DNA from: Sminthopsis crassicaudata
Taxonomy: Eukaryota
NCBI RefSeq assembly: GCF_048593235.1
Contig: NC_133617.1
Coordinates: 394,262,067 to 394,326,066 of the forward strand
Length of the DNA stretch: 64,000 nt
Reading direction: 5' to 3'
Part shown: piece after piece, positions 1 to 64,000 of the stretch
Position numbering within the stretch: the first letter of the stretch is position 1
How the letters are laid out: the number at the start of each line of letters is the position of its first letter
Notes under the pieces: generated by a model
Told to the model about the DNA's origin: nothing
Databases searched by the model: none
The model's input: only the letters and a program-made list of their open reading frames with translations
Translations under genes and position numbers: made by a program

Positions 1-79
1 AAGCCCATGGGGAAAGACAGGTATGGGTTACCTCAAACATTTTCATTGTTCTTCTATCAACCACTATACCCCCATCCAG

Positions 80-1556
80 GAAGCTGAGTGGGCACCTGGC
101 CCTAGAAGAAGAAGAGCAGTGTACAGTGGATCGAAGAGCAAACCTGACTTATGCAGAATTCATCCACCAGTAAGTGGGGGGAAGAGGGAATTTTTGAGTC
201 CTCTCTATGGTCTCTGTGGGTGACCTGGGAGTTCAGGAAGCACATGGTGGAAAATATAGCAGACCCCTAAACCTGAACCCTTCACAGCTGTCAATGACTG
301 TCACCATGGTCACACCTGGCTAGAAGGGAGAATCAGTGTGGGCAAAAACTGCCTATTCCCTTTGTCCTTGTTTCATAGATACGCCTTCTCTAGACCTGTC
401 ATTCTACAAAGACTCACTGACAACTCGGTAAGTCCCACAAACTGTCCTGCCCATAGCCATGCCGAATTCCACCAAAGGCCAGGGTGATGAGAAGGTTGGG
501 GGACACATCTATTTTAAGCCTGAAGGCCCTTTCCTTCACCTTAGCTGTTCCAGGACTTGTGCTCCAAAGAGAAGCTTCTGGCAGAATTTGGGGACTTCAG
601 GATACGACTGAGTACAGCTAACACATATTCTTATCAGAAAGGTAAGCCCTACTTGCCTACCACCACCTTTGTGCAACCTCCAGCAGGACCATTTTTTACC
701 AATCAGGTCCCAACTTCCAGCCTTTTCCTTCCCCCACAGTGGACCTCTCTTTCCAAGAATATGTGGAACAGTTGCTGGCCCCTCAAGACCCCAAATCCCT
801 AGGGAATGGTGAGTTAAGTGCCTATCCTTAAGGGCCAACAAAGCTAAAGACCTTTAATCACCTTGAGAGCACGTGGGAACACAGACAAAGCAGTAAAGGG
901 CTGCACTTTTTGATTTCCTCCCATCAGATACACTTTACTTCTTTGGGGACAATAACTTCACTGAGTGGGGTGGATTGTTCCAACACTACTCCCCACCTCC
1001 TTTTCATCTCTTGGGCACTACAGCAGCCTACAGCTTTGGAATTGCAGGTCAGTATGGTTCTCAGGGATAGGGAGATGCTGGGAGTCCAGATCTGTTGATA
1101 AATCCTCCCCCACAGGTGTTGGCTCTGGAGTACCCTTCCACTGGCACGGGCCAGGTTATTCTGAGGTGATCTTTGGACGAAAGGTGAGGCAGGAGAGTCT
1201 CCCTAGATGATGGAAGGGAGCAGAGATAAGCCAGTTCTGACCAGGCCCTTCCTCCCCATCCCCAACAGCGTTGGTTCCTATATCCTCCAGAGAAGAGGCC
1301 TGATTTTCATCCCAACAAAACCACCTTGACCTGGTTACGGGACACATACCCAGCACTCCCAATCACTGAACGGCCCCTACAGTGTACTGTCCAGGCTGGT
1401 GAGGTCAGAGGGGTTCACTTTATTGGGTGAGTGGGAAGAAAAAAAGGCCTGTGCTAAGTTTCATCCCATCTCCAGGTGCTGTATTTCCCTGACCGTTGGT
1501 GGCACGCCACCCTGAATCTGGACACGAGTGTCTTCATATCCACGTTTCTGGGCTAG
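80..1556 (+). CDS. JMJD8: JmjC domain-containing protein 8, 5'-partial (first coding exon is upstream of the window)
   Basis: Exons 80-169, 379-427, 545-641, 740-808, 928-1047, 1116-1183, 1269-1403, 1476-1556. All are AG/GT bounded and phase-compatible, ending in TAG at 1554-1556. The translation includes RLSTANTYSY, DTLYFFGDNNFTEW, GSGVPFHWHGPGYSEV and VLYFPDRWWHATLNLDTSVFISTFLG*, which I recognise as JMJD8 with its H-x-H...H metal triad. The position tail-to-tail with STUB1 matches human. Confidence 0.96.
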
Positions 1557-1905
1557 AGGTGATAGCATCCCCAGGCCAAGGCTGATCTGTTGCCACCTCT
1601 GACTCTGAGTGCTGTTAATTTATTGCCACAATTTCCCTATAATGAAGTAAAGGTGCTGGCTTTGCTGCCTTGTGTCTCTGTGCCAGCCACTTTCTGCCCT
1701 CTTGCTTGGGGCTGGAAGACAAATGAGACAAATGGAGTGAAAGGGGAAGAGGAAAGGTAAGCATGTGTCCCATGGGGCTTCAGACTAAGGAGAGCTCTGT
1801 CCAGGTGTCAAAGGAGAGGAGAGAAAGCTGCAGGCCCTTGTCTCTTCTTTGCTGAGCCCAGCACCTACAGGGCTAGACCAGCTCAAAGGCATATTGCTCA
1901 CAATT

Positions 1906-1911
1906 TTTATT
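1906..1911 (-). terminator. Probable STUB1 polyadenylation signal (AATAAA)
   Basis: First AATAAA on the minus strand I found downstream of the STUB1 stop, about 450 nt after it. Alternatives lie at 1619-1624 and 1419-1424. Confidence 0.6.
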
Positions 1912-2362
1912 ACCCTCCATAGAGCTTCTTTCAGTCCATTCCTACTCCAGCCCCTTCAGACAACTGCAGAACAGGGTAAAAGGGGCCAGGGAGAGCCCTC
2001 CCCCAGGGTTAGGGTCATGGCTCAGAACAGGTAATGGCTGTTAAATGAGAAAGGAGAGTGAACACAAATTATATACAGGGGAAAAAAAAGTGGAAGGTAG
2101 GTGTCAGAAACCATGCCAACCTCCACAACAGGAACCTGGCCAGTGCCAGGATAAAGTCTTACCCTTTGGGAGGCAGACACCCTCTATAGCTCCAGAAAGC
2201 CTCCAAAGCCAAGCCCAGGGTCCCCAATCCATAGGCAGTACAGAGATGGAAGACTGGCTCAGTACCCAGCAGGCAGGTTAGGGTAAGAGACAGACCAGAC
2301 GGACAGTAAGGCATGTGTTGGCCCTGGGGGACAGAGGGGCTCCAACTTAAAGGCTAGAAACT

Positions 2363-7685
<5,323 letters not shown>

Positions 7686-8500
7686 GGCTCCGGCCCGGCC
7701 CCGGCCTCGGCCCCTACCCCGGCCCGGCCCCGTGATCGGATCACGGCCCCCGGCCCCAGCCGCTGAACTCAGGTCTGGGCCCGCCCTCGCCCCGGGCGCT
7801 GCCGACAGAAAGCGCCAGCGACTCAGCTCGGACCCCCGAGTTCCAGTCCCAAGATGCCCTGAATTCTTCCCTGCGGAGACCAAGCACCGTCACCCAACCG
7901 GAAGTTCCGGCCCGGGAGAGCGAGGGGGGCGGAGCCTGAAGAGAAGGGATGAACCCGTGAAGGACGCCAGAAAATCGAGAAGCTTGGGGGCGGGGAAAAA
8001 GTCGAGCCTGGAGACGTAACAGCGAACGAGCATGAGGGGGCGGGGCTAGCCGGGTTCGACCCTAAGTGAACTGGGTTTACTGAGGACTTCTATTGAGCCC
8101 GCCAGGACAGGAGGGTGGGAAGAGTAGACCCTAGGAGAGGAACATACGTGTTTTTACGCGCGCGCGGTATGGAGGTGTGGCCGAGGCGGGGCGCGGTTGA
8201 AGGGGCGTGTCTGTTCATCAAGTAGTGGGATTGGACCTAAGTAATTAGAAGGGCGGAGAGAAGGTGGACCGTGGAGGAGCTTATCTGTGCTCGCACGTGT
8301 GCGTGCGCGTGCGCGGCCGGAGACGGCGAGCCTTACCTGAGGAAGGGAAAACTCCATTCCTTTTCCCCCTAACCTTTCCATTCCCTTCCCCCTCCCGGCC
8401 CTCGGCGTTTCCTTCCTCTGGGGCCCGGAAGGCGTTTCCCATTTTGAAGACGCCCCCAGTATTCAGAAGGCACCAAAATTGCTAGCTTGGGGCCGGAGCC

Positions 8501-11500
8501 ATGGGCCCGAGCGGGGGTCTTTATGACTGTGACGACCTCCAGTGCTGGACGGCCGTGCTGGGCTGTTACAAGGACGTGGTCAGAGCCAGAGAGGGCAAGA
8601 CCCGCAAGCTTGTCGCTTTGGATGCATGGTGAGCCGAGCTTCCAGCGGAGCCCGGACGGTCCCCGAGTCTCCTGGGGAGCCTGGGGGAGGAGGGGAAGCG
8701 GAGGCGGGAGCGCGTGGTTTAACCGCCCCGGGGCGGGCTCTGGAGATGCAGACACCGGGGAGACAGCTCCTGCCTCCCATATTGTACCCTAATCGGAGGA
8801 AACCACCTGTGCTTTGCGGGTGCCTGGCACGCAGCCAGCGTTTGGTAAATGCCCTTTGATTGATAGGAAAAGGAAATTGTGGTTCCAGGGGTCCCGGAAA
8901 CCCGTGGGTCAGTGCCCAGCCAAACGCGGAGGGACACGGGGGTGGGCGTGGGTGAGCTTGTTTGTGCTCACCAACCAGGAGCAACCAGCTTCGAACCCAC
9001 GGGGAGTTCCAAAGCTGAAGGCTTGAGGGAGGGTGGGGGGAAAGGTGGAAGTAAGAACAGGTGGCAAGAGGCCCTCTCAGTCTTTATCCGGTTTTCTTTT
9101 GGAGGGATCTCCTCTATTCTCCCTGGCAACCTAGACCTTAGGAGACTCAATTTCCAGGGTTCAAAAAGGGGAGGACACATCGTGCTAGTCCCTAAGGGGT
9201 TCGGGACGGAGGAACTCTATCCAGGTGTAGTATTGTCTGGAACCTCGCTCTAAAGCAACTTAAATGTTCCACCCTGAGATCTAAGGGCTAGACTTGGGGA
9301 AAGCTGTGCCAATGGAATAGTGGCCTTCCCTGACCCATCCCCGGTACCACTGCACACACGGATACCATTGCGTTGGTCGGTGGATGCCTATTTCAGGTAT
9401 CAGGAGGAGCTGCCAGTTTCTATAAGAGAGAGAAAGGACAAATACCTCACAAGAGATGAACTGGTGAAGCTGATGGAATGGAAGCTGACGGTAAGCTTTT
9501 ACTTTCTCTGAATAAGGCGATACCTTTAGAGATGGGCACAAATCCATGCTGCACAGAGAAGGCACGGAAGAAACTTGGGTCCTTCCAGAAGGATGACCTG
9601 ACATGGCCTCTGTACTGACTAAACAAGTAACTTTTCTGATCTCCCAAATTGCTAGTTCCTTCCCCCACAATTAAATTATCTTATGTTTATTTGTGTCTTA
9701 TCTCTCTTTTGCTTTCTGCTTCTCTCTATACATACCTATATACATACATATTTATATGTTGTCTCCCTTAATGGAATGGAAGTTCCTTCAGAGCAGCAAC
9801 TATTTCAATTGTCTTTGTATCCACTGCACCTCAAACTTAGCAGGCACTCAGTGCTTGTTGATTGATGTCCACTGGGTGATAAATAGGTTACTCTATCTCT
9901 TAACTGTTTTCTAGTTTCTAAAAACATAAGTGTGTCTCATTTCCTCCCTCCCCCTCCCCCAGTGTCAGAAACAGAATACCCGTGTTAGGAATTAGGGTCC
10001 AATCGCTTCATTTCACAGAGGTAGAAACAAGCCCAGTAAGGGGAAATGACATTTACAACCAAGTTTCAGGTCTTCTAATTCCCACTTTAGTAAAGTCAAA
10101 CCCCAAGACTTGTTCCCTGCCAGGAGCTCTCTTTACTTCAATGACTTCATGTCCTTGTGTTTATAAGACAAGATTTCTTCTTGAAGTTAGGATAGGGCTT
10201 GTATCCTAGAAACTGACGGGAAATGGTTTCCATTGAAGGAGAAGAGATTGGAGTATGTAAATTGGTCTAGAACCTGCAGTCATGAAACTTGGTCATGAAT
10301 ATCAGTTCTACTACTTATTATATATAACATATATATATATAGTATATATATTATGTATATAATTATATCTTATCATATAATCCCTCTGGACTTTAGTGAG
10401 AGACTTGGACTAGATTGTGAGGGGCCTAACAGAGAGAGTCATTAAGAATTCAATTCTGTGTTCTTATCCTCCTCCTCCTGTCCTTCCCTATACACACTTA
10501 GAGGGGCAAATTCAGACCACGACTCCAGAATTTGGTGGCCACTAACACAGAGGAGTTGGTAAAGCAATGCACAGCAGCAGCTTTCTCTCTCCTACCTAAT
10601 GTGGAAGCTGCCATCACAGAACTGAGCCAGCTTAAAGCCGTGGGACCAGCTACTGCCTCTGGTGAGGAAAGAAGAGAAGGGTGAGGGAAGAGAAGGGTGG
10701 GTCCCAGCATCTGGGGGACATTTGTAACCTCTGGGCTAGAACTGAACTCCGGATCTCCTGGACTCTTGGGGAGATCCTAGAAGGGATATGCCATCTCTAA
10801 CATCCATCTCAAACTGAGAAGGCTTCATTCATTCAGTTCAGGGGCTGGAAAAGTATGTGTGACCTAAAATGATGGCTACTGACAGAGCACAAGACACTCG
10901 GCCCTTTTTCTGCTCTCCTTGAGACTTGGGAACATCCCCTCCCCCTACCTGCTGCCTTGGAACACTAGAACAGACCATTTTAATCAGTTCACTTCAGCAT
11001 TTTCCCAACCAATGGCCAAACTTGATCTCATACTACTAAAGATTTCTTCTGCTGCAGCAGATCATCCCCAGCCAATGTGGTAACCTAAAGGTTTAGAGCA
11101 ACTTACTTAAAACAAAGTAACATTCAAGGCCCTATGATGTATGGAAAGTATGGATGGTCCTGGCCTGGAGGATTCCCTGCCCTCCCGTAATCCAGTCATG
11201 CTTTCCTCAGCAATCCTGACAGCAGGTGCCCCAGAGACAACAGCATTCATGGCAGATGAGGCAGTGGCTGCTGTCCCTGGCCTCCCCGTGCTCCAGTATA
11301 CTCTCAAACACTATATCCTGTATTTGGACAAGATCCGGGCCTGTGCTAAGAGACTGAACCAAGGTAAGAGCTAGCAACTGAAAAGATGCATATACTACAG
11401 TAGTCTCAGTCTCTGGTGATCTAACTGCCTCTACTCCCAGAAGGGTTTGGGGAATGATTAGGCCTAAATATAGTGGGTAAGGGAGCTTCAGGCCGCTGGG

Positions 11501-11758
11501 ATGGTAAACTTCTGGCAGGATGCTTAGTTTGAGTGGGCTCAGAGTTGCATATTCATTTTCCCTCCTTGGGCTTTTCTCATAGTTGATGCCTCCGCAGAAT
11601 GGACTCCTCATCAGATAGAAATGTGCCTCTGGACCTGGACTGTGGCCCAGAAACTGTGTCCCACAGTTCTGCCCTCCTTTTTGTGGGAAGCCCCCAAAGC
11701 CATAGACGGTACTGAAGATGTTAGACCGTCCAAGAAACGAAAAGCTAGCATTCACTGA
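8501..11758 (+). CDS. Uncharacterised HhH-GPD-fold putative DNA glycosylase, Amun/zgc:112496-like, 236 aa
   Basis: Exons 8501-8628, 9397-9490, 10502-10661, 11211-11363, 11583-11758 (711 nt). Introns are GT-AG with phases 2,0,1,1, all compatible. Strong Kozak context GCC-ATG-G, stop TGA at 11756-11758. Protein: MGPSGGLYDCDDLQCWTAVLGCYKDVVRAREGKTRKLVALDAWYQEELPVSIRERKDKYLTRDELVKLMEWKLTRGKFRPRLQNLVATNTEELVKQCTAAAFSLLPNVEAAITELSQLKAVGPATASAILTAGAPETTAFMADEAVAAVPGLPVLQYTLKHYILYLDKIRACAKRLNQVDASAEWTPHQIEMCLWTWTVAQKLCPTVLPSFLWEAPKAIDGTEDVRPSKKRKASIH. Motifs LDxWYQEELP, ELVKLMEWKLTRGKFRPRL, LKAVGPATASA, FMADE and WTPHxxExxLW are recognised from memory as the Amun-like family. The gene model is secure; the family name is less so. 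Confidence 0.9.
10318..10378. repeat. Imperfect (TA)n tract in intron 2 of the Amun-like gene
   Basis: Direct reading. Confidence 0.8.
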
Positions 11759-11858
11759 TCCTGGGCATCTGTATACACTTCATTCAGAGAGAAATGCATC
11801 AGCCAGACTCCTATCCTCTACATGGGGGGCTCAGGGCAGAGAGTAGCCTTTGTTATCC

Positions 11859-11864
11859 ATTAAA
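11859..11864 (+). terminator. Candidate polyadenylation signal (ATTAAA) of the Amun-like gene
   Basis: ATTAAA 100 nt after the TGA at 11758. Confidence 0.45.
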
Positions 11865-12662
11865 ACTGCCTACCATCCCAACCTCATATGGATCTCAACT
11901 CCTTAGATACCCTCTCCCAAGCTGGCACTGACCCAGGAATTAGGAGGATAGAGCGTGTAGTTCCAATTCCATCACTAAATCACCTCTGGTAAAGTCACTT
12001 AAACTATTGTTGCAATTGGAATAATTTCTCCCTGTTGTGTTCAGTTCCTGCATAAACCTAGGCTTGAGTATTTCCAGTGCTTTGTTTTCTCTTGTCTTAT
12101 GTGTGGTATGAGGAAACATCCCACCTTTCAGAGAGAGTTAGTAGTCTGAACTGCATAGAGCCATGATTCTCCCAGGGAGAGGGAGAGGGGGTGGAATGGA
12201 AATTAGAAGGAGCTTAGTTTTCCAGAGATAAAATGCCTGCTACTGGAGCTTTCCCGAATTTAGGAACTAGAGAAGGCTGTAGGTGTTTTAAGACTGGTGG
12301 GGCCTCTTGGGATTTCAGGGAATGAATGGGGTGGGCCCTCGAGGCTCAGCAGTTCTTAGCTAACTGTTCTGGCAGGAGGTGTAAACAGCTTCTTAATTGC
12401 CTTCACACATGAGCCTAAATTCGGAGGTGTGAGGAGGGAAATCTTAACAGGACTGAGAAGTTGTTGGGAAAGACCAGAAGCTGGAAATAGCAGGAGGCAA
12501 TCCCAGGGGATTCTGCCTTGGTCTCTATCCCAACAGCAGGGCCTCTGGAGAAGGGGAAGAAGGGAGAGAGAAGGTCACTTGAGCAGTGTGGCGGCAGGGG
12601 GGAGGGCGAGCTGAAACTGGCATTCTAGTTTGAAACTGCTTGGCCAGCTGCTGTGTAAAATA

Positions 12663-12668
12663 TTTATT
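12663..12668 (-). terminator. Probable RHBDL1 polyadenylation signal (AATAAA)
   Basis: AATAAA on minus about 700 nt after the stop, in an AU-rich context. Confidence 0.6.
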
Positions 12669-13363
12669 CATACTCCAAAAAGGCTCAGACAGCAAATCCA
12701 TCAAACTGGCTCTTTGCTCTGGAGGCTGTGAAGCCTCTGTTCTACTCCCCTGGGTGCTCTCCTCTGGTCACTCCCCCTGACTTTCTTCGGGCACATCCCC
12801 TCCTACCTTCCACAGGGCAACCTGAAACCACGGCTTCCCTAGTGGCAGGGAGACTTGGAAGAGGGTTTAGGCCCAGGACCAGCGTAAGGCTTGAGAGGCC
12901 CTGTATTCAGTAGCTTTTGGGGCCATAGAGCTGAAGTCCCTGCAGCAACTGGGGAGAATTGGAGAGAAAAGAGCCATCTGAGGGAAATTGGGGGTGGGGG
13001 GAGCAGTAGGGCCCCTGCCCTTCCCAGGCAGGTGGGCACAGGGGACAGGGGTGGGAGAAGCAGCTTTAAAACATACATTCAGTAGAGGGTGGACATGCAG
13101 GCCCACACCTGGAGGTCCTGCCAAGGGGGGCCGTGCCCTGACTAGCCTGCACACAAAATCACATGCACGCACCTGCATGCCCAGCCCAGCCCAGAATCCA
13201 GTGGGAAGTTGGCACCTTAGGTTGTTCTTTTTACTGGAGAACCGGGCCAGGCGCTAGATCCACCTCAGTCAGGTTCACGTTGATAGGGAAAAATAACAAC
13301 CGCATCCTGGCTGCCTGGCAGATGGTGGCACCGGAGGGGCGGTGTTGGCACTTTCATGGAGTA

Positions 13364-16300
13364 CTAAGGGGGAGGCAGGACCTGTGCCCCCAGAAGGTCG
13401 TAGGCAAAGATGTTCCAGAAGATGGCAAAAAGGAGGAAGGTGGCATAGGAGAGCAATACCACCCACCAGCCACACTGGTCCTGCAGGTTCTCCTCATAGC
13501 TTCGAAGGATGGTCAGGCCCATGCTGATGCCCACGACGGCGCCCGCCAGATGGGCCATGAAGCTGGGCTGAGGGCCTGAGGCAGGCAGGGGCGGGGAGAA
13601 ACGGAGCCAAACAGCTCTGCCCACCTCTGAGCTCACTGCAGTGGGGGGAGCAAGATGTGAGGACAAGGGAATCCCTGGGAGAGCCCCAGTCTGTGAGGGG
13701 CCACTCACACCTCAGCCCAGTGGGATCTGGGTGGTGCCTACTGTACCATCTAGAGAGGGAGCGCCCCCACAGGGCTGGCAAAGACTCTATCTGTGGCCAG
13801 TCCTTTCTCCCTTCTAGTGTAGCTGACTGCTAGCCATTCACTGTTCCTCCTTTAGCTGGTGCAGGTGGGGGGTAGAGAAACCCTGTGTACCATGCTCAGA
13901 ACCTGTGAAGGGATGGGGGCTTCCTCAGGCCAGGGGAAACATTGTCCTGACCCAAATTCAGCCCTCCCCCCACACCACTGGGTTAGCCAATACTCACTGC
14001 ACACCAGCGCAAGCACCATCCTCAGCAGTTTGTAGGGGCAGCGCATCCCGGCCCAGTTCTAAAGGAGGAGGAGCATCTGGTGAGGCTTTGGATGGGGAGG
14101 CTCAAGAAGCCCATCCTAATGGCTCGGGCCAAGAAAGGGGGACAGGGCAAGCCACATCCTTTCTTCAGAGTCCCCAGCACCTCCCCTGCCAGCCCTGGAT
14201 AGACCCTCTCCTCACCATGACAACATTGGCTAGATGGGCAGAACAGAGAGCATAGACGCCCCCTGAGCCCCCTACCACGGGGGCCCGCATATCCGTGATG
14301 GAGACGGTCAAAGAACCTGTGGGAGGAAAGGAAAATTTATGAGAGGGCTATCCCAATAAGCTGTGCTCTCTGAGTACCTCAGCAAACGCCTCACCTGCCA
14401 GCACTCCCGCCAAGTAAAGGAAGCCTATCCGAAGCACCCCGTGCACCATCTCCAGGGGCACGCCGATCATGAGCTGCAGAAGAGCATTGAAGCCCAGCTG
14501 CTCCAACCTGGAGAGGGAATTTGCCCTGGTCAGAGCAGCATGGACATTGACCGAGACTTTCACAAACCAGCCCTGGTCCCTGGGGGAACAGAACGTCCCC
14601 ATGCATTACTCCCGCCCCACTGAAAATCTCCCTCCCCCTCTACTTCAGCCTGGAAGGTGGGGACAAGACACCTCTGCTCTGCAAATGCAGAGGGAGGGAC
14701 ACTTTCTCATGAGAAAGCAGGAGCGAGGGGGTTCCACCCCAGTCTGTCAGTGCCTAGTGAGTCGTTTGGCCTGGGCAAGTCCTTTTCCTCTCTGTCTGGG
14801 CCCCTACCTGGCCTGCTTCACATGGCTTTGGAAAGATACAAGCAAGAGATTATTCACCCAATTCTCATTTCAAGCGTAGGCCCTTATGGGAAATTCCTTT
14901 GGAACTATCAGAGGCCCCTATGTTGACCTGTGAGAGAGACATCCCCCCTTACCCGACATGCATGAACATGTAGGTGAGAAATCGCCAAGCGCGGGCACGG
15001 TGGCCAGGGTGGTATACCAGAGGACTCTTCATGTACTCAGGGTGATAGGTCTGCAGCACCCACTTGTTCAGTCGAGCTCCATAACACAAGAACACGATGA
15101 TCTGGAAGGATAGTGTATCTCAGTCTGGCCCCCTTGTGGCTACAAAGGGGAAATAGTTTAGAGTTGAGAATGGGCTATCCATGGCTACTTACCTGTGTGA
15201 GTGTGACAGTAGCCATGAAGACCGGAGGTGGGCAGGTTCGGTGCTGGTAGAAGTACCATCGGCGGTCCATCTCACACGGTAGGATCTCATAGGCCACATA
15301 GCGCACAAAGCGTTTATAGAAACCGAGACCTGGCTCATCCAGTAGCCCATCCCGAGGAAGGGCACGCTGCCCATTGGTGATGGCCCGCTTGAAGCTACTG
15401 GATCTTTTGCTGCTGATCTGCCAGAGAAGAGCAGAAAAAGGCCCCTGATCTCCAGCTATGGAAACGAGGGCCTGCCTGGGACACAAAGGGGCCACTTGGG
15501 AGACAGGCAGAATAACAAACGTTTTTGGTGGATTAAATTTCCAGTAGTCAATACGGATTTGTTAATAGATATTGCCACCATGTTTGTCTTCCAGTCAAGA
15601 TAATTAACTGACTTAGGTTATCTGCTATGTATAAAGCATTCCTTCTACAACTTAGTTGCACATGCTACATAAAGACACTGTGAATGTCCTTGGACTCTTA
15701 AGCCCCTAAAGGAGACAAGGGGAACCATCACCCTCAACAATAGTCCTATGGTCAGAGGATCGAGAGATTTAGACCTGAATGGGATATTAGAGATGATCTA
15801 ATCCACATTCTAAAGATGAGAATCCCAAACCACAGTAAGTAGCAGCACTAGGATTTGAACCTATGTCCAATATGCTTTCCATGACCTCCTGCTGCCTATT
15901 TCCTGGACCAAAATCCTTCCTCCGCTAAAACATCCCTTTCAGACACTCTTGGACAGATCCAAAGAGCACGGAGACCCTTAATGCCACCAATGCCCATTTC
16001 CCCCAATTACAGTGGTAATATGAACCTCACTAAGGGGGATTTCTCCCTAAATAATCCCTATCACCCCAGAAACAAGATCCAGGGGAGTAGTGGAAGCTGA
16101 GATCAGCCCAAGACCCCTGTCACTGACCAGATCTACCAACTCCTGGTAGCAGATCTGTCCTTGGTCGTTGCTCTGGGCCAATGCCACCAACATGTCCAGT
16201 TTGGCAGGGTCCAGTGGCAGCTCATGGCTGTGCACCAGGCCAGTGAAGGTCTCGACACCAATGAAGCCAGTGTTGTCAGGGTCCAGCTGCTGAAGATAGG

Positions 16301-18006
16301 AAAGGGAGCAGGGGGCAGGAAAGATGAGGCCCCAAACAAGGTCAAGACCAGCATTTTCCAAACATACCCTATCCCACCCAATATCTACACACATAAATGA
16401 AAAGGTTGAGTAGGGGTAGAATAGAGAAAATACCTGTCTCTGGGCAACTTATTTTTCTGCCTATAGTGACACAGAAATGGTGAGAACTGCTCTTCTACCT
16501 CAAGGGGCAGGAGCTATTTGTCCCTGGCTCCCCTTCCTGGCTTCACCTCATTGCTCAGGTCACTTCCACCTGTGTTTCCACCTACTTAATTCTTTTTTTT
16601 TTCTTTTTTTTTTTCCCCTGAGGTTGGGGTTAAGTGACTTTCCCAGGGTCACACAGCTAGGAAGTGTTAAGTGTTTGGGATCAGATTTGAACTTGGGTCC
16701 TTCTGAATTCAGGGCTGGTGCTCTATCCACTGTGCCACCTACTTAATTCAGAGGCCCTCATTCTCGTGTTCCTAGATACTTGTCCTCTTTCTACACAAGT
16801 GACACAGCCCTGTCCTATCCTTCACTGCTTATTGTCCCTACTGGTCTGGGCTGGGAGAAGGAAGCCCTGAGTCCAGAGACCCTTCAACAGGGGAGTTATT
16901 AAGAACCACGAAGACAAAACTGAATAAAATCCATTGGTTGAAAGCGGCTTGCAGTCCCATACTTTCTTTTTAGGCAGACAGACAGGTGAGAATCATCCCA
17001 TTTATGAATCATTTATGAACATCTATGAAGCAGAAGACTGCTTATACATTTCTTAGACAGCTGTACCACTCACCCAACAATTCACCGTTAGGAAATCTTG
17101 CTGAGGTCTAACCTGTATCATTATGTTGCTGTAGGGCACAGAATAGTTGGACACAACTTTCTTATACCTATGAATCTTTCTTGGATTCACACTGAGAGAG
17201 AGCTATTCATGTCCTCCATCCTAAGGCCAGACACTCCCTCCGATTTAGGAGGCCAGAACAGCTAGACAGGTGACTGCAAGGTGGAGGCAGAGAGCAGGGA
17301 GGGGAGAGGAGGCCCTTTGCTCCTGGCTCCCCAGCCCCACCATCACTGACTCTGACAGGCTATTAGTCCCGGAACCCGCCCCCAATCAGAGGTCTGGCCA
17401 GCATCCTCAGGACCAAGATGGGGAATTCCCTCTTCCCCCTAATTAATTCTCAGCCCCACGGGGTACCCCCAATGTTAGTGAGGAGCCAAGCTCACAGGTG
17501 GGGGGGGGTGGAGGACAGGGTGTCCTAGGGCTGGGGAGGGGGACATCGGGTCGGAAAGGAGGCAGGCTCAGGGGTGTGGCAAAACGTGGCTCAGCCAGCC
17601 CGCCCTTAGGCGCTCAGGTCCCCGGGGAGTACTGCCTCAGGGAAGACTTGCACCCCGGTCTGGAGTAGTCCGCCCAGCCTGGCCGGAATCCCTGGGAAGG
17701 GAAGGAGGGCAAGCCCCAAGGGGGAGACAGAGACGCGCCTTCGGGCTCCGGCCCCGCGGTTTGGTGCAATTCTCCGGGCCGGCCAAGTTCCAGCCCCTGG
17801 CCCAGCTGCAGGCAGTGCATACGTCTTTCTGCATGCATGTAGGGCGGGGGGAGAAGGGGGTAGAGGGGAAGAGAAGGGGGGCGTGCGGTGATGGGGGGAG
17901 ATGAGGAGTGCGCTCTGCAGAAGAGCAGCCCAGCCCCGGCCAGCGCCCGCGCCCGCGCCCTCCGCACCTGCTCCTGGATGAGCTGCAGCAGGGAGCTCCT
18001 GTCCAT
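13364..18006 (-). CDS. RHBDL1: Rhomboid-like intramembrane serine protease 1, 373 aa
   Basis: Exons 17968-18006, 16128-16289, 15193-15417, 14953-15101, 14395-14507, 14216-14316, 13998-14058, 13364-13635 (1122 nt, all GT-AG). Starts [17 protein letters not shown]. Contains the WR motif ([12 protein letters not shown]), catalytic GGSGG and SFMAHLAG. Confidence 0.97.
16593..16741 (-). mobile_element. Young tRNA-derived marsupial SINE (WSINE1-type), 5' end slightly truncated
   Basis: Minus strand reads TAGGTGGCACAGTGGATAGAGCACCAGCCCTGAATTCAG...AACCCCAACCTCAGGGG-polyA. Flanked by the 15-bp direct repeat CCACCTACTTAATTC (16578-16592 and 16735-16749). Confidence 0.85.
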
Positions 18007-18560
18007 AGAGCTGCCCGGGCGGGGGGACGGCTGCTCCGCGGACCCGGCGCTGCGGCCCCGGTCCCGGCCCCAGGCCCAGCCCCAGCTCCGCCGCGCTCTC
18101 CGCTCTGGCCGCCGCCGCCGCGGTCACACCGCCTCGCCGCACTCCCGGCCCGGCCCCGGCCCCCGCTAGAGCCGCCGCTGCCGCACACAGGGGCCAGCGC
18201 GTCACGGAGCCACCACCGTGGCAGGCGCACAAGCCACCACTCCCCTTCCCCCTCCCTCTCCTCCTCTCCTGGACAGACACTCGCGCGCGCGCGCGCCCGT
18301 GCACACGCACGTCCCACCCCTCTCTGCTCTCCACCGCTCGCTCCCAGAGCCACGCAGCCCACTCCTCTCCTGCTTCCAGATCCACACATCCACACAGGCG
18401 CCAGACTTCCCACGCCCTTTCCCCTGTTCTCCCCGTTTCTCTTTCTTCTCCCCCTCCTCCTTCAGACCGGCGACACTCACAATCACACACATACACACAA
18501 TCACACACACACATACACGCACACACACGCACACCGGGGCCCGGTGGGGGGGAGGGGAAG
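17590..18560. promoter_or_regulatory. CpG island covering the RHBDL1 promoter and exon 1
   Basis: GC- and CpG-rich segment around the ATG at 18006. Boundaries are approximate. Confidence 0.75.
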
Positions 18561-19281
18561 AAGACTCAATTCTAGGATCTTGAGCTAGAAAGGCCTTTGA
18601 GGGAGCCCCGTTATCATTCTCATTTTGCACTGTTCACTCTGCATCTACTAAGCACCTGTTACGGGAAGGGCGGCAGGCTACCCCCAGTAGGGGAAGACCA
18701 AGACGCACTCTGTACTGAGGTACCTGTCAGTCGCTGGGCCCTAAGGCACGTGCCCCTACAGGAACAAGGCCCCTCTGAACCCTCTCTGGCTCCTGATACT
18801 CACACAGGCGTGCTCAGCAGACGGGTGTCAGAGAGCCGCAGAGCAAATTGTCCCGGTTTTAGTCAGCTTTGTGTGGTCCCTTGCTTCCATCTTTATTGTT
18901 CTGAGTAAGGGCCGCGTTCCCTCATCCCACCTCAGGTCTCTCTAGTAGAAAGCCTGTGTGAGAGCTCCTAGTAAAACCATCTCAGTGGATCCAGGCCAAA
19001 AAGCGTGCTCTGACCGTCGTGTGCTACTGCGAATGCACTTAGCTGAGTACTGAGAGCAAGAAGGCCAAAGGAAAACCAGACCTTACCTTCACGGAGTTAC
19101 ATTCTCCGGCAGAGGATAAACATGCAAGCCGTTAATCTGAGCAAGAACATTCACAACTAAGGGGATCTGGGAAGGCGGAGCAATCAGAGCGAAATAAAGA
19201 AAATCTTAGAACTTAAAGGATAAAAAAAGAGAAATTTAATAGCAAATGGAAAGTACATTTGTACATCGGAAAGTAACTATT

Positions 19282-19300
19282 GGACCGCTAGGGGGCGCCG
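19282..19300 (+). promoter_or_regulatory. CTCF-binding motif embedded in a SINE head
   Basis: GGACCGCTAGGGGGCGCCG matches the CTCF core CC[AG][CG][CT]AG[AG][GT]GGC[AG]C at every core position. Binding is not shown. Confidence 0.6.
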
Positions 19301-19480
19301 TGGATAGCGCACCACACCTGGAGCCAAGAGGACCTGAGTTCAAATTTGCAGTTAGACACTAGCTGTGTTACTCTAGGCAAGTTTTAACCCTGTCTGTTTT
19401 CTCACCCGGGAAAATGAGCTGGAGAAGAAAATGGCAAACTACTCCAGTATCTCTGGCAAGAAAAGTACAAGTGGGACTTC
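19285..19480 (+). mobile_element. MAR1/CORE-type marsupial SINE
   Basis: tRNA-like head with B box (GAGTTCAAAT), CORE segment, and tail GAGCTGGAGAAGAAAATGGCAAACTACTCCAGTATC. Confidence 0.7.
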
Positions 19481-22099
19481 AAAGATTAAGCCGTGAGTGA
19501 AAAATATTTAATTGCATCTATCTGTGAAACAGCACAGAATGGAAAGTGGTCATGCGAGCCTAGGTGAGTGCTGCTTCTAACCAACACTGGCTGCATGAGC
19601 CTCTTGAGCCTCTATTTCCTCATCTGCCAGTGGGAAGAGAATAGCACCTACAGCACAGGGCTAGTGTGAGGATTAAATAAGAGCCCATACAGAGCGGTGC
19701 ACCTTTGAGTGACGGGTTAGCTAGCCCTAGATATTTAGGCAGATTTTTTTTTTTTTTTTTTTTACTAGATTTAACTATATTATCTTTCAAAACACTCCAG
19801 GGATGCAAACCCATATTCATTCCAGCCACCATACTAACCACTTCTACAGCCACATATGTGCACCAAATTTCTTGTGTCTGTAATCACAAATGAAATATAC
19901 TTAAAACCTCCCTCTCTAAAAATCACTAGCAATTATTCAGCACACATTTGTCAAATATGCAGTTGGTGCAGATCCATGTGGGTAGAGGAAGGTGAGGGGG
20001 AGACAGCACTAGATCCCCTCACTGCCACTGACAGCATCAGTGTTGGAAAGGTGTGCTTGTGGCCAGCTGAAGCACCATCTTTTGTAATTGAGACAGCTCA
20101 ATTCTCCTCTGCTTCACTTACCACATGTATTGATCCTATGGAACAAGTCCCATGTGTGGACTTGGTGCTAGAGAAGGCAGAGAGGTTTATCACATCCTTA
20201 CTTTGAAAGGACGTGGTCTACTAGAGAAGATGGTAAATTGTGTCTCCTGCCTGCAATCTCCATCCTATTCAACCTTCAAAACCAAATTCCTGCCAAAAAA
20301 CTGTTGCTGAATAATCCTGCTCTCCTGAACTTTCTCTCCTTCATGACTTCCTGAAACTTTTGTGGCCAGTTTGATACAGAGTCATTTGTAAGATTGCTCT
20401 TCCCAAATAGTGGTTAAGTCCCTTGAGGGAGAGCCTCATTTTTTTGTTGCCCCTTTCCCAATGTCCTAGCAATGGTCTCTCAAATCGTCAAAGGCTAGTT
20501 TCCCATCCAGGGAATCTATACTCTGTGCACCAGGATTCTTTGTTTGGTCCCTTTCCTCAGGCCAGAAAGCTGAAGAAAAATCCTTCCCTGTCTCCCCTTT
20601 CTCCAGCACCTGCACACATTTTCTGGATGAATATCACAGGGGGGAAAAAGGGGAAAGGAGCAGTGGGATGCTCCACAGGATACAGGCCAGAATTTTGCAA
20701 ACTTTGTTTTTCAGTTTTCATTTTTTTAGGGAAATGTGTGAGTCTTGGGCCCTGAAGTACAATGTAACATTAATAAGAAAATCGGACAAGTATCAGGTGG
20801 AAGCAGAGCTATCTGTCTTTGTAGCCCTGACTAATGGCTCATGCAGACTAGTGTACATCTCCAAGTGACTGGGGTTAGACTCTAAGAAGCAACCTTCGAG
20901 GCACCCACTGCTCACAAGCCCAGTGATTGCCCTCCTGAGGTTATCTTCCCCAGACAGCATACCTCCCTCCAAAGGGAGGACCCATTCCCAAGCCAGGAAG
21001 AGGCTAGCCTTGTCTGTAGGTGGGACAGAAAAAAGACTATCCTCTGTGAATCCAAATCCAAGCTCACATGCTAACTCATCAAAATCTACATGGCTGGGAG
21101 GATACCAAGGGAGAGAAATTTGGTCTCAGCGGACTTGGCCTTATGACTATTACAACAGAGGTTGTTGGGTTACCATAGCAACCTCCTCCAAGGACCATTT
21201 GGAAATCCATAACCTTCTGTCAGAGAGCTGAAAAGGAGCAATTACTCCTGGCAGTTAATGCCCCCAGAGGATGCTGGAAGGTTAGAAATAGCAAGCTGCC
21301 CTACTCAGAAATAGGCCTAAGGAAAGAGGTTGCCCAGAGCTCAGAGAAGGGGCGTTAAGCTGAATGGCTTTTCTCTCTAAAGCTTCCTCTAGCAGCACAC
21401 AAGGAAGGGACAGGGAAGCAGCAGGGACAGAGATCAAATCTGCTAGGTCTAGAACAAAGTGGGAGATGTCCTTAGTGCTAGGTTATGATATGTGTGTGAG
21501 GGGAAATAAAGACAAATCTCTCTTCCACGCCCTTTATTTTCTTAAAAAGAACTCGATGTATTTTCACTGTGATCCTTACAGCATCTCTATGAGGTAAACA
21601 TTATCACTTTACAAATGGAGAAACTGACCCCCTGCAGATGTTGTAACTTGTTATCCTGATGCATATCTAGTGGCCTGGATAAGTTTAAAAGCCAGGGTCC
21701 AACTCAGACCAGTCTTCTTTCTACAAGATGCCAGTGGTCTGGGCTGCTTTACAAGATGGAAGCACTGACAGATGAATCCCTATTGCCCAAAGGGGCAGCA
21801 GCAGTGCTCAGACATCAGGAGAAGCCAGTGTGAGTTTGCTCTAACAAACAGGAGTCTGGAGCAAGATGCTAAAGAGAAGCCAACAGGGCCTCAAAAGTCA
21901 TGCACTGGATTGGAAATGTGAGGGCCAGCATTTTAAGCCATGGACAGAAACTACTGATGAGAAATGGTAGGTTGTCTTCCCTTTGGGTAGTGGTCATGTT
22001 TCCTTTGGAGCTCAGGGAAACCAATTTTACAGTGGTCTTTCCAATAACTAATTAATATTAAGCGGATCAAACCCAGCTTCAGTGTGCACAAACACTTAT

Positions 22100-22105
22100 T
22101 TTATT
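22100..22105 (-). terminator. Candidate RHOT2 polyadenylation signal
   Basis: AATAAAATAA on minus, about 2.8 kb after the RHOT2 stop. Another AATAAA lies near 21533. Confidence 0.35.
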
Positions 22106-23566
22106 GAAAAGTGTTTATCCCATCATAAAATTATATGGCTTTGGATAATGAACATGATAATCAAACAAAAAGCAGGTGAGAAGTTGTATTTCTTGGGATC
22201 CCAACCCAGACTTCGTTCTTCCTGGGCTGGAAAGGAGCAGCATTGGCAGCAGGACACTGGTCCAAATGATGTCTGAGCAGCATGGGGAACAGCCAGTGAT
22301 AAAATGAGATATCCCAGGCTGAGGCGCTTGGCTAGATTCTCCAAAGCCATGCTGGAGCTGGGAGCATCCTGTTAACCCAGACTTTACTAGTGAAGGCTGG
22401 TGACTAGCAGAGCCTCCTAAGATCTCTCTCACACCCAGAAAAAACCCAAGGCCCCTTACTACTATGAAAACACCAACTGCCTCTAACGAATGTGTCAAGA
22501 AATGGCACGGGTAGTCCAACAATTGGGAGTATAGAGTAGCAGGAGCATTGGCTCTTGAGGAACTTGTTCCCAAACTGGAAGTTGGGACACACAGAACCAG
22601 AAACCCACTCCTCCATGCCATAAAGTTAGTTGGTTCTCTTCTAGGACCCACTTTGGATTTTGGCCTGTACTTTCTTGAGTTGAATCAATCCAGTCCCTAC
22701 CTAGGAATGGCCTGGGGACACAACCCGGAGAGCAAATGTTTGGGGCATATTTATTTAGGAGATTAAAGATGGCCAAAACCTCTCTCTCCTCCAGCCCTTT
22801 GACCACCAGGCCTGGGCTCTTGAAACCACCTCAGCAGAAACTATATGTCACTCCCAGTGACAGAAACCTCTTGACAATATGAGGCAGAGCTAGCTACACA
22901 ATGCCAATCCCAGGACAGATCCTAGCTGAATAGGACAGTGTACTAATACTACCTCTTCTTTTATGCATTTTTATGCCTCTGCTTGTAATCTAGGGGCTAG
23001 AGAAGTTTAAGAGATTGTTGTAGGGAAATGCAGCACCCCCTTTTTCTATTCATAAAGGAAAATCACAACTTAGCCTCAAATGGAAAATATCTATTTTAAA
23101 TACATGAGGCCTTCCCTTTAAAGTAAACTAAGTAAATAAAACACAGACCCTTGATGTCAGTAAAAACCAAGCATAAAACACTGCTCCAGATACACAGAAC
23201 CAGGGCTGGAAAGTATCTAGGCTGTGACTCTAAAATAGATCCTTTTTTAAAAATAGATTACTGCATAAAAAGGTAGTTTACATAACACTATTGCAACAGC
23301 ACAACGTAAACTGCCCTACCCTGAGTGTACTTGAAAGGTTCAAGTCTTGCTCCCTGCTTAATTGACTGCTTCTCACCCCTGACTCAGACTCAGAGGCACT
23401 GAGTGCCAAAAGGAAAGGGACGGACAACAGACATGGATATGACAGGGAGATCATTCCTCGCAGAAAATTTTTCAAGAGATATGCCTTTATAGAAAGGGAG
23501 AGGAAGAGAAAAAGGAAGTAGAGGGAGAAAAGGCATGAATTCTAGCCCACATTGAGAGTGAGGATG

Positions 23567-23690
23567 GGGGCAGCTAGGCAGCACAGTGGATAGAGCACCA
23601 GCCCTGAAGTTAGGAGGACCTGAGTTCAAATCTGGCCTCAGATACTTCCTAGCTGTGTGATCCTGGGCAAGTTACTTAAAATTGCCTCAG

Positions 23691-23720
<30 letters not shown>
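23567..23720 (+). mobile_element. WSINE1-type SINE with A30 tail, in the putative RHOT2 3' UTR
   Basis: GGGGCAGCTAGG...GAGTTCAAATC...TGCCTCAG followed by A30 (23691-23720). Flanked by near-identical GAGTGAGGAT/GATTGAGGAT. Confidence 0.85.
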
Positions 23721-23722
<2 letters not shown>

Positions 23723-24929
23723 TTGAGGATGAAGAAATCTGACATAAAAAGTCACTTTTCAAAGTGTGAGGTCCCAGCAATAGAAAATATAAAATTTCCA
23801 GTTTAAATGGGAAACAAAATTACTTTTTTTCATGCCCTAATGAGTATGCATACTGAAGCGATTAACAAGGGTTGATTATTTCATTAGTCCAAAATCTGGG
23901 TCACTCGTGGTGGAAAAATCCTAATCGTCTCCCTCACTCCAGGTGCTGTCCCCCAACCTATCCTCATTCTTAGATCCAAGTTTCAGCATGCATTTCAGCA
24001 TAGGAAACCTTAGAGCTCCAAGGTAGGAAGAAGAAGGTTGACTGGCTAAAGAGAATTCCAAGTTCTTGAGGCCACATGCCTCCCCACCACAGGCTCTTTT
24101 GGAATTCCCTAATCCTATAATGCCAGCATGGCACAAACCCCTAGAGCAGAGCAAAGCACCTGGCACTCTACAGTCAAGGAAAGAGGCCAAGGGCATGAGG
24201 CTGGGAGGAGGAAGATGGAGATGCAGGAACATCTTAGCCAGCTAAGGAAAAAAGATGTGGCCCAGAATCCTGCTAGAGATGCTACTTTGGGAATCAGTGT
24301 GTCAGATACAGATGAGTAAGCATGGGCCAGGGCCCAACTTGTGACTAATGGAGGGAGATTTGTACTGCTGAGAACCCCAAAGGCTGTATTTCTGCGGTCT
24401 TTCTGGGTGTCAACTTTCCCCACTATAAGCCTAGGCTGAAAGTTGGGGTCAGAGGGAAATATCTTCCTGTTGACCACCATAGGCTTTCTCTGGAGCTTTG
24501 CTGGTTCCCTTCCCCTCACACATGTTAGCCTAAAATCAAGCTGGGAAGATAGAGATCCTACTTCCTGATGCCAGCCCCAAGCCTCTTTTCAGAGTTAGAT
24601 GGCTTCTTTAGGTGACTGAGCCTGAAAACTGCAAAAACTCTAAAAATATAAGCTATGATCTGAGGGAGGTCCATCTGCTTTCTCAGTGCCTCCTAAGGAC
24701 CCTGAGATTGGGAACACTGAGTTTAGAGGAGATAGTGAGGTGGGGAAAGTGGGAGGTGGGTGTATCACGAAACACCAGTCCAGGCTATAGAACGTGCTCT
24801 GAGGCAGAAGCAGGCAGAGCTCTTCAGGGAGTGTTCCTCCAGGATAGGGGCAGCCCTGATATGCCCTGGCAGGATGGTGAAGAGGAGCCAATTACAGCAA
24901 CAGTATCTGGTGGGACCCAGACCCTCCCC

Positions 24930-40225
<15,296 letters not shown>

Positions 40226-41052
40226 GGTTCCAGGAGAGGCCACGGCTACACTCCGCCGGCCGCTGGCCACCCTCAAACCGCACTTCCGGCCCAGCTCCTG
40301 CTCGGCCCGCCTGCCTGCACCAGAGAGCGCCGCGGAGCCGGCTCCGGCCTAGAGCGGCTCCCAGCAGCCACGGCGCACACGCAGCGGCGCCATCTCGTGC
40401 TCCACGATGGGCACTGCACCCAGGCCGCTAGCGGCGGACCTGCTTTCTCCCCAAGGCCTCAGTGGAAGTGTTTATAAGGCACTCTGCAGCTGCAGAAGAG
40501 GCGTGCGTCTTCATGCCCACTGTCATGTCTGAGGAGGACTGTTGCGGTGGGTAAAAAATGATTTTTTAGAAAAAAACAAAACCAAAAACGAGCATTGGCC
40601 TTGGGATCAGGAGCCTTGAGTCTGACACTAACTACTTGGCCATGGGAAAGGACACTCCCAATCTACGGACCAGGTAGGAGCCTGCCTGGGACTCTGCCCT
40701 GAGGGCAGAAGCTGAATGGAGGTGGTGGGTGCTGAAAATGGCAGCTTGATAGTGGGTCGGCATGCCTCCTGGGAGGCTCCTAACCTAACCCCACCTCCGG
40801 CTGTGAGCGGGGAGAAGGGGAAGCAAGAGGCTGAGGTCCTGAAGAATTAGGCAGGAGCCCTCATGGAAACCTCTGGCTTCTCCCAGCGAAGCCACAAATC
40901 TTTTCCCTGGAGTTCATGAAAAGTTTCCTCCTCTTCCTCAGAATGGTCAAGCGGGCAAAGTGAGGTTCCTTGGAGAAGAGGAACTGAGAAAAGTACACGA
41001 TCACCTAAAATTCTTCAGGAAGGAGCTTTCAGCCAGACTGCAAACACCCACT

Positions 41053-41058
41053 TTTATT
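41053..41058 (-). terminator. Probable WDR90 polyadenylation signal (AATAAA)
   Basis: AATAAA on minus about 570 nt after the stop at 41631, preceded by U-rich sequence. Confidence 0.6.
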
Positions 41059-41630
41059 TCAAAACTGTACAAGTATAGAAACATTAAAAAAAAAAACCCT
41101 ACAAATAAAAGGGCAGCAAGTATTTTACATATTTCCATAACATTTAAGTCAGCAGCTTTGGCCTGTTTGATTTATAAAAATTGTTTCTTGGCTTAGCATC
41201 AAGTCTTGCAGTCCCACAGCTGAAGACCTCAAAATAGATTATCTTAAGGCAAAAACATATATTGAAAAACACACACATACATATAAAATACAGGCCCATT
41301 TAACAGATCCAATTGATTGGGCTGCTCTGTTACCAGAGCATTTTCCTTTAGGGGCAGTTTTTCTGGGGAGCTAGATCATTGAAAATGATTGGGGGAGGGG
41401 CTAGGATGACAGGAACATTCTGGAGCATGAACAGGCCAAAGCTACTGTGTACCTGATCAGTAGATTTAGCTCTTGCCCTGGTGAGGAAAATGGTCCAACC
41501 TTCTCACCTTAGTCACTGGATTTATCAAAGAGGTTTGTGAAGAGTCCATTCTCAGTCCCTGACTGCAGCTGACTTCCTTTGGCCAGGATAAGCTTTTTAA
41601 AATGAGCTATGTGATTTATGGAACAAGTTT

Positions 41631-54700: not shown

Positions 54701-57700
54701 GATGTCAGAGGATAGGAAGGGAGCTTAGTTCTAACCCCAGCACTTGGTATTTGAAGGAAGGTGTATATTAGGTATCAAAATACTTGGTATTTTGAAGGAG
54801 GATATATACTAAAACTTCTATGCTATTTTAAAAAAGAAAAACTGGAAAATAGTATGGCAGAAACTAGGCATTGATCAACACCTAAAACCCTATACCAAGA
54901 AAGGTAAAAATGGGTTTGTACTTTAGTCATAAAGGGTGATACTATAAGCATATTAGGAGAAGGGATAGTTTATCTCTCAGATCTGCAGAGAAGGGAGGAA
55001 TTTATGACCAAAGCACTAGTGAATATCATGAAATAAAAAATGGATAATTTTGATTATATTAAGTTAAAAAGGTTTTGCAAATGTAGTCAAGATTCGAAGG
55101 GAAACAGAGAGCTAGAAAAAAAATTTTATAGCCAGTGTTTCTGATAAAGGTCTCATTTTCAAAATATATAGAGAAATGATTCAATTTATTATTTTTTAAA
55201 TTTTTTATTAAAACTTTTTATTTACAAAGCATATGCATGGGGAATTTTTCCAATATTGACCCTTGCATAACGTTTTGTTGCAAATTTTCTCCTCTTTCCC
55301 CCTACCTTCTCCCCTAGCTGGCAGGTAGTCCAATACATGTTAAATATGTTGAAATATATGTTAGATCCAATATATATTTATTTATACAGTTATCTTGTTC
55401 AAGAAAAATCATATCAAGAAGGAAGAAAAAGAAAAAATGAGAAAGTAAACACAACGAAAGCAAATAGAGTAAGAATGCTATGTTGTGTTCCACACTCTGT
55501 TCCACTCTGTCTGCATCTCTAGATGTAAATGACTCTCTTCATCATTGCACAAATGGAACTGGTTTGAATCATCTCAATATTGAGGAGAGCCACGTCCATC
55601 AGAATTAATCATGGTATAGTCTTGTTGTTGCCATGTATAATGACCTCCTGGTTCTGCTCATTTCACTTAACATCAGTTCATATAAGTCTCTCCAGGCCTT
55701 TCTGAAATCATCCTGTTGGTCATTTCTTGCAGAACAATAATATTCCATAACATTCATATACTATAACTTATTCAGCCATTCTCCAATTGATGGGCATCTA
55801 CTCAGTTTCCAGTTTCTAGCCACTACAAAGAAGGTCCCTTTCCCCCTTTAAGATCTCTTTGGGATATAAGCCCAGTAGTAGCACTGCTGAATCAAAGGGT
55901 ATGCACAGTTTGATAACTTTTTCAGCATAGTTCCAGATTGTTCTCCATTTTTTTTTCCCCCTGAGGCTGGGGTTAAGTGACTTGCCCAGGGTCACACAGC
56001 TAGGAAGTGTTAAGTATCTGAGACCACATTTGAACTCGGGTCCTCCTGAATTCAGGGCTGGTGCTCCATCCACTTCGCCACCTAACTGCCCCCATTCCAG
56101 ATTGTTCTCAAGAATGGTTGGATAGGTTCACAGTTCCACCAACAAGGTATCAGTGCCCCAGTTTTCCCACATCCCCTCCAACATTCCTCATTATCTTTTC
56201 CTGTGATCTTAACCAATCTGACAGGTGTGTAATAGTATCTCAGAGTTGTCTTAATTTGCATTTCTCTGATCAATAGTGATTTGGAGCACCTTTTCATGTG
56301 ACTACAAATAGTTTCAATTTCTTCATCTGAAAATTGTCTGTTCATATCCTTTGACCATTTATCAATTGGAGAATGGCTTGAACTATTATAAATGAGTCAA
56401 TTCTCTATTTTAGAAATGAGGTCTTTATCAGATCCTTTGGATGTAAAAATGTTTTCCCAGTTTACTGTTTCCTTTCTAATTTTGTCTGCATTAGTTTTGT
56501 TTGTACAAAAACTTTTTAACTTAATATAATCAAAATTATCTATTTTATGATAAATAATGATCTCTAGTTCTTCTTTGGTCACAAATTCCTTCCTCCTCCA
56601 CAGATTTGGGAGGTAAATTATCCTATGTTTTTCTAATTTGTTTATAGTATCATTCTTCATGTCTAGATCATGAACCCATTTAGACCTTATCTTGGTATAA
56701 GGTGTTAGGTGTGGATAAATGATTCAATCCCCAATTGGTAAATGGTCAAAGAATATGTAGACACATTTTTAGTTGAACAAATTAAAGCCATTTCTAGTCA
56801 CATGAAAAAAATGCTCTAAATCACTACTGATTAGAGAAATGCAAGTTAAGACAACTCTGAGGTACACACCTCTTAGTTGGCTAAGATGATAGGAAAAAAT
56901 AATGTTGAATGTTGGAGGGAATGTGGGAAAACTGGGACACTGATATATTGTTGGTGGAACTGTGAATGGATCCAGCTATCGAGAAAATCAATTTGGAACT
57001 ATGCCCAAAAGGCTATCTGTTACAGGAACCACCTGTTAGTGGCTGCTGGGCATTAGCCAATTCACAAGCAAATTCTGCCTCAATAAAGGCTCAGTTGCAA
57101 TTCCTTCAAATATGTTATTCACAGCTGAGGGGGATTTCCAGAGAACTGACCTGCCCCATCATACTTAGTCATGATCCTTAACTTATCAAACTGTGTACGC
57201 CCTTTGATCCAGCAGTGTTTCTACTGGGCTTATATCCCAAAGAGATCTAAAGGAGGGAAAGGGATCCACATGTGCAAAAATGTTTGTGGCAGCCCTTTTT
57301 GTAGTGGCAAGAAACTGGAAACTGAGTGGATGCCCATCAATTGGAGAATGGATGAATAAGTTATGGTATGTGAATGTTAGGGAATATTATTGTTCTATGA
57401 GAAACAATCAGCAGGATGATTTCAGAAAGGCCTGGAGAGTCTAACATAAGCTGAGTGAAATAAGCAGAACCAGGAGATCACTGTACATGGCAACAACATA
57501 ATTATGTGATGATCAACTGTGATGGATATGGCTCTTCTTAACAATGTGTTGATTACAATAGACTTGAGATGGAAAATACCATTAGCATTCAGAAAGAGAG
57601 AACTATCAAGTTAAGACTGAATATGGATCAATGTATAATATTTTCACCTTCTTTGTAGTTGTTGTTTGTTTGCTTATTTTTTTTCTCTTTTTCAGGTTTT

Positions 57701-60700
57701 TTTGCCCTTTTGATCTGATTTTTCTTGCACAGCATGATGAATATGGAAATATGTTTAGAAGAACTACACACGTTTAACTTCTATTGGATTGCTTGATGTC
57801 TTGGGGGAGAAGAGAAAAGGGAGAAAAATTTGGAATACAAGATTTTCAAGATAAATGATGAAAACTATCTTTGTATGTATTTGGAACAATAAAATACTGG
57901 TTTAAAAAAAGCTGCTACAAATATTTTTGCAAATGGGGCTTCTTTTCCTTTTGCTCTCTTCAGGGTATAGGCCTTTAGTCAAAAGCTGAATCAGAGGGTA
58001 TACATTCTTTAGTGATTCTGGGAGCATGATTTTAAATTGCTTTTCAACCTGCTACACCAATTCACAACTCCAAAAGTACATAAGTATATCAAATTTCCCA
58101 AAGCCTTTCAAACATGTCATTTCCCCTTTGGTCATCTTTGCCAATTTGATAGGTATAAAATGAAAAAGGAGTTGCTTTAATTTGTATTTTTCTCATTATT
58201 AGTTATTTGAAATATTTTTTCCATTTACTCGAATTTGTAAGAAAAAGAATTCCCCAAGAGACAGTCAAAAGACATGCACAATTAGCTTTCTTTTTTTCTT
58301 TTTTTTTTTTTTTTTGGAGAGGCAATTGGGATTAAATGACTTGCCCAGGGTCACACACCTAGTGAGTGTTAAGTGTATGAGGCCAGTTTTGAACCCAGAT
58401 TCTCCTAACCGGTGCTTTATTTATTGTGCCATCTAGCTGCCCCAACAGTTAGTTTTCAAAGAAAAAAAAAAATGAAAATAAAGAAACAAGTTATCTTTGA
58501 GATTGGCTCTGATGGTCTCTAAATCCTTTCTAACTTTACAAAGATGGTTCTGTGATTTAGAAATAAGAGAGAATCATTCAGAAAGGAAACAAAATTTAAT
58601 GGTCCTTCTCTATTTGAGAAGTAACACTAGCGACCCCAGGAACTAAAGTTACAGCATAGTGTTTGAATCATCTCTACTTACATAGCTGGACAATTGAGTC
58701 CCAAGTTCTGGATGCCCAAATGATTCCTCTCCTCAAAAGAAGCAACTGGTAGTGGGTATCCAGCGCTTAAGACTGTCACTGGCACATAGTGGTTAGTAAA
58801 TGTTTATTGAACAGATGAATGATTATCTGGTGTACAAGACACCTGTCTCACCTTGCACTGGAACCCTTCAGTCTCAGCTCCTGCACTGCTCCGACTGCCC
58901 ACAGGCGAATCCGCTTAGTGTTGCTGCCGCTGACTAGCCGGTTTCCAGAACACAGAAGGATACCTAGGACACCAGGAAAAAATTAATCCATTTCCTGACC
59001 TTGGGTCTTGAACTGATCAGAGAACCACAGAATATTATTGTTAAAAGAGATCTTAGGATATAGACTGGGATACCCTGAAGGATGTTAGAATAGATAATAT
59101 CATCAATACATTGTTGGTGGAGCTGTAAATTAATACAACCATTTTGGAAAGTAATTTGGAATTATTCAAATAAGGTGACTAAAACATTCAGAGCCTTTGA
59201 ACCAAAGATTCCACTATGGAGCTTAAACCCCAAGAAAGTCATTGATAAGAAAAAAAAAAAAATCTCTTTGTACTCCAATAGAATTAGAAACAAAATAGGT
59301 GCCTATCAGTTGGGGAATGGCTAAACAAACTGTGGTATACACATATAATGGAATATTATTGTACAAGAAATGATGTATATGGTGAATACAAAGAAATATT
59401 AAAGATCTACACAAAGTGATGCAGGATAACATTAGCAGAGACAAGAAAACAATATAGTAACTATAACAATATAAATGGAAAGAACATCACACCAAAAAAG
59501 CAAAAGTAAATGTAACAAAATTATAAAGATGAAATGGGACTTGAAAGAAGAGTGTAAGAAGATATCCCCAATCTGCCTATTCATGGAGCTGGGAAATCTA
59601 CAGGTATTAAACACTGTATGTTTTTGGACTCTAATAAAATAGTATTTGTCATATGAGATGGCTCTTTGGAAATGGGAGGGAGAAACTATTAGAGATAATT
59701 GCAATGATGTAAGAAACAGAAGATATCAATAAAATTTATTATTATTTTTTAAAATACTATCAGAGAGTTTGTACTGAACATGGGGGGAGCATTTCTTGTT
59801 CCATGTGGAATTTTTTTTTTGGTAATGGTATCTACTCTCAACAGTTTTTGCACTGGTATCTACTCACCAATCTCACCCTCATCAGCTTCCCAGGTCATAA
59901 AACAGCGGTTGGTGCTTATATCCCAGACACAAATCTGTCCAGTGTTGGTGCCACTATAGAGTAAGGGGATGATGCTATAGCATATTGATGTCAGTTCTAC
60001 CGGTCCTATTTCCTCAGGCACAGGAACTCTATGGACCTGACACAAAGATAAGAAATATCAACTGATATTATGGATTGTGGTGGACATTTCATCCTTGCCA
60101 AATCAGGAAAAAGCAGGGGCAAACAATCCTCTATAACCACCCAAAGCCACAGAGCGGCCTCTGAATACCAGAAGGTTACCCTAAACAAGCACTTCCTGAC
60201 CTGTCAGAAAAGAAAGAGTTAAAGGATGGAAACATACCTGAAGGTTGATGTCAGCTCCCCACTGCTTCATGAGCCAGAAAGTGATAGCTCCCTGGCCCAC
60301 ACAAGCAAGCTCATTAGCACTGAAAGGGTTAAAAGCCACTTCATGAACTGGCTCCATGAACCGGGTGGAGGACATCAGTTCATAGGTGAAGGCATTCCAG
60401 AGGGCAATAGTACGGTCACTGTAATCCCCTGGAAATCAGACATATATTTGTATAAGCTCTTTAAGGGTAGACTGTTTTTGGTTTCTTTCTAACATTAGCA
60501 TCTAACACAGTAACATGGTCAGATTGCACATAGTAAGCATTTAATGAGTGCTTGTTAAATTGGTTGCTAGATGGCACCTAGAATCCTCTAGTTTACCAAC
60601 GATGAAGTTTAAGCCAGACTATTTGGCATCAGAAAGTCATAATTCATAAGGAGAAAACACCAAGGCCCCCATAAACAAATACAATTTTTTTGGGTCATAT

Positions 60701-60939
60701 TTAAATCCAAAATTTCATATTAGCCTTGGCCAAATGAAAGACAAATTGGGTTTGAACTCTGAATACCATTGCTACTAACCCAGAGTGATAAAAAGTCTAT
60801 TATTCTGTGAATATGCCATGGCTTGTACTTCAGTCTCATGATGAAATAGAACCTTGAGGCAAGTCCCCTCTGGCACATCCCAGATTCGGATTTGACAACG
60901 GGAGTTCTTATCTCCCCAGCCTGAGGCAGAGGCAAGGAC
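41631..60939 (-). CDS. WDR90: WD repeat-containing protein 90 (centriolar inner scaffold), last 12 coding exons; 5' part lies beyond the window
   Basis: Exons 60780-60939, 60238-60428, 59868-60036, 58852-58963, 51998-52169, 51306-51428, 50604-50781, 45899-46029, 45403-45543, 45177-45296, 44695-44779, 41631-41899 (1851 nt, phase-compatible, GT-AG). WD40 repeats include VLASASG...CQIRIWDV, LDGAVVSASFDDSMDMGIVGTTAGTLW and GHNDAVHLCRFTPSGQLLFTAA. I found no further exon in 61000-64000. Confidence 0.94.
42268..42450 (+). mobile_element. MAR1-type SINE
   Basis: Head GGCAGCTAGATGGCACAGTGG, B box, tail GAGCTGAAGAAGGAAATAGCAAAA...CCAGTATCTCTTGCCAAG. Confidence 0.65.
42480..43900 (+). mobile_element. 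Degenerate LINE-2 fragment (last WDR90 intron)
   Basis: C/T-rich L2 ORF2-like sequence ending in an L2-type 3' tail near 43840-43900. Boundaries are approximate. Confidence 0.6.
47390..49210 (+). mobile_element. Degenerate L1-related element with ORF1 remnant and 3' end but no ORF2 (HAL1-like)
   Basis: ORF 47556-47834 is a coiled-coil ORF1p-like fragment, followed by a decayed ENRxxxNLKIIGL motif. An L1-type 3' tail runs from about 48870 to 49210. Confidence 0.55.
48667..48722. repeat. (AC)28 microsatellite
   Basis: Direct reading. Confidence 0.95.
49366..49524 (-). mobile_element. WSINE1-type SINE
   Basis: Reverse-complement consensus with a (TTTTTG)n tail. Confidence 0.8.
49975..50207 (-). 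mobile_element. MAR1-type SINE
   Basis: Reverse-complement head plus the ...GAAAAGGAAATGGCAAATCATTTCAGTGTCTTTGCCAAG tail. Confidence 0.6.
55186..56716 (-). mobile_element. Inverted, 5'-truncated LINE-1 inserted into the older L1
   Basis: Poly-T-rich start and reverse-strand ORF2 remnants (ORF track 56082-56345 and 56397-56660). Flanked by identical AAATGATTCAAT at 55174-55185 and 56717-56728. Confidence 0.75.
55950..56093 (-). mobile_element. Young WSINE1-type SINE nested in the inverted L1
   Basis: Consensus copy with 15-bp TSD TTCCAGATTGTTCTC (55931-55945 and 56095-56109). Confidence 0.85.
57018..57183 (+). mobile_element. Short solo-LTR-like insert (166 bp)
   Basis: Starts TGTTA and ends ...TTAACT (CA-like terminus), with an internal AATAAA at 57082-57087. 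It interrupts L1 sequence and has a 4-bp TSD TATC (57014-57017 and 57184-57187). Confidence 0.55.
58287..58443 (-). mobile_element. WSINE1-type SINE
   Basis: Poly-T tail plus reverse-complement consensus. Imperfect flanking repeat ACAATTAGCTTTC/ACAGTTAGTTTTC. Confidence 0.75.
59100..59750 (+). mobile_element. Old L1/HAL1-type 3' fragment
   Basis: TTGTTGGTGGAGCTGTAAATT...ACCATTTTGGAAAG...GGGGAATGGCTAAACAAACTGTGG are typical L1 3' motifs. Confidence 0.55.
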
Positions 60940-61619
60940 CTGATTGAGAAAAAACAAAACAAAACCAAAAAAGTCCAATTCATTAGAACAATCCAACAGA
61001 TGGAACTTCTTAATCCAGTAAATTACAGACCTTGAAAAATAAAATGTCAGGCCATAAACACACATATAAGTTAGATATAGACATGTGCATAGAAATACAG
61101 GAAAAACAGAAAGGAATTTTAACCCACAGTTAATCTACAAGTGAATAATTGCACCAACTCTACTATTTCTACTAATAGAAAGACATGGGTAAACCAAAAA
61201 TACTACCTGCAAAAAAAAAAAAAAAAAGCTAGCAAATGGTAAAATTCATTGATTTGAGATTTACTTTATCATCATTTCTCCGGTAAATGTACTAATCAGG
61301 AGCAAACTAAATGTGGGAGACAGCAAAGAAAAACAAAGGCCCTGTATGACAGCACCTATATAAATATGAGAAGGTATATAGTAAAAAACTCAAGTATACA
61401 GTTTATTCGCCTAAAAGAATTAATCCTTATTTCTAACCCTAACTTTCATGATAATCAATTTTTCTAAAGTAGGGAGAAAATAGACTCCGTGGAAGTTGTA
61501 TATAGTCTGAACCCTAAATTATTACTTTCTATAGATGTGGAAACTGAGTCTCTCATACTGAATATGGGGCAGCGGTTTCCAAAGATATAAACAATCTCTC
61601 AAAAAGAGGAAGTCAATAC

Positions 61620-62560
61620 TTCAATCAAATAGTTAACAAATACTTACTAAGGTCTTAATATGTGTCAAGCACTGTACTAAATGCTAGGGATACAAGTTAA
61701 AAATGAAAACAATTCCTTCTTGAAACAAGTTAATATTTTAGTGAAAGTAACATTAAGTACATATGAAAATATATAAAATAAATGCAATATATATATATAT
61801 AAAATATTATGTATGTGTAAATACACATGCATACAAAGTAGTGTTTAAGGGAGGACACTAGCAGTTGGGAGGATAAGGAAAGGCTTCCATTCAGTAGATG
61901 GTGTCTGAGCTCCTTCTCAAAGAATAAAAGGGACTCTAAGAGACATAGATAAAGAAAGATCTCCAGGAGATGGTATGTCATGAGTGAAGAATAGAAAGAA
62001 GACTGCTTGGCTGACTTAAGGGAAGAAGGGATCAAGGAAGTTGGAAAGACCCAATAGGGCTTTAAAAACTAAACAGAGGAGTTTATATTTTATCTTAGAA
62101 TGATTTGGATAACCAACTCATAGGAGTTGGTTGATTAGGGAAGTGACAAGGTCAGTCACTTAAAGAAATTTACTTTGGCAGCAGTGTGTAAGAGGAACTG
62201 AAATAGATAGAGACTTGAGCCAGAAAAAACATTTTAGAAGCTGTGGTAATAATAATTAAGGCAACAGGTGATAAGGGCCTTAACACCTCAAAGTGGTAAC
62301 TATGTGAGTAGAAAGAAGGGATTGCATGTTAGAGACTTGGCAGCTGATTTGATAGGGAAGAGGTGAGGCATCCTGGATAATAGCCAACCTAAGACACCAG
62401 AAGGATGATGGTATCTTTGACAGAAATAAATAAGTCTGGGAGAGTGGAGAATTTAGAAAGCAAGATAATGAATTGTTTTATACATTTTCAATTTAGACTA
62501 TCCAGTTTGAAGTGGTAAAACAGACAACTAATTACTTGGGCCTAGAGGTAAGACATAAGG
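61620..62560 (-). mobile_element. LINE-2 3' fragment
   Basis: Reverse complement of an L2 tail at about 61620-61700, followed by purine-rich L2 sequence. Confidence 0.5.
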
Positions 62561-62585
62561 GTAAGACATATAGAAATGGAGGAGG

Positions 62586-62735
62586 AGGGCACCTAGATAG
62601 TCCAGTGGATAGAGCACCAGCTTTAGAGTCAGAAGGACCTGAATTCAAATATGACCTCAGACACTTAAATATTTCCTAACTGTAAGACCCTGGGCAAATG
62701 CCAACTGCTCCAACCAAAAGTAAATAAATAAATGT
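62586..62735 (+). mobile_element. WSINE1-type SINE (diverged)
   Basis: GGGCACCTAGATAGTCCAGTGGATAGAGCACCAG...GAATTCAAAT... Confidence 0.7.
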
Positions 62736-63828
62736 TTAGAAATGGGGATCATCAGAGAGATAAGAAAAACAGCATTTATATAGCTCTTGAAGATTTTCAA
62801 AGCACTTTACAAATATTATCACCTCACAATTCTGGGAGATGGGTGCTATTATTATCCCCATTTTACAGATGAGGAAATTGTGTCAGGTTATGTGACTCAT
62901 CTAAAGTCACATAACATAATAAGTGACTATGGCTATCTTTGAACTTAGCTCTTCCTGACTTTAAGTCCAGCCCTCTATCTACCAAACCACTTTGTTGCCT
63001 ACTAGTTATGTAAGTTCCTTAAGAGTACAAATCATTTCACCTTTTTATCCTTGTATCCCCAGTGTATATACCAAGGTATATTACCAAGCATAATGTTTGG
63101 TATATAGCAGATGCTTGATAAATGTTTGCAGATTGACAGACATATTAAAATCCCATCCCACCTTAGGTTTTCTTTATTATAAAATAATATGATACATCTG
63201 CACGTGTTGTATCTATAAACTTTACCTTACCACTCTCACACCCAATAGAATGTTACCTGCTTGAAATAGAGCCTGTATCACTTTAAAATCTTTGTATTCC
63301 CTAGTGTACTTAATAAATGTCTGTCTATTGAATTCACAAGCCTGACTTAGCCCTTATTCCCAACTAATTATCTAAGACTGACAATTCTTCACAACTTTAT
63401 AATTCACAAAATATACTTCCCACAGCTATCCTATGATGTGAGAAGTGAAAACAATTATTTTACAGATGAGAAACTGAGGATCAGAGAAGTTAAGTAATTT
63501 GTCCTTAATCATGGGGCTAGTGAGAGGGTAGGAACCAAAATCTTATGACTTTAAATCCAATATTCTTTGCTGTGACACAGTGATCCCCAAGCTAACCTGG
63601 TTTCTTCCATCTGGTTAGCCATCATACTTCCTCAGCAGAAATCTAGGTTACCAATTTTATCTTTCTTTCTATTTATTATTTAGGCCTTTTAATGATAGAG
63701 AAAGAACAGTCACATCCTGAGCCTTCTCCAGAGGCAATATGGCAATTGGTATGTGAAAAATCTGGACTTAGATGGGAACCAGAGAATCATACTGGCTTAT
63801 AGTAATTAAAGAAAATCTTGGGTAAAAC

Positions 63829-64000
63829 TGTTAGGTTCCTTACTAGGTGATAAGTCAGTACTTAACAATTCTCTAGCTCAGAGTTCACACCTTTAGTTCA
63901 AACCTTTAAAGGAGTTTACACCTTTAAAAGGAGCTAGCTGATTGGTTGTAAAGGAGTTCCCACAAGCCCCTGGGAATACCCACAAGCTCATTCTCTGGGA
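63829..64000. mobile_element. Probable ERV LTR, truncated by the window end
   Basis: Starts TGTTAGG, with short internal direct repeats (CACCTTTA..., AAAGGAG) of the kind seen in U3 regions, and an ATTGG box. Confidence 0.4.

Follow-up and report, generated by a model that had tools for sequence, protein, structure and literature searches.

The Drosophila protein Amun (CG2446) is recognised for a genetic role, as a Notch modifier in bristle and sensory organ development, and not for a biochemical one, and to our knowledge enzymatic activity has been demonstrated in no member of the Amun/zgc:112496 family. In the helix-hairpin-helix (HhH) DNA glycosylases, the position of the HhH lysine is followed by an aspartate at a nearly constant distance, which is +18 in EndoIII, +19 in OGG1 and +20 in AlkA. 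A preprint (bioRxiv 10.1101/2025.04.04.647281) describes Drosophila Amun as a nuclear regulator of transcription that has a glycosylase domain. The name "protein amun" is borne by many insect and chelicerate orthologues, and these arthropod proteins carry long C-terminal extensions (300–560 aa), unlike the protein described here. A literature search (Amun with glycosylase and Notch, CG2446, STUB1-DT/LINC02867) found no paper on the vertebrate gene, in keeping with the original prediction for this locus that no vertebrate member has a demonstrated activity.

We analysed a member of this family in a 64,000-nucleotide stretch of Sminthopsis crassicaudata DNA (contig NC_133617.1, positions 394,262,067 to 394,326,066), hereafter the window. 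The gene is a marsupial orthologue of an ancient eukaryotic family that includes Drosophila Amun, fish zgc:112496 and the mammalian models called "LOC..." or "STUB1-DT". It consists of five plus-strand exons (Table 1), each bordered by AG and GT where predicted, with all eight splice dinucleotides intact. The four junctions (8628/9397, 9490/10502, 10661/11211 and 11363/11583) reproduce exon sizes of 128/94/160/153/176, and joining them in compatible phases gives a coding sequence of 711 nt, free of internal stops, for 236 aa and a final TGA. The intact five-exon, stop-free ORF of the original prediction was thereby verified, as were its strong Kozak start in a CpG island and its candidate poly(A) signal. 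From the stop to the 3' end of RHBDL1 there is no other canonical poly(A) hexamer; ATTAAA is kept 120–125 nt past the stop in koala, Monodelphis and Petaurus, and four eutherians have AATAAA 52–103 nt past it. A bacterial promoter and terminator scan, which is irrelevant to a mammalian locus, found nothing.

Table 1. Features of the gene and of its shared promoter region (window positions)
Feature	Position	Strand	Details
CpG island/bidirectional promoter common to STUB1 and the gene	7000..9000		GC 0.59–0.69; CpG observed/expected 0.67–0.87
STUB1 exon 1	within ORF 7056–7883	-	minus-strand ORF
STUB1 ATG	7685	-	816 bp from the candidate ATG
Exon 1	8501..8628	+	128 nt; residues 1–43 (partial); ATG in GCCATGG; aligns to family N-termini
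Exon 2	9397..9490	+	94 nt; 3' end falls within the conserved W-K-L motif
Exon 3	10502..10661	+	160 nt; RGKFRPRL motif at 10502–10525
HhH part of exon 3	10622–10660 (residues 115–127)	+	first HhH helix and hairpin; hairpin V-G-P-A-T-A-S
Exon 4	11211..11363	+	153 nt; second HhH helix, then Gly/Pro-containing loop
Conserved Asp143-Glu144 (exon 4)	11255–11260	+	codons GAT GAG; model helix begins at residue 143
Exon 5	11583..11758	+	176 nt including stop TGA; C-terminal tail predicted disordered
KKRK, nuclear-localisation-like motif (exon 5 tail)	11732–11743	+	from sequence
ATTAAA poly(A) signal	11859..11864	+	101 nt past the stop; from sequence

The family assignment made in the original prediction (Drosophila Amun and zebrafish zgc:112496) was borne out both by the names of the matches and by colinear alignment. 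Searches were run with exon pieces. The 53-aa exon-3 piece retrieved 259 family representatives at E < 1e-3 among 1.84 billion proteins, which is far beyond chance, and the names among the matches included Amun (arthropods), zgc:112496 (fish) and STUB1-DT. All five exon peptides aligned colinearly, over the full length, with 34 homologues from sponge to mammals, and the window protein contains all of the family motifs, W-K-L-x-R-G-K-F-R-P-R-L, G-x-G-P-A-T-A-S and F-M-[AS]-D-E. For Amun itself, the comparison was made with NCBI-named tick and insect orthologues; the tick "Amun" matched the exon-3 piece with an E of 2e-7 and 57% identity and has W-K-L..R-G-K-[FY]-R-P, G-x-G-P-A-T-A-S and M-A-D-E in common with the window protein over a core of ~230 aa. 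The vertebrate proteins (zgc:112496, "uncharacterized protein LOC..." and the Monodelphis and Erinaceus "STUB1-DT" models) are colinear orthologues, 44–90% identical, that differ in nothing of substance beyond a shorter eutherian last exon and a substitution in cetartiodactyls described below.

The gene order in the window is STUB1(−)/gene(+)/RHBDL1(−), and the gene occupies the same position, divergent from STUB1, in koala, Monodelphis, Petaurus, Macrotis, Bos, Equus, Trichechus, Pteropus and Pygathrix, so its predicted placement between STUB1 and RHBDL1 holds in other mammals as well. Transcription would start from the STUB1 CpG-island promoter, in the direction away from STUB1, and the gene would end tail-to-tail with RHBDL1. 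It had been presented as hidden, and this it is not: RefSeq or UniProt already holds orthologues from nine marsupials (koala, Monodelphis, Tasmanian devil, Gracilinanus, wombat, bilby, Petaurus, tammar and Dromiciops). In RefSeq, the koala model is 90% and the Monodelphis model 86% identical to the window protein, both of them colinear with it, and the Monodelphis one carries the name "STUB1-DT"/LINC02867. With such annotations in its marsupial relatives and intact copies in many placental mammals as well (see below), the gene can be called neither hidden nor specific to marsupials. When the koala, Monodelphis, Petaurus and Macrotis proteins were mapped to their own genomic loci, the five exon sizes were recovered exactly; they are the same in eight other mammals, except that the eutherian last exon is 12 nt shorter.

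Furthermore, the gene has evolved under purifying selection. Pairwise dN/dS across marsupials, a check proposed with the original prediction, was 0.15–0.34 and not near 1; the bootstrap upper limits of the marsupial and eutherian comparisons (0.15–0.34) did not exceed 0.49, and a codon model gave an omega of 0.31 for marsupials and 0.20 for eutherians. We rejected a pseudogene reading on the dN/dS values and the intact signals, and the gene is almost certainly a real, selected protein-coding member of the Amun/zgc:112496 family. It is very improbable that the S. crassicaudata locus is no more than a relic, untranscribed or inactivated not long ago, with an ORF that is open by chance. Such a relic would agree with the absence of the exact 236-aa protein from the seven-member 90%-identity cluster that holds its marsupial orthologues, with the decay of the gene in a langur, and with the other first exons in the RefSeq models of the closest relative, Sarcophilus (P0001, P0154). 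On the other hand, the ORF and all its signals (eight splice dinucleotides, Kozak ATG, poly(A) signal) are intact, the window sequence compared with four marsupials gives a dN/dS of 0.16–0.25 (95% upper limits ≤ 0.42), and constraint should be visibly relaxed on the branch of any relic of relevant age.

The original prediction also held that the gene was lost in placental mammals, and it named an intact eutherian orthologue as the observation that would overturn this. Intact orthologues with the same exon structure and microsynteny are present in Bos (cattle), Equus (zebra), Trichechus (manatee) and Pteropus (flying fox), with dN/dS of 0.20–0.34, and the claim is refuted. Annotated proteins of ~230 aa exist in about 20 eutherian genera, and the gene is retained in ruminants, pigs, whales, horses, bats, sirenians, beaver and shrew; on the side of decay, the elephant and hedgehog gene models are odd. 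In the langur copy, a pseudogene, the ATG is gone and 2 nt are deleted. The loss is therefore real only in some lineages, and the placental pattern is a mosaic of retention and decay.

What does the protein look like? The structure we used was the AlphaFold (AF2) model of the koala orthologue, which is 90% identical to the window protein; its pLDDT is 87.6 and its pTM 0.83, with residues 214–236 of the 236-aa protein below a pLDDT of 50. This model is two-lobed and all-helical, and helices 108–115 and 123–133 flank the hairpin in an HhH motif. The best Foldseek matches were all HhH-GPD enzymes, with probabilities of 0.97–0.99 for Ogg2, although TM-scores to solved glycosylases were below 0.5 and E-values 0.04 or worse. 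VIA-align gave Z of 9.8 for MjOgg and 9.2 for SsOgg. In a Foldseek-independent scan of 48,161 PDB representative chains, the best 20 matches all belonged to the HhH-GPD superfamily (Z 10.0–5.4, with Tm1821 at 10.0, a value of ~10 that for all-helical proteins may, according to the makers of the aligner, reflect "only a common arrangement"), and unrelated folds started at Z 4.6.

Sequence profiles were less informative. No Pfam family reached its gathering score in the 40 family members examined, and PF00730 (HhH-GPD) had no match at E ≤ 1 in any of them. Matches below the gathering score were obtained for HHH in 34 of the 40 and HHH_5 in 32 (best E 1.1e-5), and for PF21790 (OGG-like) in 10; with the five exon peptides taken singly, the Pfam search returned just a weak HHH match for exon 3 (E 0.021). 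A PDB search with the family profile yielded nothing significant (phycobiliprotein, ComEA and ribosomal S13 appeared at non-significant E), and one with the exon-3 piece yielded only a chance match to designed armadillo repeats. Because neither PF00730 nor the PDB profile search gave a match, membership in the HhH-GPD group rests on fold and motifs. Judging from the model, the protein very probably adopts the HhH-GPD DNA-glycosylase fold; of the original HhH-glycosylase call, the fold was supported by the structure searches and the PF00730 profile match failed to appear.

The closest structural relatives are the Ogg2 enzymes of M. jannaschii (3knt), S. solfataricus (3fhg) and T. maritima (Tm1821, 3n0u), at Z 9.2–10.0. 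They are of similar size (~205 aa), align over 156–169 residues with whole-length coverage and likewise have an HhH followed by an Asp; they differ from the family in sequence (12–15% identity) and in having a catalytic Lys in the HhH where the family has Ala. An identity as Ogg2 or OGG1 was rejected, given the missing catalytic Lys, the 12–15% identity and the lack of a profile match. The sub-threshold matches to PF21790, "Putative 8-oxoguanine DNA glycosylase OGG-like protein", span the half from the HhH to the C-terminus. Among predicted structures, unnamed Gemmatimonadota proteins of ~196 aa are very similar (TM 0.77/0.92, rmsd 1.9 Å) and an archaeal PF21790 cluster somewhat less so (TM 0.63/0.83). 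These proteins are prokaryotic, some are fused to restriction-nuclease domains, and an experimental function is likewise absent for them.

Could this fold act on DNA as a glycosylase? The hairpin G-[VI]-G-P-A-T-A-S was found in 202 of 224 relatives, and D-E follows it in 125 of the 138 whose sequence includes the next exon; both the hairpin and the Asp-Glu pair rank among the most conserved sites of the family, fungi to mammals. The distance from Ala124 to Asp143 is +19, with a Gly/Pro loop before the conserved Asp, whose equivalence to the catalytic residue is drawn from spacing and predicted secondary structure. In the window protein and in almost every relative, Ala (G-P-A-T-A) takes the place of the catalytic Lys of the bifunctional enzymes (EndoIII, OGG1, Ogg2). 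Since Ala occupies the Schiff-base Lys position, an active enzyme would be monofunctional and lack AP-lyase activity. Glu replaces Asp143 in cattle, reindeer, hippopotamus and warthog, yet purifying selection persists.

These features suggest how the protein may work. It would be a 236-aa nuclear protein with residues ~5–205 in the two-lobed all-helical HhH-GPD fold and a disordered KKRK tail. The helix-hairpin-helix (V-G-P-A-T-A-S) would grip the DNA backbone, a base would be flipped into the cleft between the two lobes, and hydrolysis of its N-glycosidic bond would be activated by Asp143, which lies where the helix following the Gly/Pro loop begins. For the whole of this account, a nuclear HhH-GPD-fold Amun-family orthologue with such a mechanism, we see the chances as even, and for the protein being a catalytically active DNA glycosylase, as slightly short of even. 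More tentatively, the Amun/zgc:112496 family may represent a eukaryotic HhH-GPD DNA glycosylase that is active and monofunctional and whose target is some damaged or modified base. On this proposal, purifying selection would still hold it in marsupials, monotremes, sauropsids, fish and many placental orders, and it would have gone unstudied because the gene decayed to a lncRNA locus (STUB1-DT) in primates and is apparently unannotated in mouse. The base-editing enzyme that was suggested originally finds no support beyond the fold.

A somewhat unlikely alternative is that the protein binds DNA or chromatin without catalysis. Its HhH-GPD scaffold would then read DNA, damaged or modified, and the protein would regulate transcription in the nucleus. 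Regulation is what the genetics of Drosophila Amun suggests, as this protein modifies Notch and is required for sensory organs to develop; in addition, the lyase Lys is absent. The transcriptional role described for Amun (bioRxiv 10.1101/2025.04.04.647281) points the same way. Structurally related prokaryotic OGG-like domains fused to PLD/NgoFVII, NucS_C, FokI and Mrr nucleases are plausibly DNA sensors. The Glu of the cetartiodactyl proteins, which remain under purifying selection, fits a role with no need for Asp143, but Glu could still serve as the carboxylate. Moreover, conservation of the Asp-Glu pair and the hairpin from fungi to mammals is typical of an active site, and HhH-GPD homologues that have lost catalysis, S. 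pombe Mag2 being one, are exceptional. We consider it improbable that the protein is an N-glycoside hydrolase of free nucleotides, nucleosides or RNA, like the queuosine-salvage enzyme QNG1 (DUF2419). QNG1/DUF2419 is among the HhH-GPD-fold matches (Z 5.5–5.7), and the fold is therefore not limited to DNA substrates; against such a substrate stand the strict conservation of the canonical DNA-backbone-binding hairpin, the nuclear-localisation-like tail and the fact that DNA glycosylases match best, QNG1 reaching little more than half their Z.

Taken as a genome feature, the gene is unremarkable: RefSeq and UniProt already contain orthologues of it. Its value lies in a correction, in that it is no marsupial relic, and in drawing attention to an uncharacterised family that combines an HhH-GPD glycosylase-like fold with a conserved Asp-Glu pair and a nuclear tail. 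Constraint on this family extends from fungi to mammals, yet its biochemical activity is unreported. Should the family prove to be an active glycosylase, the human and mouse toolkits would lack a DNA-repair or DNA-modification enzyme, and zebrafish, opossum or cattle cells may serve as systems in which to study it.

The region at 8301–12000 was read for the gene model, and the five proposed exons were joined. The joined coding sequence comprises 711 nt (236 codons plus TGA, with zero internal stops); AG precedes and GT follows every exon, and the cumulative exon-end phases of 2, 0, 1 and 1 keep a single frame throughout. The originally predicted five-exon, 236-aa ORF with GT-AG sites and compatible phases was therefore borne out in every detail, as was the remark that the ORF track carries only its fragments, judging by the mechanical ORF list. 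The strong start in a CpG island (GCCATGG; GC 0.59–0.69, CpG o/e 0.67–0.87) and the candidate ATTAAA, the sole canonical poly(A) hexamer from the stop codon to the neighboring gene, were confirmed as well. Given the positions of STUB1 (−) and RHBDL1 (−), the gene is arranged divergently to the STUB1 promoter and meets RHBDL1 tail-to-tail.

Features of the window around the candidate gene
Feature	Position	Strand	Remark
STUB1/CHIP exon 1	ORF 7056-7883	-	ATG at 7685, 816 bp from candidate ATG; protein start read (10 letters, not shown)
Gly-rich stretch of STUB1 exon 1	7540-7690	-	after MKGKEEKEG; same CpG island
CpG island	7000-9000		
Candidate exon 1	8501-8628	+	
Open frame 5' of exon 2	9320-9511	+	
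Candidate exon 2	9397-9490	+	
AT-rich (TA/TATA) microsatellite	10320-10375		intron 2
Candidate exon 3	10502-10661	+	
Candidate exon 4	11211-11363	+	
Asp143 codon	11255-11257	+	GAT
Candidate exon 5	11583-11758	+	
ATTAAA	11859		
RHBDL1, last coding exon	~13364-13708	-	first exons reaching ~18000
CA/GT-type simple repeats	18200-18630		H-T-H-T... in ORFs; GC-rich 5' region of RHBDL1
Second CpG-island-like GC peak	39000-41000		GC 0.62-0.65; far downstream of RHBDL1

The Gly-rich stretch of STUB1 exon 1 is longer than in the eutherian protein, and the second GC peak is presumably the promoter of another gene. Two RefSeq models of Sarcophilus, the window's closest relative (P0001 and P0154), have different first exons and no canonical exon 1; they start in intron 1 or in a different exon further 5' and continue into exon 2. 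The open frame 5' of exon 2 in the window is the counterpart of these starts, which mark an alternative first exon or else an artefact of the annotation.

Is the gene real, and is it hidden? When the 53-aa exon-3 piece was searched against 1.84 billion protein representatives, 259 matches were obtained at E<1e-3, the top one with 98% identity. Cluster look-up named Sarcophilus LOC105749541, Gracilinanus LOC123230937, koala LOC110221977 (236 aa) and a 236-aa Monodelphis "uncharacterized protein STUB1-DT", entered in UniProt as F7BYQ3, "Long intergenic non-protein coding RNA 2867". Across all 236 residues, the window protein aligns colinearly with the koala (90.3% identity) and Monodelphis (86.0%) proteins. 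Mapping of the koala, Monodelphis, Petaurus and Macrotis proteins to their own genomic loci, with GT-AG introns required, returned the window's exon sizes (128/94/160/153/176) in all four, and ATTAAA lies 120–125 nt 3' of the stop in the first three. Among marsupials including the window, pairwise dN/dS (NG86) was 0.15–0.34 and the codon-model omega 0.31, with a bootstrap 95% upper limit of 0.42 or less for the window pairs. These results indicate that the candidate gene is protein-coding and under purifying selection. The gene cannot be called hidden, as at least nine marsupial species have annotated orthologues; the window's exact protein is absent from the 90%-identity cluster that contains them, so the gene may be unannotated in this genome.

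The gene was also proposed to have been kept in marsupials and lost in placental mammals. With the reindeer homologue as query, the matches listed included annotated eutherian proteins of ~230 aa in ruminants (Bos, Moschus, Rangifer, Odocoileus), hippopotamus, pigs, camelids, whales (Delphinapterus, Delphinus), perissodactyls (Equus, rhinoceroses), bats (Hipposideros, Pteropus), insectivores (Sorex and Erinaceus, the latter also named STUB1-DT), afrotherians (Trichechus, Dugong, elephants) and one rodent (Castor); platypus, echidna, reptiles, amphibians and fish (zgc:112496) matched too. Four eutherians were checked on DNA (Bos indicus, Equus quagga, Trichechus, Pteropus). In every one the gene is on the plus strand, with STUB1(−) and RHBDL1(−) on either side and JMJD8/WDR24 and RHOT2 as flanking genes, and has exons of 128/94/160/153/164 nt, AATAAA 52–103 nt 3' of the stop, pairwise dN/dS of 0.20–0.34 and an omega of 0.20. 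The proposal of placental loss fails because of these intact orthologues, a finding that the original prediction itself had named as refuting it.

Gene loss restricted to some eutherian lineages does occur. In Pygathrix nigripes (locus L009:4300-5500), where synteny places the copy between STUB1 and RHBDL1 as elsewhere, the start codon is ATA, exons 2 and 4 carry deletions of 6 and 2 nt, and the HhH hairpin reads G-P-T-T-A; this orthologue is a pseudogene, although its annotation still calls it a 271-aa "hypothetical protein". The orangutan (XP_054391050, "IF-2-like", 435 aa) and langur models are frame-broken near the HhH. The Loxodonta (P0214) and Erinaceus (P0199) models lack the invariant R-G-R-F-R-P-R motif (RGRFRPRL) in a further alignment, A2, and Loxodonta has H at the Asp143 position and a G-A-A-T-A hairpin. 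Decay or mis-modelling could account for these oddities; the manatee and dugong copies, unlike the elephant model, are intact. In the reindeer-homologue search, no protein of human, mouse, dog or cat ranked above the marsupial matches, which is suggestive of loss there, not proof; going by gene names and general knowledge, the human locus would hold only a lncRNA.

The family call was upheld by the names of arthropod (Amun) and fish (zgc:112496) orthologues. NCBI uses "Amun" or "protein amun" for tick and many insect orthologues, and the tick protein has the same motifs across the entire core. The 40-row family alignment, A1, runs from sponge, coral, oyster and crinoid to mammals, plus one fungus; W71, K72, G76, F78, R79, R81, L82, N89, the hairpin G122-P-A-T-A-S127, F140, Y157 and W195 are near-invariant, and a basic KKRK-type tail is conserved. 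A preprint (10.1101/2025.04.04.647281) places Drosophila Amun in the Notch pathway, describing it as a nuclear regulator of transcription that has a glycosylase domain; a literature search yielded no publication about any vertebrate member.

Across the 40 members, nothing exceeded Pfam cut-offs and PF00730 (HhH-GPD) gave no match at all; below threshold, HHH appeared in 34, HHH_5 in 32 and PF21790 "OGG-like" in 10 (best E 3.8e-4). A family-profile search against solved structures found none. Built with A1, a confident AlphaFold2 model of the koala orthologue (pLDDT 87.6, pTM 0.83) shows eleven helices and, at 214–236, a disordered tail. Foldseek against PDB and Swiss-Prot models placed Ogg2-type 8-oxoG glycosylases on top (probability 0.96–0.99, but E 0.04–0.1 and TM 0.39–0.45), followed by AlkA, MutY, MagIII and OGG1, and VIA-align re-alignment gave Z 9.8 for MjOgg (163 residues, 3.9 Å) and 9.2 for SsOgg. 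In a Foldseek-independent scan of 48,161 chains, Tm1821 Ogg2 came top (Z 10.0), the next nineteen all belonged to the HhH-GPD superfamily (EndoIII, Mag1, OGG1, MutY, AlkA, NTHL1, MagIII, AGOG, MIG, QNG1; to Z 5.4), and unrelated folds began at Z 4.6. A Z of 10 for an all-helical protein is not by itself conclusive; the predicted HhH-GPD assignment is well supported because the top matches are homogeneous, coverage is full-length, the HhH motif falls at the corresponding position and a gap separates unrelated folds. Among prokaryotic relatives of the fold, an ESM Atlas fold search returned very similar unnamed Gemmatimonadota proteins of ~196 aa (TM 0.77/0.92; 0.92 by the hit), an archaeal PF21790 cluster (TM 0.63/0.83) and OGG-like domains in fusion with PLD/NgoFVII, NucS_C, FokI-cleavage, Mrr and NmeDI nuclease domains, fusions that hint at an OGG-like module that may sense DNA or modified bases in restriction-like systems. 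In AlphaFold DB clusters the family is spread across eukaryotes, and automatic naming labels some of its entries HhH-GPD or DNA glycosylase.

Could the protein be an active glycosylase? In the hairpin G-P-A-T-A, Ala occupies the position of the Schiff-base Lys of EndoIII, OGG1 and Ogg2. Asp143 lies 19 residues past that Ala, where a predicted helix begins, and this spacing equals that of OGG1 K249/D268; by spacing and helix Asp143 would be the putative counterpart of D268. If the protein is active, the Ala and Asp143 together predict a monofunctional glycosylase. Residues 143–144 are D-E in 125 fetched relatives with exon 4, E-E in 12 (cetartiodactyls) and H-E in one (elephant). One turtle (P0210) has D-A. 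In cattle, hippopotamus, warthog and reindeer (P0180, P0182, P0190, P0157), Glu replaces the putative catalytic Asp (F-M-S-E-E-A), and these genes are still under purifying selection.

Thus, the sequence observation, family and fold of the original prediction stand, while the hidden status and the marsupial-kept, placental-lost history do not. The gene belongs to a widely conserved but uncharacterised family as an orthologue that is already annotated; the family's remaining interest lies in its biochemistry and in the mosaic of lineage-specific losses, the primate lineage among them.

Follow-up and report, generated by a model that had tools for sequence, protein, structure and literature searches.

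The locus studied here, which lies in a window of 64,000 nucleotides of the Sminthopsis crassicaudata genome, raises the question of whether its product is a monofunctional DNA glycosylase. This was proposed in an initial annotation, on the basis of an HhH motif in which the lyase lysine is replaced and of an aspartate found downstream at an OGG1-like distance.

A spliced gene of the Amun family

The spliced gene model gives a 236-aa product from five exons (8501-11758, + strand), with every intron of the GT..AG type, and this product is identical in sequence to the NCBI entry "uncharacterized protein LOC141549818 isoform X2" of S. crassicaudata. The exons, in window coordinates, are:

8501..8628, + strand: exon 1, starting at M1 and ending after two bases of the W43 codon; its joint 8627/8 to 9396/7 was present in 4/4 runs
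9397..9490, + strand: exon 2, W43-T74, containing the beginning of the near-invariant W71-K72-L73 motif
10502..10661, + strand: exon 3, starting at R75 and ending after one base of the A128 codon
11211..11363, + strand: exon 4, starting within the A128 codon and ending after one base of the V179 codon; joint 10660/1 to 11210/1 present in 4/4 runs
11583..11758, + strand: exon 5, V179-H236 and the stop; joint 11361-3 to 11581-3 present in 4/4 runs, with a shorter side of 152 letters

GT..AG joints for all four introns, including the one at 10661/11211 that falls inside the HhH motif, were found in Logan contigs from four runs of four studies. The locus is a real, spliced and expressed marsupial gene. 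The start ATG of exon 1 is located inside a CpG-rich region that is common to STUB1, in a head-to-head arrangement.

Exon 3 encodes the RGKFRPRL motif, the first HhH helix (108-115), the hairpin L118-K-A-V-G122 and the beginning of the second HhH helix (P123, A124), whereas the remainder of that helix, the Gly/Pro loop A132-G-A-P135, FMADE and the Y157-T158 motif are encoded by exon 4. Exon 5 contributes the conserved helix W185-T-P-H188...E191..L194-W195, followed by a basic tail of low model confidence, in which the sequence KKRK (residues 229-232, 11732-11743) is likely a nuclear localisation signal.

By sequence comparison, the dunnart locus is an orthologue of Amun (CG2446 / zgc:112496), the tick "protein amun" sharing 48% identity with the dunnart protein over 199 residues (E 4e-62). 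A profile search recovered 1805 family members, spread over animals, fungi, choanoflagellates, ichthyosporeans and plants, with the primates compared through one Pongo protein model. The motifs of the full-length family, WKLxRGKFRPRL, LK(A/G)VGPATAS, FM(A/S)DE, YT and WTPH..E..LW, are all present, and these motifs and the core size are common to the dunnart protein and the Drosophila Amun / zebrafish zgc:112496 family; arthropod members differ in having longer tails (351 aa in ticks). The longer family members that were checked for domain fusions gave no informative one.

In fly genetics, Amun is described in the literature as a Notch-pathway repressor and a nuclear or transcriptional regulator (Notch/achaete), and Rad50 co-purifies with it in Drosophila (PMC13076223). 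No biochemical activity of any member of the family is reported in the searchable literature. Some orthologues carry the UniRef label "HhH-GPD domain-containing protein", and Amun has already been credited with a glycosylase domain and called a "putative DNA glycosylase", so that the glycosylase reading is not new in outline.

Bacterial homologues

Our searches revealed what by sequence are bacterial homologues of the family, newly found here, with 35-45% identity, in Gemmatimonadota and Chloroflexota, and also in Rhodothermales. The bacterial and eukaryotic profiles align in hhalign with a probability of 100% (E 1e-53), and the bacterial counterpart of the FMADE region reads FFDE. No conserved partner was found in the bacterial gene neighbourhoods, where the adjacent genes differ from one case to another (ChaN, a PhnB-like protein, MgsA/RarA, GNAT, a phosphoesterase), and thus the protein appears to act on its own, which argues for a universal substrate over an animal-specific regulatory role.

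Predicted fold and comparison with known glycosylases

No sequence-level match to known glycosylase families was obtained in searches of PDB, Pfam and NCBIfam. The Pfam profile PF00730 (HhH-GPD) was matched neither by exon pieces or ten full-length homologues at E-values up to 10, nor by 62 members of our family alignment (A2) at E-values up to 1. Sub-threshold matches were observed to PF21790 "OGG-like" (down to E 2.3e-5) and to DUF6308, while single exon pieces gave a weak Pfam match to HHH alone, and NCBIfam gave weak mutY or comEA matches only. PDB sequences compared with a piece, the eukaryotic profile and the bacterial profile yielded nothing significant beyond HhH-level matches, and hhalign to the single E. 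coli MutY and Nth (EndoIII) sequences reached probabilities of 7-49% over 20-39 columns.

The AlphaFold models of the dunnart-family (eukaryotic) protein and of a bacterial homologue have a pLDDT of 92.3 and 97.1, respectively. Both have Thermotoga Ogg (3n0u_A) as the best structural match, with Z of 10.4 for the eukaryotic and 10.8 for the bacterial model (168-169 residues, rmsd 4.1). Ranks 2-21 for the eukaryotic model all belong to the HhH-GPD superfamily; unrelated folds have Z of at most 4.7 with both models, Fic proteins appearing from Z 4.4 with the eukaryotic one. Among the Foldseek matches listed, this superfamily also accounts for the top 21 rows with the eukaryotic model and for all 50 with the bacterial one; E is at least 0.06 and TM below 0.5, which indicates that the fold is divergent. 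As modelled, the fold of the protein is of the HhH-GPD glycosylase type, with two all-helical lobes and an embedded HhH. The predicted domain is an all-helical member of the HhH-GPD superfamily of ~205 residues, most like the small Ogg2-type enzymes, and is followed by the basic tail.

The Ogg2-type 8-oxoguanine glycosylases that form this best structural match (Thermotoga Tm1821, 3n0u; M. jannaschii, 3knt; S. solfataricus, 3fhg) share with the dunnart protein a small, all-helical architecture of ~200 aa devoid of an FeS cluster or an additional N-terminal domain. However, their identity to the Amun family is just 14-16%, and they are glycosylase/lyases with the HhH lysine, according to the PDB entry titles, whereas the Amun family has alanine in this position. 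EndoIII and OGG1 have the superfamily fold in common with the dunnart protein (Z 5.2-7.3) and the HhH aligns, with A124 on K120 of EndoIII, but the lyase lysine of both enzymes and the FeS cysteines of the EndoIII type are missing from the Amun family, as is a match to PF00730. The structural matches also include S. pombe Mag2 (4b21, a structure on abasic DNA), which is a homologue of glycosylases, the queuine-salvage protein DUF2419 (7u07 and 7ugk, Z 5.2-6.0) and phage PUGT (8z2m, Z 4.8-5.1), the last two being members of the superfamily with a different chemistry.

The HhH motif and the lyase-lysine position

Two features of the sequence are central to the proposed activity:

10622..10660, + strand: first part of the HhH signature, L115-S127 (LSQLKAVGPATAS), with A124 at the lyase-Lys position
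11255..11260, + strand: acidic pair D143-E144, which starts a short helix (143-147) after the HhH/GP loop, from the DSSP of the model

The complete motif, LSQLKAVGPATAS followed by AIL, spans the exon 3/4 junction, with the codon of A128 split as G/CA, and the codons of L115, K119 and A124 are found at 10622-10624, 10634-10636 and 10649-10651. The assignment of an HhH signature starting at L115 holds, as Pfam HHH matches 51 of 62 family members (best E 4.6e-6) and hhalign aligns the helix to EndoIII. On the dunnart protein alone the HHH match has an E of 0.015, under the gathering score; judged as a family, the motif is above chance at the level of sequence. The hairpin form h-x-G/A-h-G is present as L118-K-A-V-G122, followed by a helix, and G122 is found in 227/227 homologues.

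The HhH-GPD motif is marked by an invariant aspartate, and its bifunctional members by a conserved lysine (PMC6728418). The nucleophilic lysine that characterises bifunctional glycosylase/AP lyases such as EndoIII, OGG1, Ogg2 and DME, in the second position of the second HhH helix, is absent from the dunnart protein: the hhalign alignments place A124 opposite K120 of EndoIII and S120 of MutY, and, as the initial annotation had noted for A124, the lysine is missing, the 227 full-length homologues having alanine here in 226 cases, threonine in one and lysine in none. All the bacterial homologues also have alanine. The absence of an FeS motif was likewise confirmed, since the cysteines are residues 10, 15, 22, 97, 172, 193 and 204 with no C-x-C-x-C-x-C pattern. 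The protein therefore does not have the four-Cys [4Fe-4S] loop of the FeS-cluster HhH-GPD enzymes (EndoIII, MutY, MIG and DME), and C193 is the sole moderately conserved cysteine of the family.

MutY, an enzyme with a general-acid Glu in its N-terminal lobe, is monofunctional and, like the Amun family, has a small non-nucleophilic residue (S120) at the lysine position; its S120K variant is reported to gain lyase activity. The clusterless MutYX (8uuc) reads GIGPATA, the same core as the dunnart protein. In contrast, the FeS cluster and the C-terminal 8-oxoG-recognition (Nudix-like) domain of MutY are both missing from the Amun family.

The acidic residue D143 and its register

D143 (11255-11257) is the first helical residue after the loop A132-G-A-P135...F-M-A in the DSSP of the predicted model, and is followed by E144 (11258-11260). 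The proposal that D143 is the catalytic aspartate called for its conservation to be checked in a family alignment, where this position proved to be acidic in all 227 eukaryotic sequences (223 Asp and 4 Glu, the latter all from cetartiodactyls) and in the 34/34 bacterial homologues that were aligned, while E144 is kept in 224/227 homologues; the proposal withstood this check.

The OGG1-like spacing requires a more cautious reading: the distance from A124 to D143 is indeed +19, but the number does not show structural equivalence, and the register is uncertain by one residue. The aspartate of the bacterial FFDE aligns to the catalytic D138 of E. coli MutY, and the bacterial alanine to MutY S120, in an alignment that is ungapped from the HhH through D138, though short and weak (probability 49%), and this places the bacterial aspartate at +18. 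In the hhalign alignment between bacteria and eukaryotes, and from the starts of the predicted helices, the bacterial aspartate falls opposite the eukaryotic A/S142 and not D143, so that in this register the eukaryotic position aligned to MutY D138 is A/S142, with the aspartate one residue later. The ends of the same predicted helices and the local sequence identity favour instead the pairing of the bacterial aspartate with D143. Since an alignment of bacteria and eukaryotes without gaps puts D143 one residue past the MutY-type aspartate, the argument from +19 spacing is uncertain by one residue, a warning that residue counting from the HhH alone does not identify the catalytic aspartate.

Proposed function

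The combination of a glycosylase fold with an acidic residue kept at, or one residue from, the catalytic-Asp position, without the lysine and the FeS site, suggests that the Amun-family protein is probably an enzyme that excises bases or binds lesions, as judged from sequence and models. We consider a putative monofunctional glycosylase activity the best reading, one that could equally well prove right or wrong. In this mechanism, two elements would hold the DNA backbone, the hairpin of the HhH (L118-G122) and the WKLxRGKFRPRL loop, which is invariant, and the target base would flip into the interlobe cleft. The always-acidic D143, at the start of helix 143-147, would then, assisted by E144, stabilise or activate the attack of water at C1', releasing the base and leaving the abasic site intact. 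The beta-lyase step would be absent, because the Schiff-base lysine is replaced by alanine.

A rather less probable explanation is that the family has kept the glycosylase fold as a non-catalytic regulator, which binds abasic sites, lesions or DNA structures or recruits chromatin or repair factors, with the conserved acidic pair only capping the helix. Amun is known from genetics alone, and in the roles described above; an Asp or Glu at the N-terminus of a helix can be purely structural, in eukaryotes A/S142 may be what occupies the canonical Asp position if the alignment is ungapped, and Mag2 is among the structural matches. However, the ~25 residues that are near-invariant from bacteria to mammals, including G-P-A-T-A-S and the acidic position, are more typical of an active site, and the gene stands alone in bacteria, which have no Notch-like context.

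We regard as improbable that the protein is a fold-mate enzyme acting on a substrate other than damaged DNA bases, such as a free nucleoside or nucleotide, RNA or a hypermodified base, for which DUF2419 and phage PUGT offer precedents among the structural matches and with which the lack of sequence matches to known glycosylase families would agree. The closest fold match is nevertheless a DNA glycosylase, 3 Z units ahead of the next, the DNA-binding HhH hairpin is invariant, and the KKRK basic tail, which fits a nuclear protein, and the co-purification of Rad50 also speak against this reading. It is highly improbable that the enzyme is a bifunctional glycosylase/lyase using another amine nucleophile, although K72 is invariant, K77 is Lys or Arg in 222/227 homologues, and K119, located in the HhH hairpin, is always Lys or Arg. 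K119 and K77 are sometimes Arg, and we know of no HhH-GPD lyase with the lysine outside the helix-2 position.

Implications for the Amun family

The animal set of DNA glycosylases is usually treated as complete, and the Amun family, which is deeply conserved, is predicted to have the fold of such enzymes; its fly member has developmental Notch-pathway phenotypes and associates with Rad50. We tentatively propose, as a possibility that we hold to be doubtful, that the Amun family is a putative unrecognised and biochemically orphan class of monofunctional DNA glycosylases, present in a few soil-bacterial phyla and most eukaryotes. The analysis offers a precise residue pair, D143-E144, for mutation; the bacterial orthologues, of ~195 aa, with very-high-confidence models and easy expression, are a practical starting point, and a marsupial, fish or frog gene is available for the vertebrate genetics of the family. 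If the proposal is true, the substrate would be a base not handled by the known glycosylases, possibly an epigenetic or regulatory mark. An orphan glycosylase acting on such a regulatory mark would explain how a protein with a repair fold scores as a Notch or cell-fate regulator in the fly, and the orphan-glycosylase reading would also explain why some mammals could lose the gene.

Gene model and transcription

The Amun-like gene read from the DNA has an ORF of 711 nt (236 aa) in five exons, with GT..AG borders at all four introns. The residue numbering of the initial annotation (L115, A124, D143) proved exact when re-derived from the DNA.

Exons and key codons of the Amun-like gene (window coordinates)
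8501-8628, + strand: exon 1, flanking intron GT..AG
9397-9490, + strand: exon 2, flanking introns GT..AG
10502-10661, + strand: exon 3, flanking introns GT..AG
10622-10624, + strand: codon of L115
10634-10636, + strand: codon of K119
10649-10651, + strand: codon of A124
11211-11363, + strand: exon 4, flanking introns GT..AG
11255-11257, + strand: codon of D143
11258-11260, + strand: codon of E144
11583-11758, + strand: exon 5, flanking intron GT..AG

Intron 3 interrupts the HhH motif between LSQLKAVGPATAS and AIL, splitting the codon of A128 as G/CA. The spliced product is the same at every residue as the NCBI protein LOC141549818 isoform X2 (P0152), so the gene is already annotated, though without a name. 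All four predicted introns are spanned by GT..AG joints in assembled contigs from four public runs, belonging to four different studies, intron 3 among them (10660/61 to 11210/11), and in the run contigs the exon word depth is several-fold above that of the introns. The RNA nature of these runs is our guess, but spliced contigs are impossible from genomic DNA of the locus, and together with the exon-biased depth they indicate that the gene is transcribed, and spliced as modelled.

Minor alternative GT..AG joints were also present, namely 8628 to 9279 (two of the four runs), 8628 to 9517 (one run) and 10661 to 10837 (one run). Acceptor 9279 extends exon 2 and, by our count, does not keep to the main reading frame. 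Two Tasmanian devil isoforms, P0001 and P0151, have unusual N-termini that run into the end of intron 1, and acceptor 9279 may be connected with them. The contigs differ from the window at seven single letters; five of these, all intronic, are A>G changes when read on the transcribed strand, and may reflect allelic variation or A-to-I editing of pre-mRNA. Intron 2 contains a simple repeat rich in TA (10300-10360) at which the contigs break, and 10315-10356 was skipped as repeat in the read alignment.

A>G differences between run contigs and window (introns 2 and 3)
9520, transcribed strand
10668, transcribed strand
10727, transcribed strand
10746, transcribed strand
11095, transcribed strand

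STUB1/CHIP and the Amun-like gene are arranged head-to-head; less than 1 kb of G+C-rich sequence separates their start codons, and a bidirectional promoter common to both genes is likely.

STUB1 features (window coordinates)
~4750-5052, - strand: TPR exon
inside ORF 7056-7883, - strand: exon 1

Distribution of the family

Exon 3 alone retrieved 259 proteins in a full-library phmmer search, and full-length relatives as queries retrieved 463 and 1805 proteins in word-index searches. Members carry the names zgc:112496 in fish, CG2446 in one snake transcriptome entry and, for some, the UniRef name "HhH-GPD domain-containing protein"; the tick "protein amun" (P0084) shares 48% identity with the dunnart protein over 199 residues (E 4e-62). 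Among vertebrates, the family is found in marsupials, monotremes, reptiles, amphibians, bony and cartilaginous fish and many placentals (horse, cattle, deer, hippo, bats, manatee, beaver), and beyond them in echinoderms, molluscs, crustaceans, sponges, choanoflagellates, ichthyosporeans, fungi and plants. A Pongo abelii protein of 435 aa, named "translation initiation factor IF-2-like" (XP_054391050.1, P0098), holds exon-3-like and exon-5-like segments with 35% identity over 158 residues, but its reading frame is lost past LCGVGP and the FMADE exon is missing. The model resembles a degenerate family copy absorbed into a wrong gene prediction, which would fit gene loss in great apes.

Among bacterial and archaeal genomes a scan gave 39 loci, of which 34 are intact genes of ~195 aa, with 35-45% identity to the animal protein over residues 3-196. 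The homologues come mostly from Gemmatimonadota, Chloroflexota and Rhodothermales MAGs, and also from Longimicrobiaceae and one Steroidobacteraceae MAG (L003-L037), and their profile matches the eukaryotic one with a probability of 100% (hhalign, E 1e-53). The distribution is patchy and the identity high for proteins of bacteria and animals, so that horizontal transfer has to be considered. Two loci listed under bacterial MAGs, L038:3001-3867 ("Stappiaceae ... chromosome: 21") and L040:3001-3797 ("bacterium isolate ..."), show 53-55% identity; their matches stretch over 800-870 nt for ~180 residues, as though broken up by introns, and the contigs are probably eukaryotic ones binned wrongly with bacteria. 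No gene recurred beside the bacterial homologues in the neighbourhoods inspected, which suggests that the protein acts alone, and no informative domain fusions were found in the family.

Fold

Sequence models say almost nothing about the fold. PF00730 (HhH-GPD) was not matched in any Pfam search (exon pieces, full-length homologues, family members), only sub-threshold matches to HHH or HHH_5 appeared, and PF21790 ("putative OGG-like") was likewise below threshold, with E 0.0023 for the dunnart protein and down to E 2.3e-5 in bacterial members (24.7 bits, the cut-off being 27). PDB sequence searches with the exon piece and with the eukaryotic and bacterial profiles returned no significant match; for the bacterial profile, each of the best seven matches (E 0.05-0.3) is to the catalytic domain of E. 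coli MutY and shares the register described below.

AlphaFold2 models were obtained for P0152, from a 62-sequence alignment (mean pLDDT 92.3, pTM 0.86), and for the bacterial homologue L006, from a 55-sequence alignment (mean pLDDT 97.1, pTM 0.92). The P0152 model is all-helical, with 11 helices to residue 203 and a low-confidence basic tail. In the exhaustive aligner both models matched best 3n0u_A, the Ogg2-type 8-oxoguanine glycosylase Tm1821 of Thermotoga (P0152: Z 10.4, 168 residues, rmsd 4.1; L006: Z 10.8). For P0152, ranks 2-21 belong entirely to the HhH-GPD superfamily (EndoIII, MutY, Mag1, NTHL1, clostridial Ogg, MagIII, OGG1, AlkA, DUF2419, MUTYH, MutYX, AGOG, MIG and PUGT) at Z 5.1-7.3, ahead of the first unrelated fold (Fic, Z 4.4), values to be read knowing that middling Z is common among helical proteins. 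For L006, ranks 2-21 are likewise all of this superfamily, and the first unrelated fold is Fic at Z 4.7. In the PDB, Foldseek placed HhH-GPD families in the best 21 rows for P0152 (E 0.06 or worse) and the best 50 for L006 (E 0.12 or worse), with TM <0.5 in both cases. Four observations taken together make it well supported that the protein belongs to the HhH-GPD superfamily as a divergent, Ogg2-like, single-domain branch: a single superfamily fills the top ranks exclusively, ~80% of the core is covered, two independent models agree and the HhH is correctly placed.

Putative active site

A conserved Lys marks the bifunctional HhH-GPD enzymes (PMC6728418). In hhalign, A124 falls on K120 of EndoIII and on S120 of MutY, with the same placement from the bacterial profile, and HMMER aligned the HhH motif to that of the clusterless MutYX (8uuc), which reads GIGPATA. 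Among 227 full-length homologues this position is Ala in 226, Thr in one and never Lys, and it is Ala in 21/21 aligned bacterial sequences. The initial proposal of an HhH without the lyase Lys is thus borne out, and the canonical lyase step is excluded, as judged from sequence, for the whole family. The four-Cys FeS motif, which had been reported missing from the C-terminus, was absent on checking.

The conservation of D143, on which the initial annotation had made its reading depend, also holds: position 143 is acidic in 227/227 homologues (Asp in 223, Glu in four), and E144 is retained in 224/227. Glu143 occurs only in four cetartiodactyl sequences (cattle, deer, hippo and a fourth, bovine-like; P0058, P0225, P0247, P0249), which read FMSEEA against FM(A/S)DEA elsewhere, a single lineage-specific conservative change at the putative catalytic position. 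In the P0152 model D143 opens a short helix (143-147), after the HhH helix (123-133) and a loop (134-142). The start of the helix that follows the HhH and its loop is the general site of the catalytic Asp in the superfamily.

The OGG1-like spacing of +19 is exact in the dunnart protein but weaker than it looks, as the MutY-like Asp of the bacterial members stands at +18, and so does the Asp of some eukaryotic members with a loop one residue shorter. The bacterial motif LKGVGPATASA...YPFFDE(L/I)VA lies ungapped on E. coli MutY 108-146, with Ala on S120 and Asp on the catalytic D138 (hhalign probability 49%, E 1.7e-4). The eukaryotic and bacterial sequences also align here ungapped, which sets A/S142 opposite the MutY-like Asp, D143 opposite E139 and E144 opposite Leu/Ile. 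Consistent with this register, the helices are predicted to start at 143 and 139, an offset of four that the flanking helices share, whereas the helix ends (147 vs 142, offset five) and the local identity (DE-VAA in both) favour Asp on Asp, with two compensating indels. An acidic residue at 143 is universal in these alignments under either register; D143 may be the exact structural equivalent of the canonical N-capping Asp or may lie one residue into the helix.

Other features are also conserved. In the motif WKLxRGKFRPRL, eukaryotes show no or almost no variation at W71, K72, G76, R79, P80 and L82; bacteria have EWKMARGVWRAPNL in its place. The RGK-R-P loop, between helices 62-75 and 80-86, may by its position be a DNA-contacting or wedge loop. 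Y157-T158 and W185-T-P-H188, E191, L194 and W195 are conserved as well. The dunnart protein has an overall pI of 8.4 and a C-terminal tail with KKRK at residues 229-232.

Possible function

The literature searched contained no biochemical study of the family. Fly Amun is described in a preprint as a Notch-pathway nuclear regulator that carries a glycosylase domain, and Amun is listed among Rad50 interactors (PMC13076223, 2026). The reading we favour, at roughly even chances, is a monofunctional enzyme, which would bind DNA, flip out a base of its substrate and excise it with water, leaving an AP site. This proposal draws on the fold, the missing Lys and FeS motif, the universal acid and the expression of the gene, and is tempered by the one-residue ambiguity at D143. 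A non-catalytic regulator that binds lesions or structures is a less likely alternative. That the presumed active site is conserved between stand-alone bacterial genes and animal genes tilts the balance towards an enzyme. Such an enzyme could instead act on a non-DNA or hypermodified-base substrate, as in DUF2419 or PUGT, which we regard as improbable, and a lyase that uses another Lys seems very improbable indeed.

Gene and family were public before this analysis, as was the label "putative DNA glycosylase", and going from Lys-to-Ala to a monofunctional enzyme is routine motif reading. Our analysis adds a gene model verified from transcript contigs, conservation counts for the key residues, an Ogg2-like fold from two models, a bacterial branch with its Asp in the MutY register and the caveat of one residue in the register of D143. 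The cetartiodactyl Asp to Glu change is a natural variant of interest at the putative catalytic position.
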